DNA of 64,000 nt, taken from positions 32,001-96,000 of the forward strand of contig CAVPJU010000002.1 in NCBI GenBank assembly GCA_963705505.1. The letters are read 5' to 3'. Numbering within the stretch: position 1 is the stretch's first letter; each line of letters starts with the position of its first letter. Position numbers and translations under genes: made by a program. Origin of the DNA: an uncultured bacterium (GTDB taxonomy: Bacteria > Desulfobacterota_D > UBA1144 > Nemesobacterales > UBA2774). Shown here one piece after another: positions 1 through 64,000 of this stretch. The notes under the pieces were generated by a model. That model saw nothing but the letters and a program-made list of their open reading frames with translations. It did no database searches and had not been told where the DNA came from.

Positions 1-39
1 AGCTTTCTCGCGAACCTCACACTCGAGTACCGGTTTTAG
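1..39 (+). CDS. 3' end of an upstream gene (SFLANLTLEYRF*), probably an outer-membrane beta-barrel protein
   Basis: Open frame to TAG at 37-39; alternating hydrophobic residues ending in Y-x-F, the beta-barrel C-terminal signal. Confidence 0.5.
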   Translation, partial: SFLANLTLEYRF

Positions 40-108
40 ATTAACGAGAGATACGAGAGATCATGGTTTATAATTTAGCTATTAACACGGTTAGAGGGAA
101 AATTATCC

Positions 109-783
109 ATGCGCATATTAGTCGTGGAAGACGATAAGAAGATCGCGTCATTCATCATGAACGGACTCAGACAGGCAGGGTTCGCCGTGGACCATGCGGG
201 TGACGGAGAGGAAGGCCTTCACCTGGCCCTCCACGAGTCATACGACGCTGCCGTCATCGACATAATGCTCCCTAAAATGGACGGTCTCGTCCTGATCGAA
301 GAGATTCGCCGGAGCGGGGTAAATACCCCCGTGCTCATCCTGAGCGCCAAACGCAGCGTCGATGACAGGGTTAAGGGCCTCGAGACCGGCGGGGACGATT
401 ACCTGACCAAGCCGTTTGCATTCTCAGAGCTACTCGCGCGCGTCCAGGCGCTCATCAGGCGCTCGTCAGGCTCGACGGGGACCTCGTTCCTCAAGGTGAA
501 CGAGCTGTCGGTCGACCTCATTGCCCGGAGAGTCGTCCGCTCCGGAACGGAGATCGACCTTCAGCCCAAGGAATTTTCGCTGCTCGAATACTTCATGAGG
601 AACCAGGACAGGGTGCTTTCCAAAACCCTCATACTCGAGCATGTCTACGATTACAACTTCGACCCTCAGACGAACGTCGTGGATGTGCTCGTCTGCAGGC
701 TTCGGAATAAAGTCGACAGGGATTTTGAGAAAAAGATGATTCACACGATAAGGGGAGTCGGCTATGTTCTTAAAGAATCCTAG
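109..783 (+). CDS. OmpR-family response regulator, heavy-metal (CusR/CzcR-like) type
   Basis: MRILVVEDD, DIMLP, DDYLTKPF; C-terminal winged helix TNVVDVLVCRLRNKVD...IHTIRGVGY. Confidence 0.95.
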   Translation: MRILVVEDDKKIASFIMNGLRQAGFAVDHAGDGEEGLHLALHESYDAAVIDIMLPKMDGLVLIEEIRRSGVNTPVLILSAKRSVDDRVKGLETGGDDYLTKPFAFSELLARVQALIRRSSGSTGTSFLKVNELSVDLIARRVVRSGTEIDLQPKEFSLLEYFMRNQDRVLSKTLILEHVYDYNFDPQTNVVDVLVCRLRNKVDRDFEKKMIHTIRGVGYVLKES

Positions 784-2146
784 GCTCCTGCTTAAATCGA
801 ACAGCTTCAGACTCATAACGTGGTATACGGTAATATTCGTTCTGAGCTCGCTCGTAATCAATATTTACGCCTATACCGTCATCTCCTCCTTTATAGACGA
901 GCAAGGCCGGAGGGAGATAAGGGAGGACCTGCGGGATCTGGCGGAAATCTATCAGGAGGACGGTCTCGAAGCATTCCGCAAGGAGGTATTCGAAGACCCC
1001 GATGACCCGTACCTTGTCCGCCTGACGGGGAGCGCGGGGAATACTATAGTTTTAAGGACCCCCAAAGACTGGCCGGAAGAGGAAAAAGGACAGCTCGAAC
1101 ACAGCACCGACCCGAAAGACGGAGAGTGGCGGATTCTGGGCGCAGGCGAAGAAGGGGAATCGGAAATAATTTCCTCGAGAATGCCCGACGGCTCTATCAT
1201 TCAACTGGGACAGCCGATAGCCGAGCGGGAAGACCTTTTGAACAAGATACGCAGGGTCTATATAATCGCCATTCTCCCCATTATACTGCTCGCTTACCTG
1301 GGAGGACTATTCCTCGCCGACCGCGCGCTCAACCCTATCCGGCAGCTTATCAATACGCTCAATTCCATTGTTTCAAACGCCAAGGTAGACATGAGGGTGC
1401 CCGAAGACAGGACTGATAAGCTTAACGAGGAGCTTATCCTCCTCTTTAACACGATGCTCGACAAGATCGAGTCCCTCATAGACGGAATGAGGAACGTGCT
1501 CGATAACGTCGCCCATGATCTCCGTACGCCCATGACGAGGCTCCGGGGCACGGCTGAAATAGCGCTCCAGTCAGGCGAGGATACGGAGGCTCTCCGCGAG
1601 GCTCTCGGAGACTGCATAGAGGAATCGGACCGTATCCTCATAATGTTAAACACGCTCATGGATGTATCTGAAGCGGAAACAGGGGCGATGAAGCTCAATC
1701 TCGAAGAGATGAACGTCGCGCCGCTCATCGACGACGTCGTCGACCTGTACGGTTACGTAGCCGAGGATAAAGGAGTTACAGTCCATACGGGTTTTCCGGA
1801 GGAGCTTTATTTAAAGGCCGACCGCAGCCGTCTGCGTCAGGTCATGGCCAACCTGCTCGATAACGCGATCAAATACACGCCCGCAGGAGGCAGGATAGAG
1901 ATCGAGGCGAGCAGGAGAGAAAAAGAGGTCGAGATCATCGTGAAAGATACGGGGATCGGAATCTCGGACGAAGAGCTCGATAACATCTGGGACCGTCTCT
2001 ACAGGGGCGACAAGAGCCGTTCGGAAAGGGGACTCGGGCTCGGACTCAGCCTCGTCAAAGCTATCGTCGGAGCCCACAGAGGGCACGTCGAGGTCTCGAG
2101 CAAGCCCGGCTCAGGCTCCGTCTTTTCCGTGTATTTCCCCGTCTGA
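764..2146 (+). CDS. Membrane sensor histidine kinase (2 TM, HAMP, HisKA, HATPase)
   Basis: AHDLRTP H-box, NLLDNAIKY N-box, DTGIGI and GLGLGLS G-boxes; overlaps the regulator. Confidence 0.95.
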   Translation: MFLKNPRLLLKSNSFRLITWYTVIFVLSSLVINIYAYTVISSFIDEQGRREIREDLRDLAEIYQEDGLEAFRKEVFEDPDDPYLVRLTGSAGNTIVLRTPKDWPEEEKGQLEHSTDPKDGEWRILGAGEEGESEIISSRMPDGSIIQLGQPIAEREDLLNKIRRVYIIAILPIILLAYLGGLFLADRALNPIRQLINTLNSIVSNAKVDMRVPEDRTDKLNEELILLFNTMLDKIESLIDGMRNVLDNVAHDLRTPMTRLRGTAEIALQSGEDTEALREALGDCIEESDRILIMLNTLMDVSEAETGAMKLNLEEMNVAPLIDDVVDLYGYVAEDKGVTVHTGFPEELYLKADRSRLRQVMANLLDNAIKYTPAGGRIEIEASRREKEVEIIVKDTGIGISDEELDNIWDRLYRGDKSRSERGLGLGLSLVKAIVGAHRGHVEVSSKPGSGSVFSVYFPV

Positions 2147-2288
2147 ATTTAGGTGCCGGCTCATTAACGCTTCAAACCCGTAAACCATTCCGATTACTAC
2201 TCGGGAGTGAACTTGCAAACCGTCTTCATCCCCCATCACCTGCTCCCGCCCCATTAGTCAGCAAATCGATCGGAAACTGATTTAATAT

Positions 2289-2304
2289 ATTACTAACTTG
2301 TAAT
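2289..2304. promoter_or_regulatory. ATTAC-N6-GTAAT inverted repeat, CzcR-type response regulator operator
   Basis: ATTACtaacttGTAAT about 70 bp upstream of ORF 2377, next to a heavy-metal-type TCS. Confidence 0.65.
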
Positions 2305-2376
2305 CTCGCGGAAATGTACCTGCAACCTTCGCTGTCTATTCTGTCGATAATCGCATATTAAAGAGGAGATACCGAC

Positions 2377-3093
2377 ATGATCAAAAGAATAGGCTTATTG
2401 ATTCTTACAGCGGCTCTTTCATTTCTGACCGTAGGCGGGTGCAGCAGCGGCGGCGGCGGAGGCGGTCCTTGTCCGGCAACCAATACAGGCATAGAAGTCT
2501 GCGACCCTGAAACCGGCGGTCCCTTCTCGCTCGTTATCGACAACGGGTTCTTCCCGGTCGTGGTAGGAAGCGAGACTGTGCTCGAAGGAGAGGACGACGA
2601 AGGCACGGTGGTCCGGGTGGAGACAACAGTACCCGGCGATACCGAGGTGGTTGCGGGAGTCACAACGCGCGTCCTCGTGGAGACGGAATTCCAGGACGAC
2701 GTGCTCGCCGAGGTCTCGAGGAACTTTTTCGCTCAGGCGCCTGACGGCACTGTCTGCTACTTCGGGGAGGACGTCGACATATATGAAGGCGGACAGGTCG
2801 TTGCTCACGACGGCACCTGGCATGCGGGAGAGAACGGAAACCTCCCGGGCATAGTCATGCCCGCCGATCCTCAACCGGGAATGATCTTCCGGCAGGAGTT
2901 CGCCCCGGGCGTAGCCGAAGACGAGACTGAAATAACGGCCTTAGGAGAAACTATCGACGTTCCCGCGGGGATGTTCAGCGATACGCTCTCGGCAGAAGAC
3001 TGCGACGCCCTCGACAAGACGACGGATCTAAAGGTCTACATAAACGGGATAGGACTCGCGATAGACGAGTTCGCGGAGCTGATTTCATTTTAG
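2377..3093 (+). CDS. Acidic lipoprotein of unknown function
   Basis: RBS GAGGAG, signal peptide with VGGC lipobox, poly-Gly linker, Asp/Glu-rich body. Confidence 0.85.
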   Translation: MIKRIGLLILTAALSFLTVGGCSSGGGGGGPCPATNTGIEVCDPETGGPFSLVIDNGFFPVVVGSETVLEGEDDEGTVVRVETTVPGDTEVVAGVTTRVLVETEFQDDVLAEVSRNFFAQAPDGTVCYFGEDVDIYEGGQVVAHDGTWHAGENGNLPGIVMPADPQPGMIFRQEFAPGVAEDETEITALGETIDVPAGMFSDTLSAEDCDALDKTTDLKVYINGIGLAIDEFAELISF

Positions 3094-3164
3094 GAGAACG
3101 GAGGCGGTTCCTGTGCAACTCCATGATAACCGGCTCGTACCACGGGCTTCCGGGGACTCAACTT

Positions 3165-4478
3165 TCACTTGAGTGTCTTATCCTTGAGCTGAAGAGGCGG
3201 CTTCCACTGCCCTTCCGCGACGCCGGGAGCGCGGCGGCCCCACGTGTTGTCACGCTTGTCGGGAGCATCCGTGAAAAATCTTACGAGGAGCCTGTGAAGC
3301 ATGTTCATCTTCGGGAGTATCCCGTGGAAACCCCCGACCTCGGTCAGGAGCTTGTCCCCTATCTCCCAGTAGCCGTAATCGCCGGGCGTCACGCAGACGA
3401 GGTTCTCCGGGGCGAGGAACTTGGGCACAGCGCCCTCGAACGGGACCGTGCCGTCGCCCGTGAGCCTGCACTGGGGGTCGGTGATGTTCGCGGGAAACCA
3501 CTTGTTGTCCCTATCGGAGGAGCTGAAATCGAATTCGGGGAACCTGCCGTTCTTTACGATTTTCAGACGCACCCTTGTAATCGAGTCCACTCCCACGACG
3601 GCGAGCCATCTGTCGGTACTCAAACCGGCGTCCGATAACTTAAATGTATCGACCTTCTGCCTGTGAGTCTTCCCGAAGGTCAGCATATTGGAAAATATTT
3701 GCTCGGCGAGCGTCATCGGGTCTCTTTCAGGCAAGCCTTTCAAACGGATCCACTCCTTGATCGACTGGATAATGCTCGGCTGCCATGCCCCTACCTCAAA
3801 TAACGAATCTGGCACGCCCTCGGGCACCTCGATGCCGTTTTTAAAACTGGGGACAAGATAATACAGCGCGGGTGTGACACGGGCGGATTCCCTCTCCCTC
3901 GAGCTCGGCGGGGACACTCCCAGATTTGCGGTACCGGTCGTCACCTTGATAACTGCTTCAAAAGAGCCCTGATAAGGCGTGGCGAGCGTGGCGACCTTGT
4001 GTACCGGCGCCTGCGTTCCCTTATTCTTGAGATAGCCCGCTATTATCAGTCCCCCCATCGAATGACCTACGAGGTTCACTTTCGGGTCGTTCTGATAGCC
4101 GGCTCTGTAGTAGTGCTTAAGCAGCTTAGTACGGTCGATCACCTCTTGTATGAACGAGTCGAACTCAGCCTGTATATCCTCGAGCCTCATCCTCCAGTCA
4201 TACCCGAAGGGATAGACTGGCACGGGCTCGTCTTCTTTTGTCCGCAGGTTGAATCGAAGCTCTTCGATCAATTCCTTATATGCGATCTCATACAATTGAT
4301 CGGATTTTAGGCGCGCGGGTTCCTGGGCTTCATAACGAAGGTCGTTCGGGTGGAGAGCCAGGCTCTCGTACTTCTTCGTCATGACCGTCCATACATACTC
4401 GGGGGGCAGCTGATAATCGTCTTTTAAATAGGTGGCGGTAATGCCGGGGACTACTATGACGGGGTACGGTAAAGGCAT
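3165..4478 (-). CDS. Alpha/beta-hydrolase lipase/acyltransferase (LCAT/PGAP1-like)
   Basis: VPGI oxyanion motif, YDWR, GHSMGG nucleophile elbow, GDGTVP. Confidence 0.85.
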   Translation of the reverse strand: MPLPYPVIVVPGITATYLKDDYQLPPEYVWTVMTKKYESLALHPNDLRYEAQEPARLKSDQLYEIAYKELIEELRFNLRTKEDEPVPVYPFGYDWRMRLEDIQAEFDSFIQEVIDRTKLLKHYYRAGYQNDPKVNLVGHSMGGLIIAGYLKNKGTQAPVHKVATLATPYQGSFEAVIKVTTGTANLGVSPPSSRERESARVTPALYYLVPSFKNGIEVPEGVPDSLFEVGAWQPSIIQSIKEWIRLKGLPERDPMTLAEQIFSNMLTFGKTHRQKVDTFKLSDAGLSTDRWLAVVGVDSITRVRLKIVKNGRFPEFDFSSSDRDNKWFPANITDPQCRLTGDGTVPFEGAVPKFLAPENLVCVTPGDYGYWEIGDKLLTEVGGFHGILPKMNMLHRLLVRFFTDAPDKRDNTWGRRAPGVAEGQWKPPLQLKDKTLK

Positions 4479-4544
4479 ACGTAATCCTCCTTGCCGAGAT
4501 TATATAAATTAAAGAAGACCGCACGGACCGGAAAAAATCGGAGC

Positions 4545-4863
4545 TTAATCGCTTACTATCCTGTAAATCGTCCAGCGCGCGGTGCCCGAGACTATGTACT
4601 GCTCGAACTCCTTGCCCCATTTCTTGTGCTGATTTCAGCTTGGCGAGCTTGGCCCAGGCCTCGTCGAGCTCCTTAAGCTCCTTTATCTTGATCTCCGTTT
4701 CTATCGTGGACTCGTACGCGCCGATCGACCCTGTGATCAGCCTCACCCTTTCGGGCTTCCACCCGGCCTGCGAGCCTACTTCCTCGAGCCACTTCTTCAT
4801 CGAATTTATGGCCGACTGCTTATAGCCGAACTTCGCCTCCACCTGCCACCTTGCTATGAACAT
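4545..4863 (-). CDS. Small conserved dimeric-barrel (NIPSNAP-like) protein, 1-nt frameshift near 4630
   Basis: MFIARWQVEAKFG...LKS continues in another frame as HKKWGKEFEQYIVSGTARWTIYRIVSD* (stop 4545). Confidence 0.65.
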
Positions 4864-4990
4864 GATTTAAGCCTCCTATAACGGTTATTTCTGAATGGAT
4901 TTGCGGATAATGCTAAATGATAGAACAGGGGACATGGGAAATCAACGGATTTTAACGGTAGAAGCGCAATAAAACTATGGCTGGAAAATC

Positions 4991-5431
4991 TTAAAACGAA
5001 ACTCCCGCGGCTGTCGTTATGCGGAGCACGGCTTCCTGATTGAACAATTTTTTATAGGTCTCTTTTATCTGCTCTATAGACTCGTCCACCTCCGCGCTCG
5101 AACCGCCATCGTAAAGGAGTATAACTATCTTGGACCCCTCCTTTATCACCTCTCCCGTTTGCATCATCCACTGCCCGTCCGAGTCGATGATCGTAAGGCC
5201 TTCCTTGAAGCCGGGGGTCACGTATGTATCGACGAAGCTCTGCCATTCGGCTTCGGAGACGGTCCCGCCGTCCGGTTTTGATAGTCCGAATACGAGCAGA
5301 GTCTCCACATAGGGGGTCCCGTAGAAGGGCTGAACCGTTCCCCTCACACTCCCGGGCGCGTCGGTGCAGGAGGCGTGAGAGACCACCAAAATGACTAAAA
5401 TTAAAAGAGCCGGGTTCCGCAAACCGCGCAT
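4991..5431 (-). CDS. DUF3574-family lipoprotein
   Basis: LVFGLSKPDGGTVSEAEWQSFVDTYVTPGFKEGLT...YKKLFNQEAVLR; lipobox HASC. Confidence 0.85.
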   Translation of the reverse strand: MRGLRNPALLILVILVVSHASCTDAPGSVRGTVQPFYGTPYVETLLVFGLSKPDGGTVSEAEWQSFVDTYVTPGFKEGLTIIDSDGQWMMQTGEVIKEGSKIVILLYDGGSSAEVDESIEQIKETYKKLFNQEAVLRITTAAGVSF

Positions 5432-5505
5432 CAGCCTTACGTCCTCCTCATTAACCGGTTTCCTCGTTCTTCAATAATACATACATATTCTTCCCGATGT
5501 ACAGC

Positions 5506-6121
5506 TCATAGCTTCAGTCCTTTCAGAAACCTGCGCAACTCCTTCTTCGCCCCTCCGACGATCGGCTCGCCGTGGGCAAAGAGCAAGGAGTCGAAATCTA
5601 TCTTTAAATGGGACGTGAATACTTTTCGCAATCCGCGTTTAACCCCTTCGGGGTCGTCACCCATCAGGTAATCCGGGACAAAACCAAGCTCATCGTCGTC
5701 CCTGATTATGGCGTCCCCGATCGAAATGATCCCCTTGCCGAGCGGAACGTAGAACGCCGTTTCCTCGGGGCAGAGCACCCCGACTTCGAGCGCCAGTACC
5801 CCTCCCGGAAGCTCGTCTCCATGCTCGAACCCTGTGACCTTCTTACCCCTTCTGAACGCATGCAAACCGTCCTTATGGCACCAGACCACGGCGCCGTAAC
5901 GCTTGGCGAATCTCTTTGCTGTGCCGGTAATGGAGACGGTTGGTGAGGTAGATGTTTTCGGGGGGATTATGTTTCTTGAACCAGCCGATGCCTTCGGACG
6001 GAACCCTGGGGTCTATGAGGTACGCAGGGTCGGCAGCGGAAACGTAGTAGGAGTGGACGTCCTGTCCTATGCCTTCGTGGAAAGTGATCCAGTGAAAAAC
6101 GCCGGGCAATATCTCCTGCAC
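5506..6121 (-). CDS. Metallo-beta-lactamase-fold protein, frameshifted near 5915
   Basis: ORF 5873-6121 (LIDP, LTNRLHYRHS) joins ORF 5506-5889 (GDA, LLFAHGEP). Confidence 0.7.
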
Positions 6122-6205
6122 TGCTCACACCTCCGTGTTTCCGCGCGGAACACCCTTATACGGAACCTTCTGACCGAGTGAACGTATTTACAACGCCGGA
6201 CCGAG

Positions 6206-6742
6206 TCAGTCCCCGTAGTCTCCGCTGATGACGCTCTTCAAGGTCTGGGTGAGAGTGCCTTTGACCGCGAAGTCCCAGTCCCCTTTATACTCGATGTCGT
6301 CAATCGCCCAGCCGGATTTCCCCTTCACGAGCATTACCCCGTCCTTCCACGTGAAAGTCTTGCCGTCGCCGGGGCTCGTGTTTTTGAATTCGACGGTGCA
6401 CGTGCCCTTGGCGCCCTGCTCATCGCACTTTAGCACCTTGAAGGAGTCAGCACCCTCGAAGAGTGACGTGAATATATCCCCTTCGACGAGAGGGGGGACC
6501 TCCCCTTTCGTTTCTTCCTTGTATTTTATTTCGGTGTCTTCCGCGGATTTCAGCAGTGAAGCCAATTCGGGGGTTATATAAGGCTTATACTTTTCGAGCT
6601 CTTTAGCAGTCGGTATGCCCCTCGTTTTGAGCTTAGTGTAGGCGTTATAAAACCCGCTCACGGTAGTCTGCATATTCTCGCCCGCGAAGGAAACCGAGGT
6701 TACAGCCAGGGCGAATATAATGACCGAAATAATTTTTTTCAT
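6206..6742 (-). CDS. Secreted protein, YbjP/DUF3828-like
   Basis: Signal peptide; VEGDIFTSLFEGA and WAIDDI motifs. Confidence 0.7.
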   Translation of the reverse strand: MKKIISVIIFALAVTSVSFAGENMQTTVSGFYNAYTKLKTRGIPTAKELEKYKPYITPELASLLKSAEDTEIKYKEETKGEVPPLVEGDIFTSLFEGADSFKVLKCDEQGAKGTCTVEFKNTSPGDGKTFTWKDGVMLVKGKSGWAIDDIEYKGDWDFAVKGTLTQTLKSVISGDYGD

Positions 6743-6935
6743 GACCTGAGATTCTCCTTTTCCGGCACGTCCTTTGAGACCGCATCAGTCCCGAGCCCGC
6801 CCTTTCCCCGACAAGACCCTCCGCGCACTCGATTGATTATAGACCGCATCGGGATTAACCCGCAATATTATATATGATTAACCGGCCGGAGTGGCGGAAA
6901 TTTCGTAAAGATTAAAGACAAAGAGGTAAAAAGAC

Positions 6936-7029
6936 GAGATCCTGAATCAAGCTCGCTATGACCAAATAAAGGAAATGACAAAGAATTATAAATCCTCCCT
7001 AACCCTCCTCTTACAAAGGAGGGAATTAA
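6936..7029. repeat. Two REP-like intergenic elements (GAGATCCTGAA...ATGAC; AAATCCTCCCT...AAAGGAGGGAATT)
   Basis: Same motifs recur at 30459-30680, 33515, 35776, 38449, 51669 and 61692. Confidence 0.7.
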
Positions 7030-7198
7030 ATATTATTTTTCCGCTTAGAAAAAGGGGGAAAGTGATTCCACTGCATACGGTCTCCGGAACCCCCTGTGTT
7101 ATAGTAGTTACGTTCAATTTCCTTTTATAAAACTATACATGCCGCCCTGTGGTCAAACGGGGCGGAGCCGTTAAACAAAATTTTTCGGGAGGCGAATC

Positions 7199-8134
7199 AT
7201 GCTGTCAAACCTTTTAAACCGTATATTCGATCCGGCGATTGCGGGGAAGCTCTACGAGTGGCTCATCACGTCCGGGCTAAGGATAGTGATAATTGCCCTT
7301 GGGGCGTACATATTCATGAGTATTATCAACGGTGTCATCGGGAGGCTCGATACGATCGTCGCGGGCCGGAGCACCGGGTTCGCGAGCGCGCCCGATACGG
7401 AAAAGCGGGTGAAGACCCTGACGTCGCTCTTAAGGAGCATCGTGTTCGTGCTCGTCTTCGGGGTCGCCGTAGTGATGGTGTTAAAAGAGCTGGGTATGGA
7501 TGTCGCGCCCATCATAGCCGGCGCTGGCATACTTGGCCTGGCCGTGAGCTTCGGCGCCCAGAACCTCGTTCGGGACATAATAAGCGGCTTCTTCATGATA
7601 ATGGAGGACCAGGTGCGTGTCGGAGATGCCACCGTGATCAACGGGAAAAGCGGCACCGTGGAGGAGATAAAATTCAGGACTATCGCCATAAGGGACCTGG
7701 ACGGGACGCTCCACATCTTCCCGAACGGCTCCATAAACCAGCTCTCGAACCAGAGCAGAAACTGGTCGAAATACATCGTGGACGTGAGGGTCGCGTACAG
7801 GGAGAATATGGACTACGTCATTGAGGTGTTGAGGGGCATAGGGGACGGCCTCGCGAAGGATAAGGATTTCGCCTCGCTCATCCTCGAACCTCTTGAGGTC
7901 CTCGGCGTGGACAGCTTCGGGCCCTCCGAGGTCCTGGTCAGGTGCATGATAAAGACACTCCCCCAGAAGCAGTGGGCAGCCGGGAGGGAGCTCAGGAAAA
8001 GGATAGTAAATTCGTTCGGCGAGAAGGGTATAGAGATACCATTCCCCCACCTGAGCGTATATTACGGGGAGAGGAGCAGGCCCTTTGACGTGAGGCTCGA
8101 AGGGGGTGGAGGCGCGGGCGCTCCGGGCAATTGA
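7199..8134 (+). CDS. Small-conductance mechanosensitive channel (MscS/YbiO family)
   Basis: GAGILGLAVSFGAQNLVRDIISGF, GTVEEI, PNG, GIEIPFP. Confidence 0.95.
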   Translation: MLSNLLNRIFDPAIAGKLYEWLITSGLRIVIIALGAYIFMSIINGVIGRLDTIVAGRSTGFASAPDTEKRVKTLTSLLRSIVFVLVFGVAVVMVLKELGMDVAPIIAGAGILGLAVSFGAQNLVRDIISGFFMIMEDQVRVGDATVINGKSGTVEEIKFRTIAIRDLDGTLHIFPNGSINQLSNQSRNWSKYIVDVRVAYRENMDYVIEVLRGIGDGLAKDKDFASLILEPLEVLGVDSFGPSEVLVRCMIKTLPQKQWAAGRELRKRIVNSFGEKGIEIPFPHLSVYYGERSRPFDVRLEGGGGAGAPGN

Positions 8135-8309
8135 GGGGTCGTACAGCTATTAACACTCGGTCATGTTCCGCTGAACGCCCGTTCAGGGCAATATTTAAAT
8201 AAATGACAAATCTTGAAAAGATGTGTATAATACGATAAAATTTTGTCAACAATATATAATTTATATTTTCCCCTCGATAGAAGGACCGGATTTACGGAAG
8301 AAAGGACAG

Positions 8310-8798
8310 ATGAAAAAGAAAACCCTTACAAAAAACGGCAACGGACACGCAAAGTTTGAAAGTCTTAAGCTCGCAGAATGTCTCGACTGTATGTGCTATG
8401 AGTTCCGCAAGACCTCGCGCTATGTAATCAACTTTTATGATATGGCGCTCAGGGACTCGGACCTCAAGAGCAACCAGTTCATAATTCTTGTAGCGGTGGC
8501 GTATCTCAAATCGCCGAACTTCAAGTCCCTCGCGGAATTCGTGGGCATCGACCAGAGCACGCTCGCACGCAACCTTGTAACCGTCGAAAAACAGAGGCTC
8601 GTCAGCGTAAAGGCCGGTAAAAACCGGAGAGAGAAGCTGATAACCCTTTCCAAAAAGGGCGAACAGAGAATCGCGAAGTCCTTCCCTCTCTGGAAGAAAG
8701 CCCAGGGACAGCTCGTAGGCGAGCTCGGAGCCGAGCGCTGGAAGCACATGCAGAAAGAGCTTTCAGACGTCGTATCCCTGACGAAAAACCTGAGCTGA
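8310..8798 (+). CDS. MarR-family transcriptional regulator
   Basis: CMC..RK.SR N-terminus, wHTH DQSTLARNL, NRREKLITLS; start placed at the ATG after AAAGGA. Confidence 0.85.
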   Translation: MKKKTLTKNGNGHAKFESLKLAECLDCMCYEFRKTSRYVINFYDMALRDSDLKSNQFIILVAVAYLKSPNFKSLAEFVGIDQSTLARNLVTVEKQRLVSVKAGKNRREKLITLSKKGEQRIAKSFPLWKKAQGQLVGELGAERWKHMQKELSDVVSLTKNLS

Positions 8799-8933
8799 TT
8801 ACCGATCCGACCCCGCACCCCGCAAGTCACCGAGAGCCCTGCATACCCGTAGAGCCCCCTCTTTCAACCCCGACCCTTTCCGATTATGCATATATTCGGA
8901 GAACGTATCCGCTTCATTGACAAATTTTAGAAA

Positions 8934-8949
8934 CGGCACGATAATTGCG
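8934..8949 (+). promoter_or_regulatory. Putative sigma54 -24/-12 promoter
   Basis: CGGCACgataaTTGCG upstream of the hybrid kinase. Confidence 0.6.
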
Positions 8950-9169
8950 ATTATATGTTTAAATCGACAACTTACCCTTAATTCCGTGACGTCCTTTTGA
9001 CAGGGTAAGCCAGGTAACATATGAGCGTGGAGTTTTTTCATCTCTTACGTATCGGGGCATGAAGATCAATATGCCGAAGCCAATCGAATTACCCGACGGG
9101 AAGCTTCCTTACCGATAATATCCCCGCTGAATGAGACCCGACTGAATCACACCGGCCCGGAGCAGCTAT

Positions 9170-12100
9170 ATGGACAGCGACAGCAGAAAAACGATCACAC
9201 CCGATTCAGACGAGCTAACGAAAAAGACCAAGAAAGAGCTCGTTAAGCAGATAGAGCTCCTTTACAAGCAAAATTCCGACCTCCAAACGGCGCTAGAGGA
9301 AAAGGAAATGTATTTCGAGAGCCTCGAGCACCTCGGCACTATTCTGGAAGAATCCGTTTTCGAGATATGCGTACTGGACAGGAAAACTCTCCGGTTCATA
9401 CACGCGAACAAAAAAGCCAGGGAGAACCTCGGCTATTCGATGAAAGAGCTGTCGGGCCTGAGCGTATTCGACGTGAAAAAGGAAATCGACAAAGCCCAGT
9501 TCAATAAAATGATCGGGCCACTCAGAGAAGGCCAGACCGACAAGATCGAATACACCGCGTTCCATTTCAGGAGAGACGGGACTTCGTATCCGGTCGAGGT
9601 ACATCTCCAGAACTCGACATTCAACATGACGCCTGTTTTCGTAGGTGTGATACTCAACATTTCCAGACGCACTCAAGCGGAAGACAGGCTTAAAGAGACG
9701 CTCGAACGGCTTTCCAAGATCCACCGGTACGAGACAGTCATAGGCATCGTTACGAGGACGGTGCATAATTCCGTAACCCTCAAAACCGTAATGGACAACG
9801 CCGTGCAGGCGTTGCATCAGAACATGGACCTCGCGAAGAACGTTTTGATACACCTGGTGGAAGGCTCAGAGGCGGTGCTCCACGCTCACAGGGGTCTACC
9901 CGAGTGGTTCGTTGCAAGGATGCGGAGGATACAGTTTCCGCGCGGAGCCACCTGGAGGACTATCATACAGGGAAAGACGGCATACGTGCCCGATACCGAC
10001 GCGGACCAATACATGGGTCCGGCGGGGCTCGAGCTCGGCATCAAGAGCTACGTCTCCATACCGCTAAAAAACGACGGCAGGGTCGTGGGTGTAATCAATA
10101 TCTGTACCGACGTTAAAAACGCCTTCCGGGCGGACGAGCTCAGGGTGCTCGACATAGTATCCAGGCAGATAGAGATCGCGATAAATAACGCGAGGTTCAC
10201 CGAATCCCTGATAGCCTCGGAAAGGGCGCTCGAGGACAAGATCAGCATCCTGTCAAAGAAGGAAAGCTATGAAAAGATGATAAATACGATCGCCGCAAGG
10301 GTCCACAGCTCCGTCGATTTTGACGAGGTGCTCCGTCTGACCTCGAACGGTATGAGGCAGAACATCAAGAAAGCGGACTTCTTCGCGGTCTACCTCGTCG
10401 AGGGGAACGAGGCCGTTATGAAGACAGCCTACGGGCACGATGAAAGCTTTCTGAAGAAGGTGGAAAGAATCCCGTATCCCAAGGGGTTTACGTGGAGGAC
10501 CATCATCGACGGGAAGACGCGTTTGATCCCCGATACGGACCAGGACGACGCTATCGGACCCGCAGCAAAGCAGACGGGCATAAGGAGTTATATATCGATG
10601 CCGATCAAGTCGGTAGGGAACACGATAGGGTGCATAACGCTCGCTTCCAAAAGCATAAACGCCTTCGCCCACGATGAAATTACCCTCCTCGAATCCATAG
10701 TGGAGCAGATAGCCATAGCGCTGCTCAACGCCAAATACGTCCGCGAGATAGAATCGAACGAGAGACGCCTGAAGGCGCTCGTCGGCTCGGTCGACGAGAT
10801 AGTCTTCGAAATCGACGAGAGCGGCACGTACATGGGCGTCTGGACGGCGAACGAAGAGCTGCTCGTAAGGCCCAAGGAGGAGCTCCTCGGCAGGCGCATC
10901 TCCGACTTTTTCGACGGGGATTTAGCGCAATCATTCTCGGACGCGATCAACCGTGTGCTCAAGAACCGGAAGTCCGAGGTCATCGAATATAAATTGTTCA
11001 TAATGGGCAGGGAAAGGTCCTTCAGGGCGCGAATAAACCCGATCATTACACCCGACAGCCAGCCGAACACGGTTTCAATGCTGGCGAGGGACATTACCGA
11101 GAGCAAGGCGCTCGAAACGCAGCTCCTCCGGTCGCAGAGACTCGAGAGCGTTGGAACCCTCGCAGGAGGGATAGCGCACGACCTCAACAATATCCTCCAG
11201 CCGATACTGATGTCCATACAGCTGTTAAAAAGCAGGATATCGGATGAAAAGTGCCGCAGCTGGCTTGACATACTCGACCAGAGCGCCCAGAGGGGGGCCG
11301 ACCTGATAAAGCAGATACTGTCCTTCGCGAGGGGACTCGAAAGCAAAAAGCAGCCGTTCGACATCAAATACCTCGTCAACGAAGCGCAGAAAATGCTCAA
11401 TGTAACATTCCCCAAATTCATCAACCTGCACACCGAGATCGAGGATAATATCCCGTCTGTATTCGGGGACTATACCCAGCTTAACCAGATGTTCATGAAC
11501 CTCTGCGTAAACGCGCGGGACGCGATGCCCGAAGGGGGAGACCTCATAATCCGGATACGCCATATAGCGGCGGGGAAGGACAATATACCCGCATTCCTCA
11601 AGCCCGATTATCAGGAATACATAGTTATCGAGGTATCCGACACGGGTATCGGCATACCGCCCGAGAACCTGGACAAAATCTTCGACCCCTTTTTCACGAC
11701 GAAGTCTTCCGACAAGGGGACGGGGCTCGGACTCTCGACGATCTACGGGATCGTGAAAGACCACGATGGCGTTATCAACGTCGAGAGCCAGGTCGGCAGG
11801 GGGACCAAATTCACGGTCTATCTGCCGGTAATGCAATCGACCGGAGCCGCCGACACGCTCGGCGAGCTTCACTCGAACGCGCACGCCGGGAACGGCGAGA
11901 TGATCCTCGTGGTCGATGACGAGAGCATGATAACGGACATGGCGAGGACGATACTCGAGGAATACGACTACAAGGTGCTCGTCGCGAACAACGGCGAGGA
12001 AGCGACGAAGATATTCCTCCTCCACAAGGACGAGATCTACGCCGCGATAGTGGACATGATGATGCCCGTGATGGGCGGCAAGGCCACCATACGCATACTG

Positions 12101-12256
12101 AAAAAAGAGCGGCCCTCGCTCAAGGTCATAGCCACGAGCGGCTACCAGAGGGAGCACGAGCTAGTCGATCTCAAGGACGCCGAAGTGGACGCGTTCCTGC
12201 CTAAACCCTTTAACGCCGAGAAGCTGCTGCAGACGCTTAATGATGTTATTCATTGA
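9170..12256 (+). CDS. Cytoplasmic hybrid histidine kinase (PAS-GAF-GAF-PAS-HisKA-HATPase-REC)
   Basis: GIAHDLNNIL, NLCVNARDAM, DPFFTTK, GTGLGLS, C-terminal receiver VVDDE/DMMMP/KPF. Confidence 0.95.
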   Translation: MDSDSRKTITPDSDELTKKTKKELVKQIELLYKQNSDLQTALEEKEMYFESLEHLGTILEESVFEICVLDRKTLRFIHANKKARENLGYSMKELSGLSVFDVKKEIDKAQFNKMIGPLREGQTDKIEYTAFHFRRDGTSYPVEVHLQNSTFNMTPVFVGVILNISRRTQAEDRLKETLERLSKIHRYETVIGIVTRTVHNSVTLKTVMDNAVQALHQNMDLAKNVLIHLVEGSEAVLHAHRGLPEWFVARMRRIQFPRGATWRTIIQGKTAYVPDTDADQYMGPAGLELGIKSYVSIPLKNDGRVVGVINICTDVKNAFRADELRVLDIVSRQIEIAINNARFTESLIASERALEDKISILSKKESYEKMINTIAARVHSSVDFDEVLRLTSNGMRQNIKKADFFAVYLVEGNEAVMKTAYGHDESFLKKVERIPYPKGFTWRTIIDGKTRLIPDTDQDDAIGPAAKQTGIRSYISMPIKSVGNTIGCITLASKSINAFAHDEITLLESIVEQIAIALLNAKYVREIESNERRLKALVGSVDEIVFEIDESGTYMGVWTANEELLVRPKEELLGRRISDFFDGDLAQSFSDAINRVLKNRKSEVIEYKLFIMGRERSFRARINPIITPDSQPNTVSMLARDITESKALETQLLRSQRLESVGTLAGGIAHDLNNILQPILMSIQLLKSRISDEKCRSWLDILDQSAQRGADLIKQILSFARGLESKKQPFDIKYLVNEAQKMLNVTFPKFINLHTEIEDNIPSVFGDYTQLNQMFMNLCVNARDAMPEGGDLIIRIRHIAAGKDNIPAFLKPDYQEYIVIEVSDTGIGIPPENLDKIFDPFFTTKSSDKGTGLGLSTIYGIVKDHDGVINVESQVGRGTKFTVYLPVMQSTGAADTLGELHSNAHAGNGEMILVVDDESMITDMARTILEEYDYKVLVANNGEEATKIFLLHKDEIYAAIVDMMMPVMGGKATIRILKKERPSLKVIATSGYQREHELVDLKDAEVDAFLPKPFNAEKLLQTLNDVIH

Positions 12257-12315
12257 AGAGTTCGCCGGGAAAGGTTCCAGACCGTCGAGCTGCCATATTT
12301 GATACACGGATAACG

Positions 12316-13152
12316 TCAGTTCTTTATATTGAAGAGAGCCAGGTACTCCTTCGACCTATTCCCTATCCCCCTCCCGGTTTCCTTCATATCCTGCTCAGTG
12401 ATTCCGCTCACGGGTTTCATATTCCCGTCCACCCATAATACAAGGCGTCCGTTTTTGAATACGTATCCGGAGAACGGGCCCTTATAAAAATAGACTGCGC
12501 CGTCGAGATAGTAAACCGCTGTCTCCCACATCATCCTTCCGCTGCCGTCGGGCTCCGTGAATGTGAGCTTCACCGGCTTCCCGTCTTTCGTCCATAAAAC
12601 GAGCTCCCTTTTCTCCCAGCCCTTCTTTTCGGGCCCGATAGTCTTATCCTGGTTTTTATACTCACCCGCGTTATTTTCGACGTATGTCATGTAGGCCGCG
12701 ACGTTGTCGATATATATCTTGTCCATAGTGCCGCGCCATTCCTTGAGCGCAGCGCTCGATGCGGGGTCTTCTTTTTCGAACGTTCCGCTCAGGTAATCGT
12801 CGGCCTTTATCACGAGCGCCTCATCGGTAAGATTCTCGACCGTGTATTTGACCTCTACGGGCTCGGGGTACCTGTCGGTGTTGGTCGTGAGGACCAATTC
12901 CTTCCCCGCTACTTTCCAGTTGAGTCCGTTCATCGAGGCGATGCCCACCAATTCGAGAGTCCCGTCCTCGTGGAGATAGAATCCCTCCTTCCCCCCCTCG
13001 CCCGCCTGCCCGCCGCCTATCTGCCTCAGCCAGAGGCCGGATATTGCGGATGATGCTGCCGCGCTGCCCTCTCCGGCCAGAGCGTGACTGCACGCAGCGG
13101 AAACCATGAGAAGTATCAGGACGAATTTTGTAAATACGTGCATGTTCTTCAT
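12316..13152 (-). CDS. Secreted hypothetical protein (possible lipocalin-like N-domain)
   Basis: Signal peptide, 278 aa with host-like codon usage. Confidence 0.7.
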   Translation of the reverse strand: MKNMHVFTKFVLILLMVSAACSHALAGEGSAAASSAISGLWLRQIGGGQAGEGGKEGFYLHEDGTLELVGIASMNGLNWKVAGKELVLTTNTDRYPEPVEVKYTVENLTDEALVIKADDYLSGTFEKEDPASSAALKEWRGTMDKIYIDNVAAYMTYVENNAGEYKNQDKTIGPEKKGWEKRELVLWTKDGKPVKLTFTEPDGSGRMMWETAVYYLDGAVYFYKGPFSGYVFKNGRLVLWVDGNMKPVSGITEQDMKETGRGIGNRSKEYLALFNIKN

Positions 13153-13315
13153 ATCGTGAAACCCCGCAAACTCATTCTCGTCATCAGATTAGCATAAATA
13201 ACATTATGCGGATTATCCATACGCGGATCCACAAGAAAAATTCCTGCTATCGGAATAAATCATATAGTACTATAATTACTTATATTCATTACATATCTTT
13301 AGGGAGGATAATGAA

Positions 13316-13585
13316 ATGAGCGCAACGCCCGCAGCAAAGACTTACGATACATCGCCCATGAGCGTAGGGGAATGGGTCATCACGATGATACTCCTCGCCA
13401 TACCGGTAGTCGGTCTCGTGATGCTCATATACTGGATAGTGAGCAGCACCGGGAATATAAACAGGAGGAATTACTGCCTGGCCTCTTTGATAATCGCTGC
13501 GATCATAATAGGAATCGGGATAATCATTGCCGTCTTCTTCGGAGGCATGGCGGCCATAATGTCCCATCACGGCACACAGATGTAG
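13316..13585 (+). CDS. Small membrane protein
   Basis: RBS GGAGG; MSVGEWVITMILLAIPVVGL...NRRNYC motif, hydrophobic helices. Confidence 0.85.
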   Translation: MSATPAAKTYDTSPMSVGEWVITMILLAIPVVGLVMLIYWIVSSTGNINRRNYCLASLIIAAIIIGIGIIIAVFFGGMAAIMSHHGTQM

Positions 13586-13714
13586 CACAAGAGTCGCCCT
13601 CCCGGAAACCGGGACTCCTCAATCGACGTTTGCAGGTTCCGTAGATCCACGGATCATGATCTTGTTCCGCTAATGGAACAGGCTAATACCGACGCTGCGC
13701 GGGCAGCCGACTCT

Positions 13715-15244
13715 TCACAGGTCTATGAAAAGCCCCCTCGCCTCCTCGGACGTGAGCTTGGAGACTGACGTAACCTTGTCGCTGAATAGCGAGAGCGTCT
13801 GCCAGGACTCCCTCTCCGTGAGGTCAATGAGGACTGAATAGACCTTAAAGCCGAGCCTCTCGCGCTCGCGTTTAAACCCTTCGAGCCACGCGTCTCCCAC
13901 TCCCGCCTCCCCGTCCGTGATGAATACGATATCGCCGCGCCTGAACTTCGACCCCTTGAGAATTTCAAGGGCGCTGTCGAGCGGCTCCTCGAAATTAGTG
14001 CCTCCGCCGGGGAAATACTCCGCAAGCTCGAATATGTCCTTCTCCTTCATCCCCCATCCTCCCCTGCCCTCTCCGGGGCTCGACTCGAACACCCTCTGCG
14101 GAGCGCCGCCCGAGGAGAATACGACGACGCTGAATTTCCGCCTCTCCCTTTTAGCTATCTCCAGCAGCGTGAGGCAGACCCCCTTTGACCAGAGCTCCTT
14201 TTTCCCCTCCATCGACGAGCTGCCGTCGAGGCATATCACGATAGGCCCCCTGCCTTTCTCGTCCCTGAGCGAATACTGGAGGAGCCTGCCCTCGATGAGC
14301 CTCTTCTTAAAATCCACGCGCAGCCCGGGGCTGCTCAGCGACACCAGCTCCGAGGCGATAAGCCTCCCGATGTCGTTCCCCATGGATATATCGAAAACCT
14401 CGGCCCCCCTCCTCGACCACGACTTCCTCCTGCCGCGGAGCATCTCCTCCTTGAGGCTCCCCACGATGCGGGAGAGACGTCTCAGTTTTTCATTCGAATA
14501 GAGCTTGGAGGCGAGGTCGAGCTTTTCGCCCGCCGACCTCTCGCCGGGGGCTCCCATGGAAGCTCCCCAGGACGTGAGCTCGTCCTCCGCGTTCTCGACA
14601 TTTTCCGACGTCTCTTTCATCGAAGACTTGACCATATTCTTGAGCTTCATGTCCATGTTCTCGTGCCCTTTCCTGAGCTCTCCCTCAAGCTTCTTGAGGG
14701 CCTTCTCCTCCCTCTCGAGTTCGGACTTTTTTTCTCGCCTGATTTTCTCAAACACATCGCCCCGCTCCTCTTCTTCGCCCGCGACCTCATCCCATGTCTC
14801 CGCCTCGTCCGCAAGCTCCTCCATATCGTCCTCGGCCCTGTCCGTCTCCCATTCCCTCATGAGCGGCTTCTCGCCGGGCCCGTCCCCGGACCTGAGCCAA
14901 TCGAGCACCAAGCCCGCCATTTGAGCGGCGGCGAGGGAGGACCTGAACCCGTCGAGCACCGTCTCCTCGCGGAGCTGTCCGTAAAGGGGGTCACGGAGCA
15001 CTCCCGCCAGGATCCTCCGCGGGAGTAAGGAGCTCCTCCTGACCCCGTCTTCGGGGAGGAAAACGACGTTGTGCTTGTAGAACGAGGCGAAGAGGTCGAG
15101 CACGAGCGGGCGGAAGCCCGGGAGAAGGGCCGAGCCCCTTTCCATGAGCTCCTTTAACTCCTCCGACACGTCCTCGAACTCGCCGAAGAGCTCCCTGTCG
15201 TAAGAGTCCGTCTCGATGTTCTGCCCTGAGAGCGCGCGTCTCAT
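13715..15244 (-). CDS. VWA-domain protein, ViaA/CoxE-like
   Basis: MIDAS DGSSSM, GGTNF, FITDG; GNDIGRLIASEL segment; coiled-coil N-terminal half. Confidence 0.85.
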   Translation of the reverse strand: MRRALSGQNIETDSYDRELFGEFEDVSEELKELMERGSALLPGFRPLVLDLFASFYKHNVVFLPEDGVRRSSLLPRRILAGVLRDPLYGQLREETVLDGFRSSLAAAQMAGLVLDWLRSGDGPGEKPLMREWETDRAEDDMEELADEAETWDEVAGEEEERGDVFEKIRREKKSELEREEKALKKLEGELRKGHENMDMKLKNMVKSSMKETSENVENAEDELTSWGASMGAPGERSAGEKLDLASKLYSNEKLRRLSRIVGSLKEEMLRGRRKSWSRRGAEVFDISMGNDIGRLIASELVSLSSPGLRVDFKKRLIEGRLLQYSLRDEKGRGPIVICLDGSSSMEGKKELWSKGVCLTLLEIAKRERRKFSVVVFSSGGAPQRVFESSPGEGRGGWGMKEKDIFELAEYFPGGGTNFEEPLDSALEILKGSKFRRGDIVFITDGEAGVGDAWLEGFKRERERLGFKVYSVLIDLTERESWQTLSLFSDKVTSVSKLTSEEARGLFIDL

Positions 15245-15341
15245 ACAGGATTAAATTAACACGCGCGCCCCGGTGTATCAATTTTCATAAGCCGTGTTAA
15301 AATAGAAAACCTTCCCGTGACAGGCGTACGATTAAATACAT

Positions 15342-16508
15342 ATGAACCTCAATAGCGCTGAATTCAAAGCAGTTATAACAGTGGCCCTCATAATGGCCAC
15401 GAGGATCCTCGGCATATTCCTGATACTCCCCGTCTTCAGCGTCTATGCGGAGAGGTATCCCGGCTCGGACATCGCCATGGCGGGGCTCGCTTTCGGCATA
15501 TACGCGCTTGCCCAGAGCGTGCTCCAGCTCCCGTTCGGGTGGGTGAGCGACAGGATAGGCAGAAAACCCGTCCTGATAGTGGGCATACTGCTCTTTACCG
15601 CGGGCAGCGTATACTGCGGGATGGCGGATACGATAACGGGGCTCATAATCGCGCGTATCATACAGGGGAGCGGGGCCGTGAGCTCGGTCGCGATAGCCTC
15701 CCTCGGCGACATAACACGCCCGAGCGTGAGGGCACAGTCGTTCACGATAGTGGGCGTATCCATAGGCGTCGCGTTCCTCATGGCAATAGTCATCGGGCCG
15801 TATCTCGCGGCGAGGATAGGGTTCTCGAGCCTCTTTTACGTTCTCGCGGGACTGGGGGCGATATCACTCCTTATCACCGTCTTCTTTTTCCCCGCGATAG
15901 AAAAAGAAGAGCCGATCGGCGGCAAGACCGGGATATTGCGGATCGCGTTCATGCCCGAGATGAGGACCCTCTTCATATCGTCCCTCGTGGTGTCGCTCCT
16001 TGTAAACCTGTTCGTTTTCGTTTTCCCTCTCTCATGGAAGGCACTCGGGGTGAGCGACGCCGGGCTCTGGCGCGTATATCTCATATCCCTAATACCGACG
16101 GCCCTCTTCGTATTCCCCTACATACGGTGGGCGGAGAAGAGGGGCGGGCTCAGTATCGCCGCAAAAGCGGCGTGGGCCTGCATCGCGCTCGCATTCCTCG
16201 TCTACCCCGCGGGCGCAGGGTATTCGCTGGTCCTCTACGGCGCGGGCATGGCGTATTTCGCGGGACACACCATAATGCAGTCGCTCCTTCCGGCCTTCCT
16301 CACGCAGATGGTGGGGCAGGAGAAAAGGGGCTCCGCTACGGGCATATATAACCTCCTTTCCTTCTTCGGCTCGTCGGTCGGGGGGATGGCGTCTGGATAC
16401 CTCTACCAGATTAACCCCGCCATGCCGCTCATAGCCGGCTTCGTAGTGATTATACTCTGGGGACTGCTGGGCCTCCCTTCTCCGCCTGAGATCGGGCACG
16501 ACCGATGA
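15342..16508 (+). CDS. MFS transporter (YajR-like)
   Basis: GWVSDRIGRK motif A, about 12 TM helices. Confidence 0.9.
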   Translation: MNLNSAEFKAVITVALIMATRILGIFLILPVFSVYAERYPGSDIAMAGLAFGIYALAQSVLQLPFGWVSDRIGRKPVLIVGILLFTAGSVYCGMADTITGLIIARIIQGSGAVSSVAIASLGDITRPSVRAQSFTIVGVSIGVAFLMAIVIGPYLAARIGFSSLFYVLAGLGAISLLITVFFFPAIEKEEPIGGKTGILRIAFMPEMRTLFISSLVVSLLVNLFVFVFPLSWKALGVSDAGLWRVYLISLIPTALFVFPYIRWAEKRGGLSIAAKAAWACIALAFLVYPAGAGYSLVLYGAGMAYFAGHTIMQSLLPAFLTQMVGQEKRGSATGIYNLLSFFGSSVGGMASGYLYQINPAMPLIAGFVVIILWGLLGLPSPPEIGHDR

Positions 16509-16561
16509 GCACGCAAGTCGTCAATCCTCCGGTTACATTCGAGCTATTCCAAATCCCGGGC

Positions 16562-16637
16562 AATGGGGGCTCGGCGTATTCGTCGCTCTTACGGGCATAG
16601 CGGCTGTATGGGCGCTAAGAAGGCGGGCTCAGAGGGC
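16562..16637 (+). repeat. 76-bp perfect direct repeat, copy 1: orphan IPTL sorting-signal tail
   Basis: Identical to 17456-17531 (AATGGGGGCTCGGCG...GCTCAGAGGGC). Confidence 0.95.
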
Positions 16638-16719
16638 GGAGGGGGATTTAAGATAATTCTCGCTATGTATTTAGGATTCTGCTAGAATTTGTAAACAAGA
16701 CCGTTTACGGAGGAAAAAG

Positions 16720-17535
16720 ATGTTGAATTATATAAAGATAACTTCAATAGTAGCTTTCCTTATCTTTCTTACCGCGGTTTCTTCAAAAGCGGCGATATTC
16801 GTACAAAACGTATTTTCGAACGTAAATACCAATCCGGTTCCGTTTACACAATCAGTTGTCGACACGCCCACGGGCGGTCCGGGTGACTTCGAAATAATCA
16901 CGTGCGGAACATTTTCAGGCGGCGGAAACACTTTCCTCGCCCCCGGGCCCGACATATTCGATCCGGTTGACCTGGGGAGCTGCGGCAGCGGCTTCGGATG
17001 CATACAGGGAATCTGGTCGAGGTTCGTCGATACACAGGGCGCATCGGAAAATTTCTGTAACTGGACAAACCAGACAAACGTGTTCGGCGCGGGCAGCATA
17101 AGGTGGAGCGGTGTTGACCGGGATAATCCGATCGTTGACGTCGCGTGCAATACGGGTGAAAGTGAGGTCGCAACCGCGCCTTCCGCGGACGCCGAGGAGG
17201 GGTCGTACGTCGCGAGGGTATATACGCTGACTCCCTCACTCGATAACCTGGTCGGCGGAACCGCATTTATAAACGGGGAATTTACCGCAACCGCCGTTTT
17301 AGAATCCCTGGAGCTGGTAGTGCACGGGAAAACCGACCCTGCGGAGGGTGCCGGACCTACGGGCACATCCGATTATTCAATCGAGAGGTTCTCCTCCTGG
17401 AGGGCATGCACTATCGTGCTGAGGGCTGCTCCGACAAATATCCCGACGCTCTCCGAATGGGGGCTCGGCGTATTCGTCGCTCTTACGGGCATAGCGGCTG
17501 TATGGGCGCTAAGAAGGCGGGCTCAGAGGGCTTAG
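16720..17535 (+). CDS. IPTL-CTERM sorting-domain surface protein
   Basis: Signal peptide; C-terminal IPTLSEWG + TM + RRR. Confidence 0.92.
   Translation: MLNYIKITSIVAFLIFLTAVSSKAAIFVQNVFSNVNTNPVPFTQSVVDTPTGGPGDFEIITCGTFSGGGNTFLAPGPDIFDPVDLGSCGSGFGCIQGIWSRFVDTQGASENFCNWTNQTNVFGAGSIRWSGVDRDNPIVDVACNTGESEVATAPSADAEEGSYVARVYTLTPSLDNLVGGTAFINGEFTATAVLESLELVVHGKTDPAEGAGPTGTSDYSIERFSSWRACTIVLRAAPTNIPTLSEWGLGVFVALTGIAAVWALRRRAQRA
17456..17531 (+). repeat. 76-bp perfect direct repeat, copy 2 (coding tail of the IPTL gene)
   Basis: Identical to 16562-16637. Confidence 0.95.
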
Positions 17536-17662
17536 TACTTCGAGTTCAAAAAAATCCGTGGGCTTTGTTCGGGGCGTGAACGCCGGGGCGAAGCCCGCGT
17601 CTCTCTATCGGAAGCATTAAAAGTCCTTCTCTATGTTCGTATCGGGGTAAATCCGCGGTGAT

Positions 17663-18637
17663 TCAAACCGTGCCTTTCGTCCTTATGGACTCGAGCACGG
17701 CGCGGACGTCGTAGAGGTCGTTTACGACTACGGCTTCGATCTCGGCGAGGACCTGAGAGTAACTGTTTCTCGCCCTTCCGCCCACCACGACGGGCAGACC
17801 CGGCAGATACCGTCTTAGTTTTCTCAGCTCCCGCGCAACCAGAGGGTCGCTTTCGGGATAGATCACGCTCAGGATGAGGGCCTTCGAATCATTATACGTC
17901 ACTGTCCCCGCTATCTCCTCGGCAGGGAGGCTCGGCCCGAGATACGTCACATTCCACCCCTCGCTCGCCGCAGTTACTGCCGCAGAGAGCGCCCCGATCT
18001 CGTGCACCTGGTCAGAAGGGGTGGTCACGACAGCATGAGGAGCGCCGGGAAATGTCTTTTGTGAAGCAAGGAGGCTCCCGAGAAAAGTCCTCACGGCCTG
18101 CGTCGCTAAGTGCTCGTGGGATATCCTCAACTCCCCCTTCCGCCAGAGGTCGCCTATCTTCTCCATGGCCGGTATTACGACGTGGTCGAGGAGGGCGTTC
18201 CTCCCCGTCTCGGTCTCTATCGCCAGCATTATCTCTTCGAGGGCCTTACGGTCCATACGCTCGACCGACGAGATGATGCCGTCTATATAGTTATTGTAGT
18301 CCCTGACTATCGACAGATCGCCCGCCTTCAGAGGCTCGACGATCCTTCTCTGAGGGAGGTCTATCACATTCATCCTGTTGACTATGTCCTGAAGCTCTTC
18401 TCTCGAGTACCCGGCAATCTGGCTTATCGGGTATCCCGCCCCTGTCGCCTTCTGGAGCAAAGAGAGCCTCTCGATGTCACCCTCCCCGTAGTATCTCCTG
18501 TTGTTCGAATCCCTCCCGGGCGTAACCACTCCGTACCGCCTCTCCCACGCCCTTATCGCATGCGGGGTGAGACCCGTCATCCTCGAAGCCACCTTCATGG
18601 AAAACTTTCTCTTAACGTCCTCCCGGTTTTCGTGCAT
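17663..18637 (-). CDS. carH: CarH/LitR-family B12-dependent MerR-type photoreceptor repressor
   Basis: MerR HTH with RAWERRYG; W-x9-EH (WRKGELRISHEH); cobalamin Rossmann motifs QVHEIG, YLG, VVVGG; the ORF-track TTG start at 18673 is the -35 hexamer, so ATG 18637 is preferred. Confidence 0.92.
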   Translation of the reverse strand: MHENREDVKRKFSMKVASRMTGLTPHAIRAWERRYGVVTPGRDSNNRRYYGEGDIERLSLLQKATGAGYPISQIAGYSREELQDIVNRMNVIDLPQRRIVEPLKAGDLSIVRDYNNYIDGIISSVERMDRKALEEIMLAIETETGRNALLDHVVIPAMEKIGDLWRKGELRISHEHLATQAVRTFLGSLLASQKTFPGAPHAVVTTPSDQVHEIGALSAAVTAASEGWNVTYLGPSLPAEEIAGTVTYNDSKALILSVIYPESDPLVARELRKLRRYLPGLPVVVGGRARNSYSQVLAEIEAVVVNDLYDVRAVLESIRTKGTV

Positions 18638-18644
18638 GGGTATA

Positions 18645-18673
18645 ATCTTAAACCCGTGTCTAACATATGTCAA
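18645..18673 (-). promoter_or_regulatory. carH promoter with overlapping operator
   Basis: Minus strand TTGACA (18673-18668), TAGACA 11 bp later (18662-18657), -10 TAAGAT at 17-bp spacing, ATG 7 nt downstream. Confidence 0.75.
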
Positions 18674-18808
18674 GGTCGAGCCATTATTTAACAGGAAACT
18701 TTCATTTACTTATATCACTCATTTAATAGTGCTATATAACTTCTTCGCATATTGCAATAAAAAAGTTTGAATCGAAATATTTATTCCCTTCGGCAGCGGT
18801 GCTCAAAG

Positions 18809-18878
18809 AAGACAATATTAAAACATATACTTGACATAGGCTAGACAACACATTATTATATTAGACAAATACTAGACA
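18809..18878 (+). promoter_or_regulatory. Sigma70 promoter overlapped by tandem 11-bp CarH operator repeats
   Basis: AAGACA 18809, AAAACA 18820, TTGACA 18831 (-35), TAGACA 18842, TATTAT 18854 (-10, 17-bp spacer), TAGACA 18862, TAGACA 18873. Confidence 0.85.
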
Positions 18879-19159
18879 GTCATTCAACTTTAGTGATGGG
18901 GTTCAAACCCGGTCGGCGGCCATTGGAAAGGGGGGCAAAAGATTGGATATAGAGCATATGAGAGGAGCTGATTACGACGGGGATTCCCGGCTGAGAAGGC
19001 GGCTACTCGCCATAAATCGGGTAATTCAAGCGGCCGGACAGAGCGGACATACGCCGGGAAGTAAGAAATTCTATAAATTTGGGAACGGGGTGAATCCCGG
19101 CCCTTGTAAATTGAGTCTAAAGGTATATATAAGGAATATAGAGAGAAGCGGGGGGAAAT

Positions 19160-20323
19160 GTGAACATGATGGATAATGAGTTCGACAGAACATTTTACGA
19201 TTCCGGCGATTTCGACGAATCCGATTTTTTTAATACAGTCGGCACGGCGAGGACGCATGGGAGGGGTTCAGCATCTGAAGCCCTGGACAACGTCTACGAG
19301 GCTTTCAGAGGACGAGAGGACAGACAGCCGGTAAAGCCCGGAAAGAAATCGAGGGGCAAGGAAAAGAAATGGACGAGATACGAGGAAGAAAGGGTCCTCC
19401 AGGTCTATTTCAGAGACCTCCTTACGGAGCCGCTGCTGACGCCTGCGGACGAAAAGCAGCTCGGGGCAAAGATAAAGGAATGCGAAAGGAACGCGCGGAA
19501 GATACAGAAGGAGCTCGAGCGCCTGGCGAAACCCAGGCAGAAGGAACTGCCCGCGAGGGACAAGAACAGGCTCGACGTCACGAGGAAGTTATATTCGGAT
19601 AAGGCGCAGGAGCTCAAATCGAAGTTTATAAGGTCCAATCTCAGGCTGGTCGTAAGCATAGCCAAGAGGCACCTCGGCAGGGGGCTTCCGCTGACGGACC
19701 TCGTTCAGGAGGGGAACCTCGGCCTCATAAGGGCTGTCGAGAAGTTCGATCACAGAAAGGGCTTCAAGTTCTCGACGTACGCCGCATGGTGGATACAGCA
19801 GGCCCTCACCAGAGCGATTGCCGAAAAGACGAGGACAATAAAGGTGCCGGTCTACGTGCTCGAGCAGTCGGGCAAGGTCTTCAGGGCGAAGTATGCTCTC
19901 GAGGAGGAGCTCGGAAGAAAACCGCTCCCCGAGGAGATCGCCGAAAAAGCCGGGCTTTCGAGGGAGGTAGTACAGGCGGTCATAGACGGGACCGACAGCG
20001 TGCTCTCGCTCGATAACCCCGTAACCGACGACAACGAAAAGACGTACGTGGACATGATGCCCGACGAGCGCGGGGGACAGGAATCCGCCGTTTCAGAAAT
20101 CAGGGTCAGGAAACTCATCGACGAGTCCCTTTCGTCACTTACACCGAAGGAAGAGGTGGTAGTGAGGATGAGGTACGGCCTCGGCGAGGAAAAGATATAC
20201 ACGCTCGACGAGATCGGGAACAAGTTCGGAGTGACGCGCGAGAGGATAAGGCAGATAGAGAAGAGCGCGCTCGAAAAGATATCGAAGTCCGGGCTCGGCG
20301 AAACGTTGAAAGGATACCTCTAA
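19160..20323 (+). CDS. Alternative sigma70 factor, RpoD/RpoS-like (regions 1.2, 2, 3, 4)
   Basis: NLRLVVSIAK, DLVQEGNLGLIRAVEKFD, GFKFSTYAAWWIQQA, TLDEIGNKFGVTRERIRQIE. Confidence 0.95.
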   Translation: MNMMDNEFDRTFYDSGDFDESDFFNTVGTARTHGRGSASEALDNVYEAFRGREDRQPVKPGKKSRGKEKKWTRYEEERVLQVYFRDLLTEPLLTPADEKQLGAKIKECERNARKIQKELERLAKPRQKELPARDKNRLDVTRKLYSDKAQELKSKFIRSNLRLVVSIAKRHLGRGLPLTDLVQEGNLGLIRAVEKFDHRKGFKFSTYAAWWIQQALTRAIAEKTRTIKVPVYVLEQSGKVFRAKYALEEELGRKPLPEEIAEKAGLSREVVQAVIDGTDSVLSLDNPVTDDNEKTYVDMMPDERGGQESAVSEIRVRKLIDESLSSLTPKEEVVVRMRYGLGEEKIYTLDEIGNKFGVTRERIRQIEKSALEKISKSGLGETLKGYL

Positions 20324-20706
20324 AACCCGAAAGCCGGATTCGGCTTTAAATCCCAATTACAATGAAAACTAACGAAAAAGCCCGCGTGCTCCTCACCGGA
20401 GCCGCGGGCTGCATAGGCTGAAGGCTCCCACAGGACTCCGGGGCTCCCTCTGCCGGAAGTCCGTTTATCCCCTCCACGAACTCGTATTCGACGGAATGAT
20501 AAGGGCTGTCGCCGGGGAAACGGAGTCGCTCCGGGAAAAAATTTCAGACGCGTAATTTTTAAGTGGAAACGGCGTTCGTTACGGAGTAGAATTGAATCAG
20601 GGCATCCCGCACCGCCGGGCTGACGTTTACGAGAGAGAATCCGGCACCCGCAGAGGGCGTGCGTCATTTAACCGATATTAATTTCAGGAGGCATGGGAAA
20701 CGGCGG

Positions 20707-22080
20707 ATGATACACGGCAGAACTATTTTCTGGTTCAAGCGGGACCTCAGGACGCACGACAACACCGGGCTCTATCACGCCGTAAGGGACAGCAGGGAAG
20801 TCATCCCTCTCTACATACTCGAGGACTCGATACTGTCGAAGTACCCGCAGGGGAGTAAACGCCTCGGATTCTTCTCGGACGCGCTCTCGAACCTCGACGG
20901 GGAGCTCAGGAGACTCGGCTCGTACCTGCTCGTTCTGAGAGGCAAAGCCGAAGAGATAATCCCCGCCCTCATAAACTCGCAGAGGGTCGAAGCCGTTTAC
21001 ACGAACAGGGCTTACGGCTTCTCGGGGGTCAAGCGGGATCTCGGCGTCGAGCACCAGTGCAGGTTCCACGACACCGTGTTCAAGAAATTCGACGACACGT
21101 TCCTCGTCCCGCCTCACGAGATCGACCAGAGAAAGGTGTTCACCCCGTTTTACAGCATCTGGCAGAGCAAGAGGAAGAGCGAGCCCCTTCCCGCGCCGCA
21201 GAAGATAACCTCCCCTCCCCTCTCGCCCGTATCCGTCGAGAGCCTGACGAGCGAACTCGGCAGCGGTGAGAACAAATACTGGCCGCCCGGATTCCCCGAG
21301 ACGCGGTTGAGAGACTTCAACTTCGCCGATTACTCCCTCACCAGGGACTACCCCTATCTGGACGGCACTTCGAGGCTGTCCCCTTACCTCAGGTTCGGCA
21401 TAGTATCCGTAAGGAAGGTCTACGAGGCCGCCGTCAACGCATGCCCGGAGTCCGACTCGTATATATCCGAGCTCGCATGGAGGGAATTCTGGTACCACAT
21501 CATGCACAACTTCCCCGAGACGAGGGGACTCGAGTTCCAGGAAAAGAGGCGGAACATAAAATGGATAAACAGCGAGAAGTGGTACGACGCATGGCGCGAG
21601 GGACGCACAGGGTACCCGATCGTGGACGCCGGCATGAGACAGCTGAGGGAAGAGGGCTGGATGCACAACCGTGTGCGGATGATCGTCGCGTCTTTCCTCA
21701 CGAAGGACCTGATGACGGACTGGAGGTGGGGAGACAGGCACTTCTTCGAGCATCTGGTGGATTACGACGAGACGGTTGATATAGGGAACTGGCAGTGGTC
21801 CGCTTCATGCGGGGCAGACCCCAAGCCGCTTCGGATATTCAACCCGATGCTGCAATCGCAGAACTACGACCCAGAATGCATATATATCAAGCGGTACATA
21901 CCGGAGCTCTTTTCCATAGACCCCGAGAAAATACACAACCCCCTCACATACAAGCTCCCCTACCACAGGCCCATGGTGAACCACTACGAGATGAGGAACC
22001 TCGCCCACGAGGCTTACTCGGGGGGACGCATCGACGACGAGTACATTTCCCAGATCAAGAAGGACCAGGGTTTTCCGTGA
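20707..22080 (+). CDS. phrB: Cryptochrome/DNA photolyase family protein (class I CPD-like)
   Basis: WFKRDLRTHDN, TSRLSPYLRFG, ELAWREF, TGYPIVDAGMRQL, GWMHNRVRM, GNWQW; ORF opens at 20659. Confidence 0.93.
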   Translation: MIHGRTIFWFKRDLRTHDNTGLYHAVRDSREVIPLYILEDSILSKYPQGSKRLGFFSDALSNLDGELRRLGSYLLVLRGKAEEIIPALINSQRVEAVYTNRAYGFSGVKRDLGVEHQCRFHDTVFKKFDDTFLVPPHEIDQRKVFTPFYSIWQSKRKSEPLPAPQKITSPPLSPVSVESLTSELGSGENKYWPPGFPETRLRDFNFADYSLTRDYPYLDGTSRLSPYLRFGIVSVRKVYEAAVNACPESDSYISELAWREFWYHIMHNFPETRGLEFQEKRRNIKWINSEKWYDAWREGRTGYPIVDAGMRQLREEGWMHNRVRMIVASFLTKDLMTDWRWGDRHFFEHLVDYDETVDIGNWQWSASCGADPKPLRIFNPMLQSQNYDPECIYIKRYIPELFSIDPEKIHNPLTYKLPYHRPMVNHYEMRNLAHEAYSGGRIDDEYISQIKKDQGFP

Positions 22081-22082
22081 CA

Positions 22083-22125
22083 ACAGCCCCCGCCGGGCGT
22101 CGCTCCCGCAGGCTGTGGTTTTTTT
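22083..22125 (+). terminator. Possible intrinsic terminator after phr
   Basis: ACAGCC...GGCTGT stem followed by a T run. Confidence 0.45.
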
Positions 22126-22157
22126 GAGCTATTGGCTACACTAACCTGAGGCGAGAC

Positions 22158-22943
22158 ATGGCTATAAGCGTGCTGATGGCATACGAGCCCCTGGAGAAGA
22201 CGGGGGAGAAATACGGTTACTGGCGGAGCTATATATCCTTTTACGAGAGCTTCAAGGACGGCCCCGCGACCCCCAATTCGGCCTGGTACGGGAGCGAATA
22301 CGACGCCTTCAGGGAATCCCTCTCAAAAGAGCTCGGCATAGAGAAGCGTCTGATAGAGGACTGCTTCTTCATGAAGGACGAGGACGGGAATTACTTCGTC
22401 ACGCCCGTGGGCTCGAGCGCGAACCCCAATATATTCAGCGCCGAGAACTTCATCCCGCTCGAATGGTTCCTCATGTATGACGGGAGCGAAAAGAAATATT
22501 TCTTCACCCACACGGGCTTCGGCGCCATACGCCAGGACGCGGTCTACTACAACACGAAGGTAAGCGCGGCCCTCCGGAGGCTCGGGGAAGCCGTAAGCGA
22601 CATGGACGCTTTTCTCGCCTCGACCCTATCCTCAGGCAGTCCGACTCTTACAGGCGTGCTGAACGACCTCAAATCAGGCGCTGAGAACCTGGCGCACTGG
22701 CTCTCGGGCTTCGACCCGGAGAGCTTCGTTATGCTCAACTACGGCGAGATATGCTCCCGCTTCGACCCCGATTCGATGAAGAACGAGGACTCCGTATCCG
22801 AGCTCAGGCTCGTGCTCACTCTCGCCCGCGAGGGCATCGCAGGTGATGCCGAAAAGGTGCTCGCCATGCTCCTCTCGAAATGGGAAGAGATAAACAGCTC
22901 CTTCACGCCCTCGGAAGAGAAGCGGCCGTCCACGCTCCAGTAA
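22158..22943 (+). CDS. Hypothetical cytoplasmic protein
   Basis: 261-aa ORF with host-like codon bias, between phr and ybgA; no motif recognised. Confidence 0.8.
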   Translation: MAISVLMAYEPLEKTGEKYGYWRSYISFYESFKDGPATPNSAWYGSEYDAFRESLSKELGIEKRLIEDCFFMKDEDGNYFVTPVGSSANPNIFSAENFIPLEWFLMYDGSEKKYFFTHTGFGAIRQDAVYYNTKVSAALRRLGEAVSDMDAFLASTLSSGSPTLTGVLNDLKSGAENLAHWLSGFDPESFVMLNYGEICSRFDPDSMKNEDSVSELRLVLTLAREGIAGDAEKVLAMLLSKWEEINSSFTPSEEKRPSTLQ

Positions 22944-23016
22944 AAATTACGATCTGAGAGATTTATAGTAAATTTAGCAGCATAAACAAATTCATCACCC
23001 TGGTTCAGGACCGAGC

Positions 23017-23196
23017 ATGAGAACCTTTCCGAGACCCATCATAGTGACGAGCATGTGCTTCGAGTTCGACGCCTGCAGATACAACGGTCAGACGATCCCC
23101 AATAATTTCGTCCAGGCTCTCGAGCCGTGGGTCGAATTCAGGCCCGTCTGCCCCGAGCTCGAGATAGGGCTCGGCGTCCCGCGCGACCTGATACTC
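23017..23196 (+). pseudogene. ybgA: 5' part of a DUF523/DUF1722 (YbgA-like) gene, interrupted
   Basis: SMC...CRYNG...VCPELEIGLGVPR, the DUF523 N-terminus; similarity stops after PRD. Confidence 0.88.
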
Positions 23197-23403
23197 GAAG
23201 TCCCTCGCGGCAGCGCGGAGGTATATCAGAAGGAGAAGTAGTATTGTCGGGATTATTATTAGATAATAACCTGAATGGACAAACAAAAGCACATCCACAG
23301 ATGGATGTCGGGTACTTGGACATTTTCCTTTAAAGTACCAGACAGTCTCAACCTATTTTACTCGAAGGTGCCGAAGTGATCCGAGAATCTGCAAGACCCC
23401 ACT

Positions 23404-25026
23404 CTATTTCGAGTCCACGGGCTCGATAATGAAATCGGGCGGAGTGAGGCCCACAATGCAATCGATATCAGGCGCGTTAGGCGTCGAGAAGAACGATCTG
23501 ATTACGTCTTGAGCGCAGTCGGACTTTGGCACGACGAAATGACCGACACCGGGAATTACGATGAACACCGAATTCACGAGTGAATTGGCGACACCCTCAG
23601 CCAGAAGCGGCGAGGTGATAGCGTCGTAGCTGCCCGATATGACAAGCGTCGGGATGGGCTTGCCGCTAAGCGTGCGCTGCCTCTCAGGACCCTTCGGGAC
23701 TTTCCAGACGTCGCAAATCTCCGTCATGAATGGAAATTGCGGCGGTTGGGCCAACACCGAGTCCGGAAACGTCGGAAACTGGATTCGCCCCTGCTTGACT
23801 ATATTGTCAGGGGACTCGTAAGGTACCCACTCACTGCAGATAACTCCGTTTTGCAGACCAAAACTAAACTCGCCCTCGTGCGTGACACCCACTATGGCGT
23901 ACAGCGCGAGAACGTCATGCGTCATTCCGCGATCCATCTGGTCAATCAACGCCGGCAGTATGGTAGGAAAGGCTTCCGACAAACCGACCGCAGTGATCTC
24001 AAACGCTCCGCCGTCGACCACGACATGCACAGGCTGAGCATCCGGCGATGGGGGCTGTCCGGGAAATGCCGGTATCACATCACCTTCAGCAGGATTTGAT
24101 TCAAGTTGGTTCACCACTCGTGCGAAAGTATCGCCTATGTTCGAATAGCGATTGTGGCACGCGGGCTGGGCTTCACATTGACGGAAGATCTCATGTAGTC
24201 CTTCTCCAGCATTGGTCCAGAAGTCGCCCATAACGGTGTAAGGGGGTACGACGGAATCTATAGCCACGCTGCGAATGCCTTCGGGATGCTCACGCATGTA
24301 GGTTAGTGCCAGATCAGTACCGTAGGAGACGCCGTACACATTCCATTCCTTGATGCCGAGCGCTTTTCTGAGATCGGCGAAATCGGCTGCGTTCTGTATG
24401 GAATTGTAAGCGCCGAGATCCACTCCCTCAGCCATCAGGCGTTCGTAGCACTCGCGCGACGCATCGACTAACAGTGTGCCGCTCTCATCGCTATCATACC
24501 GCAAACCGACTGTACTCGCCCGGGCGCGATCTGACTCCGGACAAAGGAGAGCCGGATCAGTGAATAACGTCCCCCGCTGATCCATGATTATCAAATCGCG
24601 GTCGCGGTTAATTCCGGCAACTTCAACCAACAGGTCGGCAGACGGGAGAGCCGCACCGCCGGGGCCGCCGACCATATATACGATAGGGTCCGGCGCTGGG
24701 ACTTCAGCTACAGCCGGTATGATTGCTACATTCAGGCGTATCGTCTTCCAATTGTTTTTGTCGCGGTCTTCCGGCACTACCAGCTGACCGCATTTTGCAT
24801 TCTTGAGCGATGATTGCGGGGGATTTAATTGCGGACAGGGACCAGGCTCGAATCTCGCCTCCTGCAGGTTGTTAGATTTGTTACACCCGCCATAAACGAA
24901 AAATGCGATAGCCAGCACAAGTACGCATAGAATTGGAAACCGTGTCCGCCCATCACACATTTTCTTCCGAATTATCACGGAGCGAATACACTCCGCCAAA
25001 CCGAATCTTGACGGATATCGAATCAT
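23404..25026 (-). CDS. Alpha/beta hydrolase, TAP-like peptidase, probable lipoprotein
   Basis: GGPG, DQRG, GVSYG, YDAIT, GVGH; YGGC lipobox; start probably near 24960. Confidence 0.88.
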   Translation of the reverse strand: MIRYPSRFGLAECIRSVIIRKKMCDGRTRFPILCVLVLAIAFFVYGGCNKSNNLQEARFEPGPCPQLNPPQSSLKNAKCGQLVVPEDRDKNNWKTIRLNVAIIPAVAEVPAPDPIVYMVGGPGGAALPSADLLVEVAGINRDRDLIIMDQRGTLFTDPALLCPESDRARASTVGLRYDSDESGTLLVDASRECYERLMAEGVDLGAYNSIQNAADFADLRKALGIKEWNVYGVSYGTDLALTYMREHPEGIRSVAIDSVVPPYTVMGDFWTNAGEGLHEIFRQCEAQPACHNRYSNIGDTFARVVNQLESNPAEGDVIPAFPGQPPSPDAQPVHVVVDGGAFEITAVGLSEAFPTILPALIDQMDRGMTHDVLALYAIVGVTHEGEFSFGLQNGVICSEWVPYESPDNIVKQGRIQFPTFPDSVLAQPPQFPFMTEICDVWKVPKGPERQRTLSGKPIPTLVISGSYDAITSPLLAEGVANSLVNSVFIVIPGVGHFVVPKSDCAQDVIRSFFSTPNAPDIDCIVGLTPPDFIIEPVDSK

Positions 25027-25291
25027 CCGAAATTCTTCCTTCTCAAACCTATCATCGAGCGTCCTGTATTCACCCGATAATTAGTCAGATTTCGCTAATT
25101 GTATTATGGAATAATTTGTATGAGTACGGCATCCGATATACCATTTTATTTGTATAATAAACTGTATAATAAACTGATAAACTGATAGACTACTGACTAA
25201 TTATACCTTTGATTTTATTAGGAAGTGTAATTTTTAGCAAGATCCTTGGAAAATCACTGCAATAGATATATATCATTGAATATTATCGCCC

Positions 25292-25524
25292 GCCGGACTC
25301 GACTGGGAGGAGCATGTGAGGATCGACCCCCGTTATTTCAGACCCGTGGATTCGAAGGGCATAGGGCGGACTCTACGAGGGCGAATAGCGAACACCGATG
25401 GGAGCCCCGGATAAGGCTCAGGGAGCTTTTAGGGATAAGTGTTGACTCGGACATGATGGCTCAACCACCGAAGCCGCCTGTGGAAGGGGAGAGCGTGCTC
25501 TTGGAGAGGTTCCCCGCGAGATAA
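25292..25524 (+). pseudogene. gmd: Degraded 3' fragment of GDP-mannose 4,6-dehydratase
   Basis: AGLDWEEHVRIDPRYFRP, then after a frameshift ADSTRANSEHRWEPRIRLRELLGISVDSD. Confidence 0.75.
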
Positions 25525-25769
25525 TGGAAAACCGGGTGAGCAAGCCATCGTCGAGAACCCGAAGGCCCTGTTTTCATGGTCCAGGTTGGTTGTCAAGATA
25601 GTTGCGTTCCCCGCCCACTTTTTTCTCTCACGTATCATTCCCAGAATTAAATGCTTAATCGATGGACAATTTATTCTCTTTTCTTGTATTAATTGTGTCT
25701 ATAATTGTATGATTGAAGCTAATGGCGATACCGATGTATTTCTTACGAAGACAATTTCCGGAGATGTTT

Positions 25770-27209
25770 ATGAAGGGGATACTAAGCATTTTTCTAATTA
25801 TATTGCTTATTACGGCATGCGACGACAGCGGTAATGTGCATGATTGTTTCAGTGCGGATGATTTTCAGGGCGCGGATTGTCTAGCTGAAGCCATGCTAAA
25901 TTCGTGCAGCAGCATAGGCTGCAGCTCCAGGGATGCGGAATTGACGCCGCCGCTCTCACCTATTTGCAAAAAAGTCAATTGTTCATCTTTCGATTGCAAT
26001 GAAGTCTTGTACACAACCGATGGAGAGACTTTCACCGCACCGGGAACTATTACGAATCTGCACCTTGAGAATACAGGGGAGCTCGGAGGAGTCATAACTG
26101 TTGGGGGAAAGGAGCAGAAAATTGAATGCGCAGTAGACACCGGACCTGCGCCATCGACCGCAGTCATAGCCACTCCCATACATGATGCGCTCGCCGTACC
26201 CGGCGATGACGGAATGATCCATGTCGAATACGACCTGCTCTTTACCAACACATTTGCGTCTCCCGTAACGCTTAAGACTATCGACGTCACCGATATTTCG
26301 GGCACTCTTCTGATGCGCTTAGAAGGTGCACGGCTCTCAGCAGCGACTCAGAATGTGTTCGATCAAAAGGTCATTTCGGAGATACCGGCGTCGGGCTCTG
26401 CCGCAGTCGAGGTAGACCTGATTCTCAAACCAGGAACGGTTCCAGAACGATTATCCCACCGTATCGTTTATGACTTCTTGGACCAGGACCGGTCTGCGGC
26501 AGCCATCTCTTCGCGGGAATTCACTGGCCCCGAGCTTATGGTGGACCCACGCGAGCCGCAACAAATCATATCCCCGGTCTCGGGAACGGAATGGGCATCG
26601 TTTAACGGCTGCTGCACTCCGAACCGGCACCGCGATACGAGAATTGGGGCGGGCACGCGCATCGCCACGGCTGAAACATTCGATATAGACTGGCTCAAGC
26701 TGGAAAACGGTCGGTTGTTCAGCGGTGACGGTTCCGAGAACACGGATTACTTCTGCTTCGGCGCGCCGATCGTCTCGGCCACGGACGGCATTGTAGTCGA
26801 CGCCCGCGACGGTGTGCCGGACAGCATTCCGAATATACCTCCGACTAACATACACACTCCTAGGGATTTCAGCGGCAACTTCGTCGTAGTTCGTGTACGA
26901 CCGAAGGTTTATGCCATTTATGCGCATCTTGAATTAGGCTCGGTCACCGTCAAGATCGGGGATATCGTTAAGGCGGGAACGCTCTTAGGCAGACTCGGAA
27001 GCTCCGGGAATTCCACAGCGCCTCATCTGCATTTTGGGATAGTAGATCAGCAGGACCCGACTACGGCGAACAGCCTGCCGTTCGTGATAGACAACTTCGA
27101 ACTTACCGGAATAATCACAGGAGACGAAAACAACCTGAATATTCAGCCGGTCTCCCGTTCGGTTACGGACGCATACCCGCTCGTTCTGGGTGTAGCGACA
27201 TTCAAGTGA
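25770..27209 (+). CDS. Lipoprotein with Cys-rich N-domain and M23-family peptidase domain
   Basis: ITAC lipobox; GNFVVV, YAHL, LGRLGSSGNSTAPHLHF. Confidence 0.85.
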   Translation: MKGILSIFLIILLITACDDSGNVHDCFSADDFQGADCLAEAMLNSCSSIGCSSRDAELTPPLSPICKKVNCSSFDCNEVLYTTDGETFTAPGTITNLHLENTGELGGVITVGGKEQKIECAVDTGPAPSTAVIATPIHDALAVPGDDGMIHVEYDLLFTNTFASPVTLKTIDVTDISGTLLMRLEGARLSAATQNVFDQKVISEIPASGSAAVEVDLILKPGTVPERLSHRIVYDFLDQDRSAAAISSREFTGPELMVDPREPQQIISPVSGTEWASFNGCCTPNRHRDTRIGAGTRIATAETFDIDWLKLENGRLFSGDGSENTDYFCFGAPIVSATDGIVVDARDGVPDSIPNIPPTNIHTPRDFSGNFVVVRVRPKVYAIYAHLELGSVTVKIGDIVKAGTLLGRLGSSGNSTAPHLHFGIVDQQDPTTANSLPFVIDNFELTGIITGDENNLNIQPVSRSVTDAYPLVLGVATFK

Positions 27210-27269
27210 GACGAGTCGAAGCTAAAAAAATGCTTTCGAGGATGTTCGACGAAAACGAGTTCCTAAGTG

Positions 27270-27297
27270 TGACCTGCCCCCGTTAATAGGTCCATAG
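27270..27297 (+). mobile_element. Isolated IS3-family (IS407-like) terminal inverted repeat
   Basis: TGACCTGCCCCCGTTAATAGGTCCA resembles IS3/IS407-group ends; no transposase follows. Confidence 0.55.
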
Positions 27298-27616
27298 ATT
27301 AAGTTAGATCTTCGAAAGAGATCCCCATATAAAGGAGCTCATCGGAATAGTTCGATCGGCCTTAACGCATACGTTTCAGTAGCTGTTCATATACGAAGTC
27401 ACAGATATTAAATCACCTCAGTTTTATGCGAGTTTTATGCGGAAAATAAGCAAAAATAAGTAAACTAGCTGGTTTCAAAAACCTCAAAACCCTAATGTTT
27501 CGCTTTTATAATACGTCTAATAAAGTGTGTCAAGACTCAGTAACGAAACAATATTTTGATCGAAAATCTAACAAAATCTATAGGTTCTGAAATCGCTAAA
27601 ACAAGTGATCAGTTTA

Positions 27617-28285
27617 ATACTCAAGAGCCGCTCCCCATCGTGCGGAATAAAGGACGCGAAGGAATTCCCCGACGCGGAGAACGAGATAGCGACGGGCAAG
27701 GGCGCGGGAATCTTCGCCGAAAGGGTCATGTCAAAATTCCCCGGACTCGCGGTCGAGGACGAGGGGAGACTCAGGAACTTCAGGATAAGGGAGCACTTCC
27801 TGACCAAGCTCTACACGCTCGCGAGCTTCAGAGGAGTGAAAAAGGCGGGGAGCGCCAATGCCCTCGTGAACTTCCATACGGAGAACAAGTTTCTGCTCAT
27901 GTCATACAGCGGGAAGGAGATGAGGGCATTAGGCAGAATAACCGCGAATGCGGAAGGGAAACGCCCGGAAATATTGATCGCCGAGTACGGCGAGGGTCTT
28001 CGGCATGCGCTCGCGTCCCCGCAGAGGAGGTCCTCAGGCATAAACGTCCTCATGCATGCGCTCGGATATTTCTCGGACAGGCTCACCGGGAGGGAGAAGG
28101 CCTATTTCCTCGACCTCCTGGAGGCGTACAGGAACGAGAGGATACCGCTCAGCGCCGTACTTGCCGTGCTTGAGTCCTGGGTGATCAAGTACGATGAGGA
28201 TTACCTCGCGCGCCAGACCTTCTTCGAGCCTTATCCGAAGGAGCTGATGGAGATCTCAGACTCCGGCAAGGGGCGGGAGGTGTAA
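27617..28285 (+). pseudogene. ybgA: 3' part of the DUF523/DUF1722 (YbgA-like) gene
   Basis: ILKSRSPSCG, G.GIFA, EDEGRL, FH..NK.LLM.Y, NVLMHALGYF, YLARQTFFEPYP. Confidence 0.9.
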
Positions 28286-28498
28286 AGGGTGCATGCCAAT
28301 GCTGAAGCGCAGATTTCATGCGGGTCTTTCGTCAGGCTCGGGATGAACGGACCGGGCTTCAATTGCTGAAGGGATCCGGAGGAGTAAGGCAGATATCGTA
28401 TATGAGCGCGGATTCCGCGCCGCGCTTCGTGTATACTAAAAAATCTTCGAGAAATTTCTGAATAATATGTTAAAGTTTTAAATGAATCGAGGAAATAT

Positions 28499-29119
28499 AT
28501 GAGAAAGATCATATTCTTACTTCCCTTACTTGTGTTCGCATCCTGCGCGAAGCATCAGAGCGTCTACACCTCCGATTCTCACAAGGTGAGTAATCAGCAT
28601 TCCTATGACGATAAGAAAGACGATATGGAAGCGTCAATCGTTACAGCCGGGAAAACAGAGCAGCACGTCAATTTCAATGCCCCTTTGAACAGCGTCTATA
28701 ACGCCGCGCTCAAGAGCGTCGATTTCCTCAAATGGCCGATTGCCTTCTCGGACGAGGAGGAAGGCACGATACGCTTGAAGGAAGCCTACGTTTACAATAA
28801 GGACGGCAAGCTCTTCAGGTCGTACACATATCCGTCTAAATCCGACACCAGGAATTCGAATATAAACTATTATCTGGAAAGGGTCGCCAGATATACGGCC
28901 GGTACGGCCGATACCATCTTCACGCAGGAGAACCTTAAAATCACTTTAAAAAAGGTCTCGGACACAGCGACTGACCTGAAAATCGATTATACGATCAGAC
29001 CCTACGCAATGGAGGGAGTCATCGGATACGAGGTCTTGTCGAACGGGTACATCGAGTCCCTCATTATAGAGAATATGAAGGAAGCCCTCGCGGGCAAAAA
29101 ACCGATCGCGAGGAACTGA
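28499..29119 (+). CDS. Lipoprotein of unknown function
   Basis: RBS GAGG, FASC lipobox. Confidence 0.85.
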   Translation: MRKIIFLLPLLVFASCAKHQSVYTSDSHKVSNQHSYDDKKDDMEASIVTAGKTEQHVNFNAPLNSVYNAALKSVDFLKWPIAFSDEEEGTIRLKEAYVYNKDGKLFRSYTYPSKSDTRNSNINYYLERVARYTAGTADTIFTQENLKITLKKVSDTATDLKIDYTIRPYAMEGVIGYEVLSNGYIESLIIENMKEALAGKKPIARN

Positions 29120-29122
29120 GAA

Positions 29123-29284
29123 ATGAATACCCTCCTCGTAGCGCTGGGTATACTCGTTTGCTTCGGGGTGCTTTTCTGGCTCGACAGGTACTATAAGGAC
29201 TCAGGGGATAAAAAGGACACGGAGCAGCTTAATCCTCCCGACTCCGGCGGGGATGATCCGGGATCCGATTCAGAAGCTGTATAA
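29123..29284 (+). CDS. 53-aa single-TM small protein (not in the ORF track)
   Basis: MNTLLVALGILVCFGVLFWLDRYYKDSGDKKDTEQLNPPDSGGDDPGSDSEAV*, starting 3 nt after the previous stop. Confidence 0.65.
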   Translation: MNTLLVALGILVCFGVLFWLDRYYKDSGDKKDTEQLNPPDSGGDDPGSDSEAV

Positions 29285-29303
29285 CACACTGATACCTCGA
29301 TTC

Positions 29304-30308
29304 TCACGGCTTGAACAGACCCATGTGAGTAATTATCTCGTCCATGTTCTTGTGGGCGGCTTCGTTCGCCCTTTTGGTGCCTTCCCTCAGTATGTCCCTC
29401 ACGTCGTCGGGCCTCTTCTCGAATTCACGTCTCCGCTCCCTTATGGGCTCGATGAGACCGTTTATCGCTTTAGCCAGCTTCTTCTTCACCTCGACGTCCC
29501 CGACGTTTCCCGTCCTGTACCTCTGCTTTAAGTCTTCGACCTCTTCCTTATCGGTATTGAAAGCGTCGTGGTAGACGAATACGGGGTTGCCTTCCACGGT
29601 GCCGGGAATATCGGCGCGTATGCGCTTGGGGTCCGTGTACATGCTCCTCACGCGGGCCTCGACCTCCTTCGGCTCGTCCGAGAGGTAGATGCAGTTGTCG
29701 AGGCTCTTCGACATCTTCCTGTTGCCGTCCGTGCCGACGAGACGCGAAGTCTCGCTTACCACCGGCTCGGGCTCGGTGAAGAATTCGCCGTAGAGGAAAT
29801 TGAACCTTCTTGCGAGCTCGCGTGTGAGCTCGACGTGGCTCAGCTGGTCCTCCCCCACCGGGACCTTCGTGGCCTTGAACATCAGTATGTCCGCAGCCAT
29901 GAGGACGGGGTATCCGAGGAGACCGACCGAATAATTCTCACCGACGCCCATGTCCTGAACCTTTTCCTTGAGAGTGGGTATCCTCTCCGCGCGCGGGACG
30001 CCGCAGATCATGGCGAGTATCGCGTATAGCTCCGTGATGTAGGGTATCTGGGACTGTATATAGAATGTCGATTTATTCGGGTCCATGCCGACGGAGAGCC
30101 AGTCGATCACCATCTCGATCGTGTTGCGCTCGACCTCGCCTACTTTGTCGTAATGGGTCGTGAGCATGTGGAGGTCGGCTACGAGGAAGTAGCAGTCGTA
30201 GTCGTCCTGGAACTTTATGCGGTTCAGGAGCGAGCCTACGAGGTGGCCCAGGTGCAGGCGCCCGGTGGGCCTGTCCCCGGTCACCAGAATCGGTTTACCC
30301 TTTGACAT
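29304..30308 (-). CDS. trpS: Tryptophan--tRNA ligase
   Basis: TGDRPTGRLHLGH, YPVLMAADI, VPVGEDQ, KMSKS. Confidence 0.98.
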   Translation of the reverse strand: MSKGKPILVTGDRPTGRLHLGHLVGSLLNRIKFQDDYDCYFLVADLHMLTTHYDKVGEVERNTIEMVIDWLSVGMDPNKSTFYIQSQIPYITELYAILAMICGVPRAERIPTLKEKVQDMGVGENYSVGLLGYPVLMAADILMFKATKVPVGEDQLSHVELTRELARRFNFLYGEFFTEPEPVVSETSRLVGTDGNRKMSKSLDNCIYLSDEPKEVEARVRSMYTDPKRIRADIPGTVEGNPVFVYHDAFNTDKEEVEDLKQRYRTGNVGDVEVKKKLAKAINGLIEPIRERRREFEKRPDDVRDILREGTKRANEAAHKNMDEIITHMGLFKP

Positions 30309-30458
30309 GAATCCGATACTCCTTATGTTTTATCCGGCTGATTAAGGGCATTAATATACACAATTTGTGAATTAATTCCGATATAGTTCACAATATTTGA
30401 ATTGTAATGAGTTTTAGATGGCAATCAGATTGAGTATTTCACATTTAATAAAAAGATT

Positions 30459-30680
30459 AGATCCTGAAGCGAGCCCGCCCTGAACTCGATTCAGGGTTCA
30501 GGATGACGGATAAGCTACCCCCACCCGCGCCCTCCCCCTCCCAGGGGGAGGGAATTAACGGAAAAGCCTGGATTTCTCAAGCACGTTCGAAATGACAACG
30601 ATTTGACCCGTCGGCCCTTCGACACGCTCAGGACGAACGGGGCTTTGAAAGGAATGGATTCCCGATTTCTCGGGAATGAC
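30459..30680. repeat. Mosaic of at least five palindromic REP-like units
   Basis: AGATCCTGAA..TTCAGGATGAC; CCCTCCCCC..GGGGGAGGGAATT; GGATTTC..GAAATGAC; CCCTTCGACACGCTCAGG; GGATTCCCG..CGGGAATGAC. Confidence 0.8.
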
Positions 30681-30740
30681 AGAATTGAAGCATACTATTG
30701 GGTGGCTTGCGCTGACTCGCTATGGCAAACATAATTATTA

Positions 30741-31190
30741 TTGTTGACGAAAAAACCTAAACCCCGAATCTTCTCGATCGGGCATTCGAATAGAGAGCTT
30801 GATGAATTCGCCGCGATTCTCAAACACTACGGCATAGAAGCACTCGCGGACATAAGGAGCTATCCGCGCTCGAAGCGTAACCCGCAATTCGACACGGAGC
30901 AGCTCGAAAAGGAGCTTCCCTCACGGGGCATAGAGTATGTGTGGATAAGGGGACTCGGCGGGATGCGCGAGGGCGGCTACGAGGAATACATGAAGACCGC
31001 GGAATTCGAGGAGGGGCTGAACACTCTCAAGTCTTTAGCGAGGGAGAAAAAGACGGTATTCATGTGCGCCGAGCTTGACTGGAGGAGCTGCCACAGGAGC
31101 TTCGTCTCAGGGGCATTGCACAAGCTCAGGTGGGAGGTCGTACATATTTACGACGGGAACGAATCGGAGTCTCACTCGGGCCTATTTTGA
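30741..31190 (+). CDS. DUF488-family protein
   Basis: SIGHSNR, DIRSYP.S, LGG.R, MCAE....CHR. Confidence 0.9.
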   Translation: MLTKKPKPRIFSIGHSNRELDEFAAILKHYGIEALADIRSYPRSKRNPQFDTEQLEKELPSRGIEYVWIRGLGGMREGGYEEYMKTAEFEEGLNTLKSLAREKKTVFMCAELDWRSCHRSFVSGALHKLRWEVVHIYDGNESESHSGLF

Positions 31191-31970
31191 TTTCTCCGGC
31201 GTTTTCGACGGTCCGGGCGCGGGCTGCACGCCCTTTGCGTCTTTCGGATTATAGCCGCAGACGAATTCCTCTATGGTGGCGCTCACCGAATTTGCCGGTA
31301 TTGGGCTTTTGTTGGTGCCGATGTTCTCCATGTACACCATCTTCCCGAGCGAGTCGTAGAACTTCGATGACTTATACGCATAAGTCTTCTCACCGCAGTT
31401 GATCGCGGAGGCTATCATGACTTCCCTGTAGACGAGCCCGTCCGTGTCCTTCTGGTCCTCCTTGAAAACGAGCCTGCTCCATGAATAAACCTCGCCCTCT
31501 ATCGTGTTTATAGTCGAGGTGTCCACGTAAACGGCGAATTTTCTCTCGGCGTTTACGTCCGTCACCAGGAACCATGCATCGCTGTCGCGGGACGCAGGCG
31601 CCACATGTTCCGAGGGGGGAAGCGTAGGCAGCGCGCCGGGCTCCGCGGGAACGGGCGCGCCGTCAGAATCACGCTCGCTCACGTTCGCTGCGACCGAAGT
31701 CCCCGGGGTTACCGCGTCCGTATTAACGACGGGCTCCTCTATTTCCTTCCCGGCGCAGGAGAGAATAGGAGCCGTCATGCATAAAGCCAGGAATAATGCC
31801 GCGGGCTTCGTCCCTTTAATGAGGGAAGCGTACCGGCGATACATGAATAGAAGGGATTTTAGCAATCTGCGCGTCTTTTTCATCGGGGCAATCCTCGCCG
31901 CGTCGGGCTGCTGCTCAGCGGGGAATAGCGAAGCCGTAATCCGCTCCGCACAGGCATCATTCCCCGGCAT
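31182..31970 (-). CDS. Probable lipoprotein with surface-adhesin-E-like C-terminal domain
   Basis: ILSC lipobox, Pro-rich linker, YVDTSTI...W...INC...FVC pattern; true start likely downstream of 31970. Confidence 0.65.
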   Translation of the reverse strand: MPGNDACAERITASLFPAEQQPDAARIAPMKKTRRLLKSLLFMYRRYASLIKGTKPAALFLALCMTAPILSCAGKEIEEPVVNTDAVTPGTSVAANVSERDSDGAPVPAEPGALPTLPPSEHVAPASRDSDAWFLVTDVNAERKFAVYVDTSTINTIEGEVYSWSRLVFKEDQKDTDGLVYREVMIASAINCGEKTYAYKSSKFYDSLGKMVYMENIGTNKSPIPANSVSATIEEFVCGYNPKDAKGVQPAPGPSKTPEKSK

Positions 31971-31996
31971 ATTTACGCTGTTTTAAATACGGATGG

Positions 31997-32644
31997 TCAA
32001 TTCCCGGTGTCCTGGGTCTCCGTCACGGGCCGGCTGGTCAGCCCGGAGGTGGTCTTCCTCGTATCGGGCGACTGCATGGATTGGTATTTACTGTGTTTCC
32101 TCATCTGAATGAGGTTTTGCTGATACTTGGACAGCGATGCGCTGAGGGTTTTATAATTTTCCTTGCCGACGGTATCCCTGAGGGACACAAGACCGTCGAT
32201 ATACTGGTCCGCGACTTTTTTGCTTGCGGCGTTCACGTTTTCAATCTCCTTCTTCACCTGCGCCGGATCGAAAGAAGGGTCCTCGATCATTTTCAAAATA
32301 CCCATTTGCGCCTGTCTGATATCGCTCTCTTGCTTGGACATGGGTATTACGTATTCCTTGCGAAGTCCCGATACCTTTTGCTTCTGATCATCCGTGATAT
32401 CCATATTTATAGCCCCGCCGACCATATCGTTCAGCATCTTGCTGTACTTTCCGGTGGTGAAAGGGCTCGAGGGCACTGAAAGCATCTGGGGCTGGGGCTT
32501 GGTCTGATTTTTTATGTCCTGAGCGGCGGCGGCGAAGGAAAACCCCGCAGCAAGCGCTGAAATAATCAATGTAAAGGCTACTGCTCTCATTAAACTACCT
32601 CCGTTGTGGTGTATGGCGTTATAGTGTAACCAATGATTTAGCAA
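31997..32644 (-). CDS. Spy/CpxP-like periplasmic helical protein
   Basis: Signal peptide (start about 32590), DITDDQKQKV (LTxxQ-like), FDPAQVK. Confidence 0.65.
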   Translation of the reverse strand: MLNHWLHYNAIHHNGGSLMRAVAFTLIISALAAGFSFAAAAQDIKNQTKPQPQMLSVPSSPFTTGKYSKMLNDMVGGAINMDITDDQKQKVSGLRKEYVIPMSKQESDIRQAQMGILKMIEDPSFDPAQVKKEIENVNAASKKVADQYIDGLVSLRDTVGKENYKTLSASLSKYQQNLIQMRKHSKYQSMQSPDTRKTTSGLTSRPVTETQDTGN

Positions 32645-32760
32645 TTTTCGTCAGAAATTTTAACGCCGGCCGATGCGGCATCACGTTAATTATGAATCAT
32701 GCGCATATCAGTGAGACCGGCCCGGGAACCCGCAGCCGGCAGTCCGCATACCGCTGTGCC

Positions 32761-33321
32761 TTACAAAAACGTCGCGGTGAGTCTCGCGATCCTCTCGAAC
32801 CTGCCTTCGCCGATAATAAATCTCGACAGATAGTATTCCGTCGGAGATACGGCGTCCCCGCCTCTTTTCTGGAACGCAACGGAGCAGTAAAGCTCCCTGC
32901 CGTCCGCACTCGCACCGTGAAGTGTGCTTATCCATGTTTTCTCGAGCTCGGACTCGACCCCCATACCCTCGCTCATGGTGAGCGCGTCCGCATGCCCTGT
33001 CCTGAGGTCGATGCGCTGTATGGAGTGCCATTCGTACCCGTCGAAGCCGCCGTTCCTCTTCTGCGCCCGCAGCACGTTCGTGAACACATGGGGGGACGAG
33101 GGGCAGAGCACCGGGTCTTCATAGCTAAGGGAACCGTCCGAGGGAGTTATCTTCAAATACCTGACATCCGAAACGCGGCGCGCCCAGAGGCTCTTCAGCC
33201 CGTAGCCGTTCCCGATGCTCCGGAAGAAATGAGCGAGCACTGTTTCCGAATGGGGGTCGTAGTAAAGCTGGAGGAAATTATTTTCCCCGGAGACACCGAG
33301 GTTATCCCAATTTATTATCAT
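32761..33321 (-). CDS. Hypothetical protein, paralogue of 49367-50065
   Basis: Shared motifs EN.FL.LYY.P.S...LAHF, G.GLKS..AR, LSYED..LCP, GYEWHSIQ, WIS.L, EL.C.V.F. Confidence 0.8.
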   Translation of the reverse strand: MIINWDNLGVSGENNFLQLYYDPHSETVLAHFFRSIGNGYGLKSLWARRVSDVRYLKITPSDGSLSYEDPVLCPSSPHVFTNVLRAQKRNGGFDGYEWHSIQRIDLRTGHADALTMSEGMGVESELEKTWISTLHGASADGRELYCSVAFQKRGGDAVSPTEYYLSRFIIGEGRFERIARLTATFL

Positions 33322-33514
33322 GGATCATCCTCATTACGAATTTTGGATTCAGAGATTCTCTGTCCCGGCCACGGATGCATCACGGGAGAATACTTGCATG
33401 TGCGCACAAGGGACAGAACATTATTAACAATAATATCGGTTTTGTAAAGTATTAATTAAGTAGCGCGTAATTCCGCGGTTTTTGTGAGGGGATAGGCATA
33501 AGGTGGAAAATATT

Positions 33515-33552
33515 CCCCCACCCAAACCCTCCCCCTGGAAAGGGGGAGGGAA
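33515..33552. repeat. REP-like hairpin CCCTCCCCC...GGGGGAGGGA
   Basis: Same family as 30520-30560. Confidence 0.65.
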
Positions 33553-33666
33553 ACAATTGCACGCGGAGGAGTCACCGCCGACACACGGAGAGTATTGAGG
33601 GTACCGAGGAATTCCCCGACCAAATGAGAAGTCCGGTAGAAACCGAATATCAGCACACATTGTGTG

Positions 33667-34713
33667 TCAGGGCGTGAGCACGACCTTTATCGCGTTTTCC
33701 GCCTTGCCGTCCATAAGCTCATAGCCCCTGGGCGCGTCGGAAAGCGGGAGGTCGTGTGTGATTACGGCCGTCGGGTCGATCTTACCCGTCTCGATAAGCG
33801 GCATGAGCTTCCGAATGTAATTTTTTGCGGGACAGACCCCGCCTCTGAACGTAAGGTCTTTCAAATAAAAATTCAGCATCGGTATGGGCAGCTCCTGAAA
33901 CATAAATCCGATGAACGAGATCGTTCCTCCCGGTCTCGCAATTTTAATCGCGTCGAGCACGGCATTGGTCGAACCGATGCACTCGAGAGCTACATCGACT
34001 CCTTCCCCGTGCGTGATCTCCAATATTTTTTCGACGGCGTTTTCTTTCTTGGAGTTCACAGCAACGTCGCAGCCCATCTTTTTTGCCTGATCGAGCCTGA
34101 AGTCGTGGTGCCCGACGGTAATTATACGGGAAGGCCCGAAGAGCCTGGCCGATGCTGTCGCGAGGAGCCCGAGCGGGCCGTCTCCGAACACGACGACCGT
34201 GTTACCGGGCTTTATGTTCCCCCATTCCGCGCAGAAATAAGCCGTAGAAAGTATGTCTCCCAGAAACAGGATCCTGTCGTCCGCAATGTCAGGCGAAACT
34301 TTTTCAAGAGTCGTGTCCGCAAACGGCACTCTCACATACTCAGCCTGGCCTCCCGAGAAACCGCCCAGCTGCTCGCCGAAGCCGAAGCACCCGCCCCCTC
34401 CGGTGCACGAGGTCGGGTAACCGTTCCTGCAGTTCACGCAGACGCCGCAGCTCACCCAGAAAGGGGCGACAACTTTATCCCCTTTTTTGAAATACTTCAC
34501 CCCTTTCCCCGCGTCCTCCACGACTCCCATGAATTCGTGCCCGACTATGAAGCCGTCGTCGAGGGGTATGCTGCCCCTGTAGAAATGGAGATCGGAGCCG
34601 CATATCGCGCTTTTTGTTATTCTCAGGATCACATCGTTCGGGTCCTTCATTTTCGGATCGGGAACCGTCTCGACCCTTACATCTCTCGCACCGTGATAGA
34701 CTGTGGCTTTCAT
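33667..34713 (-). CDS. Zn-dependent alcohol/formaldehyde dehydrogenase (MDR family)
   Basis: ICGSDLH, GHEFMG, C-x2-C-x2-C-x7-C, GGQAEYVRVP, GDGPLG. Confidence 0.95.
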   Translation of the reverse strand: MKATVYHGARDVRVETVPDPKMKDPNDVILRITKSAICGSDLHFYRGSIPLDDGFIVGHEFMGVVEDAGKGVKYFKKGDKVVAPFWVSCGVCVNCRNGYPTSCTGGGGCFGFGEQLGGFSGGQAEYVRVPFADTTLEKVSPDIADDRILFLGDILSTAYFCAEWGNIKPGNTVVVFGDGPLGLLATASARLFGPSRIITVGHHDFRLDQAKKMGCDVAVNSKKENAVEKILEITHGEGVDVALECIGSTNAVLDAIKIARPGGTISFIGFMFQELPIPMLNFYLKDLTFRGGVCPAKNYIRKLMPLIETGKIDPTAVITHDLPLSDAPRGYELMDGKAENAIKVVLTP

Positions 34714-34772
34714 TAGATACCCTCCCTTTTGTTCATCATGTTAACCAATACGATTGTATATACAAAGTATTT

Positions 34773-35308
34773 TTACCGATCCATACGGAGGACGACCCTG
34801 AATTTGGGCTTGCCGTTCATCATCTTTTCGAACGCCTCGTTTACCTTCTCGAGAGGATAAACCTCGACCACCGCCCTCACGCCGGCGAGCCTGCTGAACG
34901 CCAGAGTCTCCTCGAGTCTTTGGCGTGCCCCGAGTACCATCCGAGGATCGACTTCTTGCCCATCAACAGCATCGCGAGGTGTCCGAGCCCTCCCACACCG
35001 AGCACGGCGACGAGCTCGCCCGCCCTCGCACCCGAGTGCCAGCCAACTCCAACCCTCTGTCCCTCCTTCCAGCCGTCCACTCCCCGGCCCACTTTATCAA
35101 TATGCCCTATAACCTCATGGCCCGGAACCCTGGGATAATCGATGCCATACGGCCATTCCCCGGTTTGTACCACATCATCGCTATGGCATATGCCGCAGGC
35201 CTCGACCTTTATTCTAACCTGACCTTCTCCCGGCTCCGGTATCTCCCTCTCGACTATTTCAAAATCCTTACCCGGCTCGGTTATTTGCGCAGCTCTCATT
35301 GTAGCCAT
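34773..35308 (-). pseudogene. Zn-dependent alcohol dehydrogenase pseudogene with two large internal deletions and a frameshift
   Basis: CGICHSD...PGHE...VGVGWH|SGARAG...GLGHLA|MLLMG...SGHAKDS, then a shifted frame VRAVVEVYPLEK...FRVVLRMDR*; about half of the normal length. Confidence 0.88.
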
Positions 35309-35369
35309 GGGATTCACTCCTTCTATCGGGATATTTTTCTAAGGGTAATGGAGGTAACTTTCATGTCAA

Positions 35370-35723
35370 CTACAAATACCCCTCCATCCAGCGCTTGAGC
35401 ACCGAGAGGACGTATTCTTTTTCCTCATCCGTAAGAGCATGTCCCGCGGCGGGTATCCCGTGCCACTTCATGAGGCATTTTCTGCAGCAGGAAGCCGTCG
35501 CGTGCTGGGCGATGAATACGGGGTGGTTCCGCATCGGGGTCTGCTTCCCGTCATTGGGCGGGTCTGCGGGGGCGAGCCTCTCGTCTATGAACGCCCTCGC
35601 GTGCGTCATGACCGTGTCGATACCCTTTTCCCTGAGGTAGAGAAGCTCCTTACCGCGGAGCGCAAACCGCGAGCGGAAGGGAGACTTCTTCAGCTTCGCC
35701 AATAATTTATCTGGATCGCGCAT
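35370..35723 (-). CDS. DUF4186-family protein
   Basis: SPFRSRF, NDGKQTPMRNHPVFIAQHATASCCRKCL.KWH. Confidence 0.93.
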   Translation of the reverse strand: MRDPDKLLAKLKKSPFRSRFALRGKELLYLREKGIDTVMTHARAFIDERLAPADPPNDGKQTPMRNHPVFIAQHATASCCRKCLMKWHGIPAAGHALTDEEKEYVLSVLKRWMEGYL

Positions 35724-35775
35724 GATCTATTTTCAGGAGAGATTGCCGCTCCTGCAAACGGGAGGAAAGATTATA

Positions 35776-35889
35776 AAATCCACCCTGACCAATTTTGTAA
35801 GCAACACTCACCGAACCCTCTCCTCGTTGTCGAGAGCTACGGCATCATGCTCGCCTGTCCGCTTCGCTCCCTACAAAGGAGGGAATTAA
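35776..35889. repeat. REP-like element with an internal insert of about 80 nt
   Basis: Ends AAATCCACCCTGACC...TACAAAGGAGGGAATT match 6990-7029 and 61692-61823. Confidence 0.65.
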
Positions 35890-35935
35890 AAGAAAAGGAC
35901 AGGCACCGAAACGTGGTAACGTCCCAATATTCTTA

Positions 35936-36325
35936 CTAATCCATTTTCTCTACCCATTTGGTGCGCCAGTCCGGAGCCTCGAACGGCTCGCTCCAGTACG
36001 CGGTTTCCTTGGCGATCTTACCGTCACGGAACTCGAAAATGAAGACAGCCTTATAAACCGCGCCGCCGCCGTAGTCAAGGGACGCTTCCGCGACCACGAG
36101 ATCGCCCTGGCTGATCATACGGCGGGGGGTAATGGTCGGCAGCGCCGGAAACGCGCCGTATATAGCCCGCCTGTTGTCAGCGCCTACGATCCGCTCGCTC
36201 GACTGCGGCCAGTCCATCACGGCGTCGTCGTGGAATAACTCGTCCATGACCTGCACTTTCTTGCCGTTGATACACTCTATCAAACGCTCGATGACCTTCT
36301 CGTTCTTCTTATTTTCCCCTGCCAT
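35936..36325 (-). CDS. SnoaL/NTF2-like protein
   Basis: DWPQSSERIVG, FEFRDGKIAKETAYW..PFEAPDWR. Confidence 0.9.
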   Translation of the reverse strand: MAGENKKNEKVIERLIECINGKKVQVMDELFHDDAVMDWPQSSERIVGADNRRAIYGAFPALPTITPRRMISQGDLVVAEASLDYGGGAVYKAVFIFEFRDGKIAKETAYWSEPFEAPDWRTKWVEKMD

Positions 36326-36494
36326 AGCACACGCCTCCTGGTACTGTTCCCTCGGGGACCAGATATAAAGACTATAGTAGATTTGGAAAGAAAAAGTCAA
36401 CGGGGATAAGGTTTGCGCATCTATCGTTAGACCCAATGCTGTTTTATAATAACCTTGCGGGAGACGATAGTTGCGAATGTCCCCCTGACAGCAG

Positions 36495-37295
36495 ATGAAC
36501 GACGACGGAATATTAACGAGACGCGCTTTTCTACTCTACCTCATACCGGTCCTCATCGGGGCGCTCGTGGGGGTATTCTTCCTCATCCCCGTAAACGCGC
36601 TCGTGTTCTTCTACGAGCACGGGCCGGGGGAGACATCGGCGCTTAAATACGCGACTGACGAGCTCATGCGGGCGCTTACGGGCGGCTTGCCCCTGAAGAC
36701 CCTCTTTTACGCGTGCGTGGGCGCGTTCCTGGGATTGGTATCCGCCGTCTTCTACAGCTCCTTCTACAGGAGCGCGCTACAGATAAGGAAGCTCTCGGGA
36801 GAGCTCGAGAAGGACGTCCTCGCTCTCATCGCGCACGGCGAGGGGGAGTCGATAGAGTTCAAGGCCACGTTCAAATGGGACGTGAAGGAATCGAGGGCGA
36901 ACCGCGCCGTGGAGGACGCCGCGCTCAAGTCTCTCGCCGGGTTCATGAACGCCGACGGGGGGACGCTGATAATAGGCGTGTCGGACACGGGGGAGGTAAC
37001 GGGGCTCGGGCACGACTATGCAATACTCAGAAGGAAGGACAGGGACGGCTTCGCGCAGGAGGTCATGAATGCCGTATCGCAGAAGCTCGGCACCGACGCG
37101 TGCCGGTACGTGCATCTGGTGTTTCACTCGGTCGCGGGCAAGGACGTGTGCAGGATCATAACGAGCCCTTCGAGCAGGCCCGTTTACCTGAAAGAGGGAA
37201 ACGACATGAAGTTTTACCTCCGCACGGGGATGAGCACCCGCGGGCTCAACATACCCGAGGCAGTCGAGTTCATCTCTGCGAGGTGGGGGAAATAA
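36495..37295 (+). CDS. Membrane-anchored Schlafen/AlbA_2-domain protein
   Basis: Two N-terminal TM helices; GEGESIEFKAT, FMNADGGTLIIGVSD, FYLRTG. Confidence 0.85.
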   Translation: MNDDGILTRRAFLLYLIPVLIGALVGVFFLIPVNALVFFYEHGPGETSALKYATDELMRALTGGLPLKTLFYACVGAFLGLVSAVFYSSFYRSALQIRKLSGELEKDVLALIAHGEGESIEFKATFKWDVKESRANRAVEDAALKSLAGFMNADGGTLIIGVSDTGEVTGLGHDYAILRRKDRDGFAQEVMNAVSQKLGTDACRYVHLVFHSVAGKDVCRIITSPSSRPVYLKEGNDMKFYLRTGMSTRGLNIPEAVEFISARWGK

Positions 37296-37362
37296 ACGCC
37301 TCCCCGCATCCTGTGGGGGGACGTAAGCCATATCTAGCCCTTTCGAATTATTACAAAGATAA

Positions 37363-37800
37363 TTACGCCGTGCTCAGCATATCGCAGTACTTGTCGAATG
37401 CCGAGAGCGTGCTTTCGAGCGTCTTTCTGTGATATCTCTGCAGATTCCTCATGTGCCTTTCGGTCTTCTTCTTTTTCATCTCGATGAATTCCCTGCTGAA
37501 CTCGCCGATGTTCTGCATATGCTCAGAGATTGGGCTCAGGTGATGCTCGAAGGGTTTTATCATCGGATGAACCTCGAGCACGTTTTTCATGAAATCGAGA
37601 CACCCGAGCTGAATCGCGAGCCATAGCTCGAACTGCATGTCCATGGCCTTCAAAGCTTCTTTCAAAAAGTTCTTGTTAATCTCCATCAATCCGAGATATT
37701 GTTCTTTTGCCGTCTCCGCCTGCTCCCTGACCTTCTCGCCGACGTCGACAACCTTGAGGCCGCTTTCTGTTCTTTTTCTCATGATGGCCCTCCTTAACAC
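37363..37800 (-). CDS. Helical hypothetical protein (phasin-like pattern)
   Basis: Amphipathic all-helical ORF; RBS AAGGAGG before ATG at about 37781. Confidence 0.65.
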   Translation of the reverse strand: MLRRAIMRKRTESGLKVVDVGEKVREQAETAKEQYLGLMEINKNFLKEALKAMDMQFELWLAIQLGCLDFMKNVLEVHPMIKPFEHHLSPISEHMQNIGEFSREFIEMKKKKTERHMRNLQRYHRKTLESTLSAFDKYCDMLSTA

Positions 37801-37820
37801 CTTTTTCTTAATATTATATA

Positions 37821-37836
37821 TGCACGGAGCGTGCCG
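37821..37836 (-). promoter_or_regulatory. Possible sigma54 promoter
   Basis: Minus strand CGGCACgctccGTGCA. Confidence 0.5.
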
Positions 37837-37988
37837 TAAACAGTGCGCTTATAAATTAAGTATTTTACGGGTCATTCCGTGTCCGCGTACCGCATCATGA
37901 TTTTAAAACCGTGTAGGGTGTCAGATTATCTTACGAATATGGCGGAGGTAAATTCCGCTCTAACGAGACGACAAATGCCTGAACAATC

Positions 37989-38360
37989 CTACTCTTCCGG
38001 TTCCGTAAGACCGAGCGCGTCGAGGAGCCTCTTGCGTAGCTCGCATGCCTCGGGTGCGCGGCTCTGCGGGTACTTCTCACTGGGATATTTTTCTATCGCT
38101 TCTTCGAGCGACCTGAGTTTGTGATCGGACGCGTTCGATATCACGCTCATAAAGCTCGGGTGTATGTCCGCCTCGAGCTCCAGGTAATCGATGTAATGGT
38201 GTACGGGAGGGGTGCACATGACTGTCAGGGGACTGCAGAGGACGCCCTTCCCCCTTATGTCCGTGTGCTCGGCGAACGGGGACGGCTGGTGGAGGAACCA
38301 TTCGACCTTGTCCTTGTGCTTCATGAACTCTTCCATGAACTCGTCAACGGTGTTTATCAT
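37989..38360 (-). CDS. Hypothetical protein
   Basis: 123-aa ORF with host-like codon bias. Confidence 0.7.
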   Translation of the reverse strand: MINTVDEFMEEFMKHKDKVEWFLHQPSPFAEHTDIRGKGVLCSPLTVMCTPPVHHYIDYLELEADIHPSFMSVISNASDHKLRSLEEAIEKYPSEKYPQSRAPEACELRKRLLDALGLTEPEE

Positions 38361-38448
38361 GCGCGTGGGTATGTGCTGCCGATACTTATTATGCTCGCCG
38401 GGTGTTTAAATGCAAATGAGGGAGGAGCATGAATGGATTTTACCAGAT

Positions 38449-38477
38449 GAGATTCTGAAACAAGTTCAGAATGACGG
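38449..38477. repeat. REP-like unit GAGATTCTGAAACAAGTTCAGAATGAC
   Basis: Palindrome ending ATGAC, as at 6936 and 30459. Confidence 0.7.
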
Positions 38478-38677
38478 ACTTTTTAAAGGATAGAAATGGT
38501 AAAAAAAGGGGGAAGAAAATTCAAAAAAGGGAAAAACCAGCTCTGACGGGGAGTTATGAACCAATCGAGGAGGACTGCAAAACAATTAAAGCACTCGATT
38601 AAAATACTTAAAATAAAGTCTTAACATTTATATGAAACCGGGTTATAATTAGAGCTAATTTTGAAGGAGGATGTACC

Positions 38678-39244
38678 ATGACGCGCCTTATCCTTTCGGT
38701 TACTGCTATTCTCCTGATATCAGCGGGATACGCGAACGGGGCCCCGACCCCGATGCCGGAGGGATACGGCGTTGTCGTGGATGTGCACTGGCCCTCTCAG
38801 CCCGGCCAGAAGAGGTTTAACACCGGGAACGGCGATATAGTGACCGGCAGGTACGGCTGGTACAGCCCGCCCGGAAACGCCGGACCGTTCGCCGACCAGA
38901 ACTACAACGTCCTTATCATCACCAAGCCTATAAGCAAGGTACGCACGTACATAGTATTCGAGGCGTCAAACGTTGACCCCGAGGTGCTGAAGAAGAAATT
39001 GGGCAGGCTCGAGGGCGAGATACGCGACGTCGGGACCAACGAGGGCGCGCTCAAGCCGGGGGACATGGTGCACATAACCACCCAGGACGTCAGCGGACTG
39101 ATCAAGGTCACGCTCGCATTCACGCGCGGTGACGAGAATAAGCCCGTGGCCGAGTTCTCGTTCATAAACCACCTCGTGCATCCGCTGGACGACCCGGATA
39201 ACCCCGCCTACCCATATTTACCCTACATTTCCGAGATCGAGTGA
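38678..39244 (+). CDS. Secreted hypothetical protein
   Basis: RBS AAGGAGG, signal peptide. Confidence 0.85.
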   Translation: MTRLILSVTAILLISAGYANGAPTPMPEGYGVVVDVHWPSQPGQKRFNTGNGDIVTGRYGWYSPPGNAGPFADQNYNVLIITKPISKVRTYIVFEASNVDPEVLKKKLGRLEGEIRDVGTNEGALKPGDMVHITTQDVSGLIKVTLAFTRGDENKPVAEFSFINHLVHPLDDPDNPAYPYLPYISEIE

Positions 39245-39368
39245 CGGGCTCACCGCAGTCCCGGTCACCGCTCTGCGCCCATCCGGAACTATTGTAATTC
39301 TTTGTCAAAAAATATAAAATGTGAGTACTAAAGCGTGCCGTTTCCTACGGCCATCGATGGAGGATAGT

Positions 39369-40131
39369 ATGAAAAAGCTTCTGAGTATCATTGCTCTGCT
39401 TGCAGTGTTTTATATCAGTCCCGCATTAACATCGGCGGTTGAAATCACAATATCCCCGAACGAGCCTAGCGTGGGAAACTGCTTCCCGTTCGGCGAGGGG
39501 GCTATTAACGAACCTAGCTGGCCGCCGTTCGCCGGATTTATTTACAAGAATATTCCACCCTTTTCACTCAAGGCCCGGGGACATACTCGCGTTTGACCTG
39601 GGAGAGGTCGCAAGCGCGGACGTCCAGCTCGATATAGAGCTTGCGGCGACTACGGTTAACGGGGGAGAAATCCCGGTATTGCCTTACACCAAAGTCGTCA
39701 GAAACACCCAGACTCCTCTCAACCCCAGGGGAGACGATATCATAGGGGATTTCGAGATGCAGTTTACGGTAGTGGAACCCTTCGACTTTCCGGGAGGGGG
39801 TCTGATAATCCGTTTCTCGAACCCGTCGGCGGATTATCAGCTTAACAACAGCTGCGACCAGGTGCTCGTAAGAGCGACTTCAGGCGATTCGAGCGGTTTT
39901 TTCGTAAGAAGGTTTTTCAGGGTCGGAGACGGCCTTCCTCCTTATGATGTCCTCGGAGACGATACGGAGCCATCGGATTTCATTGAGTCGATCGGCGGAT
40001 TCAGGGTCATAACCGGCGTGAGGAACGTACCGACCCTCTCCGAATGGGGGATGATCGCGGCTGCCGCGGGACTTGGCCTCACGGGTATCCTGTTCGCGTC
40101 GAGGCGCCGGAGAGAAGCCGGACGAGTATAA
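39369..40131 (+). CDS. IPTL-CTERM surface protein, 1-nt frameshift near 39572
   Basis: Signal peptide MKKLLSII...PPFSLK in one frame; PGDILAF...VPTLSEWG+TM+RRRR in another. Confidence 0.8.
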
Positions 40132-40161
40132 ATTTCGGGGCACAAAAAATAGAATTCAATT

Positions 40162-40197
40162 AGCCCGTACCCTCCGTCCGGAGGGTACGGGCTTTTT
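40162..40197 (+). terminator. Intrinsic terminator
   Basis: AGCCCGTACCCTCC / GGAGGGTACGGGCT perfect stem plus T run. Confidence 0.85.
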
Positions 40198-40430
40198 AAG
40201 AGGAGTGTTCCATCCCCGGTTGCCTCGTGCAGCTCCCCGGAATGAAGCTGATACATTCACTCAAAATAAAAATGCACCGCGGGACCCTGTTACAGATTCC
40301 TAGGACGTGGAATCCCGCGATGCGCTACACACACGATGTGTGTTCATATCCGGTTTCTTCCGGTTTCCTCAATATCGGACAAATCCTCAGAACTCACTTA
40401 GCTCCCGTTTGCCTGCGGATGCTATCCGTC

Positions 40431-40961
40431 TCAAAACGCCTTTTGCTGCTCCAGTATGTTGTCTGTAGGAAGGTCCTCGGCGGAGTAAACTATCTTCTCG
40501 ACGTCAGGGGGCACTCCGAGCTCCGAGTAGCTGACTAACTTACCGCCCCTGAGCTCCGCCCTTATGTTAAAGCCGGTCGTAAGCTCTTTCTGCTGGGCTT
40601 TCGTTATCATAATCTCCTGCTCGATGCCTGTGCCGCTCTCGACCATTCTCATAGTACCGTCGCCGACAAGCGTGACCGTCCCCTCCACAGTACCTGAAGA
40701 CCCCTGCATGAATCTGGGGACGTACTGGCGCCTCTCGTAATCGTTCGGGTCCTGCCGGGCGCCCGGCTCTTCCATCTGGGCCTCGTAGTCATTCTCCAAG
40801 GCATCCGTATCCCGCCCGTTATTGTATTGCGCCGCAGCGGGCTCGCTCCCGTATGCGCCCTGTGCGGAGTCTCCCCGGATCTCCCCGGCATTAGACATGA
40901 CGCCGAGACCGGCCGCGGCAAGCAACATCCCCGACACCGTATAAGTCAAGATCCTTTTCAT
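40431..40961 (-). CDS. Secreted hypothetical protein
   Basis: RBS GGAGG, signal peptide, small C-terminal beta domain. Confidence 0.8.
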   Translation of the reverse strand: MKRILTYTVSGMLLAAAGLGVMSNAGEIRGDSAQGAYGSEPAAAQYNNGRDTDALENDYEAQMEEPGARQDPNDYERRQYVPRFMQGSSGTVEGTVTLVGDGTMRMVESGTGIEQEIMITKAQQKELTTGFNIRAELRGGKLVSYSELGVPPDVEKIVYSAEDLPTDNILEQQKAF

Positions 40962-41015
40962 AATTCAACACCTCCCTGTGTGGCTTTGAAATGATCTCTT
41001 GCTGATTTATGTAAA

Positions 41016-41031
41016 TGCAACGCGTGTGCCA
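41016..41031 (-). promoter_or_regulatory. Sigma54 -24/-12 promoter
   Basis: Minus strand TGGCACacgcgTTGCA about 55 bp upstream of the ATG. Confidence 0.8.
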
Positions 41032-41281
41032 TAGCGGACGTGCAAATAATTGCGTGTGTGACTGGGTGGTTACGTGATATTCGTAATTAATCAGCCTCGC
41101 CGCCTGCGGGCTTTTGTATAGTTTCGGACGGTACGGGGTGTATGCGGAAATACAGGGGAATGAGGGAGAGCGACGGCGATCACCCGAGCCCTAAGATATG
41201 TATGTGCAAATATTTTATCCCCGAATAATTAAACAATGTCTCCCCTCTTCTTGACAACGAATATAGTCCGGTTATTATTTT

Positions 41282-41300
41282 GATAACGAACATCATTATC
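41282..41300. promoter_or_regulatory. Fur box next to a sigma70 promoter (TTGACA 41251, TATTAT 41273)
   Basis: GATAACGAACATCATTATC matches GATAATGATAATCATTATC at 16 of 19 positions. Confidence 0.85.
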
Positions 41301-41328
41301 ACATTCACTCTAGGGAGGAGGGAATAAA

Positions 41329-42453
41329 TTGAAGGGGATCATCATTTACCTGAAGCCTCGGATAAAGCTCCTGATCTTCATCCCGGTCCTGCTCTCATGG
41401 GTCTTTCAGTCCTGCGGCGAAGTGCACGGGGAGTCGAGGGTAAACACGAACGACGTGCTGAGAGACCTCGCGTTCTTCGTAATACTCGACACTTATCAAG
41501 AGCTCGAGCAAAGGGGGCAGGATCTCCAGAGCGCAATCGAGGCCCTGGCCGAAAATATAACCCCCGAGAACGTCACCGGCGCGCGTGAGGCGTGGAGGGC
41601 CGCGAGGCAGCCCTGGGAATCGAGCGAGGGGTTCTTATACGGCCCTGTCGACACGGAAGGCATAGACCCGTCTATCGACAGCTGGCCCGTTGACACCACG
41701 GGCATAGAGGCCATACTCGCGAGCGATAACGACCTCACTCCCGAATTCGTATCCTTCCTCGACGGCACGCTCAAGGGCTACCACACTATGGAATACCTCC
41801 TCTTCACGAACGGCGGGGATCCGGCGCCGGCTGAGGAAGTCGCCGGGTATCTGGGCGCAAACCCGAAGGCCGTCCAGTTCCTTCACTCGCTCATCGTGGA
41901 CTTCAACAGCCAGGTGACCAAGCTCGTCCTCCTGTGGACGCCGGGGGAGAGCGATTACGCGGACGAGCTCGCGAACGCGGGTCAGGGGAGCACGGTGTAT
42001 CCCACTCTCAAGGCGGGGCTCTCGGAGGTGGTAAACGGCATACTGGGCATCGCGGAAGAGGTGGGCAACGAAAAGCTCAATGTCCCCTTCTCCGGACAGG
42101 ACCCCGTCTTCGTCGAGTCGAGGTTCAGCTCCAATTCGATTACCGATTTCACGAACAACATAACCAGCATAGAGAAGATTTATTTCGGCCTTAACGGGGG
42201 GCTCGCTCTCGACGACATAGTCGGGGACATAGACCCTCCCGTGAACGACCACGTGCGGAACGCTATAAACGACGCTATAGACGCTATAAACGAGATACCC
42301 GAGCCGTTCAACGACTCGGTACTCGTCCCGGCGGACGCTCCTGTCATACAGAACGCCATAAACAAGGTCGGCGACCTGCTGCTCATATTACAGGAAGAGG
42401 TGTTTCCGATCATGTTCCCCGGCGGAGACAAGCCGCCCGTCGATCTGACATAA
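41329..42453 (+). CDS. Imelysin-family (IrpA-like) iron-regulated lipoprotein
   Basis: FQSC lipobox, AREAWRAAR.PWE, IDSWP, GYHTMEYLLF (GxHxxE), ESRFS.NS..DF.NNI. Confidence 0.92.
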   Translation: MKGIIIYLKPRIKLLIFIPVLLSWVFQSCGEVHGESRVNTNDVLRDLAFFVILDTYQELEQRGQDLQSAIEALAENITPENVTGAREAWRAARQPWESSEGFLYGPVDTEGIDPSIDSWPVDTTGIEAILASDNDLTPEFVSFLDGTLKGYHTMEYLLFTNGGDPAPAEEVAGYLGANPKAVQFLHSLIVDFNSQVTKLVLLWTPGESDYADELANAGQGSTVYPTLKAGLSEVVNGILGIAEEVGNEKLNVPFSGQDPVFVESRFSSNSITDFTNNITSIEKIYFGLNGGLALDDIVGDIDPPVNDHVRNAINDAIDAINEIPEPFNDSVLVPADAPVIQNAINKVGDLLLILQEEVFPIMFPGGDKPPVDLT

Positions 42454-42501
42454 CGACCCCGCCCGGCATCGAGATGGAATTCAAAGAAGGATGAGGTAAA
42501 A

Positions 42502-43887
42502 ATGAGAAGGGTAAAAATTTCAGGGCTGATCGTGCCCTTTATTTTCGCAATTTTCTTAATCAGCTGCGACGGTGGCGGCACCGATGAAGGAAACGGAGGA
42601 GGAGGCGCTGACGAGCTTCTCCTCGGCGGAGACACTACCGTGTCCGACGCATCGAGCCAGGCCTTCACGTTCCCCGCTACAGGGCTTTCGGAAGCTGGAG
42701 TAAAGAAGCATATGGACGGAGACGCGGCGTTCGAAGCAATTTTTGTTACGTCACCCTCCCCCGTCAATCCGGGTTTGGGACCCATCTTTAACAACAACTC
42801 TTGTCAAAGCTGTCACTCCAACAACGGCCGAGGAAAACCGGACGATACACTAACCTCCCTACTCTTCAGGTTAAGCGTACCGGGCGAATCCGAGGTCGGG
42901 GGTCCCAACCCGGCGGCGGGGTTCGGCCTTCAGCTCCAAACGAGGGCGACCGTCGGCACAGAGAGCGAGGCGGGGGTAATAATCGAATACACGGAAATAC
43001 CCGGAGAATATGGAGACGGCACGAAATATTCTTTGAGAAGCCCGACATACAAAATCGTTGACCCGTACATACCGCTGCCCGTGGGATACCTGCTGTCCCC
43101 GCGCATCGCGCCCCCGGTCTTCGGAATGGGGCTTCTGGAAGCCATACCGGAGGACGAGATACTGGCCAACGCCGACCCCGCCGACGAGGACGGGGACGGT
43201 ATATCCGGGAGACCGAATATGGTGTGGAATTTGGAGACCGGCCAGACCGAGCTCGGAAGGTTCGGATGGAAGGCCAACACCCCGACGGCATTCCAGCAGG
43301 CGGGGGAAGCGTACAATCAGGACATGGGCATAACGAACCCGCTTGTCCCCAATGAAAGCTGCCTCGGCCAGACGCAGTGCGACGGCATAGACGACGGCCC
43401 GGAGATCGATTCCGATACCCTCGACAATGCCGCTTTCTACGTGGAGACGCTGGCGGTCCCGGCGAGGAGGGAATTCGATACCGAGTCCAGACACGGCGAA
43501 AAGCTGTTCGATCAGGCGGGCTGCTCCTCGTGCCATACCCCGGTTCACACGACCGGAACGCACCCGTCGAGGAGCGAGGCTGTGCTCAATAACCAGACCA
43601 TATTCCCCTATACGGACCTCCTGCTCCACGACATGGGGGACGGGCTTGCCGACAGGAGACCGGATTTCCTCGCGAACGGGAGGGAATGGAGGACCTCGCC
43701 GCTCTGGGGGATAGGGCTCACGAAAACCACGAACGGCCACACGAACTTCCTCCACGACGGGAGGGCCAGGAGCCTCGAAGAGGCAATACTCTGGCACTCG
43801 GGCGAGGCCGAGAACGCAAAGGAGTTCTTCAGGAACCTGAGCCCTTCGGACAGGGAAGCGCTCATAGCGTTCCTGAACAACCTTTAG
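42502..43887 (+). CDS. Di-haem oxidoreductase (DUF1111/DHOR) lipoprotein
   Basis: CQSCH and CSSCH haem motifs, GRFGWKA, YTDLLLHDMG, WRT.PLWGIG, LHDGRAR. Confidence 0.95.
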   Translation: MRRVKISGLIVPFIFAIFLISCDGGGTDEGNGGGGADELLLGGDTTVSDASSQAFTFPATGLSEAGVKKHMDGDAAFEAIFVTSPSPVNPGLGPIFNNNSCQSCHSNNGRGKPDDTLTSLLFRLSVPGESEVGGPNPAAGFGLQLQTRATVGTESEAGVIIEYTEIPGEYGDGTKYSLRSPTYKIVDPYIPLPVGYLLSPRIAPPVFGMGLLEAIPEDEILANADPADEDGDGISGRPNMVWNLETGQTELGRFGWKANTPTAFQQAGEAYNQDMGITNPLVPNESCLGQTQCDGIDDGPEIDSDTLDNAAFYVETLAVPARREFDTESRHGEKLFDQAGCSSCHTPVHTTGTHPSRSEAVLNNQTIFPYTDLLLHDMGDGLADRRPDFLANGREWRTSPLWGIGLTKTTNGHTNFLHDGRARSLEEAILWHSGEAENAKEFFRNLSPSDREALIAFLNNL

Positions 43888-44079
43888 GCGGCGAAGGGCC
43901 CGGGATATAGGGGACCGTTCCGTGAATTTATCGGCATTATTAAATAAACGCAGTATCAGCGAAAGGCACGGGGGCGGAGGGATTATTAAAATTTCTTCTC
44001 TTTTTCACTCCGCTTATCCTCCGCTCCCTTGCTATAGAAAACCGATACGGGAGTGCCCGGCGGAGGGCGGAGCCTCTGC

Positions 44080-45250
44080 TCAGCTCGCTGAAGAAAGCCG
44101 GTTCCGCACTATAAATAAGAGCGGCAGCGATGCCAATTGCGCAGCCACCGAGAACACGACCATCCCGATGATCGGACCTCGTGTAGAGAAACCCCATCAG
44201 CGAGCTCCCTATGAACCACGCAAGCCCGAAGCCTGCGTTGAAGACACCATAAGCGGTCGCGCGGCGGTCTGCGGGCGTGATGTCGGATACGACCGCGCGG
44301 AAGATCGATTCCTGAGCGCCCATCCCTATACCCCATAACACCATCCCGGCGATCAGGAGCCCTACTCCCGAGAGGAACACGAGCGGGGCGCTCAAAGCCG
44401 TTACGCATACCGCGAAAAGGAGCACGATCACCCCCTTCCTGTCGTATAGACGGCCGAGTGCGAGCGCGCTCAGTGCGTCCACACCCATAGCGCCCGAATA
44501 TATGAGGGGTATCCATTCGTCGGCCAGCATCCCTCCGGTCTTCATGTGGAACGCCGCCAGAGGAAAGTCGGCGAACCCCAGAGCGACAAACGCTGCGGAG
44601 GCGAGATAGAGCCAGAAGACAGGGCGGAGCTTCTCCGCCTGTCCGGGGTCAAAAGCGGGCTCGAGGGAACGGGGATTAGGGTACGTAACCCTCGCAACGA
44701 CAAGGACGGATAATGCGAGTAACGCGGGAATCGCCAATACGGCAAAGCCGTAACGGTAACTGCCCTTCCAGGCCAGCACCGCGGCAACGATCATGGGGCC
44801 GATTATCGCCCCTATCTGGTCCATCGCTTCGTGGACGCCGAAGCCCCAGCCCCGTCCCATCTCGTGCGCGGCATGGGAAAGCATGGCGTCGCGTGCGGGG
44901 TTTCTGACCGCCTTCCCGAACCGCTCGGTCATAATGAGCGCCGCTGCGGCTGGCCAGTTGTGGGTCAGCGCGAGCGCAGGGACCGCCAGGAGATTGATGA
45001 CGTATCCGGCGATCGTAATCGGCCAGTAGCGGTGTGTCCGGTCGCTCAGGATTCCGGAGACGATCCTGAACCCGTATCCGATGAATTCGCCCAAACCCGC
45101 GACCACGCCCACCGTAAAGGCGCTTGCCCCGAGGACCGCCAGATAAGGCCCGGTGATACTCCGTGCGGCTTCGTAGGTCATGTCGCCGAAAAGGCTTACG
45201 GCGCCCAGGAGAAGGACGAACCTCAAGGCATGGTTTTTCTCTCCCTTCAT
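44080..45250 (-). CDS. MFS transporter, 1-nt frameshift near 44175
   Basis: SLFGDMTYE, ER.GKAVR.PARDA, DQIGA..GP; last helix ...VFSVAAQLASLPLLFIVRNRLSSAS* in a shifted frame. Confidence 0.85.
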
Positions 45251-45459
45251 CGGAGCGCACCTGCGGTGTACGGGGAAATTCGGCAAGGAAACGATATGTA
45301 TTTCCGGGGAGTTAGAAGACTATAACGAGGGGTAATGACCGGCAGCCGCGGTAACGCATCGAGCGTGCCCGCCGGATATAGGGTACGACGGGAAGAGTCG
45401 GCATAGTTAAAGATTATGTATGGTTTCCTCAGCACCGTGCGGGGAATCCCCTGAAAAAC

Positions 45460-45747
45460 TCAATCCTTTTTCTTTTTAGAGGGCTTTTCCTTTGCCGGCG
45501 CTTCCTTTTTCTCGACATTATCCACTACCATACCGCTCTCGAGCACGTACACGATGCGGTTTATAATGTGGTGGACATTTCGATACTTGTCCTCGAGCTG
45601 ACACTGGGCAAGCTCAAGCCAGTCTACAAGTATGCGCGTCATGGGGATATTCTGCTGCACGGACCTCGTCCTGAGCAGCTCTTCAAGATCGTCGATGCCC
45701 ATGCCGAAGAGCTCGAATTCCTTCTCCCTTTCGGTGAGTTCGGCCAT
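45460..45747 (-). CDS. Hypothetical protein
   Basis: RBS AAGGAG; 95 aa with a Lys-rich tail. Confidence 0.75.
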   Translation of the reverse strand: MAELTEREKEFELFGMGIDDLEELLRTRSVQQNIPMTRILVDWLELAQCQLEDKYRNVHHIINRIVYVLESGMVVDNVEKKEAPAKEKPSKKKKD

Positions 45748-45919
45748 ATTAAGTCTCCTTCGTCTGTATTTATGCTATAGCCCGAGAGTCCCGTATAAAC
45801 CGTGCGCCACACATTCCCGCGATTCAGGACCGGCTTTCGGGCAAAGCCCGATTTATATTACATAACGATAGGCATATTAACAATTGCCTGACCGGCCCCG
45901 TGAGAATATACTATAGGGT

Positions 45920-46334
45920 ATGAAAAGAGCCATTTATTTTAGCCGCGTTACTCTTTGTGACTCTCTCCCGGGGGATCGCTCTCGGGGAAGAGTATCTTCC
46001 GAATTCGATGTCGACGCACCCCGAGTGGTATATCAAGATACCGCACTGGTCGGTTTACGCGACGTGGAGCGCAGTCGCGATAATACACGGCGTGACCATA
46101 GAGAACACTTCCGACATCCCGTACAAGGACATAAGGGTGAGGGTCACGTACACGACGAACACAGCCGGGGGCGCGGGCAACGTGGTAAGCCAGGAAGAGG
46201 GCGTTCTCCCGGTTACGGTCCCGCCCAGGAGCAAGGACACATACTTGAAGGCAGGCTACCCGTTCGGCGCGGGCTCCCAGTTCATGAACCCGGTCTCGAT
46301 ACAGGTCCTGGGGGCGACCCCGGTCCTCGACTGA
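45920..46334 (+). CDS. Secreted small Ig-like protein, 1-nt frameshift in the signal peptide
   Basis: Removing one base near 45930 gives MKRAFILAALLFVTLSRGIALG, joined to ORF 45957-46334. Confidence 0.65.
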
Positions 46335-46658
46335 GAAATTCCGGCGATCCGGCAAAAAATTTTCATCTACGAAAAAATTTCCGCCCTCCTGAAAAAATAT
46401 TTATTAGCTCAGCACGGCCGGGTCAGGCGGTTCCGTATCCTGAAACCCCGCAATAACCGTGATGTATCCCCACCGCCCGCTTGAGCCGGGCATCCGTCTA
46501 AACTTCACAACAGGCTGCGGATAAAGGATTATTCAGACCCGACTGCGCCTCCATGTGCCGGAGCGTGTCGCGTTCTCGCCTGAATACCTTCCCGCCGCTG
46601 ACATACGTGTAAGCGATTTTTTACGATTAAAAAAAAAGATGCAAAAAAAATTAAACTT

Positions 46659-46756
46659 TGCTATAATCTTTATGAACCGGTTGTTACAACCTGAGCCCCG
46701 TCAACTGAAGACGCGGGTCCTCTTGGCAGGGACCTTAAATCTTCCGGGGCTCTTTT
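46659..46756 (+). ncRNA. Candidate small RNA (about 85 nt) with an extended -10 promoter
   Basis: TGcTATAAT 46659-46667; hairpin GGTTG/CAACC; long stem GAGCCCCG..GAAGA..GGTCC / GGACC..TCTTC.CGGGGCTC followed by TTTT. Confidence 0.4.
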
Positions 46757-46971
46757 GGAATATTACTTTAATTACTTATACGATGGGTTGGGGTTTTAGC
46801 TTTAAATTCTCAAGGGCAAGGATGTAGGAGTTAGAAGGATAGGTTTATCCCGGTAGTTCTCTATCTCAAATCGGGTATGCGGCTGATCATGCGCAGGCGC
46901 GAGCGGCAAGCGGAATTGTAATGCGCCATTGTATGCGTGCAGCGTCCGACCTTGTAATTATTCGCCGATAA

Positions 46972-47730
46972 TCATTCATCTGTGGGAGACGGAGTTTTGG
47001 CGGGGACTCCCCTAAGCTCGAGCTCGGCTTGATTAGAGGCGACGCCCGAAGAATTCGTGATACCCCTTATCGCGCCCGAGAGTGTTCCCGCCTGAAAGTA
47101 ATTATTCACGTCTATCAGCGCCGCACCGAGCGTATATGGATTATTGCCCTGCGTGCCGTATGTCATTCTCTGCCTTATGAGGACCAGCCTTTCGAGGCGG
47201 AGCGAATCCATTGTGGATACCAACGCGGGTACCGCTTCCTCGTAGAAATTGTCCTTGTCGACGGAAGACTCCGGGCCCGTGAGTCCGCCCGATATCGCGA
47301 GCAGTATATCCTTCGCCCTCTTGGCCGGGTTAATCGCGTCAGCGGCGTCGAGACCGAGCACCGCGATATCCGTCACCAGATTAGTATTCGGCTTCGCGCC
47401 TCCGCGCACGTCGTTCCTGAATTTGCTGTAGTAGTAATCTATTACGTAAATACGACCGTTTATGACCTCGTCCCTGAACGCCTTTTGCTGCTCGGGGTTG
47501 CCGGCGAGCGCGTTATAACTGTCTATAACCCCCGCGACGTAATACTTCTTTTCCATCTCCAGCACCTCGCCGTTTATGACTTCCGGGCGGGAGTCGCTGT
47601 CCACTCCGCTGCCCGCGAGGTGCGTGCCGGAAGTGGCCCCCGCGCACGCGGATAGAAAAAGCGCCGATAGGACGAGCGCCCGGACGTAACAGAGACGAAA
47701 TAACTTCGTCGAAAACTTTTGCCCTCTCAT
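46972..47730 (-). CDS. Hypothetical lipoprotein
   Basis: LSAC lipobox; helical body. Confidence 0.75.
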   Translation of the reverse strand: MRGQKFSTKLFRLCYVRALVLSALFLSACAGATSGTHLAGSGVDSDSRPEVINGEVLEMEKKYYVAGVIDSYNALAGNPEQQKAFRDEVINGRIYVIDYYYSKFRNDVRGGAKPNTNLVTDIAVLGLDAADAINPAKRAKDILLAISGGLTGPESSVDKDNFYEEAVPALVSTMDSLRLERLVLIRQRMTYGTQGNNPYTLGAALIDVNNYFQAGTLSGAIRGITNSSGVASNQAELELRGVPAKTPSPTDE

Positions 47731-48032
47731 AAATAATTCTCCTTTCACCTGCAATATTATACCGTTTTCCCGTACCCGCTTCAGCAGGAATTTTCAGCCG
47801 TGCAGTGGGGGCGGCGCTCACTCCCCGCCATACCGCCGCGGGAATGCGCGCGGAAATTGATATTATTGACACCGTAGCCAAACGGCTATAGATATTAATC
47901 AAATAAACAGCTTGCCGGATTCGGCGGACATCGGTGCTTAACCATTCCGGAGTTACCTCGTGAGAGATCATCTTTATGGTTGTGGTCCCGTTATATTGCG
48001 CTGCGTCCGGATACCCGGAGCAAGACGGGATT

Positions 48033-49187
48033 ATGATTCCCAATCAAAATAAGACCATACGCCTCATCCCGGGATGTTTTATCCTCGTAATCCTGGTTCT
48101 TACGTCGCTCCGGGCACAGCCTGTGTACTCCGCTGAGCCAGTTCCGCCCGTCGGGCAAATTCCGGCAGTCATTCACGTGGGGGTGATTCCCCTCGAGCCC
48201 TTCGTCATCATAAATAATGGCAAACTGAAGGGGATCTCAATAGAGCTTTGGGAGGAGATTGCCAAGACCCGGGGATGGAAGTATGAATATACCTTCCTGC
48301 CCGCAACGGGTTATCTGGATTTCGTGCCCGAGCTCGAGGGAAATAAGTTCGACGTCGTGATCGGACCGGTCGTGATCACATACCAGCGTTTGAGCGATGT
48401 TTCATTTACTATTCCATATTATATATCCACCTCGAACGTGATCACCAGGAACGAACCGACTACATTCCCCTTATTATTCATTCATTTAATCGAAAGTTCC
48501 TTCAAACGTCCGCTCATTATTTTATTTTTGACGATTTTCATCTGCAGTTTCCTGATCTGGCATAAAGAACGGCACAATTTCCCGGATGCTTTTCCTCAGT
48601 CGATACACAAAGGGATACGATATTCGATCTGGTACGGCTTTCATACCATGTTCTCTAACGATATATTCTTCGAGATCAAGGACACATACGCGCGCATCCT
48701 CACGATCATCATGCTGGTATGCAGCCTCGCCACAGGTTCGATCCTGGCGGCGACGCTCACGAGCGCCCTTACACTGTCCCACACGGGACGGAAAACCGAT
48801 ATCGACGAGCTCGAGGACTTGAAAGGCCAGACCGTCGCGATAATAGGCGGTTCGGACGTAGAGGACTATCTTCAGAACCTCGATTTCAGTGTCGTCGAAA
48901 AGAGCTCACTCGAAGAAGCGCTCGAAGCCCTGAATAATGAGGATGTCGTCGCCGTCATCGCCGATAGATTGACGGTAAAGAGTTATTTACGGCATAAAAA
49001 TATGAGCGATGTACACGTTTCCGACATGGTAATCAGGAGTAATATTCTCTCCTTCGCCCTGCAGAAAGGCTCCCCGCTGCGCGACCTTATGAATAAATCA
49101 ATCGTCGGTCTGGAAAATTCGAACTGGATATACAGGATGTGCCTCCACTATCTCGACAGGCGCGACGCGGCCTTCTGCACGCTTTAG
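48033..49187 (+). CDS. Prokaryotic iGluR-like protein (split SBP family 3 domain around TM-pore-TM)
   Basis: PFV..G.SIELWEEIA, ITYQR..V.FT.PY, TM, W..ER, pore helix, TM ATLTSALT, DL.G..V. Confidence 0.8.
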   Translation: MIPNQNKTIRLIPGCFILVILVLTSLRAQPVYSAEPVPPVGQIPAVIHVGVIPLEPFVIINNGKLKGISIELWEEIAKTRGWKYEYTFLPATGYLDFVPELEGNKFDVVIGPVVITYQRLSDVSFTIPYYISTSNVITRNEPTTFPLLFIHLIESSFKRPLIILFLTIFICSFLIWHKERHNFPDAFPQSIHKGIRYSIWYGFHTMFSNDIFFEIKDTYARILTIIMLVCSLATGSILAATLTSALTLSHTGRKTDIDELEDLKGQTVAIIGGSDVEDYLQNLDFSVVEKSSLEEALEALNNEDVVAVIADRLTVKSYLRHKNMSDVHVSDMVIRSNILSFALQKGSPLRDLMNKSIVGLENSNWIYRMCLHYLDRRDAAFCTL

Positions 49188-49366
49188 GACAATTACCTCT
49201 CCGTAGTATTTTTTTCGGCTCCCTCTTTCCTTTTATGAAGGTTTTGTATTATAATTGAATTGGGTTATTCCGGATAAAATATTTCGCGTTAATGTATTCC
49301 GCCGTCTCAGGCATAAATGGGTCTTGCCTGGCGGCTCGATAAAGTCCACAGCAGGTCGGAAGAAAG

Positions 49367-50065
49367 ATGGTCAACCAGTGGGGGACAATTGGAATACCTT
49401 CCGAGAACCGTTTTCTCGGTCTCTACTACGAGCCTGAAAGCCGTCAGTTCTTAGCCCATTTCTATAAGCACCTCGGGGACGGGTTCGGACTCAAGAGCAT
49501 ATACGCAAGGCACATAACGGACGATACGTACAGGAGGATCACCCCCGAGACGGATGAGCTCTCGTATGAAGACGTCATACTCTGCCCGCGTGTTTCCAGA
49601 ATCTACGTGAACGTCTTCCGCGTGCACAAGAAAGGCGCAAAAATCACAGGGTACGAATGGCATTCGATACAGGAGATAGACACGGACACGGGCGGGATAA
49701 CGACAGTCCTCACCCCGCACGACCTCCCGGTCGAGCCGCCTTATTCGAAGGCATGGATCAGCAGATTGAGAAACGTCAAGAGCGAGAGCCGGAAGCCCGA
49801 GAGGATTACTGAAACCCCGGAGGGAGATTACGTCAGCGAGCCGGGGACTCACGCCGTTTACGGGTCGGGAGGAAAAGAACTCCTCTGCACAGTGTCGTTC
49901 AGGAAAAGAAAAAGCGGGCACGACGAGCCGGTCGAAGACTACCTCTGCAAAGTCTCCCCCGGCACAGGCGAGTATAAAAAAATAACGAAGCTCATAAACG
50001 CCGCGAAAGAGATTATCAAGCCTGAGAGTGCGGCGAGCGAAAACCTCGTGCTCGAAGGGCGTTAG
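49367..50065 (+). CDS. Hypothetical protein, paralogue of 32761-33321
   Basis: Alignable by eye over its whole length, with an insertion of about 30 aa. Confidence 0.8.
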   Translation: MVNQWGTIGIPSENRFLGLYYEPESRQFLAHFYKHLGDGFGLKSIYARHITDDTYRRITPETDELSYEDVILCPRVSRIYVNVFRVHKKGAKITGYEWHSIQEIDTDTGGITTVLTPHDLPVEPPYSKAWISRLRNVKSESRKPERITETPEGDYVSEPGTHAVYGSGGKELLCTVSFRKRKSGHDEPVEDYLCKVSPGTGEYKKITKLINAAKEIIKPESAASENLVLEGR

Positions 50066-50131
50066 AGCCGTACCAATCTTCGAAAGCCCCGCAGACCTCC
50101 GAAAATTTCCCAACCTTTTTACGATGATTGA

Positions 50132-50851
50132 TTAGTCTTGAGTGAGCAGGCCGGCAAACTCCTCGCGCGTGCCGCTGAATACGTTGAGGTCGACGAACCC
50201 GTCTATACCCCAGACCCTCCCCTTGTCCGCGTACTGCCAGAAGCTCCACTGCCTGCCGTCGGCGAGGCCGGGACTCGAATATATGTCCCGTATCCATATC
50301 AGGTAGCCGGGAAGCCCCCCGGCGATAAAGTCCGTGTAAGACTGCTTAGTCGTGTATATGAGCGGACGCCTGCCGTATCTGCGCTCGACGAGGTCCGAGA
50401 ACTCTCCGATCTCCCTGAGCACCTCTTCTTTCGAGGGGCGCGCGCTGCAGTTGCCCCCGTATTCGAGGTCTATCACCGGAGGCAGAAGCCCCGCTGAAAC
50501 AGGGACGGTATCGATATAATTCATCGCCTGCTCCTTTCCGGACTTACAGAACGTGAAGTAGTGATAAGCCCCCCTCGTAAGCCCGAGCTCCCCTGCCCTC
50601 TTCCAGTACTCGGTAAATTTCGTGTCCTTGTGGTTCCCGCCCTCCGTCGCCTTGATGAATACGAAGTCGAGGTCGGCGCGCTTCAATATCCCCCAGTCGA
50701 TCGAATCCTGGTGGTGTGATATGTCGATGCCGCGCACCGGGTATTTTTTCGAGCTCGGATAATTGAAGCGTATGTAACCCTCCTCGAAGAAGATCACCGC
50801 TCCGGCCGCGAGGAATATGATAGTTCCCGATATCGCTATAATGCGGTTCAT
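50132..50851 (-). CDS. GH25 lysozyme/muramidase
   Basis: GIDISHHQ, FIKATEG, GAYHYF, DLE, WQY, VDLN. Confidence 0.95.
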   Translation of the reverse strand: MNRIIAISGTIIFLAAGAVIFFEEGYIRFNYPSSKKYPVRGIDISHHQDSIDWGILKRADLDFVFIKATEGGNHKDTKFTEYWKRAGELGLTRGAYHYFTFCKSGKEQAMNYIDTVPVSAGLLPPVIDLEYGGNCSARPSKEEVLREIGEFSDLVERRYGRRPLIYTTKQSYTDFIAGGLPGYLIWIRDIYSSPGLADGRQWSFWQYADKGRVWGIDGFVDLNVFSGTREEFAGLLTQD

Positions 50852-50969
50852 AATGGAGGTGTTTACCCGGATAATATTATACTGTCCCGAGCCCGATTAT
50901 CACTTTCTATATATATGAAGCCGAATTAAGAGAGCCCGCACGCGCAAAGTCCGGTATCTTATTCAGCTT

Positions 50970-51653
50970 ATGGCGTTGAAGCTCGATGACGTAGTGCCTT
51001 TCGGGAGGTCGTTTGACGAGTACAGGCGGATATTCGCACTCACGGACGAAGACCTTGATAAAAAGATAATCAGCGTCGCCGACGGCCCGGCCGGGTTCAA
51101 CGCGGAGATGAAGAGGCGGGGACATACGGTCACGTCGGTCGATCCGGTTTACGAATTCCCGGGACGGGAGATAGAGAGACGTTTTCACGAGGTCGTCGAT
51201 AACATCATCGACCAGGTGAGAGCCACGCCCGGGGACTGGACGTGGACTTATCACAAGTCGCCGGAAGGACTGAGAAAGAACCGCGAGCGGGCGCTCGAAA
51301 CATTCCTCGCCGACTACGACTCAGGGAAAGCCGAGGGCAGATACGTCGTCGGCAGTCTCCCGCGCCTCCCCTACCCTGACCGTAGCTTCGACCTGGCCCT
51401 CTGCTCGCATTTTCTTTTCCTATACTCGGCGCAGCTTGGATACGAGTTCCACAGGGACTCGGTCCTGGAGATGATGCGAGTGGCCGGGGAAGCGAGGATA
51501 TTCCCGATCGTCGATCTATCGCCCGCGCTCTCGATTCACGTGGAGCCGCTCACGAAGGAGCTGCGATCCCGCGGCTTTACCGTGGAATTTCGTAAAGTGG
51601 ATTACGAGGTCCAGCGCGGGGGGAACGAGATGATGCGGGTGTGGAGGGGGTAG
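50970..51653 (+). CDS. SAM-dependent methyltransferase
   Basis: VADGPAGF, VDP.Y, LPYPDRSFDLALCSHFLFLY. Confidence 0.88.
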   Translation: MALKLDDVVPFGRSFDEYRRIFALTDEDLDKKIISVADGPAGFNAEMKRRGHTVTSVDPVYEFPGREIERRFHEVVDNIIDQVRATPGDWTWTYHKSPEGLRKNRERALETFLADYDSGKAEGRYVVGSLPRLPYPDRSFDLALCSHFLFLYSAQLGYEFHRDSVLEMMRVAGEARIFPIVDLSPALSIHVEPLTKELRSRGFTVEFRKVDYEVQRGGNEMMRVWRG

Positions 51654-51668
51654 AGGAGCCAAAAAGAT

Positions 51669-51824
51669 GAGATTGCCGCGCGGAGTTTATCCTGAGCGAA
51701 GTCGAAGGGCTCGCAATGACAGAAAAAATAAATCGCGGCTGGTTTTCCCCAGGCTTGACCCGGGAACTCGCTTCTACAGTTATATTTTAAGACTGGATTC
51801 CCGATATATAGACTTGCGGGAATC
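51669..51824. repeat. REP-like mosaic; contains the left 24-bp island repeat (51782-51805)
   Basis: GAGATTGC..CCTGAGCGAAGTCGAAGG..GCAATGAC; GGATTCCCG..CGGGAATC. Confidence 0.75.
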
Positions 51825-51897
51825 TGCCCAATTCAAGCGTTAAAAAAATCCGCGGCCGAGTTCATGAACCTACGGGGGGTTAGTCGAAATGACGTTC

Positions 51898-52479
51898 TTA
51901 TCCGGCCAGCGCTTTCTCAATACGGCGGTCAGGGATTAGCCACATAGCAGCAACCAAGACGTACAGAGCACAGGCAAACCACGAATTCACAAAGGAAAGT
52001 GATATTGCCACAGCGTAGAGCACAAGAGATACCTTTCCCTTGAAGTCCCGGCCAACCGCTGTCGCTAAAGTGGAATCCACGCCCTGGTAGATTATAAGAG
52101 TGCGGGTGAGGATAACATAAGCGAACCCGGTTAATAACAGGTCCATCCCATAAAGCGCAACCGGCCAGGTACCGAAGTGGTTTTCACCCATCCATCCGGT
52201 AGCGAAAGGGATCAGCGACAACCAGAATAACAGGTTCATATTAGCCCACAGAATACTGCCATTAATCTGCCGGACTGCCTGTAACAGATGATGGTGATTG
52301 TTCCAGTATATCCCGATGTAAATAAAACTAAGCACATAACTCAGGAATTTCGGTATCAGCGGGCGCAGCGCACCCAAACCGGCCTCATGCGGTATCTTCA
52401 ATTCCAGCACCATGATGGTGATAATTATAGCAATGACACCATCGCTAAATGCTTCTAATCTTCCTTTACTCATTTGCAA
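51898..52479 (-). CDS. TMEM175-family (DUF1211) potassium channel
   Basis: RLEAFSDGVIAIIITIMVLE, YWNNHH. Confidence 0.95.
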   Translation of the reverse strand: MQMSKGRLEAFSDGVIAIIITIMVLELKIPHEAGLGALRPLIPKFLSYVLSFIYIGIYWNNHHHLLQAVRQINGSILWANMNLLFWLSLIPFATGWMGENHFGTWPVALYGMDLLLTGFAYVILTRTLIIYQGVDSTLATAVGRDFKGKVSLVLYAVAISLSFVNSWFACALYVLVAAMWLIPDRRIEKALAG

Positions 52480-52588
52480 TCTCTACATTAAATAAATGTG
52501 TTAACCGCCGGGCTGTATATTACATGGCGCTGGTTTAACCTGATGATTTCACTGATTAATACAATATAGTCTCACTATACGAGAAGCG

Positions 52589-53095
52589 TTAGCGACTCTT
52601 GCGCAGGGCGCGTCTTTTGGGACCTCCGCTAACGTCCGGAACTTCTTCGCCGAGGGCTGTGGCCAAATCGATTTGATGGTCCTGCTCCTGAATCAGGATC
52701 TGGCGAATTTGTTCCGCCATCGCGTATTCCCCCAGCGTTTCACATTGCCGGATGCGATCGCGGTAATTGCGAATGGTTTCGTTTTCATTCTCGAGATCGT
52801 ACCGGAGCATGTCTTTCGGATTTTTCGATGTGCGTACCGGCTTGGGAGTGACCACCGGCATTTTGCCGAGATAATCGATCTGCCGCGAAAGGATCAGGGC
52901 ATGATCGAGCTCCTGCTTGGCGTGGATTTCGAGCTGGGCGGCGATGTTCATGTATTGGGCACCGCTGAGCACCTGGGAATAGACTACGTAGGCGATGATG
53001 GCTTGATATTCGCGGGAAAGGTCTTCGTTCAACAGCTCCGCGAGGCGGTCGCGGGAAATTTCGTTTTCGTTCGCGGCGGATTTGGGCTTAGCCAT
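52589..53095 (-). CDS. Ferritin-like/bacterioferritin-family protein
   Basis: LNEDLSREYQAI, ELDH, EQDH ferroxidase-type motifs. Confidence 0.9.
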   Translation of the reverse strand: MAKPKSAANENEISRDRLAELLNEDLSREYQAIIAYVVYSQVLSGAQYMNIAAQLEIHAKQELDHALILSRQIDYLGKMPVVTPKPVRTSKNPKDMLRYDLENENETIRNYRDRIRQCETLGEYAMAEQIRQILIQEQDHQIDLATALGEEVPDVSGGPKRRALRKSR

Positions 53096-53297
53096 TTGAT
53101 TCCTCCTTTGAATTGAAAGACAGATTATGAATCTCTAACGGCACCACGATCCCCTTGTCAGACGGCGAGTGTCATGTTCGGATGTCCGTGTGGGGAAACT
53201 CCCAGTCATGACCGGAGAAAAGGCGCGACACAGATCATCCTCTCCTCTTATACACTAATTTTTACGTTGCTATTCTCGCACAAAAAGGAGGTTTATG

Positions 53298-54047
53298 TCA
53301 AGGCGTCGAGCGGGCGAGCCAGTCATCGAAATGCGTCGGGCCGATGCGCGGGTTGTCGCCCGGGGTGAGGGATCGATCGTTTACCTCCAGGCCGTAGTAG
53401 CGCGCATGGGGGTCCGTAACCACATGACGCTCGTCCCGGTTTGCGCTCAGGTATCGTCTGACGAGCTCGTCGAGACGGATTTTTTCGGGACCGGCCACCT
53501 CGACCATGCCGTTCACCGGCGCCCCGAGCGTTACGTCGGCGAGCGCCGCGGCGACGTCATCCGAGACGATGGGCTGCATAAGGGCGGACGGCAACCTGAC
53601 CGTTTGCCCGTCGGTTGCCTCTTGGGCGATGCCGCCCACGAATTCGAAGAACTGTGTTGAGCGGAGGATGGTATAGGGAATCCCGGAAGCTTTGATCAGT
53701 TCTTCCTGGGCCATCTTCGCCCGGAAGTACCCGCTCGCTTGAAGACGGTCGGTGCCCACGACCGACAACGCGACGTGATGCCCCACGCCGGCGGCTGCTT
53801 CCGCGGTAAGCTGGTTACGGGTTGACGTCACGAAAAACTCCATAACCGCCTTGTCCTCCCACGAAGGAGAGTTCGTCACATCAACGACAATCTGAGCGCC
53901 TGAAAGCGCTTCAGCCAGTCCCTCGCCGGTGATGGTGTTGACGCCCGAGGCGGGCGATGCCGCCACTACCTCTTGGCCAAGCTGACGAAGCTTGTTCACG
54001 AGCTTTGATCCGATGAGCCCGGTGCCCCCGATAACCACAATTTTCAT
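53298..54047 (-). CDS. NmrA-like/SDR NAD(P)-binding oxidoreductase
   Basis: MKIVVIGGTGLIG, GYFRAK, RSTQFFEF. Confidence 0.92.
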   Translation of the reverse strand: MKIVVIGGTGLIGSKLVNKLRQLGQEVVAASPASGVNTITGEGLAEALSGAQIVVDVTNSPSWEDKAVMEFFVTSTRNQLTAEAAAGVGHHVALSVVGTDRLQASGYFRAKMAQEELIKASGIPYTILRSTQFFEFVGGIAQEATDGQTVRLPSALMQPIVSDDVAAALADVTLGAPVNGMVEVAGPEKIRLDELVRRYLSANRDERHVVTDPHARYYGLEVNDRSLTPGDNPRIGPTHFDDWLARSTP

Positions 54048-54123
54048 GATTTGTCTCCTTGAATTTTTAATCTTGCCCGCGCGATGAGGCCTCGGTATTT
54101 TCGCCGTTAGGCCATTCCGGCCG

Positions 54124-54561
54124 TCACTTGACCGGCATTAGTATCGGCGCGCCTTTGTCCTTGACCAATACGACCAACAGTTTTGCTGGCTTGCTCGCGC
54201 TTGCGTTCCGGCCCACGACATGGACATCGTCGGGCCCCTCGTAAAACGTCTGTCCCGGCGTCAGCGTCACTTCTTTTCCTCCTTTCACCTGCATTATAAC
54301 TGTGCCTTCCAGCACGTAGATAAACCCGTACGCATTGTGCCGGTGCACAGGATCTGACCAGCCCGGCGGATACTCCACTGTAATCATTGAGACTTCCTTG
54401 CCTGGAAAGTCCGTCAGGTCTTTCGACATGAGCGGAACGACGTCAGCCTCCTGAGCCGTCACCGCGCTCGTCATTAGGAAAAGCAGAAGCAATGAGATTG
54501 TCGTCCTTTTCATCGTTGATTTTTTATACATTTTGCACCTCCGACTGCAGTTTTGGCACAA
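54124..54561 (-). CDS. Exported cupin-domain protein
   Basis: Signal peptide (start about 54513), HRH..YVLEG, FYEGP..VH. Confidence 0.9.
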   Translation of the reverse strand: MCQNCSRRCKMYKKSTMKRTTISLLLLFLMTSAVTAQEADVVPLMSKDLTDFPGKEVSMITVEYPPGWSDPVHRHNAYGFIYVLEGTVIMQVKGGKEVTLTPGQTFYEGPDDVHVVGRNASASKPAKLLVVLVKDKGAPILMPVK

Positions 54562-54608
54562 AGGGCAGACCGCTTACGTACGTCACGATCTGCCGTGCGG
54601 TCCCGAAC

Positions 54609-55464
54609 TCAGGCCGCTTTAGAGCTGTTCTTAGCCGTCCCTATAAACTCCAGCAGATCTGTGTTGACCTGATCCTGGTGTGTGGCCGTCAGGCCGTGCG
54701 GAGCGCCCGGATATACAAGGATCTTTGCTCCCTTGATAAGTTTGGCTGATTTCTCCGCATGATTCTTGACGGGGACGATCTGGTCGTCATCTCCGTGCAT
54801 CACCAAGGTCGGGATATCGAACTTCTTGAGATCTTCCGTGAGGTCGGTCTCGGAGAACGCTTTAATGCTTTCGTAGGCGTTTATTTGGCCGCACTGCATG
54901 CTCCAGAGCCAGAATTGTTCGAGTATCCCCTGGGACACCTTGACACCTTTGTTGGCGCCATAGAACGATATGGCTAAATCCTTGTAAAACTGTGAGCGGT
55001 CAGCGGCGAGCCCTGCCCGGAGCCCGTCAAACACCTCGATGGGCAGAGCCTTCGGGATTGGCTGCGGTCTTGAGCATAAGCGGCGGAATGGCAGAGACGA
55101 GGACGGCCTTGGCTACCCGCTTCGTCCCGTGACGACCTATGTAACGCGAGACCTCTCCGCCTCCCGTTGAGTGGCCTACAAGTACCGCCTCCTTGAGATC
55201 GAGCGCTTCGATGACGGCAGCGAGATCGTCGGCATAGCCGTTCATGTCGTTTCCTGAAGAGGTCTGGCTGGACCGGCCATGACCACGCCGGTCGAGCGCG
55301 ATCGCGCGATAACCGTTACGCACCAAAAAGTGCATCTGACCGTCCCATGCGTCCGTGCTCAACGGCCAGCCGTGGCTGAAAACTACGGGCTGTCCCTTAC
55401 CCCAGTCTTTGTAATATATATCTATGTCTGCACCGTTTTCCTTACCAACGTTAATATATGGCAT
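54609..55464 (-). CDS. Non-haem chloroperoxidase/arylesterase, frameshifted near 55045
   Basis: [30 protein letters not shown]; second [15 protein letters not shown]. Confidence 0.88.
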
Positions 55465-55594
55465 TTTTACTTTCCCCTTTTATTTTATGTTGTTCTATGA
55501 ATACTTTATGTTTACTACTATGTGCTGATTATTAACGAGAGGTGCAACTAAAATAAGGAGGGAGTTTGTCTGCTAACTCCCTCCTCCTTAAAAA

Positions 55595-55954
55595 TTAATC
55601 TACGTAGAGAACCCAACCTCCCGGTGTTTGCTCAACTCTACCCGTAATCTTTACATCCGTATGGTTAGGGTTCATCTGAATCTTCATTAATCCTTCTTGC
55701 AAACCCTGGAGATAATAGACCTTGCCTTCCTTCGTAATTAACATGTGTGGATGCGGCGGCTCATTTTTACAAGGTCCATTAGCAATTACGGGATTAACGG
55801 TTCCCTTCTGATAATCGGGTATTAAGCAAATGACACTACCCTCTACTGTTACTGTCTCGTCCTTTGCAAAGCTAGAACTGACTAGTGAAACTGAGAACAA
55901 AATGACCAACGTTAATGATAAAACAACAGGGATATTTCTACTCATTTGTGTCAC
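55595..55954 (-). CDS. Small secreted hypothetical protein
   Basis: Signal peptide, Cys pair and HPH motif, OB-like strands; followed by a hairpin at 55556-55590. Confidence 0.75.
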   Translation of the reverse strand: MTQMSRNIPVVLSLTLVILFSVSLVSSSFAKDETVTVEGSVICLIPDYQKGTVNPVIANGPCKNEPPHPHMLITKEGKVYYLQGLQEGLMKIQMNPNHTDVKITGRVEQTPGGWVLYVD

Positions 55955-56111
55955 CTCCTTTTATTAATTTGATTTTCTTCATACCAATTTAGATCAATAT
56001 TTATGAGAAAGGGCCTATGCGGTCTCGCCTTTTAATAGTGAGGCTAGGCGAAACTGAATTTGGCGCATGGGGCGGGCGGTGCGCGTTGTGTGCACCGCTC
56101 ACTCACTCAAA

Positions 56112-57341
56112 CTACCGCAATGATTTAAACGCCGCGCGGAGATCTTTAACGATGTATTCCGGCTGCTCCCACGCCGCAAAGTGCCCGCCCTTGTCGTGCT
56201 TGTTGTAATAGATGAGTTTGGGATATGCCCGCTCTGCCCAACTCCGCGGGGCTGGATAGAGCTCGTCAGGAAAGACGCTCACGGCAACCGGGATGGAGAC
56301 GCCTTTGGCATTGAAATACCCAAGTTTGCCCCAATTCTCCCAATAGAGACGGGCGCCAGAAAGCGCCGTGTTCGTCAACCAGGTGATCGTGATGTTGTCG
56401 AGGATGTCGTCGCGCGTAAGGCCCTCGGCTTGTCCTCGAAAGACACGTGCGATCAGCTCGTAGCTGCGCGCGTCGTGATCAAGGAAATAAGCCGCCAAGC
56501 CGACGGGTGAATCCGCGATCCCGTACAACGTCTGCGGTCGCAGACCCATCTGGAACCCGTAGGCGATTCCCTTTTGATAGACGAACTGCAGACGCTCGTA
56601 AGCGAGTTTCTCGTCGGCTGAGAGACCCGACGGCGCCGGCGCGCCGGAAAAGGCCGCCCCGTCAATATCGGCTGGAAAGATGCCGGGCATGTTGGTGTGG
56701 ATGCCGAGCAATTCCGGGGCAGCTTGCACGCCCATCTCATCGGTGACCACCGCACCCCAATCGCCGCCCTGCGCCACGAATTTCGTGTATCCAAGTCGCT
56801 TCATCAGCACGACCCAGGCACGCGCGATGTGGGCAACATCCCACCCGGTGGTGGTCGGTTTGCCTGAGTATCCGTAGCCCGGCATAGACGGAACCACCAC
56901 ATGGAAAGCGTCCGATGCGCTCCCGCCATGCGCCGTGGGATTGGCAAGCGGATCGATAATCTTCATCTGCTCGACGATCGAGCCGGGCCATCCGTGCGTG
57001 ACGATAATCGGTAACGCGTTTTCATGTTTCGAGCGAACGTGAATGAAATGAATGTCGAGCCCATCGATCTCGGTGATGAATTGCGGCAGGGCCTTCAGCT
57101 TCGCCTCACACTTGCGCCAATCGTAGTCTGTCGCCCAATAGCGTGCGAGGGCCTGAGTCGTCGCGAGCTGCACGCCTTGGGATGCATCAGCGACCGTTTC
57201 CCGTTCAGGCCACTTTGTCGCTTTAATGCGCCTGCGCAATTCGGTCAGTTCGGCTTCCGGAACATTCACATGAAAAGGACGAATTGCATCCTTGTCGGCC
57301 GCCTGCTTGCTGACTTGTTGTGTAGCACTGGTTTGGGTCAT
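56112..57341 (-). CDS. Epoxide hydrolase (EHN domain)
   Basis: [30 protein letters not shown]. Confidence 0.95.
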
Positions 57342-57507
57342 GGTATTCTCCTTTTGAGTAGTTTTATGCGAGGCCGAGCGAACTAAACACGCCAAAGCCG
57401 AAGGCTTGGGTCATTTCGGTCATAACGTATTGCATTTTTTCTCGCTCCTTCTATTTAGATTTGCTACTCACTTAATATGATGAATATTTATTCGAAAAGG
57501 ATAGATA

Positions 57508-58242
57508 TTATTTTCTCCATTCGTAGAAATAATCTGAAAGTCTAATCCTTAAAAAAAGTCTTGCCCTGCGAATCCTGAATTTAATTGTATTAACTGAAAG
57601 TCCCAATATCTTTGCCACTTCTGGATTTGTAAGGCCTTCCACGTCCCTCAAGTGGAGGACAACCCTGTAGGAAGCCTGGAGCTCGTTCAACGCCTGCTCT
57701 ATCTTTTCTATTAACTCTCGTTTGGAAAAAGAGACATCGGAGTTATGATTCCAGTCTCCAAGGTCTAATCCATTAGACACTCCGTCTTCGATATTGGAGA
57801 TATACTCCTCAAAGCTAAGGACGTTTCTGTGTTTTTTCTCAGCCCTAAGATAAGCGAAGCTTGCATTCGCAGTGACACTGTAGAGCCATGTCGAGAAATT
57901 ACTTTCTCCATTGAACGTCTCCAGCTTTTCAACGAGTTTTAAAAACACCTCCTGCATGACGTCTTCTGCTCCTTTCGTGTCACGTGTAATCCTGAGCGCA
58001 GTCCTGTATATCATATCTCCGTACCTGTCTACGATTTCGTTGAAAGCGCCTTCATCGTGAGTTTTGACGAAATGACCGGCAATTTCCTTATCGTTAAGAT
58101 GTTTATAACCCGGCTCCGCATTATTTCTCTTCGGGTTTTTTCCTGCGAGCGGTATGGTCCGGGCTTGATTTTCCGCCGTGTATGAGGCCTCCGGTCTTTC
58201 CCGCACTGTGAGCTTTTCTTCTGCCGGATTCATATGTTTCAT
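57508..58242 (-). CDS. ECF sigma factor (RpoE-like)
   Basis: AEDVMQEVFL, F.G.S.FSTWLY, VL.LRDVEGL...EVA..LG.S..TIK.RI.RAR. Confidence 0.92.
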   Translation of the reverse strand: MKHMNPAEEKLTVRERPEASYTAENQARTIPLAGKNPKRNNAEPGYKHLNDKEIAGHFVKTHDEGAFNEIVDRYGDMIYRTALRITRDTKGAEDVMQEVFLKLVEKLETFNGESNFSTWLYSVTANASFAYLRAEKKHRNVLSFEEYISNIEDGVSNGLDLGDWNHNSDVSFSKRELIEKIEQALNELQASYRVVLHLRDVEGLTNPEVAKILGLSVNTIKFRIRRARLFLRIRLSDYFYEWRK

Positions 58243-58306
58243 TTTTTTCTCCTCATATATTTCGACTGCAATTTATTGCCTGCACATCATCTGCTATTTC
58301 TAATAG

Positions 58307-58323
58307 TGCAAAGGTTGTGCCAA
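58307..58323 (-). promoter_or_regulatory. Sigma54 -24/-12 promoter of the ECF sigma gene
   Basis: Minus strand TTGGCACaacctTTGCA, a consensus match. Confidence 0.85.
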
Positions 58324-58419
58324 AAAGTAGAGATCACTTAAGCCGCAAGCTAAGTGGCTAAATTACACTCTGTTTAAGTAATAATTTTTTCGTTCATTCC
58401 CTTTCGCCCGGCCGAGACG

Positions 58420-58439
58420 TGTTAGGAAATATCCTCACA
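58420..58439. promoter_or_regulatory. Candidate enhancer (UAS) palindrome
   Basis: TGTTAGGA-aata-TCCTCACA, about 100 bp upstream of the sigma54 promoter. Confidence 0.5.
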
Positions 58440-58745
58440 GTCAGGAAATGTAACGAAAAGGATTGAAATATTTTTTCGGATCACTCGACCGAATTTCAGC
58501 CTAATAGATAGTGTACTAACGGGGATAACTTTCGTAATAACCGGGGTTGACACGTGGCTGACCCATACTCTATTTGCCAACACATCGTAGGTTCTCTACA
58601 TGCTCCCGCTTTTCAACCCCACGACGATTACAGGCCTCAATCTCGAATAGTTTTTAATGCCTTCACGCGGTTGCACCAGAATCAAGACAGTCTTGTTTGG
58701 GGCAGGAAATGAATAAGTATCAAAGAGAGCAAGGCAGAAGCGGTA

Positions 58746-61071
58746 ATGCCGGATCATGAAACACGAATATTCCGGGGCCTGTTAGACCATATTCCGGATG
58801 GAATCTTTTTAATAGACCCCCAAACTGATGGATTAATTGAAGTTAGCAAAAGCGCGTGTGAACGACTTGGGTACGCCTATGATGAACTTGTTACCATGAC
58901 CGTATTTGATATTGCCAAGGATTGGACACACGAGAAGAAAAAAGAAATTTGGATGAAATGCAGCCGGGGAGATACTTTTCACCTCGAAACGGTCAAAAGA
59001 CGCAAGGATAGTACAGTTATTCCGGTTGTGATACGATTCGGTTTACTCGAATACGGCGGACGGCAGGTTCTGCTCGCTACGGTTCGGGATGTCGCTGAGC
59101 TTCAAGCGGATGAAAGAGGCCTATGAAGCAGTCAAATATAAAAACGAGCTGATTTTGAACGCCGCAGGCGAAGGACTCGCCAGTGCCGACCTCGAAGGGA
59201 ACCTTACATTTGTAAATCCCGCCGGGGCAAAAATGCTCGGCTGGGGAATCAAGGAACTGATCTCAAAATCCGGACACGATACTATTCACCACACGAAACC
59301 TGACGGCAGCCCCTATCCGCTCGAAGAATGCCCCATTTACGCAGCTTTCCAGGACGGGATTGTCCGTTACGCGGATAATGAAGTATTCTGGAGAAAAGAC
59401 GGCTCGCATTTCCCGGTTGAATACACAAGCACTCCGATTCGGGAAGATGGCAAGCTGGTGGGAACGGCGCTGGTTTTCAGGGATATTACCGAGCGAAAAT
59501 CAGTTGAGAAAACACTCAGAGTAACCCTTGATCAGTTGTCCAAAATGAACCGGTACGAGTCGATAATAAGCGCCGTGACCAGAATTGTCCACAAGTCGAT
59601 CGACCTCCAGGAAGTCCTGGAAAACGCCGTCGAAGCATTGAGTAAAAACATAGATAAAGTGAAGCACGTTTCGATTTACCTGGTTGAAGGCGGAGAGGCG
59701 GTAATGAGGTCGTACAGGGGCTACCCCGATTGGTTTGTGGAACGTGTAAGAAGGATCCCCTATCCTAAAGGTTTTATATGGAAGATGATAACCGGCGGGA
59801 AGCCTGTATATTGCGCGGACGTGGATCAGGACACTGCTATCGGCCCATCCGCCAGGGAAGCCGGAATAAAGAGCTATGTGTCCATGCCTATTTATTTCGA
59901 GGGTAAAAGTGTGGGTACTGTGAATATATCTTCCCTTCATAAAAATACCTTCAATAATGAAGAGATACAGTTACTTGAGATTGTTGCGCAGCAAGTAGGA
60001 ACGGCGATTAACAATGCACAGCAGGCAGAGGCGCTGCGAAATGCCCTGAGAGAAGTGGAGCAATTGACGAACAGGCTTCAGGCGGAAAACATTTATCTTC
60101 AGGAAGAGATTAAAACCGAATACAATTTTGAAGAAATTATAGGCCATAGCGCAGCGTTAGAGAAGGTAAAACGCAAGGTGGAACATGTGGCTCCAACAGA
60201 AGCCTCGGTCTTGATTCAGGGCGAGACAGGGACAGGCAAGGAGCTAGTAGCTCGTGCTATTCACAATTTCAGTCTGCGTAAAAATCGGCCGCTGGTTAAA
60301 GTCAACTGTCCTGCCCTGCCTGCAGGGCTTATCGAAAGCGAATTGTTCGGCCATGAGAAGGGAGCTTTTACTGGCGCCGTCTCTCACAAGGTCGGCCGCT
60401 TCGAGCTGGCCAACGGTGGAACAATCTTTCTGGATGAGATTGGGGACCTGCCCCTGGAGCTGCAGGCCAAGCTCCTCAGGGTCCTCCAGGAAGGAGAATT
60501 CGAGCGGGTAGGCGGCTCACGTTCCATCGAGGTCGATGTCAGGGTTATAGCTGCTACGAACCGGGACCTCAGGCAAGCCGTGGAAGAAGGCAAATTCCGT
60601 CCAGACTTCTATTACCGGCTGAATGTCTTCCCGATACTAATTCCGCCGCTTCGGGAGCGAAAGGAGGACATACCGGTGCTTGTCAGACATTTCGCGATAA
60701 AATACGGCACAAAACTGGGGAAGAAGATTGAGACAATCTCTCAAGAAATGATGGATGTACTGCTGGCTTATCCATTGCCTGGAAATGTAAGAGAATTAGA
60801 GAATATAATCGAGAGGGCAGTCATCGTCGCGCATAACTCCATCATTCAGTTTGATGAGTCTCTCGAGGTGCGACTCGATGCCGATTTAGATACTCAAATC
60901 TCAGGCACGCTCGAGGATGTAGAACGGGCTCACATCCTTCGCGTACTTGAAAAGACCAACTGGGTTATTCACGGTAAAAGAGGTGCCGCCTTGGTATTGG
61001 GTATGAATCCACACACCCTCCGCTCTCGGATGAAGAAGCTCGGAATAAGCAGGCCGGGCAACGATAGCTAA
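58746..61071 (+). CDS. Sigma54 enhancer-binding protein (PAS-PAS-GAF-AAA+-Fis HTH, FhlA/NifA-like), frameshift near 59100
   Basis: GETGTGKE, ESELFGHEKGAFTGA, FLDEIG, PGNVREL, C-terminal HTH; upstream PAS ORF 58746-59126 overlaps in another frame. Confidence 0.9.
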
Positions 61072-61115
61072 CTATTAGGGATCGAATCGTGAGGCTGGAA
61101 ACCGCTCTTACTGAC

Positions 61116-61241
61116 ATATTTTAAGACTGGATTCCCGATTCTAAAACTTGTTTCGTCTGATCGCCAGAGTTAATTAACAGGATGCTATGTAAGCAAAGGC
61201 GTCCGATTGCTCTCTTGTTCGCAATCGTGGTCGGGAATGAC
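61116..61241. repeat. REP-like GGATTCCCG...CGGGAATGAC element with insert; contains the right 24-bp island repeat
   Basis: Ends match 30656-30680 and 51793-51824. Confidence 0.7.
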
Positions 61242-61305
61242 AACATTCACCATTAGCCAGAGCCTATGAATAGTTATAATATATTCATTTCTGACGGTGC
61301 ATAAA

Positions 61306-61653
61306 ATGACCATAGACGAATACATGGCGGCAGTCCCCCACGGGAGGCGCGGGAGGATGGAAGGTATCATCGGGAGGATCAGGGCGTGGTTCCCCGAAGC
61401 GCGCATCTCCATGAGGTACAAAATGCCCACTTTCGAGATCGGGAACAACTGGGTCGCTGTAGGAAACCAGAAGTACTACGTCTCCCTCTACACCTGCTCG
61501 GAGGAGCACATCGCCCCTTACGTCGAGAAACATCCCGGCACAAGGTGCGGAAAGGACTGCATTAATTTCAGGGACCGGGACGAGATCGATTTTGAGGATT
61601 TGAAGGAAGTCATTACTCACGCGCTGAGCGGGAGAAAGGAGCAAGGAAATTGA
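61306..61653 (+). CDS. DUF1801 (YdhG-like) protein
   Basis: TIDEY, Y.MPTF, QKYYVSLY, GK.CINF. Confidence 0.88.
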   Translation: MTIDEYMAAVPHGRRGRMEGIIGRIRAWFPEARISMRYKMPTFEIGNNWVAVGNQKYYVSLYTCSEEHIAPYVEKHPGTRCGKDCINFRDRDEIDFEDLKEVITHALSGRKEQGN

Positions 61654-61691
61654 GGGAAATGAACAAGGTAATGTCGCTGTGTTAGATTTTT

Positions 61692-61823
61692 CAAATCCAC
61701 CCTGACCTTATTTTGGATATAGCAACATTGAGCCTGAAGTTAATTTCCTTCAGTGCTATTCAGGATAGGGCGTCCGAATGCTTACTCGCTCGCATTCGTT
61801 CTTTACGAAAGGGGGGAATTGAA
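61692..61823. repeat. REP-like element with internal insert
   Basis: AAATCCACCCTGACC...TTACGAAAGGGGGGAATT, same ends as 35776-35889. Confidence 0.65.
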
Positions 61824-61856
61824 TGAATCTCGGCTTCTGCAAAGGATCATCGTATA

Positions 61857-62129
61857 GTGAACCTCAGAATAGAAATCTGGTCGAAGGATAATATGGAATG
61901 GTCGTTCGAAGGGGACGGCTCGGATGCCCAGTATCAGCAGACCGGACTCAAACTGCGCTCACTGTTCCCTGAAGAGGAAGAGCTCAACCTCGTGCTCGAC
62001 CCGGATAACGTGAGGACTGTCCCGCTCAAAGACGCGGTCGAGGAGATAAAATCTCTCGGCGGCAAACAAAACCTGATGCTTTGCGACAAAAATTATGAGA
62101 AAATGATGATGTTCATATACAGCCGTTGA
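61857..62129 (+). CDS. Hypothetical protein
   Basis: 90-aa ORF, GTG start. Confidence 0.6.
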   Translation: MNLRIEIWSKDNMEWSFEGDGSDAQYQQTGLKLRSLFPEEEELNLVLDPDNVRTVPLKDAVEEIKSLGGKQNLMLCDKNYEKMMMFIYSR

Positions 62130-62137
62130 GGAGCGTC

Positions 62138-62731
62138 ATGAGGAAAGTAAAATGCGGGATGATCTGCCTCTTTTTTATCCTTGCGCTTACCGGTCTGTCG
62201 CTTGCAGCCGGGGAGAAGGAGGGCGCAAAGCAGAACCCCCAGACAAAGACATACAAGAGCAAGCACGGCTTCTCGATAGATTATCCCGATGACTGGAGGC
62301 TCGAGACCTACATGGAGGATTACGAGAGCCTCAGGGCCGCGGAAAAGGACGCCGGGAACTATTTCTCCATAATGAGCTATCAGGAAGACGACCCGCGCAT
62401 AAAGAGCTACCATTACTTCCCCGCGGACACGCTCAAGATAGAGGCGTGGGTGTTCCCGAATTATGGCGGCACGCTCGCCGAGATGATCACGCAGACCAAG
62501 GGCATCACAAAGATCGACAACTTCACGATAGGCGGGAAGAAGGCTAAAAAAGTGTGGCAGAGAGTCGCCGAAGGAGTTGACGAAGGGGACGAAATCTACT
62601 CCATATATTTCGTCGATGCGGGGAAGAAGGCGATCTTCACATGCTACCCGATATACACGAGCCTCACTGGGCAATTCGAGGAGATAGTCGGGAGCTTCAG
62701 GTTCGATCAGGACACACCGAAGCCTAAATAG
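62138..62731 (+). CDS. Secreted PsbP-like protein
   Basis: Signal peptide; TYKSKHGFSIDYPDDW ... FEEIVGSFRF. Confidence 0.75.
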   Translation: MRKVKCGMICLFFILALTGLSLAAGEKEGAKQNPQTKTYKSKHGFSIDYPDDWRLETYMEDYESLRAAEKDAGNYFSIMSYQEDDPRIKSYHYFPADTLKIEAWVFPNYGGTLAEMITQTKGITKIDNFTIGGKKAKKVWQRVAEGVDEGDEIYSIYFVDAGKKAIFTCYPIYTSLTGQFEEIVGSFRFDQDTPKPK

Positions 62732-62795
62732 GGCTCCACCCACGGTCAGAATTCAACCCCAACCTCAGCGTGAATTTATTGCTATAGCGTATGCC

Positions 62796-64000
62796 CTACT
62801 CGAACAACTCGGGGAGCGGCTTGCCCGTGGTGCCGTTCGGGAAAGGTATCCCGATCAGGGCTGAAATAGTGGGCGCGATGTCCGTTATATCGACCGGCCT
62901 CATAGACTCCCCGTGCTTGATATTCCACCCGCAGAAAATAAGCGGGACGTGAGTGTCGTAGCTGTATGGCCCTCCGTGCGTAGTACCCTTCTTCCCGTAC
63001 GTTCACTTGAGAACTCGATCCACGAAGGCTCCATAATCACGGCCAGGTCGCCCTGATCTCTTCGTGTTATAGCCGTTCTCTACAAGACGCCTCGCCCCTA
63101 CAGTGAAATCGGCGCCGTCCAGCTCGGAAGCCGTAACGACGTCGGCGACTCCGTCTATTGTCATCAGATAAGCCGCAGCCTCCCTCTCGACGTCTTCGAG
63201 ACTGAGCTTGAGCTTCCGGGTAATCAGGTCGCGGTCCAGAGTAAACCTGCTGGTTGCTGTAGCTGAGGACGAGCTTATCGTCCCCCGCCCCGAAGACAGT
63301 CCCCAATTGCTTGTTGAGTCTGTCCCTCACCTCGTCATCGTCTATGAAATACCCGGCGGGGACTCCGATGTCCTGCAGATAAAGGGGGACATCGACGACC
63401 CCGTGGTCGGCTGTGAGGAATACGAGATAGTTGTCCTGACCCACGAGCTCATCGAGAGCCTTCAAGAGATCTCCTATGTCCTGATCGAGTCTCAGGTAAG
63501 TGTCCTCCACCTCGATTGACCTCGGCCCGTAGTAATGCCCTATTATATCGGTTGACGAGAAGCTCACAGCCAGGAAATCCGTAACGCTGTCCCTCCCCAG
63601 ACCCTCGCCCTTGATCGCCGCTATAGCGAAATCCTTCGTGATCGAGTTTCCGAAAGGCGTTACCTTGATGAGCCTCCCGTACTGCCCTTTTATCTCTTCC
63701 TTGTTTTCGGCCAGCACGTCTTTAAAAACATAGGGGAAAACGGGTTTCCTGTACTCGCCCGTCTTTTCGTCTTTTCCCCTCATCGATTTCTCGTAGACGT
63801 TGTCGTCAGGCAGGCTCTCGCCATACTCGGAAAGTTGTTTAAGAGTCTTCCATTCCCCGTCTATGCCGGGCTTGCTCAAATATTTCTCGGCGGGATATTC
63901 TTTGTTGAAATCTCTCACCCACCCGGGGAGCCCGGGCCTGGCACCGTCCTTACTATCGCGGTAATAATAGGAGCTGGTGATCCACTCTCCGGTCTCGTCG
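62796..64000 (-). CDS. Alkaline phosphatase family protein (PafA-like), partial, several frameshifts
   Basis: TPFGN, DFLAVSFSSTDIIGH.YGP.S.E..DTYLRLD, LTADHG; C-terminal TTHG.PY.YDTHVPL in shifted frames; runs off the window end. Confidence 0.88.

Follow-up and report, generated by a model that had tools for sequence, protein, structure and literature searches.

A CarH-type B12 photoreceptor gene paired with a group 2-type sigma factor gene in Dadabacteria: a candidate light switch

Introduction

In Streptomyces, a B12-dependent repressor of the CarH/LitR family, LitR, is encoded divergently from a sigma factor, LitS, and represses both divergent promoters in the dark (PMC11519972, in part). 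CarH proteins repress only when adenosyl-B12 (AdoB12) is bound (PMC8156234, in part). Their published operators consist of TnnACA repeats at 11-bp spacing over a -35 box (PMC9304148, in part). The Dadabacteria locus described here is a variant of the Streptomyces LitR-LitS arrangement. It lies in a window of 64,000 nucleotides, the whole stretch of DNA that was analysed. An initial annotation proposed, as a candidate new light-response cascade, that a CarH-type protein controls a sigma factor, a cryptochrome-like protein and ybgA, with an unknown 261-aa ORF between the last two. The features of the locus are listed in Table 1.

Table 1. Genes, promoters and other elements of the carH-sigma locus
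Feature	Position	Strand	Remarks
carH, class I LitR homolog	17663..18637	-	Pfam, PDB match, motifs; start from promoter alignment
carH promoter	18645..18673	-	-35 18673-18668, -10 18650-18645; repeat pair (11-bp spacing) over -35
Sigma/operon promoter P1	18831..18878	+	-35 18831-18836, -10 18854-18859; promoter and repeat scans
Non-primary RpoD-like (group 2-type) sigma factor, 387 aa	19160..20323	+	first ATG 19166; domains, tree
SDR/DUF2867 gene remnant	20362..20549	+	start with stop codon, and last 44 codons; whole in relatives
P2, promoter-like, before phr	20563..20592	+	GTRGAA-17-GTASAAT type; conserved, 14/23 loci scanned
phr, photolyase/cryptochrome family, class I CPD-like	20707..22080	+	Pfam, alignments, fold comparison
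P3, promoter-like, before 261-aa gene	22114..22142	+	TAGGGA-17-TAMACT type; conserved
261-aa protein gene	22158..22943	+	homologs labelled PF26312 (precomputed)
ybgA 5' piece	23017..23188	+	2-thiouracil desulfurase domain, PF04463; frame runs to stop at 23241
Strain-specific insertion	23189..27613		GC 0.50 vs 0.55-0.59 in surrounding genes
Alpha/beta hydrolase gene in insertion	23404..25026	-	
M23 peptidase gene in insertion	25713..27209	+	
ybgA 3' piece	27614..28285	+	end of PF04463, and DUF1722

Results and Discussion

The carH product has a MerR-type DNA-binding domain, a four-helix cap and a B12-binding Rossmann domain, and MerR_1, B12-binding_2 and B12-binding each score above their Pfam cut-offs. 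Its top PDB match is Thermus CarH 5C8D (E 1.6e-25), to which its WERRY helix aligns. Counting residues from the TTG at 18673, the upper-ligand motif W-x9-EH is W177, E187 and H188, and the lower-His motif, H-x2-G-x41-S-x-T/V-x22-27-GG in published proteins (PMC9304148, in part), is H224, G227, S269, I271 and G298-G299. These features bear out the initial identification of a CarH/LitR protein with W-x9-EH and cobalamin motifs, except for one position of the latter: the His, Gly, Ser and GG are present, but Gln222 takes the place of the Asp or Glu expected two positions ahead of the lower His. Gln occupies that site in all 25 aligned CarH rows, four of them from other phyla. From this alignment we read Gln222 as a clade trait and do not take it as a ground against CarH membership. 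The NCBIfam CarH model scores 102.6, far under its cut-off of 400. W-x9-EH is kept in 20 of 21 aligned Dadabacteria copies and the lower His in all 21; the CarH of genome G030 lacks the Trp. The open frame extends to 18673, but the TTG there is the -35 box itself, so the likely start of carH is ATG 18637, which would make the transcript leaderless. The host genome encodes a PduO-type adenosyltransferase and four mutase-family proteins, indicating that AdoB12 is in use; two TonB receptors score under the cut-off for BtuB.

The divergently encoded sigma factor contains regions 2, 3 and 4 by Pfam and also region 1.2. Its region 4.2 helix is RpoD-like, its region 3.0 is common to the sigma paralogs, and its DNA-reading helices match theirs. 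There are 11 RpoD-like sigma genes in the host genome. The true RpoD is a 530-aa gene on contig C6, after a primase-like ORF (the primase label is from sequence), and the carH-linked gene is one of the ten non-primary ones. RpoD-like regions 2.4 and 4.2 alongside a separate primary sigma make it a group 2-type factor. Three other identities were rejected. A joint clade with RpoD was rejected (AU p 0.031), the protein falls outside E. coli RpoS in the tree and scores 253 bits with TIGR02394 (cut-off 378.7), and the presence of regions 3 and 1.2 excludes an ECF factor of the LitS type. The initial view of a four-domain, non-ECF sigma distinct from the housekeeping RpoD therefore stands on regions 1.2-4 and on the sigma70 phylogeny that had been suggested as a check; of the label "RpoD/RpoS-like", what survives is an RpoD-like paralog that is neither RpoD nor RpoS itself.

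Before the sigma trees (LG models, 65 and 42 rows) were built, near-duplicate sequences, short ones and those on long branches were dropped, first 12 and then 23 rows; cyanobacterial sequences are absent from the trees. A single clade of CarH-linked sigmas is compatible with the data (AU p 0.50), with weak tree support for the full group (85/64) and one unlinked paralog nested inside it. No ortholog-level match was found in the near-complete genomes G015, G025 and G029. The sigma gene has a dN/dS of ~0.11-0.13 against three congeners, and carH, phr and the 261-aa gene are likewise under purifying selection. Other RpoD-like paralogs adjoin stress genes, for example sodA-like and nth. Judged from its sequence, the carH-linked sigma belongs to a Dadabacteria paralog expansion, and this ten-paralog expansion is apparently undescribed.

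The sigma promoter P1 is TTGACA-17-TATTAT at 18831-18859, exactly as first read. It had been described as buried in TnnACA repeats at 11-bp spacing. The repeats are real, but they form two tandem pairs (18831/18842, the 18842 repeat being downstream of the -35, and 18862/18873) with a mutual offset of 20 bp and not a single 11-bp ladder. Degenerate repeats lie nearby at 18809 and 18820. A third pair covers the -35 of carH's own promoter and is a predicted autorepression site; this promoter layout is identical in 18 of 18 Dadabacteria rows and one Ignavibacteria row of the alignment shown. Between 18601 and 19165 there are thus three TnnACA pairs at 11-bp spacing (shuffle mean 0.0075; at least three in 0 of 2000 shuffles). 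Strict TWGACA pairs at this spacing occur three times in the 2.88-Mb genome, all in the carH-sigma intergenic region and all covering the two divergent promoters. The same hexamer pair is found genome-wide twice at 12-bp and three times at 15-bp spacing; what stands out is therefore not the count of three but how the pairs cluster and are conserved. The repeat-pair pattern is present in 22 of 23 genomes with carH versus 2 of 18 without it, and both matches in the latter are in unrelated contexts. The repeat consensus and the overlap with the -35 agree with the published CarH operator (PMC9304148, in part).

The divergent arrangement of carH and the sigma gene, also noted initially, is conserved synteny: the two are adjacent in all 19 genomes that could be judged and at all 12 further loci. 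Ten of these 12 are from ~1-Mb genomes of the other Dadabacteria order, and the pairing spans both orders. A photolyase-family gene is linked to the locus in 15 genomes. Genomes G017 and G020 (97-98% complete) keep the sigma gene, phr, P2 and P3 and have no carH match. In a streamlined marine family the paired CarH is without both histidines at 10 of 10 loci, indicating that the two genes can stay paired where B12 photochemistry is lost. In relatives, the genes behind the promoter include those for a fasciclin, an SDR/DUF2867 protein, a DUF1731 epimerase and pdxH, and part of this cargo recurs at carH loci of other phyla.

Downstream of the sigma gene, P2 has no CarH repeat pair and is single-copy in the host genome; five further exact matches in other genomes are in unrelated contexts, two of them within genes. 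P3, also single-copy in the host genome, overlaps a weak terminator-like hairpin at 22106-22118. P2 and P3 have no clear common -35. The 261-aa family occurs in all 41 genomes searched. The protein gives a confident model (pLDDT 84) with no Foldseek match at E<=0.001, a best wide-search Z of 5.5, no usable Atlas match and no Pfam or NCBIfam match in the libraries searched. A second 261-aa paralog is just upstream of another RpoD-like sigma gene in 6 of 8 loci examined and stays by nth where that sigma is absent (G025, G029). The 261-aa protein may be a candidate sigma partner. In G015 its gene is beside trpS, without carH, sigma or phr; because of this placement and its own element P3, it is not clearly a CarH target. 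ybgA, annotated initially as a plain fifth gene, is split by a 4.4-kb insertion with the loss of ~125 bp. With ybgA broken and the 261-aa gene behind its own promoter-like element, a single five-gene cascade is doubtful. Contigs of two sequencing runs link 23186/23188 with 27617/27620, which shows that close strains are without the insertion. No contig examined crosses from ybgA into the insertion, which may be a mis-join in this assembly and is not part of the light module.

Taking these results together, we favor, at a probability of roughly 0.6, a B12 light switch that gates a spare RpoD-like sigma for a small light-stress gene set. In the dark, the CarH-type repressor would bind the repeat pairs, with their 11-bp spacing, that cover the two divergent promoters. 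Light would break AdoB12, CarH would release both promoters, and the sigma would be switched on. By analogy with the biochemistry of Thermus and Bacillus CarH, we consider this dark repression and light release highly probable. The sigma probably functions as a group 2-type factor whose promoter preferences overlap those of RpoD and the paralogs, and it would serve the small light-stress set and not the whole genome. Its nearest targets, to go by position, could be the operator-free P2 (phr) and P3 (261-aa gene), in a two-step local switch in which read-through from P1 would add to P2 and P3 output. We hold this last part tentatively, at a little under even odds.

What phr contributes depends on how its product is read. 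Asp358 is at the site of E. coli Asn378, by the flavin N5, and Asp343 is at the Glu363 site. Asp at site 378 is a feature of plant-type cryptochromes (PMC9356274). In one bacterial clade (support 0.97), 75 of the 76 tips have it, and 74 of these 75 rows also carry Asp at site 363; all 46 Asn-type rows have Glu there, and genome G011 has a natural Asn/Glu homolog. The two Asp sites favor a non-repair bacterial blue-light cryptochrome, independent of the plant ones and serving as a second light input, a reading that we nevertheless regard as rather unlikely. The product has the full CPD pocket (E274, W277, N341, R342, M345, W384, R226) and the Trp triad. Across the 75 Asp rows, E274, W277, M345, W384 and the triad never vary; R342 is kept in 74 of these rows and R226 in 73. 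N341 is replaced by Gly in 23 of the 75 and in 10 of the 46 Asn rows. Sequence and fold scores place class I and archaeal photolyases above class III and plant CRY (TM 0.85-0.86 for the first two groups, against 0.83 for CRY1). The protein extends only 16 residues beyond the E. coli end, without the long C-terminal extension of plant cryptochromes (PMC8653763, in part). The product shares Val377 and Asn381 with the Asn-type outgroup, a single change is insufficient for a cryptochrome according to the cited paper, and phr is the sole photolyase-family gene found in the host genome. The initial term "cryptochrome-like" thus suits site 378 but not the CPD-binding residues, which are kept. These residues tip the balance toward a product that would still repair CPDs with a retuned flavin. 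In the literature searched we found no natural bacterial clade in which Asp378 and Asp363 go together with an intact repair pocket. A two-pigment circuit, in which a green-light B12 switch would drive a dedicated RpoD-like sigma and, through it, an independently evolved cryptochrome (a class I photolyase that gained the plant-type Asp together with a second, compensating replacement), is quite improbable; if true, it would show, in a natural lineage and under the control of a group 2-type sigma, a photolyase on its way to becoming a cryptochrome.

The initial annotation also envisaged that light de-represses the sigma, which then takes RNA polymerase to many distal promoters in a possibly genome-wide light programme. 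We think this unlikely. P2 matrix matches above 15 bits number 3, against 0-4 for permuted matrices, and P3 matches number 6, against 3-15. P2 and P3 matrix scans, core-pattern counts and a spacing profile gave nothing above controls for distal sigma promoters, and the combined P2/P3 class has no 17-bp spacing peak, whereas TTG-type promoters show one. Group 2-type sigmas use degenerate, housekeeping-like promoters, so motif scans would miss such targets, and this point favors the wider programme, as do the complete four-domain architecture of the sigma, the purifying selection on it and its retention beside carH even in ~1-Mb genomes, and the DUF1731 epimerase gene and pdxH, which follow the sigma gene in other families and lie elsewhere here without an operator. 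However, ten similar paralogs would compete at the same promoters, and known light-defence targets are few, since neither a phytoene synthase nor an FeS-type photolyase was found in the host genome (93.6% complete). Given the RpoD-like region 4.2, the shared region 3.0 and four distal-promoter searches not above chance, the genome-wide programme is unsupported. Less probable than any of these is that CarH is chiefly a sensor of B12 availability or oxidative damage, with the sigma a general stress paralog and light a minor input. The photolysis Trp and His, kept in 20 of 21 copies, and the photolyase-family gene linked in 15 genomes argue against it. It draws on the need of CarH for AdoB12, the recovery of close strains from wetland, soil and peat runs, the sodA-like and nth neighbors of other paralogs, and the His-less marine CarH and carH-less G017 and G020, where the sigma locus is independent of photochemistry.

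Comparison with known systems

The light switch with a spare RpoD-like sigma would extend the CarH-to-sigma design from ECF to RpoD-like sigmas, and would provide one member of a ten-paralog expansion with a defined input that can be tested. The pair dates back far enough to occur in both Dadabacteria orders, it has outlasted genome streamlining, and intact and His-less versions of CarH are available for comparison. The Asp378/Asp363 clade offers a direct way to test what, beyond Asn-to-Asp, makes a photoreceptor out of a repair enzyme. The CarH, sigma and phr proteins could be expressed in E. coli without culture of the host. In the literature searched, mostly non-subscription and with the supplements of PMC8115339 and PMC9304148 aside, we found no description of a CarH paired with an RpoD-like sigma, of sigma factors in Dadabacteria or of a bacterial Asp378 clade.

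Several described systems share parts of this locus. The phr product has the fold, CPD pocket and Trp triad of class I CPD photolyases (1QNF/1OWL, 1DNP, 2E0I) and differs from them in Asp at site 378; with plant cryptochromes (1U3C) it shares that Asp at the N5 site. ybgA is beside phr in E. coli, as here. Pseudomonas class II LitR proteins (PplR/PmlR) control phr and small oxidoreductase genes, as CarH may do here, but they are B12-independent, act with a LOV partner and have a cluster without a sigma gene (PMC9758184). In cyanobacteria, SigB and SigD are among several non-essential primary-like sigmas, some of them induced by high light; these group 2 sigmas are a separate expansion in a phototroph host, and the abstracts do not mention a B12 photoreceptor that controls them (PMC3637157, PMC8875361, both in part). 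The CarH proteins of Thermus thermophilus, Bacillus megaterium and myxobacteria (5C8D; PMC9304148, in part) have the same domain order, W-x9-EH and lower His motif, and operators of the same repeat type over the -35. Theirs have three or four tandem repeats, whereas P1 here has two tandem pairs with a 20-bp offset and the carH promoter has one pair. They also have an acidic residue before the lower His where Gln is found here, and their targets are carotenoid genes, whereas the first target here would be a sigma factor. The closest parallel is Streptomyces LitR-LitS (PMC11519972, in part), whose two-step design would match the one proposed here. LitS belongs to the ECF sigmas, recognizes a promoter consensus of its own and has crt genes as targets; the Dadabacteria sigma is RpoD-like, has regions 1.2-4, is one of ten paralogs and has no specific promoter class that we could find, and is paired with a predicted B12-dependent repressor of the same kind.

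Conservation of the carH-sigma pair

We conclude that the CarH-sigma locus is real and conserved. An RpoD-like sigma factor gene is transcribed divergently from carH in all 19 genomes, from four families, in which the contig permits a verdict; four other carH genomes, with carH at a contig end, were left out of this count. When 120 genomes of the phylum were searched, a diverged CarH turned up in 14 of the 19 genomes of a ~1-Mb family belonging to the other order. All ten loci examined there (of 15 matches) have the sigma gene beside carH and encode a CarH that lacks the two histidines, and a DUF1731 epimerase gene and pdxH lie behind sigma in all nine with sufficient sequence. The adjacency in the initial annotation, for which a synteny search had been proposed, is thus conserved in both orders.

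In two genomes (G017 and G020) sigma and phr are present with no carH match, which counts against tight coupling. Sigma was absent from the available DNA around four carH loci of other phyla, three of which have parts of the same cargo and two the operator. Among metagenome carH loci, sigma was seen at 14 of 33 and was missing from all eight with a CarH of 37-44% identity, several of them short. Fasciclin and SDR/DUF2867 genes occupy the operon in many relatives; an SDR remnant is all of this cargo kept in the window. In the window's family the pair has apparently moved, because in G030 it occupies the place held in G000, the window's genome, by a DUF1731 epimerase gene and pdxH near rplQ, with no operator (G000:C10:845248-846801).

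CarH and its operator

The window (G000:C2:32001-96000) is from a 2.88-Mb genome that is 93.6% complete. The ORF at 17663-18673 has MerR_1, B12-binding_2 and B12-binding domains, each above the Pfam cut-off, and Thermus CarH is its closest solved relative. Its motifs (W177-x9-E187-H188, H224-x2-G227, S269, G298-G299) agree with those in the excerpted text of PMC9304148, save for a Gln two residues ahead of H224. Domains and aligned residues therefore bear out its annotation as a CarH/LitR protein with W-x9-EH and cobalamin motifs; it scores 102.6 against the NCBIfam CarH cut-off of 400. Some relatives have a CarH that is 76-81% identical, and 21 aligned Dadabacteria proteins conserve the Trp in 20, both histidines in 21 and GG in 19. 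Adenosyl-B12 is likely present in the host, since G000 encodes a PduO-type adenosyltransferase and four genes of the methylmalonyl-CoA mutase family. Neither phytoene synthase nor an FeS-type photolyase was found in the 93.6% complete genome. G024 has a second CarH-like gene, 25% identical and without adjoining sigma (L162, G024:C2:7050-7943).

The sigma promoter had been described as buried in 11-bp TnnACA repeats. The repeats are there, but as two pairs offset by 20 bp, and a third pair lies on the carH promoter. T[AT]GACA-N5-T[AT]GACA occurs three times genome-wide, always inside the ~220 bp between carH and sigma; shuffles of the region gave a mean of 0.0075 pairs and reached three in 0 of 2000. 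The number of pairs does not by itself make the case, because the same hexamers also pair genome-wide at other spacings (two pairs at 12 bp, three at 15 bp). The operator layout is conserved among relatives. Close CarH is present in 23 of 41 genomes searched, and the exact pattern was found in 22 of these versus 2 of the 18 others. In the one exception, G008, carH lies at the end of a contig, and both matches among the 18 others fall in unrelated contexts. In the conserved promoter layout the ATG of carH is ~7 bases past the -10, so its mRNA is likely leaderless and its start codon is likely the one at 18637.

Judged by repeat pairs, CarH would act at one locus in G000. Extra pairs adjoin a conserved ~88-aa gene in G010, G014, G022, G028 and G038, and a further pair precedes a fasciclin gene in G028, suggesting a small direct CarH regulon in those genomes. 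The conserved gene beside the second pair (86-108 aa, no Pfam match; L234, L236, L237, L238, L239) is a likely further CarH target; in two of the five genomes it is divergent from a pyridoxamine-oxidase-like gene.

Features of the carH-sigma region (window coordinates)
Feature	Position	Observation
IPTL-CTERM protein gene	16720-17535	Adjoins carH; zero to four tandem paralogs there in relatives
Repeat pairs at sigma promoter	18831/18842 and 18862/18873	Flank the -10
Third repeat pair		Covers carH's own -35; pattern scan
P2, conserved element before phr	20563-20592	Found at 14/23 loci scanned
P3, conserved element before 261-aa gene	22114-22142	Found at 18/20 tested loci of the window's family

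The sigma factor and its possible targets

G000 has 11 RpoD-like genes and its relatives 2 to 11; the genuine RpoD of G000 is a 530-aa gene on contig C6. A tree of regions 2-4 with 65 rows places the ten non-RpoD genes in a single Dadabacteria expansion (93/63), which is the sister group of RpoD and lies outside RpoS. CarH-linked sigmas cluster with weak support (85/64), and their cluster takes in one unlinked paralog. In an AU test of 42 rows, a single CarH-linked clade was not rejected (0.50) and a clade with RpoD was rejected (0.031). The factor is thus RpoD-like and, as first annotated, non-ECF, and it is neither the housekeeping RpoD nor RpoS. Its dN/dS is roughly 0.1. Because its region 4.2 helix is of the RpoD type and the His455-to-Tyr change in region 3.0 is common to most paralogs, the factor is not expected to have a promoter code of its own.

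Dadabacteria genomes have up to 11 RpoD-like genes, with nearly identical region 4.2 (L002-L011), and one paralog follows a sodA-like gene (a label read from sequence) in distant families. At G000:C6:179936-184043 (L148), a MerR_1-type gene is divergent from the other 261-aa paralog, followed by an RpoD-like sigma gene and an HhH-GPD (nth-like) gene; this module has the same logic as the carH-sigma module and is kept with variations in several families.

P2 and P3, both free of CarH repeats, resemble sigma70-type promoters whose -10 is good but whose -35 is unusual. P3 was found at none of the 11 loci outside the window's family where the start was found. Both are the best candidate targets of the CarH-linked sigma. 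Each is single-copy in G000 and genome scans with their patterns revealed no wider promoter class, so that the light-triggered, genome-wide sigma programme initially envisaged is unsupported and a less likely possibility.

In 15 genomes of the window's family carH, sigma, phr and the 261-aa gene follow one another without interruption. The initial span of 17663..28285 takes in 4.4 kb from outside the module: ybgA homology, intact in relatives, ends at 23188 and restarts at 27614, and in two sequencing runs close strains have contigs that bridge this gap. At 25026-25713 and 27269-27616 the insertion includes a fragment that matches C10:57106-57345 and a stretch with further copies at C10:400638 and the start of C7, possibly a small mobile repeat. 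The 261-aa family is in all 41 genomes, mostly as two paralogs, and has distant relatives elsewhere; fold searches with the protein gave no match.

The photolyase-family protein

The phr product, the sole family member found in G000, shares 34% identity with E. coli Phr, and its closest predicted fold matches are the Anacystis and Sulfolobus photolyases. It has Asp at site 378, as do 75 of 121 homologs (46 have Asn) and 23 of 24 readable genome copies from three families. The Asp rows group in a single clade (76 tips, 0.97), and site 363 covaries, being Asp in 74/75 Asp378 rows versus Glu in 46/46 Asn378 rows. The single Asn378 protein inside the clade, P0193 of G011 (L191), also has Glu363 and is either a natural double revertant or a misplaced long branch.

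The label cryptochrome-like is half apt. According to portions of PMC9356274, Asn at this site is conserved in CPD, 6-4 and DASH proteins and Asp marks plant cryptochromes, the single change being insufficient; the Asp destabilizes fully reduced flavin, as a section of PMC10940379 states. The protein nevertheless retains the CPD pocket and the Trp triad, and it has no long tail. We favor a repair enzyme with a retuned flavin (probability about 0.6). A photoreceptor, to which the Asp would point, seems unlikely, and the remaining probability falls to a protein that is both or neither. G036, without a close carH match, has a larger UV cluster (L166 and L246, G036:C7:698000-709000) of ybgA, uvdE, SDR/DUF2867, peroxiredoxin-like, DUF1731 epimerase, pdxH, NADH dehydrogenase and Asp-type phr genes, with a 261-aa homolog divergent.

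Relation to known systems

Our literature searches found no description of a CarH and RpoD-like sigma pairing or of the Asp378 photolyase clade, and no paper on the Dadabacteria sigma expansion; the main text of a Dadabacteria genome survey (PMC8115339) mentions neither sigma, photolyase, cobalamin nor B12. The interest of the locus lies about equally in its sigma pairing and in its Asp photolyase. It is common for phr and ybgA to neighbor LitR-family regulators (PMC9758184). The locus would work on the same principle as the Streptomyces LitR-LitS system (PMC11519972), with a different class of sigma factor.
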